Assembly (NCBI GenBank): GCA_002687935.1 | Contig: NZBN01000007.1 | Coordinates: 37,030 to 101,029 of the forward strand | Source of the DNA: Methanobacteriota archaeon | Lineage (GTDB): Archaea > Undinarchaeota > Undinarchaeia > Undinarchaeales > Undinarchaeaceae | Direction of reading: 5' to 3' | DNA: 64,000 bases | Part shown: positions 1 through 64,000 of the stretch, one piece after another | Layout of the letters: every line of letters starts with the position of its first letter | How positions within the stretch are numbered: the first letter of the stretch is position 1 | Translations under genes and position numbers: made by a program | The notes under the pieces: generated by a model | Told to the model about the DNA's origin: nothing | Seen by the model: only the letters and a program-made list of their open reading frames with translations | Databases searched by the model: none

Positions 1-1
1 T

Positions 2-232
2 CTTATAGAAAAAGTAGAGAAGAGATATTCTTACACGCCACGTTTACTATTTTCACTGGGAACTTCCGATGCGGGATATTTCGAAAAAAGTGGTACACCT
101 ACACTATCATTCGGACCTGGAGATTTATACCATATCCATAAAGCTAATGAGCACGTCTCTAGGGCGGGGCTTCGCGCATATGCACTGATTTGCATGGATA
201 TAATTTCAGATGTATGTGAGACAGGAAAATAA
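2..232 (+). CDS. C-terminal fragment of M20-family metallopeptidase (ArgE/DapE-like), truncated by window start
   Basis: Manual translation from position 2: LIEKVEKRYSYTPRLLFSLGTSDAGYFEKSGTPTLSFGPGDLYHIHKANEHVSRAGLRAYALICMDIISDVCETGK*. GTSDA..F, FGPG and H..NE are typical M20 C-terminal motifs. Not in the ORF track. Confidence 0.8.
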   Translation, partial: LIEKVEKRYSYTPRLLFSLGTSDAGYFEKSGTPTLSFGPGDLYHIHKANEHVSRAGLRAYALICMDIISDVCETGK

Positions 233-233
233 C

Positions 234-1577
234 ATGAGAAAGTATCTAAAAAGACCAAAAGTAGGTATGGAAGTCGAGTTGTTTACTCTAGACAATAATG
301 GAATTCCAGTTCCTGCTGTAGATAAATTGATTAAGAATTGTTCTGTGCAGAAGCGGCAATACGCAATACAAAGAGAATATGCAAAACACCTGCTCGAGAT
401 TGGTGCCTTCCCAACAATACAGGTTAGAAATCTTGCCTTAAGTTTCCTTGAAAATTTAGAGGCAGTTACAGAGACTGCTGAAGAACAGGATTTATTTCTA
501 TATCCTTTGGGAACCTATCCTGGAAAATTTACAGCAGAAGTCAGAAGAGAGTATTCTCATGTCGTACAAGAGAAAGTTATTGGTGAAGAAGTTAAAAATA
601 TAGCTCCAAAGGTCGCAGGTTTCCACTTCCATTACGGTCTTCCAAGAGGAATTCTCAATCGCTCGACATATGAGCTTAGAATGACAAAAAATCCAAAGGA
701 GAGGGAGGCATTTTTGAGTGAATATAATTTTTTGATAGCGGCCGACCCGGCTCTGACTACCTTTATGCAATCTTCACCTTTCTTTGAAGGGAAGCTCTTA
801 GGAAAGGACAGCAGAACTTTGCTGTATCGTGATATGAAAAGCAAAGTTAATGATGAAATTATAAGAGGAATTTACAGAGAAGAGAGAACTTTTGGAAGAA
901 TTCCGCGTTATGCTAATACGATTGCAGACTTAAACTTCCTTGTTGAGAAGCGCAGAAGTAGCTGGGAAGCCTTGATGAAGGATGCTGGTATGTCCTATAA
1001 GAAAATTTCACACAGGAAAAAACCACTTGACTTGTATTGGGGTCCTGTAAGGATTAACAAGCTCGGAACTTTAGAACAGCGTGGAATGGATATTAATGAG
1101 CCGAAATACGTTGTTGGAATTTCAATTCTCTTGAGGCATATACTCAGACAGATTAATAGGATGGATCTCAAAGTTAAGGCAAGCGATTTTGGTGCATACA
1201 AGCCCTTCAAACTGGAAGGCGATACTATTCATATAGCTCCCTTTTCAAAAGTTAAAAATGACTTGCAGTATAAGTCTGCGCTGGATGGTCTAGAGGACAA
1301 GGAAATTTTGCATTATTGCCAAAGCTTCTATCGTCTGGCAAAGAAATTTATAGAACATGACAGAGGTCTTGCTCTCAAATCAATCAAAAATATGCTAAAG
1401 ACAAAAAGAACCAAATCTGATATGGTAATCAGAGCTGCAAAGCGAAAGGGCTACTCTGGTGATTCTGAACTGCCTCAGGAAGTTGCTGCAGAAATAGCCA
1501 TAAAATACTCTAAAAAATTCATCACAGAAATAGAAAAAACCAAATCAGATATCAAAAATATCAGCTTAGATGATTAA
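234..1577 (+). CDS. glutamate-cysteine ligase family 2 (GCS2/YbdK-like) carboxylate-amine ligase
   Basis: GMEVELF, LLEI, GFHFHYG, SSPFFEG and WGPVRINKLGTLEQRGMD motifs. ATG at 234 directly follows the upstream stop; the ORF track starts at 210. Confidence 0.7.
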   Translation: MRKYLKRPKVGMEVELFTLDNNGIPVPAVDKLIKNCSVQKRQYAIQREYAKHLLEIGAFPTIQVRNLALSFLENLEAVTETAEEQDLFLYPLGTYPGKFTAEVRREYSHVVQEKVIGEEVKNIAPKVAGFHFHYGLPRGILNRSTYELRMTKNPKEREAFLSEYNFLIAADPALTTFMQSSPFFEGKLLGKDSRTLLYRDMKSKVNDEIIRGIYREERTFGRIPRYANTIADLNFLVEKRRSSWEALMKDAGMSYKKISHRKKPLDLYWGPVRINKLGTLEQRGMDINEPKYVVGISILLRHILRQINRMDLKVKASDFGAYKPFKLEGDTIHIAPFSKVKNDLQYKSALDGLEDKEILHYCQSFYRLAKKFIEHDRGLALKSIKNMLKTKRTKSDMVIRAAKRKGYSGDSELPQEVAAEIAIKYSKKFITEIEKTKSDIKNISLDD

Positions 1578-1586
1578 ATTATATAG

Positions 1587-1661
1587 TGCACCCGGAGGGA
1601 TTTGAACCCCCGACTTCTGACTTAGGAGGTCAGCGCCTTATCCAGACTAGGCTACGGGTGC
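1587..1661 (-). tRNA. tRNA-Arg(CCT)
   Basis: Cloverleaf GCACCCG/CGGGTGC, anticodon arm CTGAC-CTCCTAA-GTCAG, T-loop TTCAAAT, A20 in D-loop; no encoded CCA. Confidence 0.95.
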
Positions 1662-1701
1662 AGACACTCCAATCCATCTGTATATTCGTATTTATCTCTT
1701 A

Positions 1702-3435
1702 CTACATACGTTCAGGAATCCGTATTCCGAGCAAGTAGAGGCATCTTCCGAGTGTATTGTAAACAGACTGTACGAGAAGTATCCTCGCCTTCCTCACGTC
1801 CTTATCCGTTTCCTTCAGTACAGGATGCTGAGCATAGAATGCGTTAAATTTTTCCGCCAAGTGTATAGAATAGTTTGCGATTATATCTGGCCTGTAATTC
1901 TTTGAAGCTTCCCTTACAGCCATTGGAAATTTACTAAGGTGCTTTATTATTTCATATTCCTCATCGTTTGGAACCTTCATGTCAACTTTAGCGGGGTCAG
2001 GGAATTTTTTAACATCTTCAAGTATATGCATTGATCTTACCGTGGCATACTGTAGATAAGGTCCCGTTTCTCCTTCAAATTCAAGTGAGCGTTCCCAGTC
2101 AAAGAATATAGTTTTATTATTTCCAATGTTCAGCATCTGGAATTTCATTGCCCCTAAAGATATATCCAATGCTATCTTCCTCTGCATTCTCGGATCTATG
2201 TCAGGATTCCTCAGCATAACTTCCTCAAGCGCCTTTTCGAACATGCGGTTTTTCATTTCCGAGTAAAGTATTGAAGTTCCTTCTCTGGATGACATCTTCC
2301 CGGAAGCAAGTGTAACAAGGTCGTATGGTATGTGTTTGCATTTATCCGCGTTCTTGAATTTCATCTTCTTAAGCACATTAAAGAGCTGCTGGAAGTGAAG
2401 CCTCTGCTCTGAGCCGGTTATGTATATTGACTTGTCAATTCCATAATCTTCAAATTTAGTTTTTGCCAGAGCAAGGTCCTTTGTCGAATACAAAGCAGTT
2501 CCGTCTGAACGAAGAATCAGGAAAATACCGAGCTTCTCCGGTTTTTCCATATTTATGATAATAGCACCGTCACTTTTCTTTGCTATTTTTTCCTTAAGGA
2601 GCTCCTGTACTATCTCCTTCCCTGGCTTTTCCATCTGGCTTTCAAAGAACCACACATCAAAATGAGCGTCCAAATCTTCGTATATCTTATTGAAATCATT
2701 TATAGACCACTGCTTGGTTTCATTCCAGAGTTGCATTAGGTCTCCATCACTTTCGTCCTCGAGATTTCTGAGAACTTCTTCAACTTCTTTCTTATAGTCT
2801 GGATATTGTTCTATTTTTTCACAGGCTTCAGTGTAGAGCTTGCCCAGCCATTCTCCCTTGCTTTCCCGTGGAACTTCCCCTTCGTGGAATTTTCTATAAC
2901 ACCATAGGACCTTTGCTACATGCGCTCCGACATCTCCAGGGTAGTTCGCCTGAACAACTTCATATCCGGACTGCCTTAGTATCCTTGAAAGGCTCTCTCC
3001 TAGGGAAGTTCCTCTCAAATGTCCTATATGGAAAGCTTTGTGCGTATTCGCCTGACTGTATTCAACCATCACTTTCTCTTCCTGCGGAAGGTTTTGTCCA
3101 TAATCAGTTTTTACAGCTTCTTTCAGAACACTTCCCATAAACAAATCTTTCTTGAAGAAGAAATTAACATAGGCTCCTGCAAGCTTAACCTTTGAGCAGG
3201 ACTTCGGTTTTTTGATATTAGCAAGTATCTTTTCCGCAAATTCTCTCGGACTTTTTCTCTTCAGTTTTCCCAGCGGGAAAGAAACACTGCATGCAAGGTC
3301 TCCCATTTTATAACTTGGAGGTTCTTCAATAGTTCTTTCAATTTCCACTTGTGGCTTTAGTTTTAGCTTTTTCAGAACTTCTTTTACTGCTTCTACAACT
3401 TCTTCCCGTGCTTCCATCCAAGGGTCTGGTATCAA
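1702..3435 (-). CDS. argS: arginyl-tRNA synthetase; true start uncertain, may be fused to the upstream Lys-rich ORF
   Basis: HIGH motif (FHIGHLRG), KMSSR, FEGETGPYLQYA and anticodon-binding domain FNAFY. Confidence 0.97.
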   Translation of the reverse strand: MIPDPWMEAREEVVEAVKEVLKKLKLKPQVEIERTIEEPPSYKMGDLACSVSFPLGKLKRKSPREFAEKILANIKKPKSCSKVKLAGAYVNFFFKKDLFMGSVLKEAVKTDYGQNLPQEEKVMVEYSQANTHKAFHIGHLRGTSLGESLSRILRQSGYEVVQANYPGDVGAHVAKVLWCYRKFHEGEVPRESKGEWLGKLYTEACEKIEQYPDYKKEVEEVLRNLEDESDGDLMQLWNETKQWSINDFNKIYEDLDAHFDVWFFESQMEKPGKEIVQELLKEKIAKKSDGAIIINMEKPEKLGIFLILRSDGTALYSTKDLALAKTKFEDYGIDKSIYITGSEQRLHFQQLFNVLKKMKFKNADKCKHIPYDLVTLASGKMSSREGTSILYSEMKNRMFEKALEEVMLRNPDIDPRMQRKIALDISLGAMKFQMLNIGNNKTIFFDWERSLEFEGETGPYLQYATVRSMHILEDVKKFPDPAKVDMKVPNDEEYEIIKHLSKFPMAVREASKNYRPDIIANYSIHLAEKFNAFYAQHPVLKETDKDVRKARILLVQSVYNTLGRCLYLLGIRIPERM

Positions 3436-3740
3436 TATTTCTTCTTTCTCAGGCTGTTTGACAGCTTTCTTGGGCGCCTTTTAGTTGTTTTTTTCTTTCC
3501 CTTAACAGCTTTCTTAACCAGCCTTTTCTTAGAAACTTTAGCTTTCTTCACTGCCTTTTTCTTAACAACTTTCTTCTTCACAGTCTTCCTGTTAACCTTA
3601 GCAACTTTCTTAGAAACTTTAAATTTCTTAACAGCTTTCCGCTTGTCCTTAACAGCCTTTTTAGAAGTCTTTTTCACAGTTTTAGTCTTTTTCACCATTT
3701 TCTTCTTCTTAATGGGGTTTTTCTTGTTTTTTACAGCCAT
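3432..3740 (-). CDS. Lys/Val/Ala-rich histone-H1-like low-complexity ORF; probably the N-terminal extension of ArgRS separated by a 1-nt frame change
   Basis: ATG at 3740 lies 8 nt after tRNA-Arg(TCG). Repeated KKAVK units; the -1 frame after 3480 continues KAPKKAVKQPEKEEIL in frame with argS. Confidence 0.7.
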   Translation of the reverse strand: MAVKNKKNPIKKKKMVKKTKTVKKTSKKAVKDKRKAVKKFKVSKKVAKVNRKTVKKKVVKKKAVKKAKVSKKRLVKKAVKGKKKTTKRRPRKLSNSLRKKKY

Positions 3741-3748
3741 AATTTTTA

Positions 3749-3824
3749 TGGGCCCAACGGGATTTGAACCCGCAATCTCCTGGTCCGAAGCCAAGTGTCA
3801 TAATCCGGGTTAGACCATGGGCCC
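3749..3824 (-). tRNA. tRNA-Arg(TCG)
   Basis: GGGCCCA/TGGGCCC acceptor stem, anticodon loop CTTCGGA, T-loop TTCAAAT. Confidence 0.93.
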
Positions 3825-3846
3825 GCTGTGTATATAGTTTTTTTGA

Positions 3847-4389
3847 TTAAATAGTATTCGCTACTATGCTCAATATCCCACTAAAGTAGTATGTTAGCAA
3901 AAAGTAGTTTCCTATTGTATTAAAGAAACCGAAGGCGATTCGCCGGTCAAGTGGGTCAAAAAATACACGGTTTCTGATGATTGAGAAAAGGACATTTGTG
4001 ATTAATATTATGGACCACAGAGCGAATTGATAAAGGAGATGGGGTGGCGCGAAACTGACCGCAATCACAACACAAAACAGGGCAATCATGTCCATAATCA
4101 CCCATGGTATTTTCTGTATATTTCCAAGAATTTTCCCAGCCGGGTTCAGGAAAATCGTACTCATAACTATGGCATACATCGCTTCTGACAGCCCCAGGGT
4201 TGCGACGGCTGCAATAAGAAAAACGTTGTGAAATTCGAGTTTCAGGTTATCATATATAGAGCTCGACCTACTTGCTATTGTGATAAGACTTACAAGAATG
4301 ACACCTTTCCAAGTTTCTGGATAGAGGAGCATAGGAAGAACCATACAAACTATGATGGTCGTTAGCAGAACCTTTGCTCCAGTTTTCAC
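3847..4389 (-). CDS. hypothetical integral membrane protein (about 6 TM; ECF S-component-like size and topology)
   Basis: 180 aa almost wholly hydrophobic ORF filling the gap between tRNAs. Confidence 0.6.
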   Translation of the reverse strand: MKTGAKVLLTTIIVCMVLPMLLYPETWKGVILVSLITIASRSSSIYDNLKLEFHNVFLIAAVATLGLSEAMYAIVMSTIFLNPAGKILGNIQKIPWVIMDMIALFCVVIAVSFAPPHLLYQFALWSIILITNVLFSIIRNRVFFDPLDRRIAFGFFNTIGNYFLLTYYFSGILSIVANTI

Positions 4390-4468
4390 CGTATTTTGAT
4401 AAACAACATGAATTAAATAATCATCGATAGCAGCAAGCTTAAAATAACAGGCTTCAATATCAAAGTCT

Positions 4469-5098
4469 ATGGGAAAACGGGAGCAGTCTTTTACATTTTT
4501 GAAAAAATCAGGTTCTCTTGGCCTTATAACGGCTGTGTTTTTCCTTCTCGCCGTTTATGGACTTATAGCCTCATCTAATATTCTCTTTATTGCAGGACTT
4601 TTTACAATACTGAGTATTTACAGCAGAATATACTCATGCAAAGCGCCGCTTGACATTTCTGTCATCGGCATCGGCTCAATCTGCATCGCTGTAGTTAGTG
4701 ATGTGTGGCTCGCCGCAATCTTCGGATTTTCTATGTGGCTCATCACAATGATGTGGCAGCCTTATATTGAATTCAGCTACCAAATACCTCACGCCATCGC
4801 TTCATTTATTGTGATGCTATTCTTTCCACTTTTTATTTCATATGCAGGAAAAAACCTGGTTCTTATGGCAGTTTCTTATGCCCTTGTAAAGTTCATAATT
4901 GAATCTATACTTTTCACACCACTCCTTAGGCCCGCCACAATAATTCCTGATTTGATATTTAATCTTCAGGAGCTTCCCTTTACAATATTCTATACGGCCA
5001 TTGTAATGCAGTTTTTCGCCGGTCCAATCTTACTTTCTCTTGGAATTTCTGGCTGGGAAACAGGCTCCTTGTGGTTATTTATAAAAATGATTTTCTAA
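4469..5098 (+). CDS. hypothetical integral membrane protein (6-7 TM)
   Basis: 209 aa hydrophobic ORF divergent from the previous one. Confidence 0.6.
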   Translation: MGKREQSFTFLKKSGSLGLITAVFFLLAVYGLIASSNILFIAGLFTILSIYSRIYSCKAPLDISVIGIGSICIAVVSDVWLAAIFGFSMWLITMMWQPYIEFSYQIPHAIASFIVMLFFPLFISYAGKNLVLMAVSYALVKFIIESILFTPLLRPATIIPDLIFNLQELPFTIFYTAIVMQFFAGPILLSLGISGWETGSLWLFIKMIF

Positions 5099-5107
5099 AT
5101 AAGAAAG

Positions 5108-5182
5108 TGGGCCTGGAGGGATTTGAACCCCCGATCTATTGCTTAGAAGGCAATCGCCTTATCCAGACTAGGCTACAGGCCC
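5108..5182 (-). tRNA. tRNA-Arg(TCT)
   Basis: GGGCCTG/CAGGCCC acceptor stem, anticodon arm ATTGC-CTTCTAA-GCAAT; D and T arms identical to tRNA-Arg(CCT). Confidence 0.95.
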
Positions 5183-5207
5183 GACAAAACTATGGGCTAG
5201 GGTCTTT

Positions 5208-8200
5208 TTATCGCTTTCTGTGATAATCCTGTAAGGACATTGCCTCGTTGTGGACTCCATTATACTTTCTGAATTTTATTGCCTCAAGAGCGGCACCCGC
5301 CCCTGACATTGTCGTTATACAGGGAATTGCGTGTTTTATACAGGCTCTCCGTATTTTATAACCGGCCCTCTCCCGGCTTCCTGCGGTTGTCGGTGTATTT
5401 ATCACCAAATCAATTCCCTTCTCTTTAATCATAGTGACTATATCTGGTATCCCTTCTCCGGATTTCAAAACCTTCTGTACTTTAATTCCATTAATTCTCA
5501 ACATTTTAGCGGTTCTTCCCGCTCCTGCTATTTTGAATCCCATATTTTCAAATTCCTTCGCAATTTCCACAGTCTCTTCTTTGTCTTTATTCCGTACAGC
5601 GAAGAAAATTTTGCCTTTTTCCGGAAGCTTCAGACCTGCTCCTAATTGAGCTTTATAATAAGCGATTGGAAAGTTATCAGCAATTCCCATAGTTTCTCCT
5701 GTGCTTTTCATCTCGGGTCCAAGTGCCGTATCTGAGCCTGGTATTTTGTTGAAAGGAAAAACAACTGATTTCACAGACACATGTTGGGTTTTTCCTGGCT
5801 CAGTACACCCAAGTTCTTTCAGACTTTTTCCAAGCATAACTCTTGCAGCAATTTTCGCAAGTTGAATTCCAGATGCTTTGCTTATGAAGGGGACAGTTCT
5901 ACTACTTCTTGGATTTACTTCCAGAACATAGACAATAGAATCTCTGACTGCATACTGTATATTCAAAAGACCCTTTATGTTGAGTTCCCTAGCAAGTTCC
6001 TCTGTATATTTCTTAATAGTCTTGATTTCTGCATCTGTCAAAGTTTGCGTCGGCGTTACACAACTTGAGTCCCCTGAATGAATTCCTGCCTGTTCTATAT
6101 GTTCCATTATACCACCTATCAATGTGTCAGTTCCGTCTGAAACCGCGTCTACATCTATTTCTGTTGCACTCCCTAAAAATTCGTCTATCAATACTGGGTG
6201 TTCCTTTGAAACCTTTACAGCCTCGTTAATATATCGTTCAAGATCTAAATCATTAAACACAATTTCCATTGCCCTTCCTCCTATCACATAACTTGGGCGT
6301 ATTAGAACCGGATATACAATTTTTTCTATTACTTCTCGTGCTTCCTCAAGGCTGTGAGCAATACCATTCTCTGCTTGCGGTATTCCCAATTTTTCTATAA
6401 TCTTTGAGAACTTATCCCTGTCCTCAGCTCGGTCCATGTCCTTCGGAGAAGTTCCCAATATATTCACACCCGCCTTTTCCAATAAAAGAGAAAGATTAAC
6501 AGAAGTCTGTCCTCCAAATTGTGTCATCACTCCGTAGGGCTTTTCATTATTAATTATTCTCATCACACTGCTAAATGTCAGTGGCTCGAAATAAAGACGG
6601 TCTGAAGTATCATAGTCTGTTGATACCGTCTCTGGATTATTGTTAATTATTATTGATTCAAAACCTTCTTTTTGTATCGCCCCAAGTGCATGAACAGTGG
6701 AGTAATCAAATTCAATTCCCTGCCCAATTCGTATAGGACCTGAACCAAGTATCATAATCTTCTTTTTATCTTCAGCTACTGCTTCATTCTCTCCTTCTGC
6801 AGAATAAAAGTAAGGTGTCTTTGCTTCAAACTCAGCTGCGCAAGTATCAACCATCTTGAAGCCCTCTATTTCTTCCCTTTCTAAAAACACTCTTTTAACT
6901 CCATTGAGGAACCAAGGGTCTATCTTGGTCAATTTGTGTATTTCTTCCACTGATACTCCTTTTTTCAGAGCGGATGCTATATAGAAAAGTCTTTTGTGCG
7001 TCGGTATTTCAAGCAGATAAAGATTTTCAAAATCCTCAAGACCTTCTTTCAAACTTTCTTTGTCAATATCAAGACTTGCTACAGCCTTTTCCAGACTCTC
7101 TTCAAAGGTTCTGCCTATTGCCATAACTTCACCAGTTGCCCGCATTTCAGTTCCCAATGTTCTGTCAGCAAGATGGAACTTCTCAAAAGGCCACCTTGGT
7201 ATCTTGGTTACAATATAATCAAGAGCAGGCTCAAAACTTGCCTTAGTCTCCTCAGTGATGGGATTGTCTATCTCATCAAGAGTCATTCCTATTGATATTT
7301 TCGCCGCAATAAGTGCTATTGGATACCCCGTCGCCTTTGATGCCAGAGCAGAGCTTCTGGAAACCCTCGGATTTACCTCTATCACAATATATCTGTTACT
7401 TTCTGGGTCAAGTGCAAACTGAATATTACAACCTCCCTCCACATTCAGAGCTCTGATTATTTTCAGAGATGCAGTCCTCAGCATCTGATATTCTTTATCG
7501 GTCAGAGTCTGTGATGGGGCGACAACTATACTGTCTCCAGTATGAATTCCCACTGGATCAAAATTTTCCATATTGCAGACAGTTATACAATTGTCTGCCG
7601 AATCCCGCATTACTTCATATTCTATTTCCTTCCAACCAGTGACACACTCTTCAATCAGAATCTGCCCAATCCTACTGTTCGCTATTCCTCCTGAGGATAT
7701 ACTTTCAAGTTCCCGCATATTTTCAGCTATCCCTCCACCTGTTCCTCCAAGCGTATATGCAGGTCTAACTATTACAGGAAATCCAACTTCTTCTGCTATC
7801 CGTTTTGATTCATCGACACTGGTTGCTATTCCTGATTTTGGTATAGGCTCGCCTATTTTAATCATCATATCTTTGAAAAGTTCCCTGTCTTCACAGTCCT
7901 TTATTGCCTTCAGCGGAGTTCCAAGTATCTCTACATTATTTTTTTCAAGAATTCCGGAATCTGCCAGCTCTGCAGTAAGATTAAGACCTGTTTGTCCCCC
8001 AAAACTGGACAGAACTCCGTCCGGCTTTTCCTTTTCAATTATTCTTTCAAGAGATTCAAGTGTCAGTGGCTCAATATATACAGAGTCCGCCATATCACTG
8101 TCAGTTTGTATAGTCGCAGGATTAGAATTCACTACTACAGTTTTCAGACCTTCTTCGCGCATTGACTTCAGAGCCTGCGACCCTGAATAATCAAATTCTG

Positions 8201-8270
8201 CAGCCTGTCCGATAATAACTGGACCTGCTCCTATCACCAGAACTTTTTTGATATCATTTCTTTTTGGCAT
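5208..8270 (-). CDS. carB: carbamoyl-phosphate synthase large subunit
   Basis: MPKRNDIKKVLVIGAGPVIIGQAAEFDYSG, duplicated ATP-grasp halves, EVNPRVSRSS, C-terminal MGS domain. Confidence 0.98.
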   Translation of the reverse strand: MPKRNDIKKVLVIGAGPVIIGQAAEFDYSGSQALKSMREEGLKTVVVNSNPATIQTDSDMADSVYIEPLTLESLERIIEKEKPDGVLSSFGGQTGLNLTAELADSGILEKNNVEILGTPLKAIKDCEDRELFKDMMIKIGEPIPKSGIATSVDESKRIAEEVGFPVIVRPAYTLGGTGGGIAENMRELESISSGGIANSRIGQILIEECVTGWKEIEYEVMRDSADNCITVCNMENFDPVGIHTGDSIVVAPSQTLTDKEYQMLRTASLKIIRALNVEGGCNIQFALDPESNRYIVIEVNPRVSRSSALASKATGYPIALIAAKISIGMTLDEIDNPITEETKASFEPALDYIVTKIPRWPFEKFHLADRTLGTEMRATGEVMAIGRTFEESLEKAVASLDIDKESLKEGLEDFENLYLLEIPTHKRLFYIASALKKGVSVEEIHKLTKIDPWFLNGVKRVFLEREEIEGFKMVDTCAAEFEAKTPYFYSAEGENEAVAEDKKKIMILGSGPIRIGQGIEFDYSTVHALGAIQKEGFESIIINNNPETVSTDYDTSDRLYFEPLTFSSVMRIINNEKPYGVMTQFGGQTSVNLSLLLEKAGVNILGTSPKDMDRAEDRDKFSKIIEKLGIPQAENGIAHSLEEAREVIEKIVYPVLIRPSYVIGGRAMEIVFNDLDLERYINEAVKVSKEHPVLIDEFLGSATEIDVDAVSDGTDTLIGGIMEHIEQAGIHSGDSSCVTPTQTLTDAEIKTIKKYTEELARELNIKGLLNIQYAVRDSIVYVLEVNPRSSRTVPFISKASGIQLAKIAARVMLGKSLKELGCTEPGKTQHVSVKSVVFPFNKIPGSDTALGPEMKSTGETMGIADNFPIAYYKAQLGAGLKLPEKGKIFFAVRNKDKEETVEIAKEFENMGFKIAGAGRTAKMLRINGIKVQKVLKSGEGIPDIVTMIKEKGIDLVINTPTTAGSRERAGYKIRRACIKHAIPCITTMSGAGAALEAIKFRKYNGVHNEAMSLQDYHRKR

Positions 8271-9360
8271 TCATTAACTCCACAAATTTGTCAAATAAAT
8301 ATTCATTATCTTGTGGTCCTGGACATCCTTCTGGATGGTATTGAACTGAAAATATCGGAAGTTCTTTGTGGCGCATTCCTTCAACAGAGCTGTCATTAAG
8401 ATTTATATGACTTACTTCAAATCCACTACCCTCTATGCTTTTTGCATCCAGGGAGTATCCATGGTTTTGTGTTGTTATGTAAATTTTTCCACTTTCCAAA
8501 TCCTTAACTCCGTGATTTACTCCACGGTGTCCGAATTTAAGCTTGTAAGTCTTTGCCCCAGCAGCCAGCCCTATAATCTGATGACCGAGGCAAATCCCAA
8601 AAAGTGGGACTTCACCAAAGAGGTTCTTTACAGTATCAATTAAATAGGGAACCATTTCCGGGTCTCCTGGTCCACTTGAAACTATTACTCCGTCTGCTCC
8701 TTTCAGAATTTCTTCAGCACTTGTCGTCGGTGGAACAACACGGACGCTGACCCCTCGCTTGAGAAGACATCTGACCATATTTTGCTTTGCTCCACAATCT
8801 ACAAGTGTGACATTAAAATTTCCATCAACTTTGTATATTTCATCTTTCTTCCTTGAAACTTCTGGCAAAAGGTCTTCACTGTCAGGATAAGGTGTTTTTC
8901 TGAGTTCTTCTGCCACTTTTTCAGTATCGACCCCTTCCTTGCAAATTTTCCCCCGCATCGTTCCGTGCTCTCTCAACTTTCTGGTCAGAGCTCTGGTGTC
9001 TATTCCACTCACTCCGGGGATTTTATATTCTTTAAGAAACTCTCCAAGAGTTTTTTTTGACCTATGGTTTGAGGGCAGTTCACAGGAACTTGAAACAAGA
9101 AGTCCTCGTACTTGTATTTCCTTGGATTCAAAATCTTCACTAGTTATCCCATAATTTCCTGCAAGCGGATAAGTCATAGTAAGTATTTGCCCTCTGTATG
9201 ATGGGTCAGTAAGAGCTTCCTGATATCCGGTCATTCCAGTGCTAAACACAACTTCTCCAAAAACTTCAGAATCTTCTCCGAAAAACTCCCCTCTAAAAAC
9301 AAGTCCGTCCTCAAGTACAAGTAGTGCCTTTTCTCCCACAGTTTCCACTCTACCTAGCAA
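8254..9360 (-). CDS. carA: carbamoyl-phosphate synthase small subunit
   Basis: GEVVFSTGMTGYQEALTDPSY, GICLGHQ (catalytic Cys), QYHPE. Confidence 0.97.
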   Translation of the reverse strand: MLGRVETVGEKALLVLEDGLVFRGEFFGEDSEVFGEVVFSTGMTGYQEALTDPSYRGQILTMTYPLAGNYGITSEDFESKEIQVRGLLVSSSCELPSNHRSKKTLGEFLKEYKIPGVSGIDTRALTRKLREHGTMRGKICKEGVDTEKVAEELRKTPYPDSEDLLPEVSRKKDEIYKVDGNFNVTLVDCGAKQNMVRCLLKRGVSVRVVPPTTSAEEILKGADGVIVSSGPGDPEMVPYLIDTVKNLFGEVPLFGICLGHQIIGLAAGAKTYKLKFGHRGVNHGVKDLESGKIYITTQNHGYSLDAKSIEGSGFEVSHINLNDSSVEGMRHKELPIFSVQYHPEGCPGPQDNEYLFDKFVELMNAKKK

Positions 9361-9459
9361 TTACTAAATCCGCTAATTCTTTGAAGATTAAATAATTATC
9401 TACCTAACATTAAAACTATTTTAGAAAGCTTTATAGCATTTGCAATACGGTAATTAAAG

Positions 9460-10683
9460 ATGAAAGGAGTAATTCTGGCCGCAGGTGTTGGAACACGTCT
9501 TGCCCCAATAACTAACACAAGGTCAAAGCCAGCAGTTCCTGTGGCTAACAAGCCTCTTATAGAGCACATAATCGGCTCACTCAAGGGAGCAGGAATCGTG
9601 GACATAGTAATAATTGTTAATACTTCAGGGGAGCTCGAAAAGCTCCTAGGAGACGGTTCTCGCCTTGGAGTTAAATTACAGTATGCAGTTCAGGAAGAAC
9701 AACTTGGAACGGCTCATGCAATTTCACTCGTCAAAGAGATGGTTACTGAGCCTTTCATACTTGTTAACGGAGATAATCTTGTCCCTCTCTCAGTTGTTAA
9801 TGAACTCGTGGAAAAATTCAACGGAACTGCAACCATAACTCTTCTTAAAGCTGATGACCTTTCAGCTCTCAGTACCTGCGAGCTCGATGGAAATAAGGTT
9901 CTAAAAATTGTAGAGAAGCCAAAACCCGGAGAGGAGCTAAGTCCATACGCATCTATAGGAACCTACGCATTTTCTCCAGAACTCTTTGATTATATAGACA
10001 AAGTTGAAAAATCTCCCCGTGGTGAATATGAGCTTCCAAGCGCGATGGATTTAATGCTTCAGGCTGGCAAGGAAATGACTTGGGTTGAAACAGGCCAGTT
10101 CCAGCACCTTAGCTATCCTTGGGATATGCTCAGCGAAACAGTAGTCTTTCTGGATGAGATGGAAGAGTCAAGAGAAGGAACAGTTGAGGATGGCGCAGTT
10201 CTGAAGGGGAAGGTCTCTATTGGAAAAGGAACAGTAATAAAGTCCGGAGCATACATTGAGGGTCCAGTTCTAATTGGGGAGGATTGTACAATAGGTCCGA
10301 ATTGCTTCATCAGAGCCTACACAACACTTGGAAACAAGTGCAGAGTAGGAAATGCTGTTGAGATAAAAAACTCAGTAATTTTTGATGGTACAAATATTCC
10401 ACATCTTTCTTATATTGGGGATTCAGTAATCGGCGAAAATGTAAACTTCGGTGCAGGCACAGTTCTTGCAAATTTCCGTCTTGACAAACAAAACATAAAG
10501 ATGGAGGTCAAAGGAAAGCTTGTCGATACTGAAAGGAAAAAACTCGGAGCAATAGTCGGAGATAACACAAAATTCGGTTCAAATGTTGTTGTCAATCCTG
10601 GAAGAAAGATAGGAGCAAATTGCAATATCTGGCCCGGAACTGTGGTGATAAAGGACTTAGATGACGGAGAAGAGCATAAGTGA
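9460..10683 (+). CDS. bifunctional sugar-1-phosphate nucleotidyltransferase/acetyltransferase (archaeal GlmU-like)
   Basis: GVILAAGVGTRLAPIT...KP nucleotidyltransferase motif plus C-terminal hexapeptide (LbH) repeats. Confidence 0.88.
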   Translation: MKGVILAAGVGTRLAPITNTRSKPAVPVANKPLIEHIIGSLKGAGIVDIVIIVNTSGELEKLLGDGSRLGVKLQYAVQEEQLGTAHAISLVKEMVTEPFILVNGDNLVPLSVVNELVEKFNGTATITLLKADDLSALSTCELDGNKVLKIVEKPKPGEELSPYASIGTYAFSPELFDYIDKVEKSPRGEYELPSAMDLMLQAGKEMTWVETGQFQHLSYPWDMLSETVVFLDEMEESREGTVEDGAVLKGKVSIGKGTVIKSGAYIEGPVLIGEDCTIGPNCFIRAYTTLGNKCRVGNAVEIKNSVIFDGTNIPHLSYIGDSVIGENVNFGAGTVLANFRLDKQNIKMEVKGKLVDTERKKLGAIVGDNTKFGSNVVVNPGRKIGANCNIWPGTVVIKDLDDGEEHK

Positions 10684-11260
10684 AATGACTGGAAAATTCA
10701 TAGTTTTCGAAGGAATTGATGGAAGTGGAAAATCCACACATGCAAAAATTCTTTCAGAGTGGCTAAATTCCAATGGAATCAAAACTCTGCACACAAAAGA
10801 ACCAAGCCAAGGCAAAATAGGAATACTTCTTAGGGACTATCTTAAAGTCAAGACATCAAGTGGACGAGTTGATGCACTTCTTTTTACAGCAGACAGAGCT
10901 GAACATCTTGAACAGGATATACTTCCGGCTATGAAAAGGGGAGAAGTCGTAGTATGTGAACGCTACAAATACTCAACAATAGCCTATCAAACAACCCAAG
11001 GAGAAGATACGGACTGGCTTATCGGTCTTAATGAGTTTGCAAGGGAGCCCGATCTTGTAATTCTTATGGATTTAGAACCGTCTGTCGCATTAAAACGTTC
11101 TGAAGAAGGAGAGAAATTCGAGGCTCTTGGATTCCTCACAAAAACCAGAAAAAATTATATGAAATTTTCAGACCACTTTACAATAGTTGACGCCAGCAAA
11201 AGCAAGGATGAAGTACAGGAAGAGCTTCGTAGAATTGTCGGAGACTTCCTCAATTTATAA
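10661..11260 (+). CDS. tmk: thymidylate kinase
   Basis: FIVFEGIDGSGKST P-loop, LLFTADR, CERY..STIAYQ. Confidence 0.95.
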   Translation: MTEKSISEMTGKFIVFEGIDGSGKSTHAKILSEWLNSNGIKTLHTKEPSQGKIGILLRDYLKVKTSSGRVDALLFTADRAEHLEQDILPAMKRGEVVVCERYKYSTIAYQTTQGEDTDWLIGLNEFAREPDLVILMDLEPSVALKRSEEGEKFEALGFLTKTRKNYMKFSDHFTIVDASKSKDEVQEELRRIVGDFLNL

Positions 11261-11272
11261 TAAAAAATTCAA

Positions 11273-11346
11273 TGGGGTCGAGGAGATTTGAACTCCTGAT
11301 CTCCTGCTCCCAAAGCAGGCATCATACCAAGCTAGACCACGACCCC
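11273..11346 (-). tRNA. tRNA-Pro(TGG)
   Basis: GGGGTCG/CGACCCC acceptor stem, anticodon arm CCTGC-TTTGGGA-GCAGG. Confidence 0.95.
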
Positions 11347-11444
11347 GTGTCTTAAACAAATAGACCTAGCTTAAGTTATATTTTAAACCTTTCATATAAA
11401 AAATTAAGAGAGGCAGCGCAAAAAACACGCCGCCTCATGACAAA

Positions 11445-11672
11445 TCAGAGCCCTATCATTGTTGTTGTCACCATTATGTTTGGAATATTTCGGATTCTCC
11501 GCACCAAAAATTCATTCAGGCTATCAAGGCTACACGATTCTGCCTTTATGAAGACATCATAGTCCCCATAGACATTATGTACTTCCTTGATTTCCCCTAT
11601 CTCTCTCAGGTCGTTTAAGACTTCTCTTTCCTTTCCTGTTTTTGTTGTTGCCAGGATAAACGCTGTTACCAT
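11445..11672 (-). CDS. stand-alone Lrp/AsnC ligand-binding (RAM) domain protein
   Basis: AFILATT..G.E..V...L, EVHNVYGDYDVFIK and TTTMI pattern, 75 aa. Confidence 0.85.
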   Translation of the reverse strand: MVTAFILATTKTGKEREVLNDLREIGEIKEVHNVYGDYDVFIKAESCSLDSLNEFLVRRIRNIPNIMVTTTMIGL

Positions 11673-11721
11673 TGGGCATCACCACCAATGTTGGTTAGGC
11701 TGTGTACCTATATATCCCTTG

Positions 11722-11736
11722 CCACAATTTTTGTGG
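11722..11736. promoter_or_regulatory. inverted repeat CCACAA-TTT-TTGTGG, candidate Lrp-family operator
   Basis: Perfect 6-3-6 palindrome with AT-rich centre between two divergent Lrp-family genes. Confidence 0.4.
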
Positions 11737-11815
11737 ACAAATTGCTAAAAAACGATGAAAAATTAATCAAAAAGCTTATTAATACTCCCTTCATATGGTC
11801 ATTTGTGCAGCTACT

Positions 11816-12289
11816 ATGACTAAGCTTGACGATAAAGATAAAAAAATACTACATGAACTTCAGGAGAACTGCAGGCAGTCCTCTCGTGACCTTTCTAAGA
11901 AATTAGACTTACCTGCTTCTACTATCCATCAGAGAATCAAGAAGCTTGAGAAGGCAGGAATCATTTCCGGTTATACAGCAATTGTAGATCCTGAAAAAGT
12001 CGGCTATAATTCTTCTGCAATAATATTCATAGAATTCAGTTATCATGATGCAAAGAAAAATAACATGTCCCAGGAAACCATTGTGGAAAAAATTTCAAAA
12101 CTTCCTAATGTTCAAGAGGCTCATATGGTCACAGGTTTCGAGGATATTGTAATCAAAGTTGTTGGTAAAACTGACAGGGATATAGGAGCTTTTGTAATAA
12201 AGACACTTAGAGAAATTCCTGGAATACTCAAAACGAAAACCGGAATAATACTTGCAAGCAGTAAGGATTCCAGAAGGATTTCCCTCTAA
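11816..12289 (+). CDS. Lrp/AsnC family transcriptional regulator
   Basis: LDDKDKKILHELQENCR...RIKKLEKAGIISGY HTH and EAHMVTG.EDIVIKV RAM domain. Confidence 0.92.
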   Translation: MTKLDDKDKKILHELQENCRQSSRDLSKKLDLPASTIHQRIKKLEKAGIISGYTAIVDPEKVGYNSSAIIFIEFSYHDAKKNNMSQETIVEKISKLPNVQEAHMVTGFEDIVIKVVGKTDRDIGAFVIKTLREIPGILKTKTGIILASSKDSRRISL

Positions 12290-12297
12290 ATTAATTT

Positions 12298-12468
12298 TTA
12301 CAGAAGTGCTCTTCCATAAAGGTGTAGAATAAGTTCCAGAATTACAATTAGCCCTGACGCCACTATTACGTGCTCAGGCTTAAACTTAAGACCAGTTCCT
12401 TCTTCATCGGAAACACGGAAGATTCCGCCTCCGCTTCCTGGCATGTTTACCTTTGTCTTCTTTGCCAT
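12298..12468 (-). CDS. secG: preprotein translocase subunit SecG/Sec61-beta
   Basis: Manual translation MAKKTKVNMPGSGGGIFRVSDEEGTGLKFKPEHVIVASGLIVILELILHLYGRALL*. P.SGGG..R..(D/E)E...K..PE.V followed by one TM is the Sec61-beta pattern. Below the ORF-track cutoff. Confidence 0.88.
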   Translation of the reverse strand: MAKKTKVNMPGSGGGIFRVSDEEGTGLKFKPEHVIVASGLIVILELILHLYGRALL

Positions 12469-12550
12469 GCGATATCAGTGGTCTGCATTCTTTTTAAAGC
12501 TTTTTAGGAAAGGCTTATATGTTTCCAGAGCTTTCTCATCCTACAAAACA

Positions 12551-13822
12551 ATGGACGCGTCAATAAACCCTTTTGAAAACGCATTAAAACAGCTGGAGAA
12601 TGCACAAAAGACAGAGCCGATTGATGAGGACATCTATCAACTTCTTAGACATCCTCAACGAATCATAGAGCTTTCCATCCCTGTAAAGATGGACTCAGGA
12701 GAATTAAAATTTTTCACAGGCTACAGAGTTCAATATAATGATGCCCCTGGTCCAACAAAAGGTGGTATAAGATATCACCCTCATGTTACTCTCGACGAAG
12801 TAATGGCCCTCGCTGCCTGGATGACCTGGAAATGCTCAGTTGCAGGTCTTCCTTATGGTGGTGCGAAAGGCGGAGTTATTTGCAATCCAAAAGAAATGTC
12901 TGAAGGAGAAATTGAAAGACTCAGCCGGGGTTACGCAAGGGCTCTAGCAAATTGCATAGGTCCTGAAGTTGACATACCTGCTCCTGATGTTTACACAAAT
13001 CCTCAGATAATGGCCTGGATGTCTGATGAATATAACAAAGCTGTTGGAAAGGAACTTCCTGCCACATTCACAGGAAAGCCTATTGAAAACGGTGGTTCAG
13101 AAGGCAGAGGAATCTCAACTGGTGTCGGCGGAACATTCATTGTCAGGGAAGTTGCAAAAAAACTTGGTCTCAAAGCTGAAGAAACAAGCGTTGCTGTTCA
13201 GGGCTATGGAAATGCCGGTTCTATAGTGGCTCAAAAACTTGATGAAATGGGCTACAAAATCGTAGCTGTCAGCGATTCTAAAGGGGGAATATATTCTGAG
13301 CATGGCTTTGACCCACATAAAATTCTGTCCTGCAAAAGCGAGGTCGGTACAGTCGGAGAATGCGGTCATATAGGGGTTCTTGCAGAAGGAGGAGATTTCC
13401 AGAAAATAACTAATGAGGAGCTTCTTGAGCTTGATGTCGACATACTTATTCCTGCCGCACTTGAAAATCAAATAACTGTTGAAAATGCAGACAAGATTAA
13501 AGCAAAGGCAGTTGTTGAACTTGCAAATGGTCCGACAACACCTGCTGCTGATGAGATTTTGTTTGAGAAGGGAATAATTGTAGTTCCTGATATACTTGCG
13601 AATGCAGGCGGAGTTTCCGTAAGCTACTATGAGTGGTATCAGAATATGAATGATGCGCACTGGACTGAGGAAGAAGTATTTGAGAAGCTTGACACCTTAT
13701 TGACTAAGGCATTCGCTGATGTTTCAGAAAAATCAGATAATAATAAAACAGATATGCGAACTGCAGCTTTCATACTCGCAGTTCACAAGGTAGCAGAAAA
13801 AGTAAAAGAAAGAGGCTACTAG
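12551..13822 (+). CDS. gdhA: Glu/Leu/Phe/Val dehydrogenase (glutamate dehydrogenase)
   Basis: GPTKGGIRYHP, LPYGGAKGG, DIPAPDV, VAVQGYGNAG, ELANGP, ANAGGVSVSYYEW. Start reassigned to ATG 12551 because secG occupies the upstream extension. Confidence 0.95.
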   Translation: MDASINPFENALKQLENAQKTEPIDEDIYQLLRHPQRIIELSIPVKMDSGELKFFTGYRVQYNDAPGPTKGGIRYHPHVTLDEVMALAAWMTWKCSVAGLPYGGAKGGVICNPKEMSEGEIERLSRGYARALANCIGPEVDIPAPDVYTNPQIMAWMSDEYNKAVGKELPATFTGKPIENGGSEGRGISTGVGGTFIVREVAKKLGLKAEETSVAVQGYGNAGSIVAQKLDEMGYKIVAVSDSKGGIYSEHGFDPHKILSCKSEVGTVGECGHIGVLAEGGDFQKITNEELLELDVDILIPAALENQITVENADKIKAKAVVELANGPTTPAADEILFEKGIIVVPDILANAGGVSVSYYEWYQNMNDAHWTEEEVFEKLDTLLTKAFADVSEKSDNNKTDMRTAAFILAVHKVAEKVKERGY

Positions 13823-13850
13823 AGCCCCCTCTTTTATTTCAAATTAATTA

Positions 13851-14003
13851 CTAATTTGGTAGGAATCTGCAGACTGTTGTTCCGCATCCGCTTCCACACT
13901 TACCCTTTGCCATTTTTCTGTTGTTTTTTGTGGTTGTAACGTTTGCGTCTGTAATGTCTACTTCCTTTTGGCACTTCATGCACCTTCCTTTGTAGTCAGC
14001 CAT
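13851..14003 (-). CDS. small Cys-rich DUF5679-like putative Zn-binding protein (50 aa)
   Basis: MADYKGRCMKCQKEVDITDANVTTTKNNRKMAKGKCGSGCGTTVCRFLPN*; strong SD (AGGAGGG) upstream. Family assignment from recalled pattern CxKC...KNxR...KGxC..CGT. Confidence 0.75.
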   Translation of the reverse strand: MADYKGRCMKCQKEVDITDANVTTTKNNRKMAKGKCGSGCGTTVCRFLPN

Positions 14004-14280
14004 TTTACCCTCCTTTTAAGCGATATGCTTAAAATTCCATACATTCCTCCGTTTAATAGTGTTTCTATTCGTGAAAATCCTTAAATAGTGGGTTTTTCAT
14101 AGCTATGTTGATTAAAATGATTAGAAGTGAGTGTCTTCATAGTTGAGGAAAACAAAGCTTTTAGTCAGGATTCTAAAAAAATTTCATTTAGAGCTTCAGC
14201 TGTTTTCACAGTCAATAAAACTGGTCCGGATCAAACACGCAAGCGTGTAGGTCCGGTCCAATCTATAATCAATAAAAATG

Positions 14281-14352
14281 GCCCGGATGGGGTAATGGTT
14301 ATCCTTCCAGCTTGTGGAGCTAGAGATCCGAGTTCAATTCTCGGTCCGGGCC
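14281..14352 (+). tRNA. tRNA-His(GTG), with genomic G-1 at 14280
   Basis: GCCCGGA/TCCGGGC acceptor stem, C73, anticodon loop TTGTGGA, T arm CCGAG-TTCAATT-CTCGG. Confidence 0.92.
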
Positions 14353-14373
14353 CTCAGTCTCAAGGTGATTGCT

Positions 14374-15639
14374 ATGGCTTTTGAAAAAGCAAAAGGAACA
14401 CGTGACTTTAGTCCTCAGGAAATGTCTCTGAGAAACTATGTTTTCGACACAATAAGGAGAGTTTACAAGACCTATGGCTATCAGGAACTGGAAACTCCGG
14501 CCTTCGAGCGCTGGGAAACCCTCAATGCAAAGAGTGTCGGCGGAGAGGATGTTTCTAAAGAGATATTCCGCTTTACTGACTACGGTGAGAGGGAGATGGG
14601 TCTCCGCTTTGACTTGACAGTTCCAATGGCACGCTATATTGCCAACAATCCAATGATTCCAAGACCTTTCAAGCGCTTCCAGATAGGGCGCGTATGGCGC
14701 TATGACCAGCCCCAGGCTGGGCGTTACCGAGAGTTCTGGCAGGCAGACGTCGATGTTGTGGGCTCTACGGAGGTTGAGGCAGATCTTGATGCAGTAGGGG
14801 CTGTTGTAGCCTCGCTTAAAGAGCTTGGTTTCAAAGATTTCATAGTTGAAGTAAATAACAGGGCGCTTCTAGAAGAAATTGCAGAGCTTTTCGAAATTCC
14901 ACGAGTTAAGTGCCCTGACTTGTTCAGATGTATAGATAAGCTCGACAAGATAGGGATGGACGCTGTCAAAAAGGAAATAGCGGACAAAGGAATCAAAAAT
15001 GTTGACAAGTTTCTCAACTTTATAGAGACTGCCGGCATGAAGGAGCTTGAAGAAAAACTGCCTGAAAGCGCCGAACTTGCCAAAACAAAGGAGCTTCTGA
15101 AGGCTTCAAAAGCCCTCGGCCTTGGAAAATATCTAAAACTTACTCTGTCTATGGTGCGCGGACTTGCTTACTATACCAGCTTTGTATTCGAGATAAAAGT
15201 TAAAGGGATGGAAAAATACGGAAGCGTTGGTGCTGGAGGTCGCTATGACAACCTCATCGGAGTCTACGGAAAATCTACTATGCCGGCAACAGGCTGTTCC
15301 ATCGGCGTTGAAAGGATAATAGAGATAATGAAAGAGCGAAAAATGGTAGACATCCCGAAAACTGAGACTAAAGTCCTCGTCATTCCAATTGGGAACACTT
15401 TCAAAGATGCCGCAAAAATTGTCCAGCAGCTCAGAGATGCCGGAATTCCATCATCAATAGACTTGATGAAGCGCGGTCCGAGCAAGCTCTTCAATTATGC
15501 AAATTCTCTTGGTATAGCGTTTTCACTTGCGGTAGGTGAGAAAGAAGTAAAATCAAAGAAATACACCTTGAAGAATATGGAAAGTGGTAAGCAGGAAGAG
15601 CTCGGTATTGAGAAAATAATCAATAAATTATCAAACTAA
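14374..15639 (+). CDS. hisS: histidyl-tRNA synthetase
   Basis: KGTRDF, LRFDLTVP.AR, WRYDQPQAGRYREFWQ.D.D, RGLAYYT, AGGRYDNL. SD AAGGTGA precedes ATG 14374. Confidence 0.97.
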   Translation: MAFEKAKGTRDFSPQEMSLRNYVFDTIRRVYKTYGYQELETPAFERWETLNAKSVGGEDVSKEIFRFTDYGEREMGLRFDLTVPMARYIANNPMIPRPFKRFQIGRVWRYDQPQAGRYREFWQADVDVVGSTEVEADLDAVGAVVASLKELGFKDFIVEVNNRALLEEIAELFEIPRVKCPDLFRCIDKLDKIGMDAVKKEIADKGIKNVDKFLNFIETAGMKELEEKLPESAELAKTKELLKASKALGLGKYLKLTLSMVRGLAYYTSFVFEIKVKGMEKYGSVGAGGRYDNLIGVYGKSTMPATGCSIGVERIIEIMKERKMVDIPKTETKVLVIPIGNTFKDAAKIVQQLRDAGIPSSIDLMKRGPSKLFNYANSLGIAFSLAVGEKEVKSKKYTLKNMESGKQEELGIEKIINKLSN

Positions 15640-15684
15640 TCCTTTTTCCAACAAGCTTAATAATATCTAAACAGTACTCTTTGT

Positions 15685-16164
15685 ATGACTAATAGAAAAG
15701 CCTATGACGAACTAAGTCAGGATAATAAGGAAAAGCTAGTTTGCGCACTTTTCGCGGCAAAATATCCGGGACTCAGTTCTGACTGCGGAGTCAATGTAGA
15801 CGCTGCAGCCTACTCTTTAAGAGCTGCCTGCGTTCTCATCGCAGAAGAAGAAGATGAACTTGTGAAAAAAATAATTGTTCTCTTAGAAGAGCACAACGAC
15901 TTCATAGAGTCTCTTGCTTCTGAAATCCTCACTCAATATGTTTCCGACCTAAACAAAAGTGATGAATTTGATGAAGACAGAGATGAACTAGTTTTGATAA
16001 CCGGTAGAAAATGGGAGTCCTCCTCATTTTCAGATGAGGGCAAGAAAGTTCTCACCGTTCTTGATGTGGATTCACTTCTAGCTGGTATTGAAAAACACTC
16101 ATCAAAAGACACAAAACAAGCAAAGCATTTGAGAAACCTCGCAAAAACCTTCAACATAATTTAA
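15685..16164 (+). CDS. hypothetical acidic protein
   Basis: 159 aa ORF filling the gap, with upstream AT-rich promoter-like sequence; no motif recognised. Confidence 0.6.
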   Translation: MTNRKAYDELSQDNKEKLVCALFAAKYPGLSSDCGVNVDAAAYSLRAACVLIAEEEDELVKKIIVLLEEHNDFIESLASEILTQYVSDLNKSDEFDEDRDELVLITGRKWESSSFSDEGKKVLTVLDVDSLLAGIEKHSSKDTKQAKHLRNLAKTFNII

Positions 16165-16166
16165 TT

Positions 16167-16529
16167 TTACTCGAAAAGACTTAATCCTAGTTTATTTCCC
16201 ATTTTCTTAGCGGTCGCGTCATCTGGTCTTAGTTTCCCATTCTCTATCATTTTCAGCTCTGAAAGCTTAACTCCGAGAAAAACTCCGAATTCTTTTTGAG
16301 TCATCTCAAGTTTCTGCCTTTGCTGTGAAATTATTTTTCCAAAATCATCAACAAGAAGTGTCTCATCTGGCATTTTATAATTAGATTGTCCGATTTTGGA
16401 AGCTGCTACATTTTTCGTAAAAATTTCTTTTCCGTAGCGTGTGCAGTGTTCGCAGACAGAAACAGTTGAGCCTCCGACATTTACTTTTCTTTCTGAGTCC
16501 AGCACCAGTCCGCACAGCTCGCACTCCAT
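16167..16529 (-). CDS. mbf1: archaeal multiprotein bridging factor 1 (Zn-ribbon + HTH)
   Basis: MECELCG...VCEHCTRYG Zn ribbon followed by Cro-type HTH (IENGKLRPD). Confidence 0.88.
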   Translation of the reverse strand: MECELCGLVLDSERKVNVGGSTVSVCEHCTRYGKEIFTKNVAASKIGQSNYKMPDETLLVDDFGKIISQQRQKLEMTQKEFGVFLGVKLSELKMIENGKLRPDDATAKKMGNKLGLSLFE

Positions 16530-16570
16530 ATATAGTAACTATATTAAGCAAGATTTAATACTTTCTTTTT

Positions 16571-16852
16571 ATGGCAGAAGTTCATTTTCTAAATGACAAG
16601 AAAAAAGTGAAAGCAAAAGACGGAGATTCTTTGAAAGCTCTTGCCAGAGAGATAGATAGTTCTCTCCCATTCGGATGCAGAAATGGTCTTTGCGGAACTT
16701 GTCTTGTTACTGTTGAAGAAGGCGAAGAAAACCTTAGTCCGATAGCTCCACACGAGAGCCGGACTCTCGCCACATGTGGTTCAAAAGAGAAGCAAAGGCT
16801 TGCCTGCCAGTGTAGAATTCAAAAAGGCAAGGTAAAAATTAAATGGGAATGA
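16571..16852 (+). CDS. [2Fe-2S] ferredoxin
   Basis: PFGCRNGLCGTC...RLACQC. Confidence 0.92.
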   Translation: MAEVHFLNDKKKVKAKDGDSLKALAREIDSSLPFGCRNGLCGTCLVTVEEGEENLSPIAPHESRTLATCGSKEKQRLACQCRIQKGKVKIKWE

Positions 16853-17145
16853 TTCAGGAACTTAATGAAGAACGAGTTATTGAACTCCTCAAAGAATGCA
16901 AGGACCCTGAGCTCGGAATTGATGTATGGACACTCGGTCTCATCTACGAAATCAAGGTTACTTCTTCTGCTGTTAAAATAAAAATGACTTTGACTTCTCC
17001 TACATGTCCCTTCGGTCAAATGATGATTTCTGAAATAAAAGACCGTCTAAAACTTTCAGGCGGAGCCTCCGAGGTCGACGTTGAGCTGACCTTCAATCCT
17101 CCATGGGAGCCTCCCACAAAAGTTCGAACAATGCTGGGAATTTAA
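16843..17145 (+). CDS. DUF59/SufT-like Fe-S cluster assembly factor
   Basis: DPELGIDVWTLGLIYEI, MTLTSPTCP, FNPPW. Confidence 0.92.
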   Translation: MGMIQELNEERVIELLKECKDPELGIDVWTLGLIYEIKVTSSAVKIKMTLTSPTCPFGQMMISEIKDRLKLSGGASEVDVELTFNPPWEPPTKVRTMLGI

Positions 17146-17180
17146 GCAAAGCATAAAAACTCCCCTTCCTTAATCGAGTT

Positions 17181-18836
17181 ATGATTCCAAAGACATTGCG
17201 TAACAGCTGGAGTTCTTTCGTAGTTCTTCTGCTTGCAGGATATCTTTCTTGGTGGCTAACTCTTGATGTCCGTGTCGTCTACATTTTTGTTTTTCTGGCA
17301 ATTCCAATTTTCCTTTACCTTCGTCTTGCCGCACCTTTTCTTTTCAGACCCAGGGCAAGGATAGGTTTCATTCAGGTTGGTGCCGGAGCTGTCAAAGATT
17401 TGGCAAGCCGGAGACTCATTTATATTCTTACTGCCTACTTTGTTCTATTTTTCCTAGCTGGATTGGCATGGAAAGTAGTATGGGTTGGCTTATCTCCGGG
17501 TTTTTATGATATGGAAGATGGAACTGATTTCCAATCAGAGCAGTTAGTTCTTAGCGATTTAGAATCAAGAACTCTTTTCACCACTGATGTTTACAGAAGA
17601 GTTCCTCACAATACAGGAGAAATAAGATTGAGAGCAAATCGCTTTGGTTGGACTACAATTTTAGAAGCTGAACCTGTATACGAAAACGGTGAGTTGTTGT
17701 GGCGCGCAGCGCTGGAGCCAAACGGACTTGTCAACCAGCTTGTAAGGACTTCACCTGGTTTTTCACAGACTTCTGGAATAACAGAGCTTAGTCCGGAAGT
17801 TTCAGAGATGGACCTCAAATACACAGAAAATCGTATGTTCAATCAAAAATCCAAAAGACGGGCTTGGTATGCAAACAGATTCTGGATTGTTGGTAACGGC
17901 TATCTCACAACAGATACAGATGGAGCTATATGGTGGCTCTATCCAAGAATGTCCATTAAATGGTTTTCGTTTACATATTCTCAAAATTTTGAAGGTGTAA
18001 CTTTAGTCAGTGCACAGACTGCAGACATCCGTCATTACTCCCCAGACGAGCTTGGCGCTCTCAAGGAATTTATAGGCCAGGACCATCTCCGCGTTTATCC
18101 GGAATCACTGGCGCTTGCTCAGTCCTATATTTATGGAGCCAACCGCTTTGGGTTCATTGCCCGTGAAATAACAAAAAGGTCTTCCGACGGTGAATCTCTA
18201 TATGAAATTCCTGGCGGTCAGATATCAACTGGAGCCGCAGAGACATTCCAAAAATACCCAATTCTCTCAGTTTACAATGATGAACTCTATTGGGCTACAC
18301 TATACGAGCCTGTAGGTGGAGAATCCCGTGGTGCCAGAACAGCAGCCATTGCCTTAATTGGAGCGGATTACAACAATGCCGGAGAAGTAAAGATGTATAA
18401 ATTTGATGATTTGGAAAAGAACATTCCGGGAGTAAACAAAGTTCTTCGGCTTGCAAGGACAGAAGTCCAGAATTTCGAAGGCTGGGTTCCTCAGCAAGTT
18501 CAGATATATCAGGACGACCAGAATCGGCTTTATGCCCTGTCTTCAATTGTCAGCGGTTATGGCTCAGGTCAGAAAGTTGCCGCACTTGCAGGAGTAAATC
18601 TGCTGGAGGGCTCAGAAAGAGCCTACATCGTTAAAACAAGCGACTATTCTGATTTGGAAACAGCTCACACAGCTCTTCTCAATAATATGTTTTCTGGGGT
18701 AGCGTCTGCTCCTGCTACAGAAACTGTAACTATACAGGAAGAAGCTCAGACAGAACAGGGAGCTGAATCTGGTGTAGATGAGCGTCTCAGAATAATTGAA
18801 CAGAAAGTTGATCAGATTCTAGAAAGGCTTGAATAG
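17181..18836 (+). CDS. conserved hypothetical membrane-anchored protein (3 N-terminal TM plus large soluble domain)
   Basis: 551 aa with clear N-terminal hydrophobic helices and a C-terminal coiled coil. Confidence 0.7.
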   Translation: MIPKTLRNSWSSFVVLLLAGYLSWWLTLDVRVVYIFVFLAIPIFLYLRLAAPFLFRPRARIGFIQVGAGAVKDLASRRLIYILTAYFVLFFLAGLAWKVVWVGLSPGFYDMEDGTDFQSEQLVLSDLESRTLFTTDVYRRVPHNTGEIRLRANRFGWTTILEAEPVYENGELLWRAALEPNGLVNQLVRTSPGFSQTSGITELSPEVSEMDLKYTENRMFNQKSKRRAWYANRFWIVGNGYLTTDTDGAIWWLYPRMSIKWFSFTYSQNFEGVTLVSAQTADIRHYSPDELGALKEFIGQDHLRVYPESLALAQSYIYGANRFGFIAREITKRSSDGESLYEIPGGQISTGAAETFQKYPILSVYNDELYWATLYEPVGGESRGARTAAIALIGADYNNAGEVKMYKFDDLEKNIPGVNKVLRLARTEVQNFEGWVPQQVQIYQDDQNRLYALSSIVSGYGSGQKVAALAGVNLLEGSERAYIVKTSDYSDLETAHTALLNNMFSGVASAPATETVTIQEEAQTEQGAESGVDERLRIIEQKVDQILERLE

Positions 18837-19583
18837 CTATTTCTGATTTAGCCACTCATTTGTTGCATACTTATTTTCTCGTAACTCCTTTGCCATTTCA
18901 AGTTCTTCTGCTGTAAGTTTTCCTTCTTCAAGCTCTCCGAAAACTCGTCTGTAGCCCTCGATCATGGCACTCTCAACTTCCTTGCGTGAGATTTCACCAA
19001 TTTCCTTCTTCACAGTTGTTACTCGGTCTTTTATTGAATCAAGAATTTTATCTGCTATTTTTGCTTTTGATACATTAAGTACTGAAAATAGCTCATCAAT
19101 ATTAGTGCTGTACATCAAAGTTCCGTGCTGAAGTACTGCTCCCCATTTTCTTGTCTGGGCACTTCCTGATATCTTCTTCCCATTAGCCAGTATATCATTA
19201 ATCGGCTTGAATTCAGATTTTATTCCTAGAATATCAAGAGCTTCTATTATAGGCTGGCAGAGGAATCCATAAGATTCTGGTATTTTCTTATTCAGAGTAT
19301 CCTCTCCCATTACAACAGAGTAGGTTATTTCTCCTTGCTGGTCGTGGTAAACGGCGCCGCCACCCGTTATCCTTCGAACCGCGTCTATTCCGACCTTTCG
19401 ACGGTTTTCATCATATATTTCTTCTGCATAGCTTTGAAAGTAGCCAATCGTAACTGTCGAAGGATTAAAAACAAAAAGCCTGCAGGTATCAGGAACAATT
19501 CCCTTTGAACGCGCTTTCAATATGGCTTCATCAACCGCCATTGCCATGGCACCGTCTTCTTCTCTTAATTTAATCAGTCTCAT
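18837..19583 (-). CDS. lplA: lipoate-protein ligase catalytic subunit (LplA N-domain)
   Basis: MAVDEAIL, VTIGYFQ, VRRITGGGAVYHD, KKISGSAQ, LQHGTL. Confidence 0.92.
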   Translation of the reverse strand: MRLIKLREEDGAMAMAVDEAILKARSKGIVPDTCRLFVFNPSTVTIGYFQSYAEEIYDENRRKVGIDAVRRITGGGAVYHDQQGEITYSVVMGEDTLNKKIPESYGFLCQPIIEALDILGIKSEFKPINDILANGKKISGSAQTRKWGAVLQHGTLMYSTNIDELFSVLNVSKAKIADKILDSIKDRVTTVKKEIGEISRKEVESAMIEGYRRVFGELEEGKLTAEELEMAKELRENKYATNEWLNQK

Positions 19584-20113
19584 TATCCCGAATACACACA
19601 GGTATGGTTTTCTCCAAATATATATGCGTTTACTTCCCCTCCTCCTGTACTACTCACTAGTATTTCATTTACTTGTATGGTGATGCTATTAACACCTTCT
19701 GTGGTTCCAGAAACTATGTATTTTGTTTCAGTACTGTTATCTTTGAAAACCTCAAACTTTGCTTTGTATGCTCCACTTTCAGCTTCGTAAATCCCTTTAA
19801 GATATACTAAACTTGTCCCACTCGTTGTGCAGGGACTTTCCTCTGCTCCAGAAATAATCTCTTCTGTAATATTTTCAAGCGTTTCTGAAGTCCCGTTTAG
19901 AATTTCCTGAATTTCACTTAAATTATCGGGCAACATGCCCCCAATATCTTCTGGAATCATTGCACTTACATTATCCGGAATCATATCACCAATATTTTCT
20001 ATTCCTTCTACAATATCCCCAATTTCTGTAGACAATTCTGATGTATCTATTTCTCCGGTGCATCCTGTGATAAGCACAGACAGAACAAGTGTCGCCAACA
20101 CAAACCTTCCCAT
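19583..20113 (-). CDS. hypothetical lipoprotein
   Basis: Signal peptide ending in lipobox-like ITGC; short MIPD/MIPE/MLPD repeats. Confidence 0.6.
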   Translation of the reverse strand: MGRFVLATLVLSVLITGCTGEIDTSELSTEIGDIVEGIENIGDMIPDNVSAMIPEDIGGMLPDNLSEIQEILNGTSETLENITEEIISGAEESPCTTSGTSLVYLKGIYEAESGAYKAKFEVFKDNSTETKYIVSGTTEGVNSITIQVNEILVSSTGGGEVNAYIFGENHTCVYSG

Positions 20114-20169
20114 ATTTAAAATTATGTAGATATGTTTATATATTTTCCAACGTTAGCCTGTTTGGGAAG

Positions 20170-20463
20170 ATGGATTCGATTGTGAAAAAACAATTCAAAG
20201 TGGCAGGAGGCAAGCTCTTGAAAGCATCATTTTCTGTTGATGAGGGAAAACTGAAAGACGTAAAAATAACTGGTGATTTTTTTCTCTATCCTGAAGAAGC
20301 AATTGAAGGTCTTATTTTATCTCTCAATGACATTGAATTTGAAGAAAGTATAATTGAGAAAGCAGTTTCAGTATATCTAAAAGATAATAATGCTGAGTTT
20401 GTCGGTGCTTCTCCAAATGATGTGGCAAAACTCTTCACACAGGAAGTGGAGGATTCCAAATGA
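20170..20463 (+). CDS. lipoate-protein ligase accessory subunit (LplB/C-terminal domain)
   Basis: KVAGGKLLK, KITGDFFLYPEEAIE.L pattern. Confidence 0.85.
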   Translation: MDSIVKKQFKVAGGKLLKASFSVDEGKLKDVKITGDFFLYPEEAIEGLILSLNDIEFEESIIEKAVSVYLKDNNAEFVGASPNDVAKLFTQEVEDSK

Positions 20464-21446
20464 TAATTTCAAAGACTCCTCTCCGAGTAACCTTTGGAGG
20501 GGGTTGCACGGATTTCCCTTCATATTATGCAGACCATGGCGGTTTCCTAGTCAATGCCGCTATAGACAAATACACTTTTATTATTCTTCATCAAAAATTT
20601 GACAAGAAGATAAGGGCAAAATATTCTCTTTGTGAAGTTGTCGACAGCGTTGAAGAACTTAAGAATCCAATAATAAAAGAGGCTCTAAAATCTGTCGATT
20701 CTCCAACTGGAATAGAAATTGTCAGTCTTTCTGACATTCCAAAAGAAACTCAACTTGGACAGACTGGAAGTTATACAGTTGGGCTTCTCGAGGCTCTCAA
20801 TCAATGGAAGAACGAGCATATTCCTACAGAAGAGCTTGCGACAAAGTCCTGCAAAATACTAATTGATATTCTAAACAAACCTGTCGGAAAACAGGACCCA
20901 TATATCGCTGCCTATGGAGGTATAACTTGCTTTGATATTTCAAAAGATGGTGAAGTAAAAGCCTCTCCTTTGCAAATATCCAGCGAAACTACGGAAGAAT
21001 TGGAGAAGAACCTCCTTTTCTTCTTCACGGATTTTACCAAGGCATCTGCCGATATACTGGGTGAACAACTAAGTAAAGGGGGTAAACTCAGCAAAGAAGT
21101 TGAAGAAAATCTTCACAAGGTAAAGGATGTCAGCTACAGAATAAAGGAAGCTTTGGAAAAAGGGGATACTTCTGAATTTGGAAAGCTGTTAAGTGAGCAC
21201 TGGGGGCTGAAAAAGGCGCGTTCTCCAAGTTCTACAACTCCTCAAGTTGACAAGCTATATTCCTCTGCTTTGGAGAACGGAGCCATCGGAGGAAAATTAG
21301 TCGGTGCCGGAGGCGGAGGCTTCCTGATGTTTTATGCAGAAGATGCCGAAAAACTCAGAGAAACAATGGCTAAGGCTGGCGCAAGAGAAATGAAATTTGG
21401 TTTTGATTTTGAAGGCTCAAGAGTTATGCTCAACACTGAAGCTTGA
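20460..21446 (+). CDS. GHMP-kinase family protein (HddA/heptose-7-phosphate kinase-like) with degenerate ATP-binding loop
   Basis: KTPLRVTFGGGCTDFP, GKQD.Y.AAYGG and GGKLVGAGGGGF motifs; motif 2 reads PKETQLGQTGS. Confidence 0.85.
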   Translation: MIISKTPLRVTFGGGCTDFPSYYADHGGFLVNAAIDKYTFIILHQKFDKKIRAKYSLCEVVDSVEELKNPIIKEALKSVDSPTGIEIVSLSDIPKETQLGQTGSYTVGLLEALNQWKNEHIPTEELATKSCKILIDILNKPVGKQDPYIAAYGGITCFDISKDGEVKASPLQISSETTEELEKNLLFFFTDFTKASADILGEQLSKGGKLSKEVEENLHKVKDVSYRIKEALEKGDTSEFGKLLSEHWGLKKARSPSSTTPQVDKLYSSALENGAIGGKLVGAGGGGFLMFYAEDAEKLRETMAKAGAREMKFGFDFEGSRVMLNTEA

Positions 21447-21457
21447 AAGGGTTTAGT

Positions 21458-21516
21458 GTCTCAGACCGCCCATCATTCATCATCTGGTATCAGATCGATG
21501 TCGGATCTTCATCGAC
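21458..21516 (-). ncRNA. box C/D 2'-O-methylation guide sRNA (double guide)
   Basis: Minus strand: GTC-GATGA (C) AGATCCGACATCGAT CTGA (D') TACCAG ATGATGA (C') ATGATGGGCGGT CTGA (D) GAC. Both guides are complementary to universally conserved rRNA segments. Confidence 0.88.
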
Positions 21517-21538
21517 TACTTTTAGGTTCTTTTTATCA

Positions 21539-21546
21539 CTTATAAA
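21539..21546 (-). promoter_or_regulatory. TATA box for the C/D sRNA
   Basis: TTTATAAG on the minus strand ends 22 nt upstream of the sRNA 5' end, matching archaeal spacing. Confidence 0.55.
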
Positions 21547-21588
21547 TGTGCTGGAAAGTCTTAAGTAGAATCAAACTAAATTTCCTAT

Positions 21589-21888
21589 ATGGGGAAACGA
21601 AGAACACAGAAAGAAATAGAGGAGTATTGCAATTTTCTTTCTGCTCACATAGCTTCAAAGGAGTTTGGTGTGGCAATTAATTATTTTGAATCTTTAAATT
21701 CCTCATTAAAAGAAGCTGAAAAGTACATAAGCGGAAAAGATATCGAAGAAATAAATGAGCTTAAACTTCCACTCGTCAATGCTCTCCACCACACTTATAA
21801 TAGTTCCGAGGAAAAACAACAGAGCTGCGGGGAGTGTTTCGAAGACATCTTCAGCAAAATAAAGGAAGTGTTCAATATAGATAAATGA
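21589..21888 (+). CDS. hypothetical protein
   Basis: 99 aa helical ORF; ATGA overlap with the next gene. Confidence 0.55.
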   Translation: MGKRRTQKEIEEYCNFLSAHIASKEFGVAINYFESLNSSLKEAEKYISGKDIEEINELKLPLVNALHHTYNSSEEKQQSCGECFEDIFSKIKEVFNIDK

Positions 21889-22229
21889 AAAAACTGAATT
21901 TGGTATTCATAATCTTGCTTGTTATATTTATTTCAGGTTGTCTGACCTACTCAAAGTCGGAGAAAGTTAAATTCCTCGGAGAGGGTGATGAAATTTCTCT
22001 TACAGGCTATATCTTCTCTGAAGGGACTAAATTCTGCTTCGACAGCGAGGCTACTGACTGTTTTCCAACTTCTTCCAACATTCTGAGCGAGGATATGCTC
22101 AGTACAGCCGATTGCATAGTTGTTGTTGGTGTTGATGCTACTATGTCGGTCTCAGAGGAAGAAAAAATTCTCCTCCTTAATTCAGTGTCAATTATTGACG
22201 AAACAAGCTTCTGCAACGAAAGAACTTAA
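21885..22229 (+). CDS. hypothetical lipoprotein
   Basis: MKK + hydrophobic core + ISGC lipobox. Confidence 0.65.
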   Translation: MKKLNLVFIILLVIFISGCLTYSKSEKVKFLGEGDEISLTGYIFSEGTKFCFDSEATDCFPTSSNILSEDMLSTADCIVVVGVDATMSVSEEEKILLLNSVSIIDETSFCNERT

Positions 22230-22267
22230 ATATTTCCAGTGACACTGTATAAGAATTCTGAAATACG

Positions 22268-23191
22268 ATGATTAGAGCTTCTGCACCGGGAAAATTAATT
22301 TTGTTCGGAGACCATGCTGTGGTCTATGGAGAACCGGGAATAGCCACTGCGATAAACAAGAGAGCATACTCTACTGCATGCGAATTGGATGGAAAAAAAA
22401 TTGTTGTTGAGTCCAAAGATACTGGAGAAACAACAGAATGTGGAATCAGGGAGAAGTCCAAGAATCCAATAATTGCCGCAGTTCAGGAAGCACAAAAATT
22501 CTCAAAAAGTCGGTCAGGTATTGGTATTGAAATAAATTCCCAAATTCCTATCGGTGCCGGACTTGGTTCATCTGCTGCCGTAGCAACAGCCACGATTGCT
22601 TCCGTCGCAACACTTCTCACTGGAAAGGAGCCGTCCACTATGGAGATTGCAGAGATGGCTTACAAAGCTGACAAACTGGCTCACGAAAGTCCAAGTGGCA
22701 TAGATACTGCTGTAACAAGTCTTGGTGGAACTATTTTTTTCAAAAAAGGAAACATAAGTCAGCTGGATTCTGAGCCTCTCACTTTAGTTGTAGCAAACAG
22801 TGGTGTCAGAAGGAACACCAGCGACATGGTTTTGAGAGTTAAAAACAGTATAAGGGATCCAAGAGTTGCCCTAAGTATGTTCAGCATAGGTTCCTTGTCA
22901 AAGGAAGCTCGAACAATTCTTCTTGGTAAGCGTCAGGGAGATCTTGGCCCTCTTATGGATCGTGGACAGTCCCTCTTGAAAGATTTGGGTGTCAGCTCTA
23001 CATCCCTCGAGGACCTGGTTCAGCTTGCAAAAGATTCTGGAGCAGTCGGCTCAAAAATAACTGGAGCTGGGGGTGGAGGTTGTATTATTTCACTATCAGA
23101 TAACCCTGAGACATTAATCCAGGCTTTCAAAGAAAGTGGTGCTTCTGCATATTCCGTAAGGACAAATCAGCCCGGTGTTAGAATTGACTGA
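22268..23191 (+). CDS. mvk: mevalonate kinase
   Basis: SAPGKLILFGDHAVVYG, PIGAGLGSSAA, PSGID, KITGAGGGG. Confidence 0.93.
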   Translation: MIRASAPGKLILFGDHAVVYGEPGIATAINKRAYSTACELDGKKIVVESKDTGETTECGIREKSKNPIIAAVQEAQKFSKSRSGIGIEINSQIPIGAGLGSSAAVATATIASVATLLTGKEPSTMEIAEMAYKADKLAHESPSGIDTAVTSLGGTIFFKKGNISQLDSEPLTLVVANSGVRRNTSDMVLRVKNSIRDPRVALSMFSIGSLSKEARTILLGKRQGDLGPLMDRGQSLLKDLGVSSTSLEDLVQLAKDSGAVGSKITGAGGGGCIISLSDNPETLIQAFKESGASAYSVRTNQPGVRID

Positions 23192-23990
23192 AAATAGTAA
23201 AGAAACAATATTCGTCAAGCTCGGCGGATCTGCAATAACGCATAAGGAAAAAGAATTTCAGGAAAATCTTTCTGTTATAGATTTATCCTCTTCTCAGATT
23301 TCAGAACTTTACGAGGATTTCAAATTAATTCTTGCTCACGGTGGCGGTGGTTTTGCCCATCCAGTTGCAGAAAAACATAATGTAAGTAAGGGAATAGAAA
23401 AGTGCAAGCCTATTGGTCTTGCAAAGACAAGAAGTGCTCTGCAGAATTTGAATTCGATAGTTGTCAAATCTCTTATATCTCATAAAGTTCCGGCTATTAC
23501 CATTTCTCCTTATTCCTGTTCAAAGATGGAAAATGGGAGATTCACAGAATTTAACCTTTCTCCAATTCATAAAAGTCATAAGATTGGGGCAGTTCCACTC
23601 CTTCATGGTGATATTGTTTATGATTCTGTCAAGGGATGCTCAATAGCCTCTACAGAAATGATATTTTCCCATCTCTCTACTAGGATTACTCCTAAGCGCA
23701 TAGTAATTGGAACTAATGTGGATGGTGTTTTCTGGAATAATCCAGATAGTGGCAAGAGGGAGCTTGTTGAGGAAATAAATAGCGGAAACCTTGCCGAGGT
23801 TCTTTCAGCAGTTGAAGAGTCAAAAACCAGCGATGTTACAGGCGGAATGAGGCACAAAATAGAGGAGCTCTACAATATCAGCAAGCACAATATAGAAATA
23901 TTCATAGTTAATCTTTCCAAGAAAAACTACTTAAGCGGAGCCATACTCGGGAAACCAGAACTAAGCACTAGAATAAAGGCGGGAGAATAG
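23175..23990 (+). CDS. ipk: isopentenyl phosphate kinase
   Basis: VKLGGSAITHK, HGGGGFAHP, LHGD, DVTGGM..K; located between mvk and fni. Confidence 0.9.
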   Translation: MLELTENSKETIFVKLGGSAITHKEKEFQENLSVIDLSSSQISELYEDFKLILAHGGGGFAHPVAEKHNVSKGIEKCKPIGLAKTRSALQNLNSIVVKSLISHKVPAITISPYSCSKMENGRFTEFNLSPIHKSHKIGAVPLLHGDIVYDSVKGCSIASTEMIFSHLSTRITPKRIVIGTNVDGVFWNNPDSGKRELVEEINSGNLAEVLSAVEESKTSDVTGGMRHKIEELYNISKHNIEIFIVNLSKKNYLSGAILGKPELSTRIKAGE

Positions 23991-24016
23991 AACCATTAAT
24001 TTTGGTTCATTGGCAT

Positions 24017-25057
24017 ATGAGCACAACTGGGAGAAAACTCGACCATATCAAAATTGTCTCGAATGAGAAAGTCGAGGCAAAAGAAAAAACGACACTTCTT
24101 GAAGAAGTTGAACTTATTCATAATTCTCTTCCTGGTCTTGATAGAGATTCCATAGATGTTAACATAGAGTTGTTCGGAAAGAAATTAAAAATACCTTTTT
24201 TAATAAGCGGAATGACTGGAGGTCATCCGGATGCGGAAAAATTTAATCTGGCTCTTGCAGAAGCCGCAGAACAGTCCGGTTCCGCCTTCGGTCTAGGTTC
24301 TCAAAGAGCAATGCTGGAGGACAAATCTCTTTCAAGTACTTACAAAGTCAGGTCAGTAGCACCCACTGCTCTTATTTTCGGAAATATTGGAATTCCGCAA
24401 ATCTCAGAGTATTCCCCTTCTGATATTTCATCAATGCTTGATGATGTCGGTGCCGATGCTCTTGCAGTTCATCTAAATCCTCTTCAGGAATCTGTCCAGC
24501 CTGAAGGCGATGTTGATATGGTGGGACTCGCCGCTTCACTAAAGGATTTAGTCAAAGAACTAGGATTTCCTGTTATAGTAAAGGAAACTGGAGCCGGAAT
24601 ATCAAAGGACGTTGCAAAAATTCTAATTGACTGTGGTGTTTCAGCTATAGATACAGGTGGGGCTGGAGGAACATCATTCGCCGCGGTCGAACTTTTCAGA
24701 AAAGAGGGCAATGAACTCTCTGAGTTCTGGGATTGGGGAATTCCAACTGCTGCGAGCATTCTTGAAATAAGAGCTGTTTCAAAGGAAATTCCTCTCATAG
24801 CAACAGGTGGTATACGAAGCGGATTGGATGTAGCAAAGGCAATCGCTCTGGGGGCAAATGTAGTTGGTATGGCCGGTCCAATGATAAAGGCGGCGACAAA
24901 AGGAAGCGCTGAAGTTCTTCTTGAAATTGAAAAACTCAGGAAAAGTCTAGGAACGGCAATGTTTCTTTGCGGGGCTTCCAAACTTTCTGAATTAGTCAGA
25001 GACAAAACAATTTTAAATGGTGCTCTCAGAAGCTGGCAGGATCAAAGGGGACTCTAA
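24017..25057 (+). CDS. fni: type 2 isopentenyl-diphosphate delta-isomerase
   Basis: RKLDHI, ISGMTGG, GSQR, HLNPLQE..QPEGD, VKETGAG, GAGGTSF. Confidence 0.96.
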   Translation: MSTTGRKLDHIKIVSNEKVEAKEKTTLLEEVELIHNSLPGLDRDSIDVNIELFGKKLKIPFLISGMTGGHPDAEKFNLALAEAAEQSGSAFGLGSQRAMLEDKSLSSTYKVRSVAPTALIFGNIGIPQISEYSPSDISSMLDDVGADALAVHLNPLQESVQPEGDVDMVGLAASLKDLVKELGFPVIVKETGAGISKDVAKILIDCGVSAIDTGGAGGTSFAAVELFRKEGNELSEFWDWGIPTAASILEIRAVSKEIPLIATGGIRSGLDVAKAIALGANVVGMAGPMIKAATKGSAEVLLEIEKLRKSLGTAMFLCGASKLSELVRDKTILNGALRSWQDQRGL

Positions 25058-25058
25058 T

Positions 25059-25919
25059 ATGGGAAAAAGAAGCGCACTTCCAAAACATATACACACTTTG
25101 GATTCAGTTCTCAAAATGACAAGACCTTCTGCAATAATTACATATATTATTCTTATTTTTGTAGCATTTCTTTCAACAGGCGATCTTCCGTCTACTGGTA
25201 TTCTGTCCGCAACCTTGATTGCAGTTCTCTCAGCTGCTGCAGGCGGTTTTCTTTTAAATGATTACTACGATTTGTATATAGATAAAATAAATCGTCCAGA
25301 CAGACCACTTCCTGCTGGAAAAATAACTCCTGCAGCAGTCTGGGTTTTCTCACTATTTTTCTATGCTGTTAGTATCTGGGCGGCATCAAGTCTTCCTCTC
25401 GTCACCTTCATATTCATTTCAGGAAACCTCTTTCTTCTTTTCCTCTATGCAACTACTCTGAAGAAAGTAGGATTTATTGGAAACATTGCAGTTGCCTATC
25501 TGACGGCGTCTGTTTTCATTCTCACAACATCCGTCGTCGGAGACATCGCGGCCGGAGCAGTTCCAGCTGCTTTGATATTTCTTTATATGGGGGCGCTTGA
25601 AGTTCTCAAGGATATGGAGGATGTCAAAGGGGATTTTAAATTCGGAGTAAGAACCCTTCCGCTGACACATAAAGACCTTGGAAAATATGTTGCACTGGCA
25701 TTTATGGCTCTTACAATAGCTCTGAGTCCAATTCCGTATTATCTTGAAATATTCTCAATAAATTATCTCATTTTGATTCTTATCGTAGATGTATTACTTG
25801 CCTTGTTAATGCGTTCTCTCTGGCGAGATTCTTCACTATCTTCTGTAATCTTCTATGTAAGAAGGATAAAGGCTTCAATAGTGCTTAGTATGGCTGCCTT
25901 TATACTCGGAGTTCTGTAG
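25059..25919 (+). CDS. UbiA-family prenyltransferase, digeranylgeranylglyceryl phosphate synthase-like
   Basis: NDYYDLYIDKINRPDRPLPAG and KDMEDVKGD motifs; multi-TM; lipid operon context. Confidence 0.88.
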   Translation: MGKRSALPKHIHTLDSVLKMTRPSAIITYIILIFVAFLSTGDLPSTGILSATLIAVLSAAAGGFLLNDYYDLYIDKINRPDRPLPAGKITPAAVWVFSLFFYAVSIWAASSLPLVTFIFISGNLFLLFLYATTLKKVGFIGNIAVAYLTASVFILTTSVVGDIAAGAVPAALIFLYMGALEVLKDMEDVKGDFKFGVRTLPLTHKDLGKYVALAFMALTIALSPIPYYLEIFSINYLILILIVDVLLALLMRSLWRDSSLSSVIFYVRRIKASIVLSMAAFILGVL

Positions 25920-25961
25920 CGGAAGGCATAAAAACAAGAAATCAGACAGAAAAATTCTAAA

Positions 25962-26645
25962 ATGAAACTTGCAGCACTTTTCAGTGGAGGAAAGGATTCA
26001 ACAGCATCTCTCTACAAGGCGATGCAGGACGGCCATGAAATAACTCATCTAGTTACTGCTCTTGCCTCAAATCCTGACAGCTATCTTTTCCATACGTCTG
26101 CAATAAATATGGCAGAACTTGCGTCAGAAGCCATGGGAATACCTTTGGTAAAAGTTCCCATCGAGAGCACTTTCGACACTGGGGAGGCTGAGGAGCTCGA
26201 AGAAGCTCTGTCAAAACTCGACATAGATGGAATTACTCTCGGCGGAGTAAGCTCAAATTACCAGGGAAATATTTTCACAGGAATCGCAAGCAAGCTCGGT
26301 CTTGAAGTTGTCGCCCCTTTTTGGGAAAAGCCACATGAAGAGCTTATAGATTACGCACTTGACGAAGGCTTTAAAATAATTTTCGTCTCTGTTTCTGCAG
26401 ATGGCCTCGATCAATCTTGGCTCGGACGGGAGCTGAACAGGGAAACTTACGAAGAGCTCAAAAAAATAAGAGAAAAGTACCGTATAGATATAGGCGGCGA
26501 AGGTGGAGAATATTGTACTCTTGTTATTGACGGACCAATTTTCAAGAAGAGAATAAAGATAGAGAATTCAGAAGTTTCATGGAAGGGAATGGCTGGAAAA
26601 CTTATAATAAAGAAGGCAAACCTCTCTGAAAAAGTTACACAGTAA
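25962..26645 (+). CDS. dph6: diphthine--ammonia ligase (PP-loop ATPase)
   Basis: LFSGGKDS, SYLFH, GEGGEY.TLV.DGP.F. Confidence 0.9.
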   Translation: MKLAALFSGGKDSTASLYKAMQDGHEITHLVTALASNPDSYLFHTSAINMAELASEAMGIPLVKVPIESTFDTGEAEELEEALSKLDIDGITLGGVSSNYQGNIFTGIASKLGLEVVAPFWEKPHEELIDYALDEGFKIIFVSVSADGLDQSWLGRELNRETYEELKKIREKYRIDIGGEGGEYCTLVIDGPIFKKRIKIENSEVSWKGMAGKLIIKKANLSEKVTQ

Positions 26646-26676
26646 GTTATTTAATTGCCCTGATAATAGTTCTTGT

Positions 26677-27462
26677 ATGAATATTTTAAAGAAATTCTCA
26701 AGGTCTCTAAAAGCTCTAAGAGATATGTACTTTATCTGGAAAGAAAGACCTTTCAGTACAGTTCGTGAGATATCTGATATTTATCATAAGCGCCCGCTTC
26801 TCGATTCTGCATATACTTCTGCAGTAGAAATGCTAAAGCGCGATTCCTATATGTTCAGCGAAGCCTGCGCAGCAGTTCTTGATGATGTCAGCATAAGGAC
26901 TCCAAAAACCAAAGGTTCAATCATCACGACTCTGGAGTCAGAAGATGAAAGAATAAACCTTTATGAACGTGATATAAGAAAGAGAATTTTGAAATATCTC
27001 GCAGAAAACTCAGCTCCTGATGTAAAACGTTCTTTGGTTCTCACAAGTCTTGTTATCGATCTTGAACAGCTTGGGGACTACACAGTTGAAATGGCAAGAC
27101 TGACTCTTTTAAATCCCCATAAAGTTGACAATAGTCTTCATATGAAGACTATGCGAAATTATCGTGATAGACTGAATATGATGTTCTCACTTTCTGCAGA
27201 GGCTCTTGCTGAAAAATCAAAGAAAAAGGCCACTCAGGTCAGCAAGCTAAACCAGGGACTTCTTACAGACTCTGAAAAATTCCTCAGAAAACTAGAACGT
27301 GGAAAGAATCTGCGCATGGCGGATGTGATGTTCTATATGCTTCTAACGAGATACTTCAGAAGAGTCGGAGGTCATCTGGAAAACATATCAATGGGAATTT
27401 TCCAGCCCTTCCAATATGTCGGTTTTAAGAGACATACAAAACACAAGCCAAAAAAGAGCTAA
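26677..27462 (+). CDS. PhoU-domain protein
   Basis: Two helical repeats with INLYE..IR and DLEQLGDY / RRVGGHLENI patterns. Confidence 0.8.
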   Translation: MNILKKFSRSLKALRDMYFIWKERPFSTVREISDIYHKRPLLDSAYTSAVEMLKRDSYMFSEACAAVLDDVSIRTPKTKGSIITTLESEDERINLYERDIRKRILKYLAENSAPDVKRSLVLTSLVIDLEQLGDYTVEMARLTLLNPHKVDNSLHMKTMRNYRDRLNMMFSLSAEALAEKSKKKATQVSKLNQGLLTDSEKFLRKLERGKNLRMADVMFYMLLTRYFRRVGGHLENISMGIFQPFQYVGFKRHTKHKPKKS

Positions 27463-27463
27463 A

Positions 27464-28150
27464 TTAAAAACCGACTCTGGTTCCTGTAAATTCCTTTTTG
27501 TCTAGAATATTTCCAATATTTTCAAGATCCTTTCCATTAACCACTGCGGCGTGTATCTTATTTTCTGAGAGTATTTTGGCTGCCACAGGATCCATAATTG
27601 TTGAAATATTTGCCTTGTGCTCTCCACTGCCTGCAAGGTCTTTCAGTTCATCAAAACTTACTGACTCAAGTTTTTTTGCATCCTTAAATTTATTCGGGTC
27701 TTTGTCATAAACATAATCAACATCAGTGCACTTTATGACCATTTCAGCGCCCCAGACTTCTGCTATCTCCGCTGAGACTGCATCTGTTCTCTGTCCTGGT
27801 CTAAATCCTCCTGCAACAATAACCTTTCCTGGACTTTCTTCAGAAATTTTAAGAAAATCTTCTTCTGACTTTGCTATCTCATCAGCCGCCAAATCTCCAA
27901 GAGCTGTTACAAGTAGTGAAGCATTTACTCTGGATGCCATTATTCCAACTGTATCAAGAAGGTCTTCATCGCTGGTGAATTTTCTTCCCAGCTCTCCATA
28001 CTCTCTAGAGAGTTTGCCCCCCCCTACAACCACAGCAATCTGGTGGGTTTTTGCCCATTCACTTATTTTTGAAGAAAATTTCTCTAAAAAATCCTTATCT
28101 ACGCCTTCGGCTGAGAATACAGATCCTCCCAGTTTCAAAACGGTTTTCAT
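27464..28150 (-). CDS. pyrH: uridylate kinase
   Basis: VLKLGGSV, VVVGGG..SR.Y, GFRPGQRTDAV, DVDYVYDKDP. Confidence 0.93.
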   Translation of the reverse strand: MKTVLKLGGSVFSAEGVDKDFLEKFSSKISEWAKTHQIAVVVGGGKLSREYGELGRKFTSDEDLLDTVGIMASRVNASLLVTALGDLAADEIAKSEEDFLKISEESPGKVIVAGGFRPGQRTDAVSAEIAEVWGAEMVIKCTDVDYVYDKDPNKFKDAKKLESVSFDELKDLAGSGEHKANISTIMDPVAAKILSENKIHAAVVNGKDLENIGNILDKKEFTGTRVGF

Positions 28151-28151
28151 C

Positions 28152-28358
28152 TTATTTGCTTCTAAGAACTACAGCTCTTGATATATATCCGGCAAGTCTG
28201 TTCCTTATTCTCTTGCTAGGACACTTCAGGCTACCGTTTTCTATAATTTCATTAAGAGCAAGCTTATTCTTGTCAAAATCCACACTATAGTTGTCTGGAC
28301 TCCTTTCCAAGAGTTCGTCTCCTACTCTCTTAACGAATGTTTGTATTATTCTTCCCAT
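28152..28358 (-). CDS. rps17e: 30S ribosomal protein S17e
   Basis: MGRI..TFVKR, DFDKNK, SKRIRNRLAGYI; SD GAGGT before ATG 28358. Confidence 0.93.
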   Translation of the reverse strand: MGRIIQTFVKRVGDELLERSPDNYSVDFDKNKLALNEIIENGSLKCPSKRIRNRLAGYISRAVVLRSK

Positions 28359-28412
28359 ACCTCGTTTACTTGATTCAAAAAGATTAAAAAGCTTTCCATA
28401 CAGGTTCAATGC

Positions 28413-29378
28413 ATGTCAAAGCAAATAGTAGTCACTCCCTTTGGTATTTATTCCTCTGAAGGAGGTAAACTTAGCCTGGAGTCTGAGTTTTCAACCAGTC
28501 CAGCTGAGGCGGCAAAAACTCTGAGGAACTATGAAAAAACAGAAACTTTGCCTGAATTAGACGTCCTTCTTGAGTCTGGAGCTGAATTTTCAGCAGACAG
28601 CGAAGCTTCAATAGATGCCAGATTGCGTCTCGATGAACTCGCAAAGGAGAGAGGGATTGATTTAGATAAATATATTCACGCTCTTAACCAGGAACTTACA
28701 AAACTGAGGATGCATGAAGAGCTGGCTTCCCCTGACAGAAGAATTATCCAGGCTGTCAACTCCCTTGAAGAGATGGACCCCCTTGTAAATGTTCTTTCTG
28801 AGAGACTCAGAGAATGGTCTTCTTTATATTCTCCAGAGCTCAGTCGCTCTGTACAGAAACATGATGATTTTTTGATAAAACTTTCCCAGCAAAAGGAAAT
28901 ATCCAGCGAACTTGGGGCAGTTTTCGAAAGGTCTGATACAGAAGTTCCCAAAGGTATAGCACATTCTCTCTCAGATATGTATGAAACACGAACCAGACTC
29001 CGCGAATACCTTGAGAAAATGATGAGGGAACACTATCCAAATCTCGAAGCTGTCGCTGGAAGTCACATTGGGGCTCAGCTTATGGCTCTTGTCGGAGGTG
29101 CCAAGCGTCTGGCAACAAAGCCTTCGAGCACAGTCCAGGTTCTTGGAGCTGAGAAGGCACTATTCAGGCACGTCACAACTGGGGCAAAGCCTCCAAAATA
29201 TGGAGTTCTTCTGCACCATCCTGTGATAAATGACCTTCCGAAACATCTTCGGGGGAAGGGAGCTCGGATTCTTGCAGGAAAAATATCCCTTGCAATAAGG
29301 GCTGATGTCTACGGCTCAGGCTTTTCAGCTGACAAACTCAATGAAAGCCTGGACAAGAGGATAAAAAATCTAAAATGA
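28413..29378 (+). CDS. nop5: C/D box RNP protein Nop5/Nop56
   Basis: LSERLREW, PNL..VAG..IGA.L, STVQVLGAEKALFRH, PPKYG. Confidence 0.93.
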   Translation: MSKQIVVTPFGIYSSEGGKLSLESEFSTSPAEAAKTLRNYEKTETLPELDVLLESGAEFSADSEASIDARLRLDELAKERGIDLDKYIHALNQELTKLRMHEELASPDRRIIQAVNSLEEMDPLVNVLSERLREWSSLYSPELSRSVQKHDDFLIKLSQQKEISSELGAVFERSDTEVPKGIAHSLSDMYETRTRLREYLEKMMREHYPNLEAVAGSHIGAQLMALVGGAKRLATKPSSTVQVLGAEKALFRHVTTGAKPPKYGVLLHHPVINDLPKHLRGKGARILAGKISLAIRADVYGSGFSADKLNESLDKRIKNLK

Positions 29379-30028
29379 AACTTCTAAAAAAACTCGGAAA
29401 AGAGTATGCAACTCTTAGCTTAGTTTCGGGCAGAAAGGTCTACGGAGAACGACTCAAAAAGATAGACGGAAAAGAATACAGATTCTGGGATTCTTACAGG
29501 TCAAAACTTTCAGCGGCGCTTACACTTGGTCTCAAGAATATGCACTTTGAAGAGGATTCAAGTGTTCTCTATCTTGGAGCCGCAAACGGAACAACTGCCA
29601 GTCACATATCTGACTTAGTTCCAAAGGGAACTGTATATTGTGTTGAGTTTTCCCCAAGAGCAATGGCGGACCTTTATCCACTTTGCAAAAAGAGGAAGAA
29701 TATGGTTCCTATACTCGCTGATGCAAATCGCCCAATCCAATACGCTCACCGCATCGGCCAAGTCGATATAGTTTACCAAGATGTTGCACAGCGCCATCAG
29801 GCTGACATTCTTATCAAAAATGCAAAAATGTTCCTCAAACCACGAGGCTGGACATATCTTATGGTAAAAGCCCGAAGTATAGACGTTTCTGAAAATCCAA
29901 ATAAGTTATTTAACATTCTCACAAATCAGCTTAGGTCAACATTCGACACTGAGGAAAAACTTAAGCTCGATCCCTACGAAAAAGACCATATGTGCATAGT
30001 TTCGAGGCTGAGAAAAACAATACGATGA
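29375..30028 (+). CDS. flpA: fibrillarin-like rRNA/tRNA 2'-O-methyltransferase
   Basis: VYGERL, YRSKL.AA, VLYLGAANGTT.SH.SD, VYQDVAQ. Confidence 0.95.
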   Translation: MKLLKKLGKEYATLSLVSGRKVYGERLKKIDGKEYRFWDSYRSKLSAALTLGLKNMHFEEDSSVLYLGAANGTTASHISDLVPKGTVYCVEFSPRAMADLYPLCKKRKNMVPILADANRPIQYAHRIGQVDIVYQDVAQRHQADILIKNAKMFLKPRGWTYLMVKARSIDVSENPNKLFNILTNQLRSTFDTEEKLKLDPYEKDHMCIVSRLRKTIR

Positions 30029-30963
30029 TTCCTGAGAGTTCCCAAAGAGAGAATCTTCTGGAAAGAGCCGCCGGACTTTTGGAAGCCCTCGGATTTTCAG
30101 TAGCACGTCAGCTTACTCCAAGCTGTTTCGACCTTCTTGCTCGTGACGGAGATACAATATTCTTGCTTAAAATTCTTTCAAACGTAGATTCTCTTACAGA
30201 GGAGCAGTCCATAGATCTCCGGCGCGTTTCCAATGTTATTGGAGCAAGTCCAATGCTAATTGGTGAGTCCGCGCGTGGCGAGACAATGATGGAGCACACA
30301 GTCTACGAACGCTACAATATTGCCTGCGTCAGTTTCAAAACATTTGAAAATGCCCTGTCGGAACATCACTTTCCCTTTGTTTACTCAAAGAAAGGCGGAT
30401 TCTATTCTCATCTGAATACGGACTATCTCCGGAAGTTGATGCAGAAGAACAATATCTCTGCCGGAGCCTTGGCGCGCGAAGCTGGTATCTCAAAAAGCTC
30501 GCTCCTGAATTATGAGCGCGGGCAGGGGGCTAGCATCGAAAACATTGAAAGGCTCCAGGAAGCTCTTGGAGATTTGGTTCTTGATCCTATAGATGTTTTC
30601 CGATTTGAAGAGGAAAGTCCAGAGCTTTCCGGTGGAATAAGTAAAATTGAAAAGGTAGTAGAATCTCACTTCGGAGATATTGGCTTCAGAACAGCGGCCG
30701 TTACCAAAGCTTCCTTCAGCCTCGTTGGCAGGAGCAAGAAGGATATAATCTTCACTGGACTCAAGTCAAAATCCCTGGAAAAGCGTGCAAAGGATATAAG
30801 GGAGTCTTCAAAGGTGCTCGGACAGCACGGAATGTTTGTTCTCAAGAAAACAGAGGAGAGACAAGTCAGTGGTGTGCCAGTACTCGGAGAGCAGGAATTC
30901 CAGGAAACAGTAACTTCAAAACAGCTTCTAAAGCTTCTGAGAGAGCTTGAGGAAGTTGATTAG
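30025..30963 (+). CDS. archaeal HTH transcriptional regulator (COG1395-like)
   Basis: CFDLLAR...LLKILSNVDS N-domain and central Cro-type HTH (GISKSSLLNYERG). Confidence 0.82.
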   Translation: MIPESSQRENLLERAAGLLEALGFSVARQLTPSCFDLLARDGDTIFLLKILSNVDSLTEEQSIDLRRVSNVIGASPMLIGESARGETMMEHTVYERYNIACVSFKTFENALSEHHFPFVYSKKGGFYSHLNTDYLRKLMQKNNISAGALAREAGISKSSLLNYERGQGASIENIERLQEALGDLVLDPIDVFRFEEESPELSGGISKIEKVVESHFGDIGFRTAAVTKASFSLVGRSKKDIIFTGLKSKSLEKRAKDIRESSKVLGQHGMFVLKKTEERQVSGVPVLGEQEFQETVTSKQLLKLLRELEEVD

Positions 30964-32762
30964 TTTCCATTTTGTTCTGGGTTCCGTCCTACAACGTTAG
31001 CAACTTCCAAAGAGGTCCAGCGTTTTTCTGGAAGCCCTATCCAGGCCCAAGGTAGTGTATTTATAATGCTAGTGTGGCTTGTAAAAGCCGTAGCTTCGGC
31101 CGAAGTCAAAGACAAGGCATCTATTTCTGCTATGTAAATATGACTTGGCTCTGCTAAGAGTGCTATTTCTGCCTTACCGTCATTATCCAAATCTCCACAG
31201 GCTATATCAAGCCAGTCCTGTTTCCAGTGAGTTGGACAAGAAGTTAGGTGGTAAGCTCTTGACATAGATGATATTGTTGGACACCCATTATTATCAGAAC
31301 TTGTTATATTTACTGCAATTTTTGGTATATTTCTAATTGTCTTACTTGATATTGAATTATTTATGTAAATTTCAACACTATCCCTTCTTTGGGAATTCAT
31401 ATCAAAAGAGGATACTGTTTCCATTGCTGGTATGCCTATGTACCCTTCAGAATATTCCCAATCTCCGCAGTCAATCGGCCAGTCCTCATGACTTATAGTA
31501 TATGTATCTAGATTGGAATCTAGCCAATTAAAATTATTACTAAAAGTTCTGTCATCTTCCAGGTCTACTAAGGAAAAGATGCAATTTCCGGAAGTTGTAC
31601 AGACTTTCATTACAGGTTTCAAGGTAGCTAAGTTAAAAGTGTCAGTTACTCTACAAGAATCATCAGATGCAAAACAACCAGAACTGCATTCCGCCTGCCA
31701 TCCAAAGGCTCCCCACAAATCTTGTCGCAGAGTAATTAAGTCGTTTTTAATCCCATCACCATCAAAATCGCAAATTGATGCCCCTGTATAATATCTGCTG
31801 AATCCTGAACTAATTGAGCCCAAATCTTCTGCACTACTAACTACAGCTCCTGTAGCGTATACACCTGCAAGCCATCCTGACTCAAGTTGGAAGAACTCAA
31901 TCTCAAGTGTTCTCATCTTTCGAGGAGATTTCTCCTCATTTGTGGTGCTCCTATAAATAAGGACTATATTATTTTCACGCCCATCCAAATCGCTATCTGA
32001 TATTCCTGCAACCTCAACTCCGCCTGCGAAACTCACTGTATTGGCGTCTGATTCCCAAGCATCATAATACTCAACAGAATATTCTTCGTATCCTCCTGAA
32101 TCTGTTTGCCTATAAATATGGAACACCGACACTCCTAAAACAATTATTTCATCGTCCCCGTCCCCGTCCAAATCCCCGACAAGTAGTGGTTTGTTCCCAA
32201 TTATAATTTCCCCGTCATCTTTTCTGAAAGCTCTTAGGTCTCCCAAACTATCTCCTGCACCTTCAATCATATTTGAATCACTCGGACTTTCCTCTTCAAG
32301 ACTTATTACGTCCCAATTTGTAAGCCCTGCAAGGTTTGAAGTGGTATAGTCATTCAATTGTTCATACTGTTCTGTATAATCTTTAATGTTAAAAATTACG
32401 AGTTCCTTATCTTCTGTCAATGCTACGAAATCATCATCAATTCCGTCTCCATCAAGGTCTCCAACTCTTACTTGTACCCATGGGTTCCTCCCATTTCCGA
32501 ATACATTCGGAAATTCATTTCCAACTTCCGGACCAAAGAAAAGTTTGGCGTCTCCGTCACCGTAACCTACTACCATTAGATTTCCTGGATTCCCCAGAGC
32601 CACAAGTTCCAGTCCCTCAAATTGGAACGCATCCTTCACTCCAAAAATCTGTCCTCCCATATTGAAAATGAAAGCCGCGCCGATGAGTGAAAGTACTATG
32701 GCGATTATCAGTGAGGCTCCGAAAGGAAGCCCTCCTTGCGCTTTTCTCATTTGTGTTTTCAT
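30960..32762 (-). CDS. secreted/pilin-signal protein with FG-GAP/VCBS-like Ca-binding repeats (putative adhesin)
   Basis: N-terminal RKA + hydrophobic helix; GDLDGDGIDD, GDLDGDGDDE, DSDLDG, DFDGDG, GDLDNDGKAE. Confidence 0.75.
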   Translation of the reverse strand: MKTQMRKAQGGLPFGASLIIAIVLSLIGAAFIFNMGGQIFGVKDAFQFEGLELVALGNPGNLMVVGYGDGDAKLFFGPEVGNEFPNVFGNGRNPWVQVRVGDLDGDGIDDDFVALTEDKELVIFNIKDYTEQYEQLNDYTTSNLAGLTNWDVISLEEESPSDSNMIEGAGDSLGDLRAFRKDDGEIIIGNKPLLVGDLDGDGDDEIIVLGVSVFHIYRQTDSGGYEEYSVEYYDAWESDANTVSFAGGVEVAGISDSDLDGRENNIVLIYRSTTNEEKSPRKMRTLEIEFFQLESGWLAGVYATGAVVSSAEDLGSISSGFSRYYTGASICDFDGDGIKNDLITLRQDLWGAFGWQAECSSGCFASDDSCRVTDTFNLATLKPVMKVCTTSGNCIFSLVDLEDDRTFSNNFNWLDSNLDTYTISHEDWPIDCGDWEYSEGYIGIPAMETVSSFDMNSQRRDSVEIYINNSISSKTIRNIPKIAVNITSSDNNGCPTISSMSRAYHLTSCPTHWKQDWLDIACGDLDNDGKAEIALLAEPSHIYIAEIDALSLTSAEATAFTSHTSIINTLPWAWIGLPEKRWTSLEVANVVGRNPEQNGN

Positions 32763-32763
32763 T

Positions 32764-34584
32764 TTATTCGCTTATCAGAGTTTCTGACTCCTCTCCTGTT
32801 TTTTCGCCGATGATATTCGCCGGGACAAGGCCTATCCAGCTGTTGAACCAGGTGGGGTCTGTCACAAATTTTTCACTATCATTTGTAAAACCTATATTAG
32901 CCCAGGACCAAGGGAGTCTATTTATCATTTGTTCATCATTCATATCCTTGAGTCCTTCTATTCCTCCAGAAAGGAAGGTATCAATTTCACTATTTCCTAT
33001 TATGTAAACAGTTCCCGGCTCTTCTACTAAAACCAAGTCCATCTTGCCATTTCCTGTAAAGTCGTCGCAGGCAATATCAACCCATTTAACAGGCCAGTTT
33101 AGTGCACATTCATAATTGCCTGCCAACCAATTTGTGAAGTCCGTATATGCTACTAATACATTAAATGCAATTCCTCTGCTTCCAAATCTAATAAGATTCC
33201 AGTCATAATCAAAATCTATTTGATCACATTCTGACGAAGAAGTATAGTCTATGTCTATTATTGGTTGAGGTAGTTCTACAGAACCCTGTGAAACTATCTC
33301 TCCATAAGTACTACTTACTACATACTTTCTTACAGTTGGACTCAAACCCTCTCCCCTTCCTGGTACTGTATCTTCACTATTATATGTTCCAAACCAAGGG
33401 TTTGCATAGTCACTGCAACTCGGATTGGCCAGGTTTACAACCATGTCCTGAAGTAGTAGTATGTCATTATTTGATTTGTCACGATACCACAAATCCTCAT
33501 CAATCTGTGTCTCGTATATTGCCCCTGGTTGCGTGCTTGCTAGCGCTGGACTGTCGTCATAATCATATTCACAACCATCAACATAACCCTTCCAATCCAT
33601 ATCATAACCCCAAACTCCATATACATCAGACGTCAAGAATAGTATCTCGTCTTTTCCATCTTCATTGTAATCACACATGGTAGCTGAGGGATAAAGCTCC
33701 GCAAAGTTTGCTAACAATTCATCATTCTCATCATACATTGTCCTATAGTTTCCATTATCATCCTTCCAAATCTCAAATATCGCCAGGCTTCTCCTACTCT
33801 CTTCGTAATCACTGGCTGTTCTATATGCAACAACAATCTCTGTATTATCGTCGTAGTCAGCATTCCCAACAGCGACAGAGTCAACGCCACCTCCAAAACT
33901 TACGGAATGCGAAAATCCAATATTGTTATTTGCATTATCCGAGCAAAATTCGGATGTACAATATTCATCATATTCATCTATTACAGTTTTCACATAGCTA
34001 CTTCCGGTATAATCGTAAATAACAAGTTTATTCTCCCCGACAACTAATATCTCATCCTTTTCGTCATTGTCAAAGTCTCCTGCTGCAAGGGCGTTCTTTT
34101 CGTAGTTCATACCAGAATCAAAATGTAGTACGTCCCAATCCCAGTTCTCAAGATCTGAAACAGTTTTCACATTCAATGATGCTTCATCTGTATCTGTCAT
34201 CAAGGGAGCAATCTCATCAATAGGTATTATGATAATATCACTGCTATCTGAAAGTCCGATAACTTCGTCATAGCCGTCTCCGTCAAGGTCTCCTGCTGCA
34301 AGCCCATACCATGCGTCACTTCCTAAATTTGGAAATGTTGCCCCCACTTCTCCTTGTAGCTGAACCTTTACACTTGCATCTGGACCGTATCCAATAAGTC
34401 TAATATCTCCTTCATTCCCCAGAGCAATAAGCTCCTTCCCTTCTGTTGGAATAATATCTTCCGTTCCTCCAAACAGCCCACTTGCAAGTTTTCCAAGACC
34501 GAGAAGCCCTATCATAGTAGGTATAAGTACAATTATCAGAACGACTCCCAGAACTAATCCGGCTGCTGCTTTCCTATTGGGCAT
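32764..34584 (-). CDS. paralogous secreted/pilin-signal protein with FG-GAP/VCBS-like repeats (putative adhesin)
   Basis: MPNRKA + hydrophobic helix; GDLDGDGYDE, GDFDNDEKDE, DYNEDGKDE, DDFTGNGKMD. Confidence 0.75.
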   Translation of the reverse strand: MPNRKAAAGLVLGVVLIIVLIPTMIGLLGLGKLASGLFGGTEDIIPTEGKELIALGNEGDIRLIGYGPDASVKVQLQGEVGATFPNLGSDAWYGLAAGDLDGDGYDEVIGLSDSSDIIIIPIDEIAPLMTDTDEASLNVKTVSDLENWDWDVLHFDSGMNYEKNALAAGDFDNDEKDEILVVGENKLVIYDYTGSSYVKTVIDEYDEYCTSEFCSDNANNNIGFSHSVSFGGGVDSVAVGNADYDDNTEIVVAYRTASDYEESRRSLAIFEIWKDDNGNYRTMYDENDELLANFAELYPSATMCDYNEDGKDEILFLTSDVYGVWGYDMDWKGYVDGCEYDYDDSPALASTQPGAIYETQIDEDLWYRDKSNNDILLLQDMVVNLANPSCSDYANPWFGTYNSEDTVPGRGEGLSPTVRKYVVSSTYGEIVSQGSVELPQPIIDIDYTSSSECDQIDFDYDWNLIRFGSRGIAFNVLVAYTDFTNWLAGNYECALNWPVKWVDIACDDFTGNGKMDLVLVEEPGTVYIIGNSEIDTFLSGGIEGLKDMNDEQMINRLPWSWANIGFTNDSEKFVTDPTWFNSWIGLVPANIIGEKTGEESETLISE

Positions 34585-34659
34585 ACTTGCCCTTAATCCT
34601 GCTTTATATTAATTCTTTCCCCGCAAGTCTTTTATCATAGTCTTGTAATAAATAAAAAG

Positions 34660-35286
34660 ATGAAAGAAAATCCGGCAGGTGCAATAATCACCAGAATCAT
34701 CGGCGGAGTCGCACTTGTAGCAATTTCCCTGTATCTCCTCTTCGGTAAGTTTTCTGCTGCAATAAACAGCTCTCCGCAGAATAATGTCCTTGTACTCTTC
34801 CTTCTCTTACTCATGCTTCTTATATCGCGTATTACCGTCCTCACAAAAGTCGGCGTTGCATTCCTCTTCCCTATATTATTTGCAGTTAATTTGGTCTACG
34901 GAACTTTGGCAACGCTTCTAATTCTTTGGGTTTCAACAATGCTCTTCATCTTTTTGGCACTTAAACCAACTCCGATAGATATGTTCATACACAAGGGAGC
35001 CGGTCCTGCTATAACCCAGACTATTTACATGTCGCTCTGGATAGTTCTTGTTGGAATTAGCTTTTCAGTTGTTCCGTTCAATGAGGTTCTTTCGAATCTT
35101 CGTGTTTTCTATCTCAGTTGGCTCGCAGTTTATGTCACTTTCATGTACTTTGCATACAGAATCTTTACTGCCGATCCAATTCCCCAAATACTGCTCAATG
35201 TGTTCTCAAGTGCTGGTTTTCAATATCTCACAATAACTTTCTTCGAGGCATCTTATAGAAGTTACATAATTGCGATGGCGGCTTAA
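34660..35286 (+). CDS. hypothetical integral membrane protein
   Basis: 208 aa, 6-7 hydrophobic segments. Confidence 0.6.
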   Translation: MKENPAGAIITRIIGGVALVAISLYLLFGKFSAAINSSPQNNVLVLFLLLLMLLISRITVLTKVGVAFLFPILFAVNLVYGTLATLLILWVSTMLFIFLALKPTPIDMFIHKGAGPAITQTIYMSLWIVLVGISFSVVPFNEVLSNLRVFYLSWLAVYVTFMYFAYRIFTADPIPQILLNVFSSAGFQYLTITFFEASYRSYIIAMAA

Positions 35287-35287
35287 A

Positions 35288-36748
35288 ATGACTAAAATAG
35301 ATGAGCTTTTCAAGAAATGCACTGAAGGCAATGGAAAATTTGTCAAAGGAGGGGATCTTGCCAATTACATCAAGGAGCCCTTCATAATTTACTGTAATGA
35401 CTTTGCCCCGGAAGATGCTCGTGACAAACCGAAAAGATTTCAGGAGCTTCTGTCAGAGGCAGGAATGAAGCATGAAGCCGACTCAATAGAGGCTCAACAT
35501 CCTGGAATGAATCCACTCAAGTTTACAAAGGAAAGAGAAGGCTTCAAACTGGTGCTAGATGCTTTTTTCACAGGAAAAGAAGCCGTCGCAAATGGTCCTC
35601 TTATCTATCTTCCAGAAAATCTCATAGGTCGGGCAGATCTTCTTGAGAAAAGGAAAGGGGAAAGCGTTTTTGGAAATTATCATTATATTGTGAAGGAAAT
35701 AAAACTCGCCAAGAATCTAAAGCGAGATCACGTTCTTCAGGCAGCTTATTACAATCTTGTTCTTGGAAAAATACAGGGCTTTACACCTGAGGAATTTTAT
35801 CTTGTAAATCGAAATAACGATATTTTCTCTTACAAGTTTTCTGATTACAAATCAACACTCGAACTCGCTATTTCCGATGTCCTAAAAATAAAAACTGGCG
35901 AAATTATTCCTTCGGCAACATATGGCTCTGTAAAATATAACTGGACGACTTACACGAATAAGATAGCAAAGGAAGCTGATGACGTTTCACTTATCCCTGG
36001 AATCTCCGGGGCAATGAAGACAAAACTAAATTCTTCCCAGTTTTTCACAGTTTCCGATATAATGGAAGCCGATATTTCAAATTTGACAGATATAGAGGGT
36101 ATCGGAGACGTGAAAGCAAGCCAGTTCAAACTTTGCGCAGAGTCACTAAAAACCGGAAAGCCATTACTCAAGAACAAGGATGCAATAATTCTGCCAGATA
36201 CGAAATCTGAACTGTATTTCGACTTGGAGGGGACTGATGAAGTAACTTCTGGAGCCGAGCCCTTTGATTATCTGATGGGTATTCTTGAATCGGAGAATGG
36301 CTCTGAAAAATACATATCCTTCTTGGCCGAGACGCCAGACGATGAGGAAAAAATCTTCCGTGACTTCCTAAAGTACTTGGATTCAAAAGAAGATTATATC
36401 CTCTATCACTGGAATACCTACGAAGTCACTGCACTGAAAAAACTTTTTGAAAAGTACCAGGTTGATGGAACAAAGATTCTTAAAAGAATGGTAGATTTAT
36501 ACAGAGTTTCTCACAAATCAATTGTTTTTCCTCTCTACTCCTACTCTCTGAAAGCTATCGCAAAATTCTTAAAACCGGATTCATGGAGGCACGAAGATGT
36601 TGACGCTATGCAGTCGATTGTGCTCTACAAGGAATTTGTTGATACTGGGGACAGGGAAAAGCTCCAGAAAGTCATAGATTATAATGAAGATGATTGCAGG
36701 GCAACTTTGCTTGTAAAGAAGTATCTTGCAAATCTAATAAAACAGTAA
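35288..36748 (+). CDS. TM0106-family RecB-like nuclease with HhH and C-terminal RNase H-like domain
   Basis: GRADLL...EIK PD-(D/E)xK motif, HVLQAAYY, YFDLEG, YSLKAIA, YNEDDCRAT. Confidence 0.87.
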   Translation: MTKIDELFKKCTEGNGKFVKGGDLANYIKEPFIIYCNDFAPEDARDKPKRFQELLSEAGMKHEADSIEAQHPGMNPLKFTKEREGFKLVLDAFFTGKEAVANGPLIYLPENLIGRADLLEKRKGESVFGNYHYIVKEIKLAKNLKRDHVLQAAYYNLVLGKIQGFTPEEFYLVNRNNDIFSYKFSDYKSTLELAISDVLKIKTGEIIPSATYGSVKYNWTTYTNKIAKEADDVSLIPGISGAMKTKLNSSQFFTVSDIMEADISNLTDIEGIGDVKASQFKLCAESLKTGKPLLKNKDAIILPDTKSELYFDLEGTDEVTSGAEPFDYLMGILESENGSEKYISFLAETPDDEEKIFRDFLKYLDSKEDYILYHWNTYEVTALKKLFEKYQVDGTKILKRMVDLYRVSHKSIVFPLYSYSLKAIAKFLKPDSWRHEDVDAMQSIVLYKEFVDTGDREKLQKVIDYNEDDCRATLLVKKYLANLIKQ

Positions 36749-36807
36749 GCTTTATATATCACCTCAAGTAGAGTAAGGACACTACGTAATACTTGGAGGT
36801 ATTAGAG

Positions 36808-38451
36808 ATGACACAAATGACTGGACAACCAGTAATAGTTCTATCTGAGAATTCTAAAAGAACTCTTGGAAGGGACGCACAAAGAATGAATATTATGGCA
36901 GGTCGCATTGTAGCGGAAGCCGTAAGAACTACTCTTGGTCCAAAAGGAATGGACAAGATGCTTGTCGACTCGCTTGGAGATATTGTTATCACAAATGATG
37001 GCGCTACTCTGCTCGGCGAGATGGACATACAACACCCTGCAGCTAAGATGCTTGTTGAAGTATCAAAGGCTCAGGAAGACGAAGTCGGAGATGGAACAAC
37101 AACTGCTGTGATAATCGCAGGAGAACTTCTCAAGGAATCAGAGGCTCTTCTCGACCAGAACATACATCCGACTGTTATTGTACAGGGCTACAGAAAAGCG
37201 AATGATATTGCTCAGGAATTTCTGGCTTCAGCGGGAGAAAATGTTTCTCCAGATGATACTGGAATTCTAGAAAAAGTTGCTATGACTGCAATGACTGGAA
37301 AGTCAGCAGAGAGAGCAAGAGAAAGTCTTGCAAAACTCGCAGTTAAGGCTGTAACACTTGTTGCAGACGAGTCAAATGGCTCACTTTCTGTCGATCTTGA
37401 TAATATCAAGATTGAGAAAAAGAGTGGAGGCTCAATTGACGATAGCGAGCTTATAATGGGACTCATAATCGACAAAGAGCGAGTTCACCCTGGAATGCCT
37501 CAGTCTGTCAGCGGTGCAAAGATAGCTCTTGTTGACGCAGCTCTTGAGGTAAAGGAAACTGAAACCGATTCTGAAATCAGAATCACTGATCCAAACCAGC
37601 TTCAGGCCTTCCTTTCACAGGAAGAGGGAATGCTCCGAGATATGACTGACAAAGTTAAAGCATCCGGGGCAAAGGTACTCTTCTGTCAGAAGGGAATTGA
37701 CGATATGGCACAGCACTTCCTTGCAAAAGAAGGAATCTTCGCTGTAAGACGTGTCAAAAAGTCCGATATGGAAAAACTATCCCGTGCAACAGGCGCAAGT
37801 ATAATTTCAAATCTTGACGACCTTGACAAGGAAAGCCTTGGAAATGCCGGAAGCGTCGAGGAACGCAAGATTTCCGGAGACTCAATGGTCTTCGTTACTG
37901 ACTGCAAATCTCCAAAGGCTGTTTCTCTTCTAGTAAGGGGCGGAACTGACCATGTGGTTGATGAAGTCAAGCGCGCACTGGATGATGCAATCGGTGGCGT
38001 TTCAGCAACACTTGAAACTGGAAAGATAGTCGCAGGCGGAGGCGCAATTGAGATAGAAGTTTCCAAGACTATCCGAAAAGCTGCAGAGAAGGTCAGTGGA
38101 AGAGAACAGCTGGCAATAAATGCCTTTGCGGATGCTCTGGAAATTGTTCCAAAGACACTGGCAGAGAATGCCGGTCTTGATCCGATTGACAAAATGACTG
38201 AGCTAAGGTCTGCACATGACAAGAAGGGTCAGAACTCACACGGTCTTGATGTGTTCCTCGGAAAGGTCATCGACATGCAGAAGGAAGGTGTTCTTGAGCC
38301 TCTTAAGATTAAGACACAGGCAATTAAGAGCGCATCAGAAGCAGCGGAAATGATAATCCGCATCGATGATGTAATCTCTGCCAAGGAGCTTGGCAAGGGA
38401 GGAGCCCCAGCAATGCCCCCAGAAATGGGCGGAATGCCGGGCATGATGTAA
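36808..38451 (+). CDS. ths: thermosome (group II chaperonin) subunit
   Basis: [22 protein letters not shown] tail; SD GGAGGT. Confidence 0.98.
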
Positions 38452-38464
38452 TATCCTGAAATCT

Positions 38465-38491
38465 GGGGCCTTCGGGCCCCCTTTCTTTTTT
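38465..38491 (+). terminator. GC hairpin with UUCG loop and U-tract after the thermosome gene
   Basis: GGGGCC-TTCG-GGCCCC followed by CTTTCTTTTTT. Confidence 0.75.
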
Positions 38492-38545
38492 CCCCACTCT
38501 TTAAAAGCAACATTTATATAGACTCTCCCTTTAAACCGAGTAGCC

Positions 38546-39124
38546 ATGGCGGAAGAGTCTGAATCATACGAAGTTGTTGCGTCAAGCCCTTATGACGAGC
38601 TCGAACGAAAGGAAGAGAAGCTCGAGCACGATATAAATGAAATTAAATCCGCTCTGCGCGGCACTGTCGGGCTCACAAAAATTGAATCACACGCAGACGA
38701 ATTCATAAAAAAAATGATGGGGCTCTTAGAGTCAACCCAGAGAATGCAGGAGCAGGTTTCAAAGTCAAATCAGCAAGTCGCTGAAAAAATCCAGAATGCT
38801 CTTGATTTGATGAATGAGACAAACCGTGGGCTTTCTCAGAAGCTTTCCAAAATACTTACAATATTCGCCGAAGCAACAGAGGCAATGGAAACCGAGGAAG
38901 AAGGCAGCATAAAGGAAGTTTCATCGGCTATCGGGGATATGAAATCTGCAATGAACGATTTCAAGGCACAAAACAAGCAATTATCTCAGACTCTCAATTC
39001 CTTAGAAATGTATTTAAAGAGACAGAGCGTAGCTCCCCAAAGAGTGGCAAGGGTTCCTGTGCCTGTTCAGAAACCTCAGCAGCCACGAAGGCAGTTGCCT
39101 CCCCCTCCACTACCTCCACAATAA
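38546..39124 (+). CDS. hypothetical coiled-coil protein with Pro/Gln-rich C-terminus
   Basis: Heptad-rich helical body; ends RRQLPPPPLPPQ. Confidence 0.7.
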   Translation: MAEESESYEVVASSPYDELERKEEKLEHDINEIKSALRGTVGLTKIESHADEFIKKMMGLLESTQRMQEQVSKSNQQVAEKIQNALDLMNETNRGLSQKLSKILTIFAEATEAMETEEEGSIKEVSSAIGDMKSAMNDFKAQNKQLSQTLNSLEMYLKRQSVAPQRVARVPVPVQKPQQPRRQLPPPPLPPQ

Positions 39125-39125
39125 T

Positions 39126-39329
39126 ATGACTACAAGAAAATCCCGTAAAATCGTAATCCAGATAACAATAATTCTGGCTTTTATATTCTCTCTAGTAATT
39201 GCCTATATTGCGAGAGGAACCGGTATGTCTTCAATGCTCTTAATTTTCATGGCAGGTCTTCAGGTCATTGTCCTGCTTTCAATATTATATGTCCTTGAAA
39301 CTGTGATCGAGATTATAGAGGTAAAATGA
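39126..39329 (+). CDS. small 2-TM membrane protein
   Basis: 67 aa, two hydrophobic helices, overlapping start/stop with the pilin gene. Confidence 0.6.
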   Translation: MTTRKSRKIVIQITIILAFIFSLVIAYIARGTGMSSMLLIFMAGLQVIVLLSILYVLETVIEIIEVK

Positions 39330-39823
39330 GATTTCCAAAATTCTTTTCAAGTAAAAAGGGAATAACTCCTATAATTTCGGTTATTCTACTTCTTATGATG
39401 ACTATAGCAATAGCCGGTCTAGCTTATACTTTCCTTCAGAGAATGCAGGGTACAATCCAGACTTCAAGCGAGAACACAAGTCTGGAATTGCTCGGTGGTC
39501 TTAATGTTCAGCTGAAAGTTGAAGGTTTTGTGGCAAATTGCTCAGCAAGCACAGATAAAGCAAACATCACAATTTATGTAAGAAATGCGGGAACGGAGCA
39601 GGCTGAGAAGCTTCAACTCTTTGTCGATGATGCTCTTCAGTCAAATATGGCGAATGATACACTCGCCGCAGGTACTGTAACTTCTTATAGCGGAGGCGTC
39701 TTGAATGATGTTTCCTGTTCTGAGTGGATAAACAAAACAAAAGAAGTAAGACTTTCTTCAAAAGAGACCTCTGCAGAGAAGCTCATAAAATTCACCTGCA
39801 CATATTCCAGCTACCTGTGCTGA
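39326..39823 (+). CDS. archaeal type IV pilin
   Basis: Class III signal KKG|ITPIISVILLLMMTIAIAG. Confidence 0.9.
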   Translation: MRFPKFFSSKKGITPIISVILLLMMTIAIAGLAYTFLQRMQGTIQTSSENTSLELLGGLNVQLKVEGFVANCSASTDKANITIYVRNAGTEQAEKLQLFVDDALQSNMANDTLAAGTVTSYSGGVLNDVSCSEWINKTKEVRLSSKETSAEKLIKFTCTYSSYLC

Positions 39824-40489
39824 ATGTCCTTTCATATTATGGTTTCCAATTACCGCTCTAGAAAAGGACAGTCTCCGGTTATATCTTCTGTCGTGATGAT
39901 TCTTGTTGTAACAGCTCTTGTTATACTGACTTTTAGCTGGGGAAAGGAAATGCTGGAAAGTCAGCAGGTTTCAGTCACGGTTACTTATTCTCAGGCAAAA
40001 CTTCTTGACATAAAAAACGCAATTCTTGAAGTTGGACAGGAGCAGATAAACTCAACTCGTATAGTTCGCATGAATCTTAGAATGGGCAGTTTATCTGTTC
40101 TGAATGGAAGTCACTGTTCCGGAGCTAATGTAAACAAGAACGCAATTTTATACAATCTTACGAACGGCAGAAAGCTCATAAATTCATTAGATTGGGTGTC
40201 AATAGATCCGATTGAGCCGAATATCCGTTGCTCTGCCAATCAGACTAATAGCAGTTCGGGGGTTCTCATTGCCAGACCCTTTTCAGTGGGTAACAGCTAC
40301 GCAAATTCCTTCATGATGTGGTTCAGACAGATAAATGACACAACTTCTTCAACTTCATATTTGATTAACATATCTCTTGGTGAAGTTTCCAGGATTTCTG
40401 GAACTTCTGCAACTGTCGTAGTAAGAAACATTGGCAGAGTCAATAGTAGTGGAACAATACATACAAATGTCCTTGTTGATCTCAGATAA
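39824..40489 (+). CDS. type IV pilin-like protein
   Basis: RKG|QSPVISSVVMILVV class III signal. Confidence 0.8.
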   Translation: MSFHIMVSNYRSRKGQSPVISSVVMILVVTALVILTFSWGKEMLESQQVSVTVTYSQAKLLDIKNAILEVGQEQINSTRIVRMNLRMGSLSVLNGSHCSGANVNKNAILYNLTNGRKLINSLDWVSIDPIEPNIRCSANQTNSSSGVLIARPFSVGNSYANSFMMWFRQINDTTSSTSYLINISLGEVSRISGTSATVVVRNIGRVNSSGTIHTNVLVDLR

Positions 40490-40530
40490 GACATCAAAAT
40501 AGATAAATAAGCGCTTTCTTTAGTCGTAAT

Positions 40531-40977
40531 ATGGGCTTCTCCAATCGTAAAGCTAGCACGGCCATATTTGAGCAGGTATGCTTTGCGATTATGGGCGTTT
40601 TCATCTTTGTAATGTTTCTAACAGTTTTTGGCGGAATAAAGGACGAGATGTCTGATTTTCAGGCAGGTCACCAGTTCAGAAATGTTGCTTCCTATGTCCA
40701 CCTCGCTATTTCTAACTCCTATATTTATGGAAGATATGTGGACAATTACTCACTCAATATAGAACTTCCTCCATATCTCGCAGGTCATCGCTATTTGGTT
40801 ATTGCAAATAACACCTCAATACTGGTCAGAGATGAATTCTATGACATAAATCGTACCCACCCTCTACTGAAATTTAACATTTCAATCAATGGAAGTTTCA
40901 GTTCAACAGCCGGAGGGCGGCATCGCATAGCTTATAATTCAACAGCCGGTATTATGGTATTAGAGGATATAGCATGA
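40531..40977 (+). CDS. minor pilin-like protein
   Basis: NRKA|STAIFE followed by a hydrophobic helix; operon context. Confidence 0.65.
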   Translation: MGFSNRKASTAIFEQVCFAIMGVFIFVMFLTVFGGIKDEMSDFQAGHQFRNVASYVHLAISNSYIYGRYVDNYSLNIELPPYLAGHRYLVIANNTSILVRDEFYDINRTHPLLKFNISINGSFSSTAGGRHRIAYNSTAGIMVLEDIA

Positions 40978-42893
40978 AGAACCTGACAAAGTTCCTAAAA
41001 CACGCAAAGAAGACATATCACTCCAGACCTGCTCCTCTTCAGATGCCTCCGGATGTTTCTCAAAAGAGAGCCGCTCCAAATATGCTTGAAATGTTACAAC
41101 CTGCCATCGATGCAAGGAACAAAGAGGCAATAAGCGAGGAAAGTTTTGATCGGATTTCTTCCGAGCTCTCCAAAGAGAGCAGCAGCGGAGCTTCTGAAAG
41201 TGAGCTTAAATCTCTGGTGTCTGAGCTTCTGAAACTTGCTCTCGAAAAAGAGGCAAAGACCGAGAGAGTGAGTCTTCCTGTGAAAGAGCTGCAGACAGAT
41301 TCCCGTGCAACATCAGACTTTTCATTGTCACTTCCTTCGAGTCCTGGTGTACAAAACAAGCCCGGAGTAAAAAAACAGAAACCTGAAAAGAGAGAATCCC
41401 TTCTTGGAATCAATATGACCTATCCTCTAATTTATCGTGGAGGGAAGGTACATGTTTATGCAAATATAAGATATGACCCACGAGCTCAGGGGCTTCTTTA
41501 CAAAGTAATAGAACCGGTTCTTACTCCACAGGAAAATGAGATACTCAAAAGAATAGAAAGCACTCTTGTCGAGGAACTTGAAGTTGATTTCGCCGCACTT
41601 AAGACACTTAAGGCTGAACAATATCTTTCACAGAAGCTGGATTCCGTAATAGCTTACTATAATTTCAGAATGAGTGAGAGAACCCGACATTTCATAGAAT
41701 ACTATATTCAGAGAAATTTCATCGGTCTTGGAAAAATAGATGCTCTGATGAATGACCCAAATATAGAGGACATAAGCTGTGATGGTGTCGGTGTTCCAAT
41801 TTACGTCTATCACCGTGACCAGAGATTTGGTTCAGTAAGAACCAATGTTAAATTTGACACAGAAGAAGAGTTGGATTCCTTTGTTATGAGGCTGTCCCAG
41901 AAATGCGGTCGTTCCATAAGTATAGCTGACCCCCTTCTTGATGGGGCTCTACCTGACGGTTCACGTGTCCAGGCTACCTTTGGCTCTGGAATTTCTATGA
42001 AGGGTTCAAATTTTACAATAAGAAAGTTCACAGCTGATCCTATGACGTGTGTTGACCTTCTTAACTATGGGACTGTAAATTCTGAGATTCTTGCTTACCT
42101 CTGGCTTGCTATAGAGCACGGCAAGTCCATCCTTATTGCCGGACCGACAGCTTCCGGAAAAACTACTATGTTGAATGCGCTGTCTCTTTTCATCAGACCT
42201 GAGCTCAAAGTAATTACCATTGAGGACACTCCTGAACTTCGTCTTCCTCATGAGAACTGGGTGTCTCAGGTTTCAAGAACCGGCTTTGGTCCTGAGGGAG
42301 TAAGCGGAAAGAAACTTGGCGAGATAGACCTCTTTGACCTTCTCAAGGCTTCTCTGCGTCAGAGACCTGACACTATAATTGTCGGTGAAGTGAGAGGTCG
42401 TGAGGCATATGTTCTCTTCCAGCAGATGGCCACAGGTCACCCTGGTATGAGCACAATTCACGCCGAATCTATGATGGCTGTGGTTAACAGACTCAGAACA
42501 CCTCCTATAAATTTGCCCCCGAGTCTGCTTCAGCACCTTGACCTACTTCTTGTTCTTACAAGACAGAGAATAAAAGGCAAGTACATTCGTCGGTCAAAGG
42601 AATTGGTTGAAGTTACAGGATATGATATAGAAAAGGATGTTCCAAAAACAAATACTGCATTTACTTGGTCAGCCGCCGCTGACAAATATTCCTATTATGG
42701 TAAAAGTTCAATATTAAAACGGGTTATGGAAATAACAGGTGGAACTCCGGATTCAATCTACGAGGAGGTAAAGAACAGAATGAGGGTGCTGGACTGGATG
42801 AAGTCAAAAAATATCAGGGACTACAGGAATGTTGGCAGAGTCATACACGAGTACTACCAGAATCCAAGCAAACTTCTCAATCACATAAAGTGA
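40974..42893 (+). CDS. type II/IV secretion (pilus assembly) ATPase, VirB11/TadA/ArlI family
   Basis: IEDISCDG, GPTASGKTT Walker A, TIEDTPEL, LRQRPD.IIVGEVRG.EA, GHPGMSTIHA. Confidence 0.95.
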   Translation: MKNLTKFLKHAKKTYHSRPAPLQMPPDVSQKRAAPNMLEMLQPAIDARNKEAISEESFDRISSELSKESSSGASESELKSLVSELLKLALEKEAKTERVSLPVKELQTDSRATSDFSLSLPSSPGVQNKPGVKKQKPEKRESLLGINMTYPLIYRGGKVHVYANIRYDPRAQGLLYKVIEPVLTPQENEILKRIESTLVEELEVDFAALKTLKAEQYLSQKLDSVIAYYNFRMSERTRHFIEYYIQRNFIGLGKIDALMNDPNIEDISCDGVGVPIYVYHRDQRFGSVRTNVKFDTEEELDSFVMRLSQKCGRSISIADPLLDGALPDGSRVQATFGSGISMKGSNFTIRKFTADPMTCVDLLNYGTVNSEILAYLWLAIEHGKSILIAGPTASGKTTMLNALSLFIRPELKVITIEDTPELRLPHENWVSQVSRTGFGPEGVSGKKLGEIDLFDLLKASLRQRPDTIIVGEVRGREAYVLFQQMATGHPGMSTIHAESMMAVVNRLRTPPINLPPSLLQHLDLLLVLTRQRIKGKYIRRSKELVEVTGYDIEKDVPKTNTAFTWSAAADKYSYYGKSSILKRVMEITGGTPDSIYEEVKNRMRVLDWMKSKNIRDYRNVGRVIHEYYQNPSKLLNHIK

Positions 42894-42894
42894 T

Positions 42895-43776
42895 ATGGCA
42901 GAGAAAAAATCATCATATGAAAAGTATGTAGAAGTTGCCAGCAGGCTTTTTAGGGATTTTGTTGAAAGAAAAATAGAGAAATTCCGCTGGATACACCCCT
43001 TCCTTAGGCAGGCGAATATGGGTATAATGCTCCGTGAATATGTCTGCGTAAGTTTTCTGAATGCTCTGATAACTCCGGCTATTGCCCTTCCAATAACTTA
43101 TCTTTACATAATTCTTCTTGGAAAACCCTTTCTTCTTGCCCTTGTACTTTCTTTGGCAGTTACCGTAGTTCTGACAACTGGAGTTTTTTTCGGGTCTCTC
43201 TATTATCCTCAGATGCTTGCTGCAGATAGAAAGAAGAACATAGAGAATAACCTTCCCTTTGCGACTTTGTATATGAACACAATAGCGGGGACTGGAGCTC
43301 CCCCCTTTGCTATGTTCAAACTTCTTGCTGATTTTAAGGAATACGGAGAAGTTTCCAAGGAGGCGCAGAAAATAGTGGAAGATGTTGAGATAATGGGGCG
43401 TGATATAGATGATGCACTTCATAAGGCAGCGGAGCAGACTCCTTCCAATCAGTTCAAAGAAATGCTTCTTGGAATTTCAACTACAATAGTCGGAGGAGGT
43501 AATCTCAGAGTCCTTCTCTCAGGAAAGTCAAAACTTCTTATGAATGCATACAGAAGGAAGATAGAAAAATATACAAATGAACTCTCGATTTACATAGAAC
43601 TTTACATCACTCTCGTCATAGTCGGCTCAATATTCTCAACTGTAATGCTAACTATAATGGGTTCAATCTCCGGTTTCGAAAGCTTTAGATTCCTCCAACA
43701 GGCGCTTGTCTACATCTTCCTACCAGTTGCCGGAATAGTCATGATAGGTCTACTAAAAATCGCTTCCCCACTCTAA
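42895..43776 (+). CDS. pilus assembly platform membrane protein (TadB/ArlJ-like)
   Basis: IENNLPFA..YM, YGEVSKE...IV.DVEIMG.D, T2SSF-like domain. Confidence 0.88.
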   Translation: MAEKKSSYEKYVEVASRLFRDFVERKIEKFRWIHPFLRQANMGIMLREYVCVSFLNALITPAIALPITYLYIILLGKPFLLALVLSLAVTVVLTTGVFFGSLYYPQMLAADRKKNIENNLPFATLYMNTIAGTGAPPFAMFKLLADFKEYGEVSKEAQKIVEDVEIMGRDIDDALHKAAEQTPSNQFKEMLLGISTTIVGGGNLRVLLSGKSKLLMNAYRRKIEKYTNELSIYIELYITLVIVGSIFSTVMLTIMGSISGFESFRFLQQALVYIFLPVAGIVMIGLLKIASPL

Positions 43777-44606
43777 TGGATATAAAAAATCTTTCAGTAA
43801 AAACACAGCACATTGTGCTCGGAATCAGCGGAGCTTTGGCTTTAATTCTTATGATTATTCCCTTTGCAGTCGGTCGAAACGATTTATTGCCTCCCGCCTT
43901 CAGTGTTGCGATTCTCCTTATCTTTCTTCCTTACTCGTATTTCTCATATACTTCACGGAAGGAAATAGAGGAAATCGAGGACCAGCTTCCGGCATTTCTC
44001 AGAGATATAGCAGAGTCAAGAAAGTCAGGACTTACGCTTCCTCAGGCTGTTTCAAAAAGTTCAAAGACTGATTATGGGGTCCTTAGCAAATATGTCAGGA
44101 AAATGGCCGTCCAGTTGTCCTGGGGGGTTCCCTTCATAGAAGCTCTAAGAAGATTTTCAAGAAAGTCCCGAAGTCGTTTCGTACAAAGGGCTATTGCAAT
44201 CATCATAGAAACTCAAATGAGTGGAGGGGCGCTTTCTGAGACGCTTGACGCGGTCGCGAATGACGCCCGTATAATTAAGGAAGCCGAAGCCGAGAGAAAA
44301 ACAAAGCTTCAACAGCAGACAGTAATAATGTATGCAATATTCTTTCTCTTCCTGATGATAGTTATCTCACTTCAGAAGCTTCTCGTTCCTCTTGTATTTT
44401 CACGCGGATTTACAATTGCCTCAATTGACCCTGAAGCAGTTCTTTCCTTCTATCAGGGAATATTTTTCTCAATGGTCGTTATACAAGCTATATTTACTGG
44501 CTTGATAGCCGGTCAGATAGCTGAGGACTCTGTAAAACTTGGTCTTAAACACAGCGCAATATTCCTTGTAACGGGGGTTATGGCATCATGGATATTCCTC
44601 TTCTAA
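43776..44606 (+). CDS. pilus assembly platform membrane protein (TadC/ArlJ-like)
   Basis: IEDQLPAFLRDIAE..KSG, DYG.LS, SGGALSETL. Confidence 0.88.
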   Translation: MDIKNLSVKTQHIVLGISGALALILMIIPFAVGRNDLLPPAFSVAILLIFLPYSYFSYTSRKEIEEIEDQLPAFLRDIAESRKSGLTLPQAVSKSSKTDYGVLSKYVRKMAVQLSWGVPFIEALRRFSRKSRSRFVQRAIAIIIETQMSGGALSETLDAVANDARIIKEAEAERKTKLQQQTVIMYAIFFLFLMIVISLQKLLVPLVFSRGFTIASIDPEAVLSFYQGIFFSMVVIQAIFTGLIAGQIAEDSVKLGLKHSAIFLVTGVMASWIFLF

Positions 44607-45115
44607 AGCAAGATAACGGACAGGGAAACCTAGGAGTTATTGTCGCGGTAGTCCTCCTAATAATAATGGTTATGTCGGCGACTATGTCAATTCTTGATAT
44701 GGCTCCTTCAGTGAAAGAATCCTCTGACCGCTTTGTTCTCCAGTCTAGAGCTCTCGATATAAGCAATCTTTTGCTGAATGACCCCGGACTTCCGGCTGAT
44801 TGGAATTCGGGCGATCTTCCGGACAGAATCGGACTTGCTGAATACAATAATTTTAGCAATTCAACTCTCAGGAACAAATTGGATTGGAAAAAAGTCCTCT
44901 ACATAAATGATACTATAGCTAATAATTACACAAAAGTGAGCCAGAACTTAAGCCTCGAGAATAGTACACGATTCTGGCTCAAAATGGAGGCTTCTGGACG
45001 TGTTTATCTTAATATGACCGAAGGCTACCCCTCAAGGCTTTCAGATGTTGTGGTTCTCACAAGAATTATGGTAATAAATCAGACAATAGTTAATGTGACT
45101 TTGATGGTATGGTAG
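44588..45115 (+). CDS. minor pilin-like protein
   Basis: G|QGNLGVIVAVVLLII, LL.DPG.P.DW motif, many N-x-S/T sequons. Confidence 0.6.
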   Translation: MDIPLLKQDNGQGNLGVIVAVVLLIIMVMSATMSILDMAPSVKESSDRFVLQSRALDISNLLLNDPGLPADWNSGDLPDRIGLAEYNNFSNSTLRNKLDWKKVLYINDTIANNYTKVSQNLSLENSTRFWLKMEASGRVYLNMTEGYPSRLSDVVVLTRIMVINQTIVNVTLMVW

Positions 45116-45116
45116 T

Positions 45117-45602
45117 ATGATGAAAAACAGAAAAGCGTGGATAAAATTAGTAGGTCTAGTCTTAGCCTCAGTTTTGATATTTGTTTCTATAATGTATCTG
45201 CAGTCTCTTCAGCTTACAGAAAGCAGTCAGCCCGGGGACTGGGGAAATGTTGTTCTTAATACCTATGCAAAAGACTCTCTTAATTCCCTCTGGAGAAGTG
45301 ACTTGAATAATGATAGTTCAAAAGATCTTGCTAAGTTTGTTATAAATCAATTTTGGACCAGTGACGAAGATCCCTTTAATCTGGAAGATGAACTGACTAA
45401 AATGCTTCCAGACCATCTTGGTTTCACATTTTACTTATATGACAATGGAACAATATCACATAAGGGAGGCTCTCTTGTAGGTCTACAACCTTCCACAAAA
45501 GAAATAGTCTCTGTCGGTAGAACAATCTCAGGTGCAAATGTGAATAACACCTGTACTGTCGTTCCTTGCTCAGTATATCTTGCAGTGTGGTTTATACAAT
45601 GA
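45117..45602 (+). CDS. minor pilin-like protein
   Basis: NRKA|WIKLVGLVLASVLIF N-terminus. Confidence 0.6.
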   Translation: MMKNRKAWIKLVGLVLASVLIFVSIMYLQSLQLTESSQPGDWGNVVLNTYAKDSLNSLWRSDLNNDSSKDLAKFVINQFWTSDEDPFNLEDELTKMLPDHLGFTFYLYDNGTISHKGGSLVGLQPSTKEIVSVGRTISGANVNNTCTVVPCSVYLAVWFIQ

Positions 45603-46579
45603 ACAAAAATAGAAAGGCTCTCATCGGAGTTGCTGCAATAGCTGGTGCAGTTATTGTTATTGTTGTCGCAACTGGTGTTTTTATTGAAGCTGAAGAAGCT
45701 GAGGAAATCACTACACAACAGGCTCAGTCAATTGTCGCCCAGAATCCAGGGGAGGTTTTTGAAGTTATTCGTGAGGTTATGGATGAATGTGTCAGCGAAG
45801 CGCTGTTTTTCGCAAATTTTGAGGATATTGGGGACATGATGGCATATGAGGATTTTCTTAATAATATCTGTTCTCATTCAGTACTGGAGTTAGAGTCCTT
45901 CATAACTTCAGAAGGTTTTTCGCAAAATATCACTTTTGTGGTGGACACAGCTCTTCAGGAAGTTATGACTATAAATGTTTCAGCTCAGTTGTCCTCAGCC
46001 GCAGGAACAGTAAGCAAGGATTTTGTATCTTCTGATGCTAGATATGTTTGTGTTCCTCAGACAGAGGCGGTTGATCCTGAATGTATAACTGACAGTGCAA
46101 ACCTTAAGGATTTTAACACATCTCCAACGGAACCAACAACTGACTGCGAGCTCCACTTCACAATTCTTGATGAGTCTCTTGACTATCTACAAATGCCAGT
46201 TATGATAGGTTTTGGGATGACCCTTCCTCCTATGGGCGGTGGTCCTGGTACTCCTTATACTGTTAGATTTATTACAGCTGAAGATCCTCTTGGAGAAGCT
46301 ATAGTAGAGGACTATAGGCTGAGTTTATGTAGATTGGATGCAAGTTTCTCAAGTACTGGAAAAATCTTAGACCTAACTCTAGATACAGCAACTTGTCTAA
46401 TGAGAGATCCCCCCGGTCCTGGTTGTGAGGATTGTGCCCAGTGCGAGTCTGTAAATTCTTCCTATTATAGGTTCTTATCTCTCAACTTGCAAATTGACCA
46501 TCCTGAAGATATCAGTGTAACGCACTGCCGTATAGAAAATCTTACTGATTGCTTACCTGTCTTTGGTGTTGGAAAATAA
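45599..46579 (+). CDS. pilin-signal acidic Cys-rich protein (possible tip component)
   Basis: NRKA|LIGVAAIAGAVIVIVV; many Cys including CEDCAQC. Confidence 0.6.
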   Translation: MNKNRKALIGVAAIAGAVIVIVVATGVFIEAEEAEEITTQQAQSIVAQNPGEVFEVIREVMDECVSEALFFANFEDIGDMMAYEDFLNNICSHSVLELESFITSEGFSQNITFVVDTALQEVMTINVSAQLSSAAGTVSKDFVSSDARYVCVPQTEAVDPECITDSANLKDFNTSPTEPTTDCELHFTILDESLDYLQMPVMIGFGMTLPPMGGGPGTPYTVRFITAEDPLGEAIVEDYRLSLCRLDASFSSTGKILDLTLDTATCLMRDPPGPGCEDCAQCESVNSSYYRFLSLNLQIDHPEDISVTHCRIENLTDCLPVFGVGK

Positions 46580-47732
46580 TATCAAAATATGGCATCTGCT
46601 CAAGCACGCGTTTTTTTGAGCAGTGCAGAGCTTCCCCAAGCTCGGCGGCTTCGGAATCTCGTTTTGCTCGCTGAAACTTTGTTCTTCCCATAATAGCAAT
46701 TATCTGCGGAAAGACACAATCTATACTTTTTCCATTCTTCTCTTTTTTCGCCCGGGCAGTTCCTATTGACATTAGCTCGGAGGCGTAGCTAAGCAGAGCC
46801 CACTGCTGCCCTCTTCTTATTCTTCTCAAAAAGATGTCTGCCCGTGAGACTTTGTCATAGGCCTCTGCAATCTCCGAAGCATCTCCGTACTCACGCGCTA
46901 TATTCTCTTCTATCCACAGCATTATTTCTTCAGGCGCCACATCGCAGGCAAACATAGACTTCCGTATAAAATCTGCATCCTTAGTTTTGAATATAGCTTT
47001 TAGAGCGTCAGAAATGGCAATTCTCTTGCCATGTTCTCCTAAATGCTCCAAATTTTCCTTTGTTATTTTCTGCCTTCCGGTCGAAACCGCCTGAAGCTCA
47101 TTTATTGCAATTCTCATATCTCCCTCTGAGCGCCACGCTATCTGCATAATTACGCTGTCGGCTGCTTCTATTCCTTCTGAAGAAAGTATATCCTTAAGCC
47201 TCTTCGCCACATCTGCCTCACTCAGCTTTGCCATTTTAACAACCTTGCACTTCTTCTTCAGCTCTTTTACTGCTCTCACATCAGGATTATTTGCAGTTAG
47301 AACAATCGGGAATGCGCTGTTTTGAACTATCTTCAGTATCGCAGGCACTCCTCCTCTATCAGAGTTTCCGTGGATTCCGTCTGCTTCGTCAACGAGTATT
47401 ATTTTTCCATCCCCTGTCAGACTCATCTGACGGGAAGCACCTCCTATAATTTCTTCTATATCTGCCTTCTTCCTTACATCTGAGGCGTTTGTCTCCAGAA
47501 GCTCATTTCCAGTTTCCTTTGCCAGGGCTGAAACAAGAACGTTTTTCCCGCAGCCACTCGGTCCAATAAGAAGAATTCCTGAACCTGGTTTGTAATTCTT
47601 AACAAAAGTTTTCAGAGTCTCTGCAGCCTTTCCCTGGCCAAGCACTTCCTCAATTTTCGTCGGGCTGTATTTCTCAGCCCACGGTTCATTTCCCATCTTT
47701 TCCGGTCTTGTAAAGCTGAGCCAGGAAGGCAT
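46542..47732 (-). CDS. rfcL: replication factor C large subunit
   Basis: PWAEKYSP, GPSGCGKN, LETNASD.R, ILVDEADG. Confidence 0.92.
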   Translation of the reverse strand: MPSWLSFTRPEKMGNEPWAEKYSPTKIEEVLGQGKAAETLKTFVKNYKPGSGILLIGPSGCGKNVLVSALAKETGNELLETNASDVRKKADIEEIIGGASRQMSLTGDGKIILVDEADGIHGNSDRGGVPAILKIVQNSAFPIVLTANNPDVRAVKELKKKCKVVKMAKLSEADVAKRLKDILSSEGIEAADSVIMQIAWRSEGDMRIAINELQAVSTGRQKITKENLEHLGEHGKRIAISDALKAIFKTKDADFIRKSMFACDVAPEEIMLWIEENIAREYGDASEIAEAYDKVSRADIFLRRIRRGQQWALLSYASELMSIGTARAKKEKNGKSIDCVFPQIIAIMGRTKFQRAKRDSEAAELGEALHCSKKRVLEQMPYFDIIFQHQRQVSNQ

Positions 47733-48657
47733 TTATCTGTATAATATCGTTCGAGCCTTCGGTTATTCTGAAGTCATATTCTCCTAGCCTGTCCAGGAGT
47801 CCTGCCAATGCGTTTTCCGGAATTTCTTCCATTCTCAGAAGAGCTCGGTGCATCTGCCTTATCACATCTTCTCCAGAAACACCTTTGTCAATCATCATAG
47901 TGGTAATTTTTTTCCGTGCTTCTCTGAATCCGCCATTCATGGCGAGCTTGAGACAGTCTTCAACTTCTCCGGGTTTGCTTCTTGCCGAAACAAGATAAAC
48001 TGATTCCTCGCTTATACTCTCCCCACTAGATGCGACAGCCTGCATAAGGTTTATCGCTGTTCTAAGGTCTCCGGTTGCGATTTCAAGAAGAGCTTCTATT
48101 CCACTGGCGTCTACAGAAAGTTTCTCCTCCGCTGCTATAAATTTCAGTCTTTTTTCAACTTCTCCCTTCTCAACTGGTCCGAATCTGAAAATTGCGCATC
48201 GTGACTGTATCGGGTCTATAATTTTTGAACTGTAATTACAGGAAAGTATGAAGCGGCAGGTATGTGTATAATTTTCCATAGTGCGTCTTAGTGCCTGCTG
48301 TGCCTCTTTCGTCAGAGCGTCACTTTCATCCAGATAAATTATTTTGTAAGGAACATCTCCGAGTGCTTTTGTTCTTGCGAAGTCCTTTACTTTATTTCTT
48401 ACTACGTCAATTCCTCTTTCATCAGAGGCATTTAACTCAAGAAAATTACCTTGCCAGTTGTCTCCAAAAGTTTCTTTCGCAAGAGCGAGTGCGCAGGTAG
48501 TTTTCCCCGTTCCTGCAGGTCCTGAAAAGAGCAGATGCTGAAGCGTTTTAGATTCTGCGAAGGCGCTTAGTCTTTCCACTATGTGTTTTTGTCCCACGAC
48601 TTCCGATAGTACAGTGGGTCTGTACTTCTCTGTCCAAATATCTGTGCTAAATTCCAT
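47686..48657 (-). CDS. rfcS: replication factor C small subunit
   Basis: WTEKYRP, GPAGTGKTT, LELNASDERGI, IQSRC; no intein. Confidence 0.96.
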   Translation of the reverse strand: MEFSTDIWTEKYRPTVLSEVVGQKHIVERLSAFAESKTLQHLLFSGPAGTGKTTCALALAKETFGDNWQGNFLELNASDERGIDVVRNKVKDFARTKALGDVPYKIIYLDESDALTKEAQQALRRTMENYTHTCRFILSCNYSSKIIDPIQSRCAIFRFGPVEKGEVEKRLKFIAAEEKLSVDASGIEALLEIATGDLRTAINLMQAVASSGESISEESVYLVSARSKPGEVEDCLKLAMNGGFREARKKITTMMIDKGVSGEDVIRQMHRALLRMEEIPENALAGLLDRLGEYDFRITEGSNDIIQINAFLAQLYKTGKDGK

Positions 48658-48740
48658 CTCCCAAAACTGTTTTTGTCTGCGTGTTATATAAAACTTCGTT
48701 GCCTGTTAATTTTTTATAGAAGTGTCTCTAATGATAGTGT

Positions 48741-49409
48741 ATGAATTATCCTCTTCACATGGGAATAATCCCTGATGGCTGTCGCCGATGGGCTTCTGAA
48801 AAAGGCTCACTTCCTTGGGATGGCCATCTTAAAGGAATTGGGGTTATGGAAACAGTTTCCAAATGGATTCTTTCTGAAACTCCTGTGAAACATCTCACTG
48901 CATACGGACTTTCTGCGTCAAATTTGAAGCGTCCTGCTTCTCAGCTGAAGGCTCTTGAAAAATTGTATTCAAAATATTTCATTAAACTTTCAAAAGACAA
49001 GGATATTCACGAAAACCAGGTAAGGGTTGGAATTATAGGTTCCCGTAACCTTTTACCGGAAAAAATCCTTGATGCTGCTGATGTTGCTGTGGAGGCAACA
49101 GCTAATTATGACAGCAAATTTTTCAGAGTTGCTCTTGCCTATTCTGGTCGCCAGGAAATAGTAGATGCTGTCAAGAAATCCGGAGAAAAATTGTCAGTGG
49201 AAAGTATATCCCAAAATCTTTATTCAGATTATCCTGATGTCGACTTGATATTCAGGACTTCCGAGCGCCGCCTGAGCAATTTCATGCTCTGGGCTTCAAG
49301 TTATTCTGAGCTCTATTTTTTAGACAAGTATTGGCCTGATGTAAGCGTTGACGATATTCGCGTGGCACTTGAAGACTATGATTCCCGTCAACGAAGGCAC
49401 GGAGAATAG
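48741..49409 (+). CDS. uppS: cis-prenyltransferase (UppS family)
   Basis: HMGIIPDGCRRWA, DLIFRTS, RLSNFMLW. Confidence 0.9.
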   Translation: MNYPLHMGIIPDGCRRWASEKGSLPWDGHLKGIGVMETVSKWILSETPVKHLTAYGLSASNLKRPASQLKALEKLYSKYFIKLSKDKDIHENQVRVGIIGSRNLLPEKILDAADVAVEATANYDSKFFRVALAYSGRQEIVDAVKKSGEKLSVESISQNLYSDYPDVDLIFRTSERRLSNFMLWASSYSELYFLDKYWPDVSVDDIRVALEDYDSRQRRHGE

Positions 49410-50471
49410 CTATCTCAGAAGACCTCTGATAAAAGGAACCTGAGTTATTAGTCTGGGATTTTTTAAGAAACCTTTCAGAAGAAGAGTCGGCTTGTCCATA
49501 TCTCCATATTCCTGCATAAGTTTTACCATACTCTCGTTTCCAAGCGTGTCCCAGAATTTGTCCATCTCTTCGTCTGTCATGCTTGAGAGAATGTTATTAA
49601 TCGCCACAGCCTTTTTCAAATCAGGATAAATCTCATTCCTAAATCGTTTTTCATATATGTTTAAGTCCTTTTTTTCTATTGCATCTGCCAATATTTCTGC
49701 GGATTTCATACCCATATAAATTCCCCCACCTGTTGTTGCCTTTACCTGACCTGCCGCGTCTCCAACCAAGGCAACATTTCCCTTCAATATAGGTTTTCTG
49801 ACACGCATTGGTATAAATCCTGCCAAACATTTTCGCTGTTCGACTTTTCCAAACCTCTCTTCTATAAATCTGTCAAGGTACTCCTTCGGTTTCTCTCTTG
49901 TTCCTAGGCCTACACGGAGATTTTTGTCCGTCGGTATTATCCAGGCAAAGAAACCTGGAGCCACCTTCTGTCCAAGATGGAGCTCTACAAAGTCCTTGTC
50001 ATATCCGTCGTTGTCTATTTCAACTTGAACTCCAACGACATGTTTTTCTAGTGGCGGAAACCCTGCCAGCCTCGCAACTGTTGAGTGGGCTCCGTCTGCA
50101 CCAACTATATATTCAGAATTAAAGTCTAAAGAGTTGACGTGCACTCCTTCCTTGACATCAAGACCCTTCGCTAGATGTCTGTCATATTCTCCTCTGTCAA
50201 CAATATCTGCTTGTTTCTCTTCTCTTGAAACTTCAACAACTTTTTTGCTTGGAGAATAAAGCTTAGCTCCTTTTACTTGATTGAGTATTACTTTTTTTGG
50301 CATATCAAGAAGTTCTGCAAAATTGTTACTAAAAACTCCGGAACACTGAACTGGTCTTCCTATGTCTGGACTACTTTCATACACTGTCGAATCTATTCCC
50401 TTATCTTTAAGCTTTCTCGAAAGATGTAGTCCGGCTGGTCCTCCACCGACTATTGTAACTTGAGAATCCAT
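49410..50471 (-). CDS. geranylgeranyl reductase family flavoprotein
   Basis: IVGGGPAG, GRPVQCSG, GADGAHS.VA, FFAWIIP, LVGDAAGQVKATTGGGIY. Confidence 0.9.
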   Translation of the reverse strand: MDSQVTIVGGGPAGLHLSRKLKDKGIDSTVYESSPDIGRPVQCSGVFSNNFAELLDMPKKVILNQVKGAKLYSPSKKVVEVSREEKQADIVDRGEYDRHLAKGLDVKEGVHVNSLDFNSEYIVGADGAHSTVARLAGFPPLEKHVVGVQVEIDNDGYDKDFVELHLGQKVAPGFFAWIIPTDKNLRVGLGTREKPKEYLDRFIEERFGKVEQRKCLAGFIPMRVRKPILKGNVALVGDAAGQVKATTGGGIYMGMKSAEILADAIEKKDLNIYEKRFRNEIYPDLKKAVAINNILSSMTDEEMDKFWDTLGNESMVKLMQEYGDMDKPTLLLKGFLKNPRLITQVPFIRGLLR

Positions 50472-50504
50472 AAGTTTAAATTGCTCCTTCGGATATAATA
50501 ATTT

Positions 50505-50753
50505 ATGGTCGAACAGGAATATCTTGAGGAATTAAAACGTGCAGTTCTTGAAATAGAGGAACACGCAAATATGTTTTCCCTTGAGGACCTTATAAGTTAC
50601 GCAAAAGGACATGGAATTCCTGAAAAAGAAGTAGATGGCTTGATTCATGAGCTTATTGCGGAAGAATACATTCACAAAATAAAGGGAACAGAACTTTATT
50701 CAAGAACTATTCACAAGGATTACAGTCAGGCGGCAGAGAAGCAGCCTCTTTAG
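50505..50753 (+). CDS. small hypothetical winged-helix-like protein
   Basis: 82 aa; SLEDLI..AKGHGI.EKEV..LI.EL pattern. Confidence 0.6.
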   Translation: MVEQEYLEELKRAVLEIEEHANMFSLEDLISYAKGHGIPEKEVDGLIHELIAEEYIHKIKGTELYSRTIHKDYSQAAEKQPL

Positions 50754-51544
50754 GCAGTGGCGCCTTCCATTGCGTTTTTACATTCATCAGAGCGCTCGTC
50801 CGGAATTTTTGCTATGACTTCTGCAAGGAGTTTTTTGATTTTTCCGACATTCTGTTCCATAACTGAGATTACTTCTTCATGACTTACAATATGACCTTCC
50901 TTCCAACAATCGTAATCAGTTACCATTGAAACAGGTGCATAGCAAATCGATGCCTCTTTTGCCAGAATAGATTCTGGGACAAGTGTCATTCCTATTATGT
51001 CAGCGTTCCAGCTTCTGAAAAGTTCTGATTCTGCGCGTGTAGAAAATCTTGGTCCTTGTATACAAACATAAGTAGCTTTTTCGTGGTGCTTAATTCCGAG
51101 CTCCCTTGCTCCACTTATCAGGATTTCTCTAAGGGGTTGGCACATAGGGTCAGCCATTGATACGTGGGCAACTTTTCCTTCATCGAAAAAAGTGGACTCT
51201 CGTCCTGAAGTCCTGTCTATAAACTGGTCTGTAAAAGCAAGGTCTCCAGGTTTATATTCTTCCTTTAAAGAGCCGACTGCCTGAGCCGCTATTATTCTTT
51301 GTACTCCAAGCTGTCTGAACCCGTCTATATTTGCACGATAGTTCACCTGATGGGGTGCAAGTGCGTGATCCTTTCCGTGTCTTGGAAGAAATGCAATCTG
51401 CTTCCCAAGGTATTCTCCAACAAGATAGCTATCAGCCGGACTTCCATACTTACCTTCTAAAGTAATTTCTTCTGAGTTTTTCAGAAACTCAGCGTCGTAG
51501 ACTCCTGAGCCACCTATAACTCCAATATCAACTTGCCTTTCCAT
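50750..51544 (-). CDS. mtnP: S-methyl-5'-thioadenosine phosphorylase
   Basis: IGVIGGSG, FLPRHG..H, DQFIDRT, GPRFSTRAES, MVTDYDCW. Confidence 0.95.
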   Translation of the reverse strand: MERQVDIGVIGGSGVYDAEFLKNSEEITLEGKYGSPADSYLVGEYLGKQIAFLPRHGKDHALAPHQVNYRANIDGFRQLGVQRIIAAQAVGSLKEEYKPGDLAFTDQFIDRTSGRESTFFDEGKVAHVSMADPMCQPLREILISGARELGIKHHEKATYVCIQGPRFSTRAESELFRSWNADIIGMTLVPESILAKEASICYAPVSMVTDYDCWKEGHIVSHEEVISVMEQNVGKIKKLLAEVIAKIPDERSDECKNAMEGATA

Positions 51545-51595
51545 TGTTTTTCTATGCCTAATAAAAGTTATAAGCTTATCTTACAATTTTCCTAT

Positions 51596-52117
51596 ATGGA
51601 TTTAAAGGACAAAATACGGAACATACAGGATTTCCCAAAAAAAGGAATAGTTTTCCGTGATATAACGACTTTAATACAGGATCCAGAGGTCTTCCAATAT
51701 ATTGTCGACAATTTCAAGAATGAATTTTCAAATTCCGAAATCGATGTAATTGTCGGAGTAGAATCTCGTGGTTTTATTTTCGGAGCAGCTCTTGCATATG
51801 CAATGGGCATTCCCTTTACAATGGTCAGAAAACCCGGAAAACTTCCAAGTAGTATTGTTTATGAGGAATACGAACTCGAGTACGGGACCGACAGGCTGGA
51901 AGTCCATGACGATGCGGTCAAGGAAGGGGACAAAGTCTTAATTGTAGATGACCTGTTAGCGACCGGAGGAACTTCTCGAGCAACTGCCAACTTAATAGAA
52001 AAAATAGGTGGGGAACTTGTAGCCTTCGCTTTTGTCATTGAGCTGTCATTTCTTAATGGACGAGAAAAGCTTAAAGACTACAAAATATACTCGCTTGTTG
52101 ATTACAAATCAGACTAA
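51596..52117 (+). CDS. apt: adenine phosphoribosyltransferase
   Basis: DFPKKGIVFRDIT, ESRGFIFG, YELEYG, VDDLLATGGT. Confidence 0.95.
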   Translation: MDLKDKIRNIQDFPKKGIVFRDITTLIQDPEVFQYIVDNFKNEFSNSEIDVIVGVESRGFIFGAALAYAMGIPFTMVRKPGKLPSSIVYEEYELEYGTDRLEVHDDAVKEGDKVLIVDDLLATGGTSRATANLIEKIGGELVAFAFVIELSFLNGREKLKDYKIYSLVDYKSD

Positions 52118-53367
52118 TGAGTAAAATAGCAGATGAAAAACTGGCGGCACAAGGTCGAAAGAAAATAGAGTGGGCAGAATCCAGAATGCCTGTTCTTATG
52201 AGCCTGCGCGAGAAATATGGAAAGACCAAGCCTCTGAAAGGTCAGAGAATAGCTGGCTGTCTCCATGTTACAAAGGAAACAGCTGTTCTCATAGAAACTT
52301 TGGTTGCAGCAGGGGCGGAAATCTCCTGGAGTGGTTGCAACCCCCTTTCAACACAGGACGATGTGGCAGCAGCTCTCGCCGAAGCGGGTACGGACATCTA
52401 TGCCTGGCACGGACTTTCAAATGAGGAATTCTACTGGTGTATAGACCAAACTCTGAAGTTCAAACCGACACTTACTCTCGATGATGGGGCTGATTTAATT
52501 TTTACAATACACAATAAACACCCTGAACTTGCTAAAGAGGTTATTGGAGGAACAGAGGAAACAACGACTGGCGTTCACAGACTTCGCGCAATGGGGAATG
52601 AAGGAAAGCTTCTTTATCCTATAATAGCTGTCAATGATGCTGAAACAAAATGGGATTTCGACAATGTCTATGGAACAGGTCAGAGCACTCTCGATGGAAT
52701 AATGAGGGCCACATCTGTCCTTTTCGCAGGAAAGACGGTTGTTGTCGCAGGATACGGACACTGTGGTAGAGGACTTGCTCTCCGGGCAAGCGGTCTTGGA
52801 GCAAATGTAATTGCAACTGAAGTTGACCCCGTTGCCGCGCTTAAGGCAACTCTAGAAGGTCACCGAGTTATGAAAATGGACGAGGCAGCAAAACTTGGAG
52901 ATATATTCATAACAGCAACAGGAATGAAAGACGTAATTGTTAAGAGACATTTTGAAAGCATGAAGGACGGGGCAATAGTTTGCAACACCGGACACTATGA
53001 CCTTGAAATAAATATTGGTGATTTGGAATCTATCAAAAAAGACAAACGAGAAATTCGCCCAAACAATGAAGAATATCTTTTGCAGAATGGACGAAGAATC
53101 TATCTTCTTGCGCAGGGACGTCTTGTTAATCTTGCTGCAGCAGAAGGTCATCCCTCTGAAGTTATGGATATGAGTTTTGCAAACCAGTTTATGTCAATGA
53201 TGAGTCTTGTAGAGAATAAGGGAAGTCTTGAAAACAATGTTCATGACATAGATGCTGAGCAGGACCGGCAAATCGCTGAACTAAAACTTGAAACAATGGG
53301 GTTTTCTCTGGACAAACTCACAACAGAGCAGATAAAATACCTTACTGATTACGCCTCTGGCACATAA
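52117..53367 (+). CDS. ahcY: adenosylhomocysteinase
   Basis: GCLHVTKET, SGCNPLSTQD, EETTTGV, FDNVYGTGQS, AEGHPSEVMD.SF. Confidence 0.97.
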   Translation: MSKIADEKLAAQGRKKIEWAESRMPVLMSLREKYGKTKPLKGQRIAGCLHVTKETAVLIETLVAAGAEISWSGCNPLSTQDDVAAALAEAGTDIYAWHGLSNEEFYWCIDQTLKFKPTLTLDDGADLIFTIHNKHPELAKEVIGGTEETTTGVHRLRAMGNEGKLLYPIIAVNDAETKWDFDNVYGTGQSTLDGIMRATSVLFAGKTVVVAGYGHCGRGLALRASGLGANVIATEVDPVAALKATLEGHRVMKMDEAAKLGDIFITATGMKDVIVKRHFESMKDGAIVCNTGHYDLEINIGDLESIKKDKREIRPNNEEYLLQNGRRIYLLAQGRLVNLAAAEGHPSEVMDMSFANQFMSMMSLVENKGSLENNVHDIDAEQDRQIAELKLETMGFSLDKLTTEQIKYLTDYASGT

Positions 53368-53449
53368 TAAAAAATCTTTATAATTTTGACTTTAGGGGAG
53401 CCTTTATATACTTTAAATACTACTTAAAGCACTCCTGGGAGGGATTATT

Positions 53450-54079
53450 ATGGCAAAAACCGCAAAAACCGCAAAAACCGCAAAAACTTCAAAAACTTCA
53501 AAAACTTCAAAAACTTCAAAAACTTCAAAAAGCACACTTAAACCAAAAATAAAGATTGAAAATGTTGTCGCAAGCGCTGCCGTCGATGCTGAAATTGACC
53601 TGGATAAGATTGCTGCGACTCTAGATAACGCTGAATATGAGCCAGAGCAGTTTCCAGGTCTCGTTCTGAGACTGACTAAACCAAAGGCCGCAATTCTCGT
53701 ATTCTCTTCGGGCAAAATGGTTTGCACCGGTTCAAAAGAGATAAAAACAGTAAAGGTCGCTATTGCAGAGACTCTTAAACAAATCCGCAAATGCGGTATA
53801 AAAGTAAAGGGTGAGGCAACAATAAAAATACAAAATATTGTCGCATCTTCTGATCTAAAATCTGAGCTAAATCTGGATAATATTGCGTTTACGCTTGAGA
53901 ACACAGAGTTCGAACCGGAACAGTTTCCTGGTCTCGTTTTCAGAGTTACTGATCCTAAGGTAGTTTTCCTACTTTTCAGATCAGGTAAAATTGTGTGCAC
54001 AGGTGCAAAGAAAATTGTCGACGTCAGTAGAGGCGTCGAGAAGTTGGTCAAGGAGCTCAAAAAAGCCAAAGTTCTTTAA
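53450..54079 (+). CDS. tbp: TATA-box binding protein with repetitive N-terminal extension
   Basis: Two direct repeats IENVVAS/IQNIVAS and YEPEQFPGLV/FEPEQFPGLV. Confidence 0.97.
   Translation: MAKTAKTAKTAKTSKTSKTSKTSKTSKSTLKPKIKIENVVASAAVDAEIDLDKIAATLDNAEYEPEQFPGLVLRLTKPKAAILVFSSGKMVCTGSKEIKTVKVAIAETLKQIRKCGIKVKGEATIKIQNIVASSDLKSELNLDNIAFTLENTEFEPEQFPGLVFRVTDPKVVFLLFRSGKIVCTGAKKIVDVSRGVEKLVKELKKAKVL
53453..53533 (+). repeat. 9 x 9-bp coding tandem repeat ([G/T]CAAAAAC[C/T]) encoding (AKT)4(SKT)4SKS
   Basis: Units counted directly: GCAAAAACC x3, GCAAAAACT, TCAAAAACT x4, TCAAAAAGC. Confidence 0.97.
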
Positions 54080-54107
54080 CTAGGCTTTCCTAATACAAAT
54101 TCTGTGA

Positions 54108-56153
54108 GTGGGAGATATGCAGGATTCTATTGACAAATTTGAGCAGTTTTTCAAGACGAAGAAATACTACGGAAGACTTCTCGAAATAGCTAAGGAATAT
54201 CCGGACAAGAGGTCTGTTTTAGTAGACTTTGCTGATATTGACAAATCCTTTCCGAACTTGGCTGATGACCTACTTCTTCATCCAGAAGAAGCGCTTCGCC
54301 AAGCGCAGGATGCAATATCTGAAATAGATCTTCCAATCGATGTTGAAAATCTGTCCATCAATGTCCGTCTGCATAATCTTCCAAAAGCACACACCATTGT
54401 TATCAGGGACGTTCGTTCAGACCATCTTGATAGATTAATTTCTGTTGAGGGTATAGTTAAAAATGCGGCTGAAGTCAGACCAAAGGCTTTGAAAGTCACT
54501 TTTGAATGCCCTGAGTGTAAGACTAATATGGTTTTGCCACAGTTTACAAAAAACATGGTTTCTCCTAGTCAGTGTGATAATTTCGAGTGCGCACGCCGTG
54601 GAAGATTCAAAATTATCAATGAAACATTGATCGACTCTCAGATACTCAAAGTTCAGGAAGCCCCTGAGTCAATTTTTGGAGGAGAACAGCCTTCTGAATT
54701 ATATGTTCACCTTTCTGATGACTTAGTTTCTCCTCCTGAAAGAAAGAAAGTAATGCCAGGAAACAGGGTTCAGCTCGTCGGCTCTCTGAAAAAAGTCCCA
54801 ATTCCTTCAAGGAGTGGAGCTCAGACTGTTAATTATGATTTCTATCTGGAGGTTAATCACGTTGACCCAACTGAACAAGAATTCCAGGAAATTGATTTGT
54901 CGGATGAAGATATTGAAAAAATAAAGAAATTCTCAAAAGATCCAAAAATCTATGAAAAACTTATTGCATCCATTGCACCATCTATTCGAGGAAATGAAGC
55001 AATTAAAGAAGCAATACTTCTCCAGCTCATGGGTGGTGTCAGAAAACAACATCCTGATGGAACCCTTGTCAGAGGAAATGTTCACATTTTCATTGTTGGA
55101 GACCCCGCTGTCGGGAAATCTCAGATACTTCGTTATGTTTCAGGACTGGCTCCAAAAGGTCGTTTCGTTTCAGGAAAAAAAGCATCTGGGGTCGGTCTTA
55201 CTGCAGCAGTTGTTCGTGACGATTTTGCAGGTGGTTGGACATTGGAAGCGGGGGCACTTATTCTTGCAAATAATGGAATTGTCTCTGTCGATGAGTTTGA
55301 CAAAATGAGTGATGACGACCGCTCGGCAATGCTGGAGGCTATGGAGCAAGGTACAATTTCTATAGCAAAGGCAGGTATTGTAACAACCCTGCGAGCTAAT
55401 ACCTCTGTTCTTGCTGCAGCAAACCCAAAATACGGACGTTTTGATGTGTATAAACCTCTATATGAGCAAATAGACCTGTCTCCCGTTATATTGAGCAGAT
55501 TTGATCTGAAGTTCACTTCAAGAGACTTGCCAGGCTCTGACAAGGATACTCTTCTTTCAGAACACGTTCTTACAGCCCTTATTTCTCCAAAGACAATTGA
55601 GCCTGAAATTTCTTCTGAATTCATTCAAAAATATGTTGCATATGCCAGAAATCTTGATCCGGAAATGACTGAAAAGGCAAAAGAGCTAATACAACACTTC
55701 TACGTTAGCTGGAGGGGTAAATATAGAGATGATGACGACAATGGCGGAGTAGTCCCTCTTACCCCAAGACAGCTTGAAGCTATGGTTCGTCTCTCTGAAG
55801 CCTCAGCCCGCATCAGACTGGCAAAGAAGGTGTCCCTAAATGACGCAAAGAGGGCTACAAAACTTATAGAGCAGTCCTTAAGGGATCTCGGTACTGACCC
55901 TGAAACAGGAAAAATTGATATAGACCGAATGGAAGCAGGAACTTCCTCAGTGCAGAGGAGCAGAATAAATACAATCCTCACTATAATAGATGAACTCTCA
56001 AAAGAGCAGGGTCCCAATATAAAAATAGATGATGTTTTGATAGAGGCAGCCAACCGTGGAATAGACAATCTCAAAGCAGTTGAACTTATAAGCAAATTAA
56101 AATCAAAGGGTGATTTGTTTGAGCCGCGCCAAGGTATCCTCAAAAAGCCCTGA
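54108..56153 (+). CDS. mcm: MCM replicative helicase
   Basis: CPEC Zn finger, VGDPAVGKSQ, VDEFDKM, AMEQ, LSRFDL, TPRQLE, C-terminal WH; no intein. Confidence 0.97.
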   Translation: MGDMQDSIDKFEQFFKTKKYYGRLLEIAKEYPDKRSVLVDFADIDKSFPNLADDLLLHPEEALRQAQDAISEIDLPIDVENLSINVRLHNLPKAHTIVIRDVRSDHLDRLISVEGIVKNAAEVRPKALKVTFECPECKTNMVLPQFTKNMVSPSQCDNFECARRGRFKIINETLIDSQILKVQEAPESIFGGEQPSELYVHLSDDLVSPPERKKVMPGNRVQLVGSLKKVPIPSRSGAQTVNYDFYLEVNHVDPTEQEFQEIDLSDEDIEKIKKFSKDPKIYEKLIASIAPSIRGNEAIKEAILLQLMGGVRKQHPDGTLVRGNVHIFIVGDPAVGKSQILRYVSGLAPKGRFVSGKKASGVGLTAAVVRDDFAGGWTLEAGALILANNGIVSVDEFDKMSDDDRSAMLEAMEQGTISIAKAGIVTTLRANTSVLAAANPKYGRFDVYKPLYEQIDLSPVILSRFDLKFTSRDLPGSDKDTLLSEHVLTALISPKTIEPEISSEFIQKYVAYARNLDPEMTEKAKELIQHFYVSWRGKYRDDDDNGGVVPLTPRQLEAMVRLSEASARIRLAKKVSLNDAKRATKLIEQSLRDLGTDPETGKIDIDRMEAGTSSVQRSRINTILTIIDELSKEQGPNIKIDDVLIEAANRGIDNLKAVELISKLKSKGDLFEPRQGILKKP

Positions 56154-56988
56154 TTTTAGACCAAGGCTTCTTTTGTCTGAGTTATCTCTTTTCTTTACTG
56201 TTCAGATTATCGGACTTTATGTTGCGATTAGGATTGCAGCAGTCGAGATAATCCCTGTTGTTGAAACAGGACCTGCTGTAAAAAGCTTTCTGATTCTGTT
56301 CACAATAGCTACTGCAGTTTTCCTGCTATTGATAAGATTCCTCAAGAAGCGTCTCGGATTTATGAAAATTCTTATGGCTTTCATAATATTCGTCGGAAGC
56401 GAAACAGTTTTCATCGTCTTTTTCTCTGAGTTTACAGCAATGCTTCTTGCAATTTCACTTGTTATAATAAGATTCACCTATCCTACAATTTTTGTCCAGA
56501 ATGCATCTCTAATTCTGGCACTTGCCGGCGTCGGAGCAAGCATTGGCCTCCTCTTCAATGTAAGTACGATTTTCATTATACTTGCTGTATTATCTGTGTA
56601 TGACATTATAGCAGTTTACAAGACAAAGCATATGCTGACATTATTTAAGGGCACAATCAAAGGAGGTGTTCCTTTGGCTCTCATAGCTTCTGAAAAGATT
56701 TCAGGCATGCGCTCTAATTTAAAGAAAGCTAATATAAACAAACCTGCTACAAAAAGGGAGTATACTTTCCTTGGAACAGGTGACGTGGCATTTCCTCTTA
56801 TACTTGCTGTATCTGCTCTTAGAACTGGCTTATTTGCTTCCCTTGCAGTCGTCGTCGGAGGACTGGTAGGAATATTAATAATTCACAGCCTTCTAATCTA
56901 TGGAAAAGGAAAGCCGATTCCGGCTCTGCCTCCTCTCGCTGCCTGCACCATGGGGGCATATCTCGTCGCGTCCTACCTACTAATCTAA
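56110..56988 (+). CDS. presenilin/signal-peptide-peptidase-like intramembrane aspartyl protease (PSH); start uncertain
   Basis: VYDIIAV, LGTGD and IPALP catalytic motifs; multi-TM. Confidence 0.88.
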   Translation: MICLSRAKVSSKSPDFRPRLLLSELSLFFTVQIIGLYVAIRIAAVEIIPVVETGPAVKSFLILFTIATAVFLLLIRFLKKRLGFMKILMAFIIFVGSETVFIVFFSEFTAMLLAISLVIIRFTYPTIFVQNASLILALAGVGASIGLLFNVSTIFIILAVLSVYDIIAVYKTKHMLTLFKGTIKGGVPLALIASEKISGMRSNLKKANINKPATKREYTFLGTGDVAFPLILAVSALRTGLFASLAVVVGGLVGILIIHSLLIYGKGKPIPALPPLAACTMGAYLVASYLLI

Positions 56989-56989
56989 A

Positions 56990-57607
56990 ATGACAGAAAA
57001 CTCTCAACTTGCATCGAAGAAAGTTCACGTAGAAAAAATAGTCACAGGAGAATACGTGGAGAGCGAAGGCTATGGAGTTCTCAGAGTTTCTGATGGTTCT
57101 AAAATATCAAGAGTTCGTATACTTGGCACAGTTGTTGATAGATATGTTTCAAATGATGGTGAATATTCAAGTATTACCCTTGATGACGCGACTGAGACAA
57201 TACGTGCAAAGGCTTTCAAAAAACGCGCTGACACTCTCGCGAAACTCGAAATTGGGGATATTGCTGATGTAACTGGGTCTGTCCGAGAATATGACGGAGA
57301 AATTTACATAAACTCTTTTGCAGTCCAAAAAATAAGTGATCCAAATTTCGAATTACTGAGGAAGGTTGAACTTTCACAGCAAGTTGAATTACAGTCTTCA
57401 GAAGACAAGCCAGAAAAACTACACGAAGATGTAGAGGCTCTTATTTTAAAGACAATTAGTGAAGTCGGTAGTGATGGAGCTTCCTTGGATGATTTGACAA
57501 GTGTTTTAAATGACTTAGATTACAATGATATACTCGAGGCAGTAAAGTCCCTTCTTCATAAAGGGGACTTATACGAGCCAAAACGAGGTGTATTCAAACA
57601 AGTATGA
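56990..57607 (+). CDS. RPA2-like OB-fold ssDNA-binding protein with C-terminal winged helix
   Basis: RVRILGTVV, ITLDDATETIRAKAF, G.VREYDGEIYI, GDLYEPKRG. Confidence 0.82.
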   Translation: MTENSQLASKKVHVEKIVTGEYVESEGYGVLRVSDGSKISRVRILGTVVDRYVSNDGEYSSITLDDATETIRAKAFKKRADTLAKLEIGDIADVTGSVREYDGEIYINSFAVQKISDPNFELLRKVELSQQVELQSSEDKPEKLHEDVEALILKTISEVGSDGASLDDLTSVLNDLDYNDILEAVKSLLHKGDLYEPKRGVFKQV

Positions 57608-58011
57608 AATCCTATGAAGAACTTCTGAAAAAAGCTAAAGAACAGCTTCCAGAAGTAAGCAGTGAAAAGGCAAGATTTGAAATTCCAGTTTTCGAATCAT
57701 TTATTCAGGGTGCTGAAACAATAATCTCTAATTTCCTTGAAGTAGCTAACAAGCTCGAGCGTGACCCTGCACACCTACAAAAATTTATTCTTTCTGAAGC
57801 AGGAACTTCCGGAACTCTTTCTGGTCAAAGATTGACTTTCAAGGGAAATAAAACTCCTAAATTCTTGAACTCAAAACTCACTGATTATTACAAAGCCTTC
57901 GTTTCCTGCAAACAATGCAATCTTCCAGATACAATCCTCAATGAAGGGGATGATTCTGCAGAACTCAAGTGTAAAGCCTGTGGAACTAAGTATATGGTAA
58001 AAGTTCTATGA
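57604..58011 (+). CDS. eif2b: translation initiation factor aIF-2 beta
   Basis: YEELL, RFEIP, TIISNF, C..C..PDT, C.ACG. Confidence 0.93.
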   Translation: MKSYEELLKKAKEQLPEVSSEKARFEIPVFESFIQGAETIISNFLEVANKLERDPAHLQKFILSEAGTSGTLSGQRLTFKGNKTPKFLNSKLTDYYKAFVSCKQCNLPDTILNEGDDSAELKCKACGTKYMVKVL

Positions 58012-58301
58012 TTTGTGCAAGAATAATTTCCTCAGATGCTGGCTCAATTCTCGCAGCCTGCGACAAAGAGCTCCTAGGAAAGACTTTTTCTGAAGGAGAT
58101 ATTTCCCTAACTGTTGATGAAAATTTTTATGGAAATGAAGAAGTTGATGCTGAAACTTTCAAAGAAATGCTAAAATCTTCAGGAATAGCAAATCTAGTTG
58201 GTGAAAATTGTGTTTCTATCGCAATTGAGCTCGGATTGGTTACAGAAAAGACCGTTCTTAAAATTGAAGGTATTCCACATGCGCAGATTCTCAACCTTTA
58301 A
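58008..58301 (+). CDS. DUF424 family protein
   Basis: [33 protein letters not shown]. Confidence 0.88.
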
Positions 58302-58543
58302 TAAAGCATAGTTTCCAAGTCAGTTTCACTTATATCAACAGTTATTGCGTCCTGTCCCTGTGCCCTTCGTATAACTGTCATAGGAACTGTTCGTTCTTTA
58401 AATTCCTTAACAGCTATTTCTGTCGGGTCAGTCTCAAGTTTTCCAAGCTTAACTAGAACTGGAGCACCCATAGATATCTGGAGAGATCTGGCTCCAATTA
58501 TCCTTGCTCTTTCAAATCGTGTAAGTCTGTTTTCGTTATACAT
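58298..58543 (-). CDS. rpoK: RNA polymerase subunit Rpo6 (K)
   Basis: [22 protein letters not shown]. Confidence 0.95.
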
Positions 58544-58632
58544 CGTGAGCTTTTATTATCCCCTCAGTAATATATAAAGCTTGACACTGTTCCCAAAACC
58601 TTAAAAACAAGACCCCTTACATAAGGTGTTAT

Positions 58633-59118
58633 ATGTCTTATCACAAGAAAAAGAAAAAACACGGAAGCTTCGACCCAAATGCCCCTGTCCGTGTAAGAAT
58701 GCCCCGGACTGACAAGAGAGAGGTACTTGGAATAATTATTGAGCATTATGGCACAAAACTTCTTGTTGAGTGTATGGATGGCTATACGCGTCTTTGCAGA
58801 GTTCCTGGGAAAATAAGATATAAACTCAGAGTAAAACCAGGGGATGTTATACTTGTTCAGAAGTGGCCAATCCAGGAAAATGAGAAAGGAGATTATCTTT
58901 ACAAATACAGACCAAATCAGATAAACATACTCAGGAGAAAAGGTCTTTTAACTACTGAGTCTGAGGAAAAAGAAAAGTCAGAATCTTCAACACCTACATC
59001 TGAAGCACCTGAAAAAGAAACTGAAACTAGTTCTGAAGACGCTCTAAAAGAGGAAGAAAGCAGTTCAGAGAAAAGTGAAAAAAGCGAAACAGACGAGGGA
59101 AATTCGGCTGACGCATAG
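58633..59118 (+). CDS. eif1a: translation initiation factor aIF-1A with acidic C-terminal extension
   Basis: RVRMP, C.DG.TRLCRVPGK, GDV.LV..W, KGD..YKY. Confidence 0.92.
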   Translation: MSYHKKKKKHGSFDPNAPVRVRMPRTDKREVLGIIIEHYGTKLLVECMDGYTRLCRVPGKIRYKLRVKPGDVILVQKWPIQENEKGDYLYKYRPNQINILRRKGLLTTESEEKEKSESSTPTSEAPEKETETSSEDALKEEESSSEKSEKSETDEGNSADA

Positions 59119-59186
59119 CGATTAGACATAATTAACTTTATATAGTTTCATCCCCAATATATTGTGTTGAATTTTGTTTCATTCAA

Positions 59187-59732
59187 ATGGCTGAATACGT
59201 AAAAATTCCAAAAGAGCGCCTGAAACTTCTTCTCGAGGAGGATGGTAAGCTCATTAAATATATTGAATCTCAATCTGATACGAAAATTCGTATAGATAAA
59301 CTTGAACAGGAGATTTCCATAGAGTCTTCTGGAAAATCTGATGAAATTCTTGATTTATGGCGGGCTCGGGATACAATAAAGGCCATAGGAAGGGGCGCAG
59401 AACCCGAAGCTGCAATCGATATATTGGAATCTGATGCAGAGTTACAGATTGTTGATCTCAGTGAATTCGTTGGAAAAAAACATAATGCATTAGTCAGGAT
59501 AAAAGGAAGAGTTATCGGAACAAAAGGAAAGGCAAAGAATATAATAGAGAACCTCACAAATACACAAATCTTCGTTTACGGAAAAACTGTTACGATAATT
59601 GGCGAACATGATATGGCTGTCATCGCAAAGGGTGCGGTGGAGCTTCTTGCCAGAGGTACTATGCACAGCACTGCAATCCATCATATAGAAACCGAGTTGA
59701 GCAAACTAGGAGTGAAATATAAAGATGCCTGA
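59187..59732 (+). CDS. KH-domain pre-rRNA processing protein (Dim2/Pno1-like)
   Basis: KAIGRG, RIKGRVIG..GK, IENLT, VYGKTV.IIG. Confidence 0.9.
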   Translation: MAEYVKIPKERLKLLLEEDGKLIKYIESQSDTKIRIDKLEQEISIESSGKSDEILDLWRARDTIKAIGRGAEPEAAIDILESDAELQIVDLSEFVGKKHNALVRIKGRVIGTKGKAKNIIENLTNTQIFVYGKTVTIIGEHDMAVIAKGAVELLARGTMHSTAIHHIETELSKLGVKYKDA

Positions 59733-61380
59733 ACAAATATCTGGTGAAAAACTGTTTGAAGAATTCAAGACCGTCCAGCTCAGCGAATTCTTCAGAAAAA
59801 ACAGGCAATATCTTGGTTATGTCGGGAAAATAAAGTCCTTGACTACGGTTATACATGAGCTTCTGTCAAACTCTCTTGACGCCTGCGAGGAGTCTAAAAT
59901 AGTCCCTTCAATAAAAATTACAATCACAGAAATGGGAACGGAGCATTACAAAGTCCGTGTCGAGGATAATGGTCCGGGAATTCCTGAAAAACACCTTGAA
60001 AAAGTATTTGGACAGCTTCTCACAGGAACCAAATTCCACAGAAATATCCAACTAAGAGGTCAGCAGGGTCTTGGTGTTTCAGGTTGTGTTCTTTTCTCTC
60101 AGATGACTTCTGGAAAACCAACTTATGTAAAATCAGGTACTGGGAAGGGTAAAGTTGTTGAAGCCATGGTCGAACTTGACATAAAAACAAACTCTCCAAA
60201 ACTCATCGATAAGACTGTTGAAAACAGTACAATGCGCGGAACTGTCGTTGAATCAGAATTCAAAGGAGTTCAGTACACTAAAGGAATGCGCGGACCTTTT
60301 GAATATGTCCGCTGGACTGCCGCCGCAAATCCCCATGCTGAGATTATGTTCAAGGATCCGGAAGGAAATGAGATGCTCTTCGAACGTGTCATTGACAAAG
60401 TTCCAAAAGTTCCAAAAGAAATTAAGCCACATCCCTCAGGTTTAGAAGCCCACGATATCTTAGATATGGCTCTCAAGTCAAAATCACGAGCAATTTCCTC
60501 ATTTCTTACAACTGACCTTGCAAGGGTAAGTTCTGAGAAAGTCAGAGAAATTCAGTCTCGTGTTGATTTTGACCTGGCAAAAAGTCCGAAGCGTCTTGAA
60601 TGGCCAGAAGCTGAGCAAATAGTCAAATCCTTTAAGAAAATAAAGTTCATGGCACCCCCTACTGATGGTCTTATACCAATTGGAAAAGACCAGATAGAGA
60701 AGGCTCTGAATAACTTACTTTCTCCTGACTTTATAGAGGTCATTTCAAGGAAGCCAACAACATACAAGGGGGGTATTCCTTTCATAGTTGAGATAGCAAT
60801 AGCCTATGGAGGAAATTCCGGCAGAGCCACTTCATCTAAGGAAGTTCATGAAAGAAAGGTTGAAATAATGCGATTTGCCAACCGTTCCCCACTTCTTTTC
60901 GATGCTGGAGGATGCGCTCTTACAAAAGCTGTCAACTCTATAGAATGGAGGCGCTACAAACTGAAGGATATGGAAAATTCCCCTGTATCTCTTTTCATTA
61001 ATCTCATTTCGACTCATGTCCCTTACACCTCTGCAGGAAAACAGGCTGTCGCCGGCGAGGAAGAAATACTCAATGAGATAAGGATGGCGCTAATGCGTGC
61101 TTCTCGCTCTCTTCAGCGTTTCCTTTCAGGAAGAAGAAAGGCAGCTGAAATCGCAGAGAGAAAGAAGATGTATGAAAGATACATTCCAGAAACTGCCAAG
61201 GCTCTTGCAAAATTAACTGGAGGCAAGGAAGACGAGCTGGAGAAGAAGTTAAAGATATTAGTTCTTGAACGCTTCGGTGACGATGAACCGGATGAAAATG
61301 ATGAGGCAGAAGAGGATTTAGAGGAAGAGGGAGCGGCATACGACGAGATTCCTGAAGATGTATCTGAGGAGGGTGAATAA
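59725..61380 (+). CDS. top6B: DNA topoisomerase VI subunit B
   Basis: HELLSNSLDACEE, VEDNGPG, RGQQGLG, MRFANRSPLLFD, YTSAGKQAV. Confidence 0.97.
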   Translation: MPEQISGEKLFEEFKTVQLSEFFRKNRQYLGYVGKIKSLTTVIHELLSNSLDACEESKIVPSIKITITEMGTEHYKVRVEDNGPGIPEKHLEKVFGQLLTGTKFHRNIQLRGQQGLGVSGCVLFSQMTSGKPTYVKSGTGKGKVVEAMVELDIKTNSPKLIDKTVENSTMRGTVVESEFKGVQYTKGMRGPFEYVRWTAAANPHAEIMFKDPEGNEMLFERVIDKVPKVPKEIKPHPSGLEAHDILDMALKSKSRAISSFLTTDLARVSSEKVREIQSRVDFDLAKSPKRLEWPEAEQIVKSFKKIKFMAPPTDGLIPIGKDQIEKALNNLLSPDFIEVISRKPTTYKGGIPFIVEIAIAYGGNSGRATSSKEVHERKVEIMRFANRSPLLFDAGGCALTKAVNSIEWRRYKLKDMENSPVSLFINLISTHVPYTSAGKQAVAGEEEILNEIRMALMRASRSLQRFLSGRRKAAEIAERKKMYERYIPETAKALAKLTGGKEDELEKKLKILVLERFGDDEPDENDEAEEDLEEEGAAYDEIPEDVSEEGE

Positions 61381-61382
61381 TT

Positions 61383-62501
61383 ATGGCAGCAAAAAATAAG
61401 GACAAAAAATTTGATGAGAAAATTAAGAAAGAGTCCTTGGACTCAATAAGCGGTTTCGGCAAGAAAATTGTTGCCGCTGTGGAGAACAAAAATCCCCCTG
61501 TCTTTGAGATACCACTTCGTTCAAAGACAAACATAAGTTTTGATGAAAAACAGAAAATCCTTGTTCTCGGAGACAAGAAATCAAGCAGGCGTTTCCTTAA
61601 TGTTGCTCACGCAAGAAAGTTCATGCAGTCAGCTTTGATAGCTTCTGCTTGCAAGGAATACATTGAACACGACAGAACAGTCGGAAAACGTGAGTTGTAT
61701 TACAACTTGAAACATTCTCTTCCAAACTCTAAAGAGAATACGTTTGAAGACGATATAGAGTCCGGAACAGTTCTCAATGACCTTGAAGCATCAATGGGAG
61801 TTCTTAGAGAACGTCTCCACATAGAGGCAAAAGCCCGCGGTTCTATCTATGGAGATATCACTCTTAGTCAGGCAGGGGATACATTCGACTGCAGTAAACT
61901 TGGAAGAGGCGGATGGGCAATTCCTGGGTATACAGAAGACGTTGATATTGTAAACTATAAAGCGGACTTCATTCTTGCAATAGAGAATGACGCAATGATG
62001 TCCCGTCTTATACAGGAAAAAGTCTATAAGAATTTGAATTGTCTCCTCATCACTGGTGAAGGTATGTTTCCGCGCGGTGTAAGGCGCTTCATCAAGCTTC
62101 TTAACGAGAAACTAAAACTTCCTGTCATATCATTCGTTGACGGAGATCCTTACGGATTTTACATATATTCCGTTCTGAAATACGGTTCCATCGAACTTGC
62201 GCATCTTTCAGAAAGGTATGCAGTTCCAAATACTCGCTATGTTGGTATGACAATGGATGACATAGAAACTTATGAGCTTCAGAATGTTACGGAACAGCTC
62301 AAGGAAGTTGACAAGAAGCGAATAAAAGAGGAGCTAGGTTATATGTGGTTCAAGAACAATCCGGCTTGGGTAAGGCAGCTCAATAAGATGCTTGAGATGG
62401 GTGTCAGAATAGAACAGCAGGCTCTCGCAAACAAGAGTCTGGACTTCGTCGCAAAGAAGTATCTTCCTGAGAAAATAAATGAAGAAAAATTCCTGGACTG
62501 A
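61383..62501 (+). CDS. top6A: DNA topoisomerase VI subunit A
   Basis: RELYY (catalytic Tyr), AIENDA, DGDPYG, EQQAL. Confidence 0.97.
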   Translation: MAAKNKDKKFDEKIKKESLDSISGFGKKIVAAVENKNPPVFEIPLRSKTNISFDEKQKILVLGDKKSSRRFLNVAHARKFMQSALIASACKEYIEHDRTVGKRELYYNLKHSLPNSKENTFEDDIESGTVLNDLEASMGVLRERLHIEAKARGSIYGDITLSQAGDTFDCSKLGRGGWAIPGYTEDVDIVNYKADFILAIENDAMMSRLIQEKVYKNLNCLLITGEGMFPRGVRRFIKLLNEKLKLPVISFVDGDPYGFYIYSVLKYGSIELAHLSERYAVPNTRYVGMTMDDIETYELQNVTEQLKEVDKKRIKEELGYMWFKNNPAWVRQLNKMLEMGVRIEQQALANKSLDFVAKKYLPEKINEEKFLD

Positions 62502-62637
62502 TTATAGCAAAAAAGAATGAGTTATTTGGGTTTAAGTAAAGTATTTTAAGCTGTTAATTTATGAATTCATTCTATTATCTTAAATAATGCCTCTGCCTAT
62601 CTGACGATGGGCTAAATAGGCATATCATAGATAAAGT

Positions 62638-62709
62638 GCCCCTGTAGCTCAGCGGTAGAGCGTGTGGCTGTTAACCACAAGGTCGCAGGTTCGAATCCTG
62701 CCGGGGGCG
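62638..62709 (+). tRNA. tRNA-Asn(GTT)
   Basis: GCCCCTG/CGGGGGC acceptor stem, anticodon arm TGTGG-CTGTTAA-CCACA, T-loop TTCGAAT. Confidence 0.95.
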
Positions 62710-62821
62710 CTCGTTTTATTAAATATAAACTCCGTTAACAACTTATCAAATAAAAAAAATATTCGCCCCGTAAAAGTTGTTTAGACTTTAACAGGGCGTA
62801 TTTTAACTAAAATTAGTAAAC

Positions 62822-62965
62822 TTAGTAGTTCCTTCGCTTTGAGAAGCAATCCCTGCAATATACAGGCCTATCTTCTGCCGGCTTGAATGGAACTTCACAT
62901 TCGTTCTTGCACTCAGCGCATGTTGCCTTATGCATTTCTCTCTGTGGTCTTTCAAATTCTGCCAT
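62822..62965 (-). CDS. CxxC-x17-CxxC small Zn-ribbon protein (47 aa)
   Basis: MAEFERPQREMHKATCAECKNECEVPFKPAEDRPVYCRDCFSKRRNY*; SD AGGAGG. Below the ORF-track cutoff. Confidence 0.88.
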   Translation of the reverse strand: MAEFERPQREMHKATCAECKNECEVPFKPAEDRPVYCRDCFSKRRNY

Positions 62966-63101
62966 GATATCTATCCTCCTATATGACTTATAGCTACTTT
63001 ATCTGCAGTTTGGGGTTTATTAAGCTTTGTATGCGCCTTCATTTTGATATTGAAAGGAATCAAAGGTCTCAAAACCCCTCCAACTTAATTTAGAGCTACA
63101 C

Positions 63102-63386
63102 TTATTGTTCAAAATCCATCTCTCGTTTTCCAAGTCTTTTTGCAGCCAAATTGTATAGAATTGCACCAACAAGCCCTGTAACAAAACCAAAGACTGCAAA
63201 ATATAATGGCATGACTGGAATTGCAATATAGGCAAGTATCGTTCCTTTGTTCAGACCAATTGTCTGCAAGTCATAAAAAGTCCCACCCACAGAATATATC
63301 AGGCCTGCAATTATTCCAGCAAATGCCATTACAATGGCCTGGAATTTTGCATAGGAAAACACTTTGATTTTTTTAACTTTTGCCAT
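63102..63386 (-). CDS. small membrane protein (DUF3566-like)
   Basis: KKI.V.S.AK, two TM helices, LYNL.AK..G ending. Confidence 0.6.
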   Translation of the reverse strand: MAKVKKIKVFSYAKFQAIVMAFAGIIAGLIYSVGGTFYDLQTIGLNKGTILAYIAIPVMPLYFAVFGFVTGLVGAILYNLAAKRLGKREMDFEQ

Positions 63387-63439
63387 AGTAACTCATCATA
63401 AATTAAAATAATAAATATTTTTAAAATTTCATACAGAAT

Positions 63440-63655
63440 TTATGTTATTGACTTTATTGTGTTCTGAGTCAGCCAGAGAATGAAAAAACCACTTACTAAT
63501 GTCGTTAAGTGGCTTAGAAGATACTTCTCTGGAAATATGTAATTGTCCATCAGTCCCCAAAGACCTCTCCAGACGCCTATTATTGCGACAACTATGAGGC
63601 TCCCGAAAAGAACTCTGTGGTGCCTCTGGAGTTTCCAGAACTTTCTGTGAACCAT
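63440..63655 (-). CDS. small hypothetical membrane protein
   Basis: 71 aa, VWRGLWGLMD motif, two TM helices. Confidence 0.6.
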   Translation of the reverse strand: MVHRKFWKLQRHHRVLFGSLIVVAIIGVWRGLWGLMDNYIFPEKYLLSHLTTLVSGFFILWLTQNTIKSIT

Positions 63656-63686
63656 AATTTCCTTTAATAAATAAGCCTATAAATAA

Positions 63687-64000
63687 TTATTCTGAATCAG
63701 CTTTCAGATATTTTTGTATTTTTTTGTAATCTTCCTGTGTCAATTCATTATTTTTTAGTCCGTATTCCAGTGTTTCACTGAGTGTTGCGAGTGAGTGGAG
63801 TTCAATTCCCAGATTTTTCAGCCTCTTACGACCTCCCTGCTCTCTGTCGAAAACTACAAGACAGTGTTCCACAGTCGCGCCTGAATTTCTAATTCCTTCT
63901 ACAAAAGAGTCTTTACTGTATCCGCTCGTTATTAGATCCTCAACCAAAAGTACTTTCTTCCCTGCATCCATCGAACCCTCAATTTGCGATGTTCTTCCAT
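63687..64000 (-). CDS. pyrE: orotate phosphoribosyltransferase-like PRTase, 5' part beyond window
   Basis: IEG...GKKVLLVEDLITSG.S and VVFDREQGG motifs; frame open to the window end. Confidence 0.8.
   Translation of the reverse strand, partial: GRTSQIEGSMDAGKKVLLVEDLITSGYSKDSFVEGIRNSGATVEHCLVVFDREQGGRKRLKNLGIELHSLATLSETLEYGLKNNELTQEDYKKIQKYLKADSE

What the first reader, a model, noticed from the sequence alone, without database searches (positions are those of the whole stretch)
1702..3740. ArgRS appears to carry a ~100-aa polycationic H1-like N-terminal extension split by one missing base
Seen: the Lys-rich ORF reads ...ACT AAA AGG CGC CCA... and drifts to a stop. One extra A in the A4 run (3479-3482) gives ACT AAA AAG GCG CCC AAG AAA GCT GTC AAA CAG CCT GAG AAA GAA GAA ATA TTG ATA CCA GAC CCT TGG, i.e. 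TKKAPKKAVKQPEKEEILIPDPW. This keeps the KKAVK repeat and its codon style and is in frame with argS, giving a 679-aa fusion. Known: Lys-rich N-terminal appendages act as tRNA-binding domains on some eukaryotic aaRS such as LysRS and AspRS. Inference: an archaeal ArgRS with a eukaryote-like tRNA- or DNA-binding tail. The simplest explanation for the break is a homopolymer sequencing error or a strain mutation.
Basis: partly seen in the sequence, partly recalled or inferred. Interest (0 to 1): 0.7.

Follow-up and report, generated by a model that had tools for sequence, protein, structure and literature searches.

The report
Archaeal ArgRS with polylysine N-terminal tail
The arginyl-tRNA synthetase of a tiny marine archaeon (Candidatus Undinarchaeum) really carries a roughly 105-residue, 45%-lysine disordered N-terminal tail like the tRNA-binding tails of eukaryotic synthetases, and the split seen in this window is one missing A found only in this assembly.

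Summary
On the minus strand, a Lys-rich ORF (3740-3432) and argS (to 1702) are out of frame by one base at the A4 run 3479-3482. Twelve other contigs from twelve separate records of the same population all have A5 at this site and encode one intact 679-aa ORF. Over 22,094 bases the window genome differs from one of them by only one mismatch and this gap. So the break belongs to this assembly alone: a consensus error or a rare variant, not recoding and not two genes.

Same-genus relatives (91% identical core; Ca. Undinarchaeum marinum, 678 aa) and a second Undinarchaeota clade (664 and 720 aa) also carry fused tails. The ArgRS tree places the two clades apart, so at least two gains or losses occurred.

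The tail is 43-46% Lys with net charge +34 to +59. It has no Pfam match and AlphaFold2 predicts it disordered. It changes length by in-frame tandem duplications and is the most Lys-dense segment in the genome.

The most likely function, inferred and not shown, is a non-specific electrostatic tRNA/RNA-binding appendage, analogous to eukaryotic LysRS/AspRS N-extensions. It is a new variant of a known kind and of moderate interest.

The parts
3749..3824 (-). tRNA-Arg(TCG). Its 3' end lies 8 nt upstream of the ATG of the fused argS ORF.
   Evidence: ARAGORN and Rfam tRNA at 60.2 bits. The arrangement and the 8-nt spacer are the same in same-genus G002.
3738..3740 (-). ATG start codon of the full-length (tail-bearing) ArgRS.
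   Evidence: An ATG sits at the homologous place in G002 and in the 678/679-aa database proteins.
3427..3740 (-). Coding region of the polycationic N-terminal tail and its short acidic/Pro linker (PEKEE-ILIP). It is 314 nt here and 315 nt in intact alleles.
   Evidence: The tail is 45% Lys, net charge +46, pI 11.3. AF2 gives pLDDT about 34 and no secondary structure for residues 1-102. There is no Pfam hit. Tandem-repeat periods of 12, 15, 18 and 33 nt are all multiples of 3.
3479..3482 (-). A4 homopolymer, the site of the one-base deletion that splits the ORF in this assembly. All other assemblies have A5.
   Evidence: Alignments. BLAST gap at G000:C7:40507 (window 3478, at the edge of the run) against seven further contigs.
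3481..3483 (-). TAA in the argS frame, made in-frame only by the deletion. It limits where the frames can be joined.
   Evidence: translation (N-N-stop-K-A-P-K-K...).
3432..3435 (-). TTGA overlap. The TGA stop of the shifted Lys-rich frame (3434-3432) overlaps a TTG (3435-3433) in the argS frame.
   Evidence: In G002 the TTG codon is CTA, so it is not a conserved start.
3154..3426 (-). Start of the folded ArgRS: the D-P-W motif and the Arg_tRNA_synt_N (Add1) domain. The internal Met (MEARE) is at 3417-3415.
   Evidence: Pfam PF03485, E 3.3e-17. The first AF2 helix begins at residue 107, in D-P-W. All tail-less orthologs start 1-9 residues before the conserved W.
2095..3111 (-). Class I ArgRS catalytic domain, with an intact HIGH motif.
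   Evidence: Pfam PF00750, E 1.2e-50. The HIGH residues are invariant in alignment A4.
1702..2055 (-). DALR anticodon-binding domain and the stop codon.
   Evidence: Pfam PF05746, E 2e-27.
1586..1661 (-). tRNA-Arg(CCT), 40 nt downstream of the argS stop.
   Evidence: ARAGORN and Rfam at 68.6 bits.
5107..5182 (-). tRNA-Arg(TCT), part of the same cluster of Arg tRNA genes.
   Evidence: ARAGORN.

Best explanation
This is one gene. It encodes the single-copy arginyl-tRNA synthetase of a Candidatus Undinarchaeum (Undinarchaeota, DPANN) population as a 679-residue protein. A roughly 100-residue intrinsically disordered polylysine tail is followed by a short acidic/proline linker, then a canonical ArgRS (Add1 N-domain, class I catalytic domain, DALR anticodon-binding domain). 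In this assembly alone, one A is missing from an A5 run. That artificially splits the gene into a 102-aa Lys-rich ORF and a tail-less argS.

Shown here: the gene structure, its intact state in the population, its conservation in the genus, its presence in a second Undinarchaeota clade, the predicted disorder, and growth of the tail by in-frame tandem duplication.

Inferred here: the function. The tail leaves the enzyme at the N-terminus of the Add1 domain. In solved ArgRS-tRNA complexes that domain contacts the tRNA D-loop at the elbow (established knowledge, recalled from memory; entries 1F7U and 2ZUE). A tail at that position can most plausibly act as a non-specific electrostatic tRNA/RNA-binding arm that raises the capture rate and affinity for tRNA-Arg. 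ArgRS needs bound tRNA even to activate arginine. The tail would then work like the disordered Lys-rich N-extensions of eukaryotic LysRS, AspRS and AsnRS.

Also inferred: the gene is probably co-transcribed with tRNA-Arg(TCG) 8 nt upstream. tRNA 3' processing would then leave a nearly leaderless argS mRNA.
For: Gene structure and the break:
- 12 distinct contigs (NCBI GCA_030746125.1, GCA_002501985.1, GCA_001039965.1; four JGI metagenomes; Logan SRR5036900, ERR599062, SRR10556723; ENA ERZ27245248, ERZ27245235) carry A5 and an uninterrupted ORF.
- Over 22,094 nt the window genome differs from GCA_002501985.1 by 1 mismatch and this 1 gap.
- The 697-aa call of the same ORF is on 16 contigs.

Conservation:
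- G002 (same genus, core 91% identical) has a 660-aa in-frame fusion with the same tRNA and the same 8-nt spacer.
- Codon changes just upstream of the internal Met are synonymous in the argS frame (ATA/ATT, TTG/CTA, CCA/CCT, CCT/CCG, GAG/GAA).
- Ca. Undinarchaeum marinum HIJ99260.1 is 678 aa.
- G004 (720 aa) and P0018 (664 aa), from another clade, carry 144- and 90-residue tails.

Coding signal: the open frame survives in 9 of 100,000 shuffles, the other frames have 6-16 stops, and every tandem-repeat period is a multiple of 3.

Nature of the tail:
- 43-46% Lys, net charge +34 to +59, pI 10.8-11.3.
- pLDDT about 34 with no secondary structure for residues 1-102; the fold starts at D-P-W.
- No Pfam family.
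- It is the most Lys-dense 40-residue window in the genome: 21 Lys, against a 99th percentile of 15.
- Other Lys-rich tails in this genome sit mostly on nucleic-acid-binding proteins: uS3, uL22, TFE-alpha and a Toprim protein.

Analogy: eukaryotic aaRS Lys-rich extensions are disordered, have high pI and bind tRNA non-specifically (PMC6213541; PMC8319005).

Weak support: tail-bearing cores have net charge -2 to +5, against +8 to +23 in 20 of 21 tail-less orthologs.
Against: - No experiment or expression data shows that the tail is translated or that it binds tRNA.
- The tail sequence is poorly conserved and carries no recognisable motif. The class IIb SKxxLKKxxK-type motif, recalled from memory, is absent.
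- Three of the five families in the order manage without a tail, so it is not essential to ArgRS function in this phylum.
- A polycation of this kind would bind DNA, rRNA or any polyanion equally well, so tRNA specificity is not implied.
- An internal Met right after D-P-W in the genus could yield a tail-less isoform.
- Whether A4 is an assembly error or a real rare allele cannot be decided without reads.
Confidence: 0.6

Rival explanations
1. Programmed -1 ribosomal frameshift or 'hungry-codon' recoding at U-AAA-AGG joins the two frames, so that arginine or tRNA-Arg supply controls ArgRS production. An earlier scan note, e1-5505812, proposed this.
For: In this window a -1 shift at ACU-AAA-AGG is the only way to join the frames. 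Two Arg codons follow it. The tRNA reading AGG lies just downstream of argS.
Against: All 12 other contigs of the same population, and every relative, encode the fusion directly in the DNA with A5 or equivalent, so no shift is needed. U-AAA-AGG is not a canonical X-XXY-YYZ slippery heptamer (read from the sequence). The site is not conserved: G002 reads AAA-GCA-GTT-AAG there. A recoding signal present in only one assembly of a 99.99%-identical population is not a programmed feature.
Confidence: 0.02
2. These are two separate genes: a small histone-H1-like basic protein, and a normal-length ArgRS starting at TTG 3435 or ATG 3417.
For: This is how the window reads as deposited. NCBI and JGI gene calls of 571 and 577 aa exist. 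The TTGA stop/start overlap would permit translational coupling.
Against: The JGI contigs behind the 577-aa calls actually carry A5 and an open upstream frame, so those calls are truncated start choices and not real separate genes. No relative has a stand-alone Lys-rich ORF upstream of argS. The TTG is CTA in G002. In two clades the Lys-rich frame always runs into argS without a stop.
Confidence: 0.03
3. The fusion is real, but the tail's role is not tRNA capture. It instead tethers ArgRS to another polyanion: the nucleoid (H1-like DNA binding), the ribosome or rRNA (aminoacyl-tRNA channelling), or acidic membrane or surface components.
For: At 45% Lys and net +46 the tail would bind any nucleic acid. 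Other Lys-rich tails in this genome sit on ribosomal proteins, TFE-alpha and a Toprim protein. Archaeal ArgRS-SerRS-ribosome stalk associations are described in the literature (abstract of PMC10817482).
Against: There is no DNA-binding or ribosome-binding domain. The attachment point on the tRNA-elbow-binding Add1 domain favours tRNA contact. The only experimentally studied Lys-rich aaRS tails act on tRNA (PMC6213541, PMC8319005). None of this excludes the alternatives.
Confidence: 0.2
4. The tail is a nearly neutral low-complexity expansion. It would be produced by replication slippage in A-rich DNA next to the start codon and tolerated rather than selected.
For: Tail length changes fast within the genus (87, 91, 105, 105 residues). 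G002 has a near-perfect (95%) 42-nt tandem duplication. Most families of the order lack a tail. The sequence itself is poorly conserved.
Against: The frame is kept open across all variants despite 6-16 stops in the other frames. Composition (43-46% Lys) and architecture (poly-K, then an acidic/Pro linker, then D-P-W) recur in two clades that the ArgRS tree separates. It is the extreme outlier of the whole genome, not one of many such tracts.
Confidence: 0.15
5. Sub-question on the break itself: the A4 allele is a real, rare strain variant and not a consensus or assembly error. ArgRS core would then be rescued by re-initiation at the TTGA overlap or at the internal AUG.
For: It is the only indel in 22 kb of an otherwise near-perfect assembly, so the assembly is not generally indel-prone. 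The TTGA overlap and the nearby ATG offer a plausible rescue. Tail-less ArgRS works in sister families.
Against: 12 of 12 other contigs have A5. argS is single-copy and essential. Homopolymer length miscalls are a classic consensus error.
Confidence: 0.35

Closest known systems
Lys-rich N-terminal tRNA-interaction extensions of eukaryotic class IIb synthetases (human/hamster LysRS RID, yeast AspRS, AsnRS)
   Same: N-terminal position, high pI, intrinsic disorder, no fixed fold, and fusion to an otherwise complete synthetase. For those proteins, non-specific tRNA binding that raises affinity is documented (PMC6213541; PMC8319005).
   Different: The enzyme is of a different class (class Ia ArgRS, not class IIb) and a different domain of life (DPANN archaeon). 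The literature describes such domains as absent from prokaryotic counterparts. The tail is longer and far denser in Lys (about 100 residues at 45% Lys, against about 65-70 residues in the eukaryotic cases, from memory). The recalled class IIb motif is not found. The origin is independent, and within Undinarchaeota there are probably two origins. No binding data exist.
Canonical archaeal/yeast ArgRS (Pyrococcus horikoshii 2ZUE/2ZUF, yeast 1F7U/1F7V)
   Same: Residues about 106-679 match at E 9e-73 and 1.8e-60. All three Pfam domains pass their thresholds and HIGH is intact. The AF2 core is confident.
   Different: None of these structures has a polycationic N-terminal tail. The Undinarchaeum enzyme adds about 105 residues in front of the Add1 domain.
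Mammalian cytoplasmic ArgRS with an N-terminal extension and two isoforms from alternative initiation (references 59, 60 and 62 in PMC4394549)
   Same: It is an ArgRS with an appended N-terminal extension. A possible second in-frame initiation site (the Met right after D-P-W in the genus) could give a tail-less form.
   Different: The mammalian extension is described as hydrophobic (title of reference 60 in PMC4394549) and, from memory, docks ArgRS protein-to-protein into the multi-synthetase complex as a leucine-zipper-like helix. It is not a polylysine nucleic-acid-binding tail. The internal Met is not conserved in the second Undinarchaeota clade.
Linker histone H1 C-terminal tail and bacterial H1-like Lys/Ala/Pro repeat proteins
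   Same: About 40-45% Lys, disorder, and strong positive charge.
   Different: There is no winged-helix globular domain and no Pfam hit. Val (8-15%) is about as common as Ala (5-12%) and Pro (4-9%). The tail is attached to a synthetase and is not a chromatin protein. The resemblance is compositional only.
Trypanosomatid Lys-rich insertions/extensions in IleRS, GluRS and HisRS
   Same: Lineage-specific Lys-rich add-ons to aaRS of unknown but suspected tRNA-binding function (PMC8319005).
   Different: Those are 24-55 residues at 18-25% Lys, in eukaryotic parasites, and not on ArgRS. The trypanosomatid ArgRS peculiarity is an internal 120-aa insertion.

Membership tests
Arginyl-tRNA synthetase (class Ia) | Arg_tRNA_synt_N + tRNA-synt_1d + DALR_1 domain architecture above Pfam gathering scores | tested here: met
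   PF03485 at 63.3 bits, PF00750 at 172.8 bits and PF05746 at 96 bits, all above their cut-offs.
Arginyl-tRNA synthetase (class Ia) | Intact HIGH signature and conserved catalytic core | tested here: met
   F-H-I-G-H-L-R-G is present, and H238, G240 and H241 are invariant in a 36-sequence alignment. The AF2 core pLDDT is mostly above 90.
Arginyl-tRNA synthetase (class Ia) | Charges tRNA-Arg with arginine | not testable with these tools
   It is the single ArgRS homologue in the genome, so the function is expected. No assay was possible.
Eukaryote-type Lys-rich tRNA-binding appended domain of aaRS | Terminal extension outside the conserved core, with high pI and rich in Lys | tested here: met
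   The tail is 87-144 residues, 43-46% Lys, pI 10.8-11.3. Tail-less orthologs start 1-9 residues before the conserved W.
Eukaryote-type Lys-rich tRNA-binding appended domain of aaRS | Intrinsically disordered in the free state | tested here: met
   AF2 gives pLDDT 32-37 and no DSSP secondary structure for residues 1-102. This is a prediction only.
Eukaryote-type Lys-rich tRNA-binding appended domain of aaRS | Class IIb consensus motif (SKxxLKKxxK type; recalled from memory) | tested here: not met
   A regex search, including a relaxed form, found no match in six tails.
Eukaryote-type Lys-rich tRNA-binding appended domain of aaRS | Non-specific tRNA binding that lowers Km or Kd for tRNA | not testable with these tools
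   This needs EMSA and kinetics with and without the tail.
Linker histone H1 | Globular winged-helix linker-histone domain | tested here: not met
   No Pfam family was found at E up to 0.1 for the 102-aa ORF, and no folded element appears in residues 1-102.
Programmed -1 ribosomal frameshift site | Frameshift requirement conserved in orthologs and other isolates | tested here: not met
   12 of 12 other contigs and all relatives are in frame at the DNA level.
Programmed -1 ribosomal frameshift site | Canonical X-XXY-YYZ slippery heptamer at the only possible shift point | tested here: not met
   The sequence is ACU-AAA-AGG. The upstream A7 run cannot be used because TAA follows it in the -1 frame.

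The most novel reading that the evidence does not exclude
A eukaryote-style disordered polycationic tRNA/RNA-binding appendage has arisen on a prokaryotic class I synthetase, probably twice independently within Undinarchaeota. It may work together with the conserved 'arginine island', in which argS is flanked by all four tRNA-Arg genes and is probably co-transcribed with one of them. The tail could help an ultra-small cell with few tRNAs capture, or even chaperone, newly made tRNA-Arg. That would make it a natural model for how eukaryotic aaRS appended domains first evolved.
Probability: 0.3. Interest if true: 0.6.

Novelty: new variant of a known kind. Interest (0 to 1): 0.42.

Why it matters
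Lys-rich tRNA-binding appendages are treated in the literature as a eukaryotic innovation of aminoacyl-tRNA synthetases and as absent from prokaryotic counterparts. Here an archaeal ArgRS carries an extreme version. It is conserved in a genus, recurs in a second clade, and can be seen growing by in-frame tandem duplication. That gives a simple system for testing how such appendages originate and what they contribute to tRNA capture in minimal cells.

There is also a practical point. The deposited genome splits an essential gene at a one-base homopolymer difference, and public gene calls for the same ORF range over 571, 577, 679 and 697 aa. The annotation of this gene in Undinarchaeota needs correcting.

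Tried and rejected
- Pfam on the 102-aa Lys-rich ORF gave no family.
- The ESM Atlas feature search on the tail gave no usable hit.
- A search for the class IIb aaRS motif in the tails found nothing. Helical hydrophobic-moment analysis gave only a weak, uninformative signal.
- The bacterial sigma-70 promoter and terminator scan does not apply to an archaeon and was not used.
- A library-wide phmmer search over 1.84 billion representatives, plus a K/R-density scan of all 289 ArgRS relatives in hand, found no other poly-K N-terminal ArgRS outside the two Undinarchaeota clades. Only the best 120 and 150 hits were inspected, so this does not show absence elsewhere.
- I looked for remnants of a lost tail upstream of the tail-less sister P0016. 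There is only an 87-nt spacer after an unrelated gene, which is uninformative on gain versus loss. DNA for P0018 could not be fetched.
- Literature searches for an archaeal or DPANN Lys-rich aaRS tail found nothing specific.
- No protein-tRNA complex prediction was attempted, because the complex tool takes no RNA.
Full report
**1. What is in the window**

All features below are on the minus strand.
- A tRNA-Arg(TCG) gene lies at 3824-3749.
- Eight bases later an ATG at 3740 opens a 102-codon frame that is 45% lysine. It ends at TGA 3434-3432.
- The argS frame is offset by one base. It is open from just after a TAA at 3483-3481. It reads K-A-P-K-K-A-V-K-Q-P-E-K-E-E-I-L-I-P-D-P-W-M-E-A-R-E and continues to the stop at 1704-1702.
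- The downstream part is a complete arginyl-tRNA synthetase. Arg_tRNA_synt_N, the class I catalytic domain and the DALR domain all score above the Pfam cut-offs.
One extra A there gives a 679-codon ORF.

**2. Is the break real?**

The predicted 679-aa fusion exists letter for letter in public data as P0004. I fetched the DNA behind it and behind its cluster mates. Twelve distinct contigs from twelve different records carry ACTAAAAAGG (A5) where the window has ACTAAAAGG. The records are:
- NCBI: GCA_030746125.1, GCA_002501985.1, GCA_001039965.1
- JGI: 3300035250, 3300022225, 3300022227, 3300020423
- Logan: SRR5036900, ERR599062, SRR10556723
- ENA: ERZ27245248, ERZ27245235

Over 22,094 bases the window's genome differs from GCA_002501985.1 by one mismatch and one gap, and that gap is this site.

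The 577-aa JGI gene calls looked at first like independent evidence for a split gene. They sit on contigs with A5 and an open upstream frame, so they are simply truncated start choices. The 697-aa calls start too early, inside the tRNA gene.

The split is therefore private to this assembly. Without reads I cannot decide between a consensus error (I estimate about 0.6) and a real rare allele (about 0.35). If the allele is real, the TTGA stop/start overlap at 3435-3432 or the internal ATG at 3417 could still allow the essential, single-copy core to be made.

**3. Is the tail a conserved, translated part of ArgRS?**

The genome belongs to Undinarchaeota, genus Candidatus Undinarchaeum. Cluster mates are named Ca. 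Undinarchaeum marinum, and the next relatives are Naiadarchaeum and Undinarchaeales.

Conservation in the genus:
- The same-genus genome G002 (core 91% identical) has the same tRNA, the same 8-nt spacer, an ATG, and an 87-residue Lys-rich tail in frame with argS, for 660 aa in total.
- Other genus members have proteins of 664 and 678 aa.
- Between the window and G002, codon differences just upstream of the internal Met are synonymous in the argS frame (ATA/ATT, TTG/CTA, CCA/CCT, CCT/CCG, GAG/GAA). The window's TTG is CTA in G002, so it is not a conserved start.

Coding signal:
- Length differences between tails are whole codons once the A is counted: 324 versus 270 nt from the ATG to the internal ATG.
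- All tandem-repeat periods in the tails are multiples of three: 12, 15, 18, 33, 36 and 42 nt.
- The frame is open although the other two frames carry 6-16 stops. Only 9 of 100,000 shuffles of the region stay open.
- Every tail-less ortholog begins 1-9 residues before the conserved W of the D-P-W motif. The first AlphaFold2 helix starts in that motif. The tail is therefore an add-on in front of a conserved N-terminus.

**4. Distribution**
- The order holds 13 genomes in five families. Tails occur in the window's family and in a second family: G004 (720 aa, 144-residue tail), plus a metagenomic relative, P0018 (664 aa).
- The other three families have a tRNA-Arg upstream of argS but no Lys-rich ORF in any frame.
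- A maximum-likelihood ArgRS tree puts the two tail-bearing groups in different well-supported clades. The G004/P0018 pair is sister to a tail-less protein, and Undinarchaeum is sister to the Naiadarchaeum-type clade. At least two changes are needed (quick search, SH-aLRT support only).
- Among 289 ArgRS relatives collected from two very large protein libraries, no other poly-K N-terminus was seen. This covers only the best hits and does not show absence elsewhere.

**5. Nature of the tail**
- It is 43-46% Lys, 8-15% Val, 5-12% Ala, with net charge +34 to +59 and pI about 11. A short acidic/proline linker (PEKEE-type) follows it.
- It has no Pfam family.
- AlphaFold2 with a 36-sequence alignment gives pLDDT about 34 and no secondary structure for residues 1-102. 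The ArgRS body is confident: mean pLDDT 83.5 overall and mostly above 90 in the core.
- It is the most Lys-dense 40-residue window of the whole 0.67-Mb genome, at 21 Lys. The median ORF maximum is 6 and the 99th percentile is 15.
- The next densest tracts sit on uS3, uL22, TFE-alpha, a Toprim protein and FtsY, which are mostly nucleic-acid-binding proteins.
- Tail-bearing ArgRS cores are less basic (net -2 to +5) than 20 of 21 tail-less orthologs (+8 to +23). This could mean charge was relocated to the tail. It rests on only two independent lineages, so it is weak.

**6. Most likely mechanism (inferred)**

The closest solved relatives are the Pyrococcus horikoshii and yeast ArgRS chains. From memory, entries 2ZUE and 1F7U are tRNA-Arg complexes in which the N-terminal Add1 domain contacts the D-loop at the tRNA elbow. 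ArgRS also needs tRNA for arginine activation (title of reference 97 in PMC4394549, and general knowledge).

A flexible arm of about 100 residues and +46 charge leaving the N-terminus of Add1 is well placed to sweep up the tRNA backbone. It could raise association rate and affinity without adding specificity. This is the behaviour documented for the disordered, high-pI Lys-rich N-extensions of eukaryotic synthetases (PMC6213541; PMC8319005).

My estimates are:
- about 0.55 that tRNA/RNA capture is the main role;
- about 0.2 that the tail tethers the enzyme to another polyanion such as DNA, the ribosome or the cell surface;
- about 0.15 that it is a tolerated slippage product.

The gene model itself (one 679-aa protein) I hold at about 0.95.

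**7. Rejected readings**

Programmed -1 or 'hungry-codon' recoding (an earlier scan note, e1-5505812) fails for three reasons:
- The fusion is encoded directly in all other assemblies and in all relatives.
- The site is not conserved.
- U-AAA-AGG is not a canonical slippery heptamer.

'Two genes' fails because no relative has a free-standing Lys-rich ORF and the apparent short gene calls are annotation choices. 'H1-like' is a resemblance in composition only.

**8. Context worth noting**

All four tRNA-Arg genes of the genome (GCG, CCT, TCG, TCT) lie within 6.7 kb around argS. Flanking of argS by tRNA-Arg genes is conserved across the order; one locus has all four within 4.7 kb. Two more distant DPANN relatives lack any tRNA gene near argS.

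The 8-nt gap between tRNA-Arg(TCG) and the argS ATG leaves no room for a separate promoter. Co-transcription, with tRNA 3' processing producing a nearly leaderless mRNA, is the simplest reading. This is an inference.

**9. Verdict**

The frameshift is an ordinary single-assembly defect. The underlying feature is a polylysine, disordered N-terminal tail on an archaeal ArgRS, recurring in two Undinarchaeota clades. It is a new variant of a known kind of appended domain.

The proteins are already in public databases under the plain name arginine--tRNA ligase. I found no paper that discusses the tail; the Undinarchaeota description paper does not mention synthetases at all.

Interest is moderate. 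It would mildly surprise aaRS specialists and offers a tractable model for the origin of appended domains, but its function is untested.

Noticed in passing
window 1586-5182 (tRNA-Arg CCT 1586-1661, TCG 3749-3824, TCT 5107-5182); G000:C7:35479-35554 (GCG, just outside the window); loci L004, L007-L009, L011, L013: All four tRNA-Arg genes of the genome lie on one strand within 6.7 kb around argS. Flanking of argS by tRNA-Arg genes (TCG upstream, CCT downstream, GCG/TCT nearby) is conserved across Undinarchaeales. Locus L008 has all four within 4.7 kb. Two more distant DPANN ArgRS loci (L012, L014) have no tRNA nearby.
   Followed up: partly
window 3741-3748: Only 8 nt separate the 3' end of tRNA-Arg(TCG) from the argS ATG, and the spacer length is the same in same-genus G002. 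A TATA-like TATTTAAT lies about 27 nt upstream of the tRNA 5' end. This suggests a tRNA-argS co-transcript whose tRNA 3' processing yields a nearly leaderless mRNA.
   Followed up: partly
public gene calls for window 1702-3794 (P0125, P0131/P0132, P0004, P0127/P0129/P0130): The same ORF is annotated in public data as 571 aa (start at the internal Met), 577 aa (TTG start, on contigs whose upstream frame is actually open), 679 aa (correct), and 697 aa (start inside the tRNA-Arg gene). These are inconsistent start calls for an essential gene.
   Followed up: yes
G000:C2:26030-27675, C2:18480-19580, C2:37907-38299, C6:64092-65717, C10:37729-38580 (outside the window): Other Lys-rich low-complexity tails in this genome are on uL22 and uS3 (C-terminal), FtsY (N-terminal), a 131-aa protein with no Pfam family, a Toprim-domain protein (C-terminal) and TFE-alpha (N-terminal). 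The lineage appears to decorate nucleic-acid-handling proteins with polycationic tails.
   Followed up: partly
proteins P0004, P0001, P0003, P0002, P0018 versus 21 tail-less Undinarchaeota ArgRS: Tail-bearing ArgRS cores have net charge -2 to +5. Twenty of 21 tail-less orthologs have +8 to +23, with one outlier at -24. This may be charge compensation or relocation, but it rests on only two independent lineages.
   Followed up: partly
P0220 (836 aa, from the representative library): A distant ArgRS relative (38% identity) carries an unrelated, non-Lys-rich N-terminal domain of about 270 residues in front of a full ArgRS. It was not identified.
   Followed up: no
L006:558-744: Rfam finds a 187-nt tRNA match, presumably intron-containing, about 300 nt upstream of the tail-bearing argS of G004. 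ARAGORN did not call it, and its anticodon was not determined.
   Followed up: no

Follow-up and report, generated by a model that had tools for sequence, protein, structure and literature searches.

A 59-nt sequence on the minus strand of an Undinarchaeota genome is very probably an independently transcribed archaeal box C/D sRNA that guides 2'-O-methylation of two ribosomal nucleotides, Cm at the equivalent of Escherichia coli 16S C1402 and Am at the equivalent of 23S A2503. The sRNA gene lies in the window, that is, the whole 64,000-nt stretch of DNA that was analysed (C7:37030-101029), taken from a 667-kb source assembly of 11 contigs that is 86.6% complete and has ~40% G+C. The unit contains four boxes, two 12-nt guides and a terminal stem; both guides are complementary to the organism's own rRNA; the sequence is conserved among related genomes, where its terminal pairs covary; and the genome encodes L7Ae, Nop5 and fibrillarin. 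The double-guide C/D reading put forward in an initial annotation of this DNA is thus supported, as no sequence-level feature is lacking or unconserved and the genome encodes the protein partners. That the RNA is transcribed, assembles into an RNP and directs methylation of the two sites in this organism is inferred.

Anatomy and setting of the 59-nt RNA

The sRNA gene is located inside a 142-nt gap separating two plus-strand genes (Table 1). The initial annotation had described a 59-nt minus-strand unit with its own TATA box; both the unit and a TATA box are present, and the D', C' and D boxes are where it had placed them. GHMP-kinase paralogues at 20460-21446 and 22268-23191 bracket the sRNA together with two small ORFs of 99 and 114 aa, both without a Pfam match.

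Table 1. Coordinates of the sRNA, its neighbours, its protein partners and its rRNA targets. Positions are those of the window unless a contig or an rRNA is named.
Feature	Position	Strand	Remarks
Whole box C/D sRNA, 59 nt	21458-21516	-	read from 21516 to 21458: GUC, G, AUGAAGA (C), 12 nt, CUGA (D'), UACCAG, AUGAUGA (C'), 12 nt, CUGA (D), GAC
Terminal stem, 5' strand GUC	21514-21516	-	partner is GAC at 21460-21458
C box AUGAAGA	21506-21512	-	corrected register; A, not U, at position 5
D' guide UCCGACAUCGAU, 12 nt	21494-21505	-	complementary to own 23S
D' box CUGA	21490-21493	-	invariant in 8/8 aligned homologues
D'-C' loop UACCAG, 6 nt	21484-21489	-	k-loop; just 5' of the C' box
C' box AUGAUGA	21477-21483	-
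D guide AUGAUGGGCGGU, 12 nt	21465-21476	-	complementary to own 16S
D box CUGA	21461-21464	-	CAGA in family f4, offset by U at C-box position 5
Terminal stem, 3' strand GAC	21458-21460	-	directly adjoins the D box
TATA box TTTATAA	21540-21546	-	centred ~27 nt upstream of the 5' stem
GHMP-kinase gene	ends 21446	+	one flank of the sRNA
99-aa ORF	starts 21589	+	other flank of the sRNA; no Pfam match
Nop5	28413-29378	+	Nop domain PF01798, E 3.7e-44
Fibrillarin	29375-30028	+	PF01269, E 3.5e-80; start overlaps the Nop5 stop by four bases
L7Ae	C8:1430-1702		elsewhere in the genome
16S gene	C7:117738-119201	-	outside the window
23S gene	C7:114469-117442	-	outside the window
Site paired with the D guide AUGAUGGGCGGU	own 16S 1333-1343		11 bp: 10 Watson-Crick and 1 G-U; N+5 = own C1337 = E. 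coli C1402
Site paired with the D' guide UCCGACAUCGAU	own 23S 2583-2592		10 Watson-Crick bp; N+5 = own A2586 = E. coli A2503
Second double-guide C/D sRNA	C10:24039-24097	+	C box AAUGAAGA; TTTATAC ~27 nt upstream; outside the window

The C box was the element that had to be moved. It had been read as UCGAUGA, which is off by 3 nt from the true register, AUGAAGA. With UCGAUGA, the spacer would be 15 nt, there would be no room for a terminal stem or for the three-nucleotide bulge of a kink-turn, and relatives do not have GAUGA at that place. The AUGAAGA register results in 12-nt spacers on both sides, a G-A-U bulge and a GUC/GAC stem, and it is also the one picked by the Infernal alignment to snoPyro_CD. 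Relatives carry AAUGAAGU or AAUGAUGU here, and as AUGAAGA is the only register conserved among them, it was assigned as the C box. With this assignment, the C-D' and C'-D spacers are 12 nt in all eight homologues. AUGAAGA departs from the C-box consensus at position 5, and UGAAGA boxes occur in published sRNAs of Nanoarchaeum equitans and Sulfolobus. Together, the terminal boxes AUGAAGA and CUGA fit a kink-turn, with the tandem G.A pairs followed by a pair between C-box position 5 and D-box position 2 and then by a G-C pair. The terminal stem has just 3 bp in this genome, and the T run downstream is limited to TTT. The internal fold of the sRNA is not better than that of shuffled sequences (z = -0.43); this is expected for the C/D class, and the fold was not counted as evidence.

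The genes for Nop5 and fibrillarin, said in the initial annotation to lie about 7 kb away, were identified by profile search at a distance of 6.9 kb from the sRNA.

Conservation and covariation within the order

A BLAST query of 181 nt around the locus was searched against 40 relatives. Full-length matches were obtained in two genomes of the same genus, and four further genomes of the same order (G004, G006, G009 and G012) matched query positions 85-144 only, which is exactly the sRNA without its flanks; genomes of other phyla matched the shorter part from the C' box through the guide to the D box. A pattern search added the homologues of family f4 (G005, G008 and G011). Both guides are kept with 12/12 spacing in 10 other genomes of Undinarchaeales. 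In the three genomes of family f2 (G003, G007 and G010, 78-98% complete), neither guide pattern was found, though the 16S target sequence is present, and in these the sRNA could have been lost or could have diverged.

Covariation was measured on an alignment of eight sequences over seven pairs, five in the terminal stem and two at the Watson-Crick positions of the kink-turn. Paired cells amounted to 91%, compared to 60% in column shuffles, and in six of the seven pairs, including all five of the stem, both members change. The covariation score of 0.745 (vs 0.22) was reached by none of 500 shuffles, and all of these measures collapse once the columns of the 3' partner are shifted by 1 to 3 positions. 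The pair between C-box position 5 and D-box position 2 is normally a U.U mismatch in the kink-turn. Here it is A-U in five homologues of families f1, f3 and f5 (AUGAAG... with CUGA) and U-A in the three f4 homologues (AUGAUGU with CAGA). The f4 loci in question (L151 in G011, L152 in G008 and L153 in G005) thus carry a compensated swap at the 3b.3n position relative to the A-U of the window's lineage.

Across the eight homologues, no change was seen in the G, A and G of the C box or in the D-box GA, while the terminal stem ranges from 3 to 5 bp among relatives and the D'-C' loop from 4 to 12 nt with the boxes fixed. In G012 (L149:1485-1556), the 12-nt D'-C' loop can form a UCC-GAAA-GGA hairpin, and the C' box is the variant AUGUAGA. 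A TTTATA-type element starts 27-30 nt upstream of the 5' stem in seven of the eight aligned homologues, the eighth (G006) having a weaker CTTAAAG, and an oligo-T run directly follows the 3' stem in all homologues except those of the present genus. The TATA box and, among relatives, these T runs lend indirect support to expression as a stable RNA.

The initial annotation had argued that the exact match of the D guide to a known modified site speaks against chance. That the sRNA exceeds chance is settled by conservation and covariation; the pairing of the D guide by itself would not carry the argument, as it was reached by 49 of 2000 shuffled guides (2.5%), making this match, taken alone, only moderately improbable. 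Shuffled versions of the D' guide paired as well as the real one in 8 of 2000 cases, and given these two frequencies, the D and D' matches taken together are clearly beyond chance.

Ribosomal targets and distribution of the guides

The complement of the D guide, predicted in the initial annotation as an 11-nt pairing with one G-U, is present in the organism's own 16S as ACCGCCCGUCA. On the annotated E. coli rrs/rrl locus, ACCGCCCGUCA corresponds to 16S 1398-1408 and its fifth base is C1402, which verifies the numbering behind the N+5 prediction for the equivalent own nucleotide, C1337. For the D' guide, UCGAUGUCGG begins at 23S position 2500 of the annotated E. coli rrn operon, and its A is A2503. 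Only ~295 nt separate the neighbouring 16S and 23S genes, which share a strand, and a single primary transcript could thus contain the two target sites of the sRNA.

A strict whole-genome scan for double-guide C/D units yielded five matches, compared to none in a shuffled genome. Two of the five are credible, the RNA under study and a second sRNA on contig C10 (Table 1). Among the ribose methylations of the large subunit, Um2552 has the widest conservation. In the C10 sRNA, the D' guide AGUGAACACCCU forms 10 Watson-Crick base pairs with the organism's own 23S and places N+5 on the U2552 equivalent (own U2635), so that the N+5 rule has a positive control within this genome; the 14-nt D guide of the C10 sRNA had no convincing target. 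N. equitans sR10 (PMC4644070 supplement) has an identical D' guide, AGUGAACACCCU, and a UGAAGA-type variant box; it is distinct from the RNA under study and serves as a control for the N+5 rule at Um2552 and for the box variant. Other box-like scan matches were rejected, C6:40312-40411 and C8:42311-42458 as lying in GAT-rich direct repeats resembling sequence that codes for acidic residues, and C3:34674-34730 as unconvincing. A box C/D-like string on the minus strand at window positions 6506-6566 falls within an ORF of 1020 aa and is a coding false positive of motif scans. Looser genome-wide scans added nothing beyond coding false positives.

Infernal aligned the sRNA end to end to three Pyrococcus families of the same architecture, sR2 (RF01139, 24.7 bits), sR49 (RF01303, 24.5 bits) and snoPyro_CD (RF00095, 23.8 bits), with E-values of 0.001-0.006 for a 301-nt stretch. 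The guides differ from those of the 59-nt unit, however, and the scores are far under the gathering scores of 42-50. No curated Rfam C/D family reached its gathering score (best 24.7 bits vs 42), and at gathering level Rfam reported only tRNAs over the window.

In yeast, the snoRNA snR70 guides Cm1639. A review table lists P. abyssi Cm1369 as the same nucleotide as yeast Cm1639, human Cm1703 and E. coli Cm1402 (PMC11542601), and Cm1402 has been measured by RiboMeth-seq in the DPANN archaeon N. equitans (PMC5389701). Guides for this site are carried by Methanopyrus kandleri sR114 and Sulfolobus acidocaldarius sR122, both catalogued by RNA-seq (Dennis et al. 2015, PMC4644070), which share with the present sRNA the core GAUGGGCGG in the same register, N+5 at the C1402 equivalent and U opposite G1405. 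In these two RNAs, unlike the one described here, the guide is at the D' position by variant D' boxes (CCGA, UUGA) and the second guides are others, and homology is limited to the boxes and the guide. As both the C1402 site and its guide are well known in Archaea and not new, the sRNA is less novel than the initial annotation implied. Eukaryotic SNORD43 (U43), yeast snR70 and plant AtU43 act by the same fibrillarin mechanism on the same rRNA nucleotide (18S Cm1703, Cm1639 and Cm1645, respectively; the equivalence of the sites is tabulated in PMC11542601). The sRNA does not belong to their sequence family, as the SNORD43 model matches it at 15.5 bits against a gathering score of 45, in the guide region only, and the eukaryotic RNAs are longer and nucleolar. 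Bacterial RsmI makes the same ribose methylation at the same nucleotide, the 2'-O-methyl of m4Cm1402 (PMC2831307, PMC11542601), but does so as a protein without a guide RNA, and bacteria add the N4 methyl through RsmH.

The spread of the guide was examined with a module defined as ...UGAYGGGCG-NN directly before CUGA and 12 nt after a C or C' box, a definition that includes the organism's own sRNA. The module was found in at least 74 of 201 archaeal genomes of a family-balanced sample, with no control matches. The base opposite G1405 is U in 65 of these 74 genomes and C in nine, and the ability of both to pair with G favours 16S as the target. When the C'-end, guide and CUGA were searched for in one genome from each prokaryotic species, at least 120 records were returned; among the matches listed, 119 of 120 are archaeal by title, and their lineages include Methanobrevibacter, Methanobacterium, Thermoplasmata, Archaeoglobi, Altiarchaeota, Aenigmatarchaeota, Iainarchaeum and Undinarchaeales, among others. 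One record titled "uncultured Clostridium sp." (L088, CABRLN010000067.1) contains a Methanobrevibacter-type C/D sRNA with the same layout as the archaeal records and is probably a contig of archaeal origin that was mis-binned into a bacterial MAG. The module occupies the D position in most lineages and the D' position in Archaeoglobi. Across the loci (L024-L143), the second guide varies by lineage, for example ACCCUAUGAGCU in Methanobacteriales and ...AGAACCAGC in many Thermoplasmata, and such changing of partner guides is what Breuer et al. 2021 described as guide shuffling.

The D' guide has a much narrower distribution. In bacteria, RlmN and Cfr methylate the base of A2503. As no paper reporting a methylated ribose at A2503, whatever the organism, was found in the literature search, the D' prediction is drawn from complementarity and conservation. 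The pattern CGACAUCGA-N-CUGA was found in 13 of the phylum's 17 genomes and gave no control matches, and in G013, G014 and G016 the A2503 guide resides in other sRNAs with other partner guides. The corresponding 14-mer also occurs in 37 of 384 other archaeal genomes. All 30 of the outside-phylum matches inspected (~15 further places were left out) lack an sRNA layout and resemble coding sequence, for example with a recurring GAC-ATC-GAN-CTG; one of these loci has a box-like heptamer 13 nt upstream, yet it is homologous to three matches that have no box. As far as sampled, the A2503 guide as an sRNA thus appears specific to the phylum. It is not in the seven-species catalogue of Dennis et al. 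(PMC4644070), in which I. hospitalis sR204 pairs near the A2503 site in a different register.

Mechanism, alternative explanations and significance

By the known mechanism of the family, L7Ae would bind the terminal C/D kink-turn and the internal C'/D' k-loop, and Nop5 and fibrillarin would assemble on the L7Ae-bound motifs. Each 12-nt guide would then pair with pre-rRNA, and fibrillarin would methylate the 2'-OH of the nucleotide that pairs with the fifth guide residue, counted upstream from the D or D' box. Because of this N+5 mechanism, the D guide is predicted to direct Cm at the 16S C1402 equivalent in the P-site decoding centre, and the D' guide Am at the 23S A2503 equivalent in the peptidyl-transferase loop at the tunnel entrance.

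It would be extremely improbable for the locus to make no stable RNA, with the boxes being due to chance or the block acting as a DNA or mRNA element for the plus-strand genes on either side, for instance as promoter or leader for the 99-aa ORF that starts at 21589, or as terminator for the GHMP-kinase gene. The block does sit between two plus-strand genes, and the 20 sequencing runs listed as containing the locus are DNA metagenomes (marine, seawater and hydrothermal-vent) with no RNA run among them. However, conservation ends at the ends of the sRNA while the flanks diverge, homologues occur in other sequence contexts, and covariation keeps the pairing of a minus-strand RNA; in addition, no such unit arose in the shuffled genome, and the guide modules recur across archaeal phyla, always beside C/D boxes. 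Very improbable as well is a stable RNA whose D guide has its true target in an RNA other than 16S, for example one with a perfect complement that has A in the place of G1405, the match to C1402 being coincidental. In favour of this reading, the U opposite G1405 is kept in 65 of 74 lineages, and the second guide position is in many lineages an A that mismatches C1399. Apart from the sRNA gene, however, no perfect complement of the guide was found in the organism's own genome (a 10-mer of it has one further copy on contig C10, outside the screened rRNA and tRNA genes), and no tRNA or 23S site of this genome equals the 16S site in pairing. The C found in the other nine lineages pairs with G and not with A, and Cm1402 has been measured in an archaeon (PMC5389701).

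An unlikely but more substantial alternative accepts a genuine C/D sRNP and holds that one or both guides act mainly as a folding chaperone of pre-rRNA, or as a tether that holds two parts of one primary transcript, the decoding region of 16S and the peptidyl-transferase loop of 23S; methylation would then be slight or absent, especially at A2503. Such roles have been proposed for double guides (PMC4644070, PMC7994747), the two targets here are on different rRNAs of one adjacent 16S-23S operon, and no published Am2503 was found. On the other hand, both guides hold their exact register to the D or D' box across families, which matters for methylation and not for tethering, and the measurement of Cm1402 in N. 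equitans (PMC5389701) shows that methylation does take place at the first of these sites in an archaeon. The occurrence of the two guides apart from each other in the sRNAs of G013, G014 and G016 indicates that they were selected one by one and not as a bridging pair. A methylation guide with two rRNA targets is the preferred reading of this sRNA.

The literature search found no description of C/D sRNAs in Undinarchaeota, and the present sRNA adds a well-supported guide RNA gene to this phylum. The Cm1402 guide that it carries is among the most widely retained archaeal guides, and at this one decoding-centre nucleotide an archaeal guide RNA is thereby linked with the sites of bacterial RsmI and eukaryotic U43/snR70. 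There is also value for annotation, as Rfam misses the sRNA and a simple guide-plus-box pattern recovers it in many archaeal lineages.

The partner D' guide is the more interesting lead, being apparently phylum-specific and predicting a testable Am2503 in a genome whose guide set seems to be very small; together with the clean A-U/U-A covariation of the kink-turn, these features give the locus a modest additional interest. The scans reported here found two stand-alone sRNAs with three clear rRNA guides. All three point at functional hot spots of the ribosome, C1402 at P-site decoding, U2552 in the A loop and A2503 in the peptidyl-transferase loop and tunnel entrance. It is conceivable, though we would stop short of calling it probable, that Undinarchaeota, with genomes of <1 Mb, may keep only a few fibrillarin guides aimed at C1402, U2552 and A2503, in which case the phylum-specific A2503 guide would specify Am2503.
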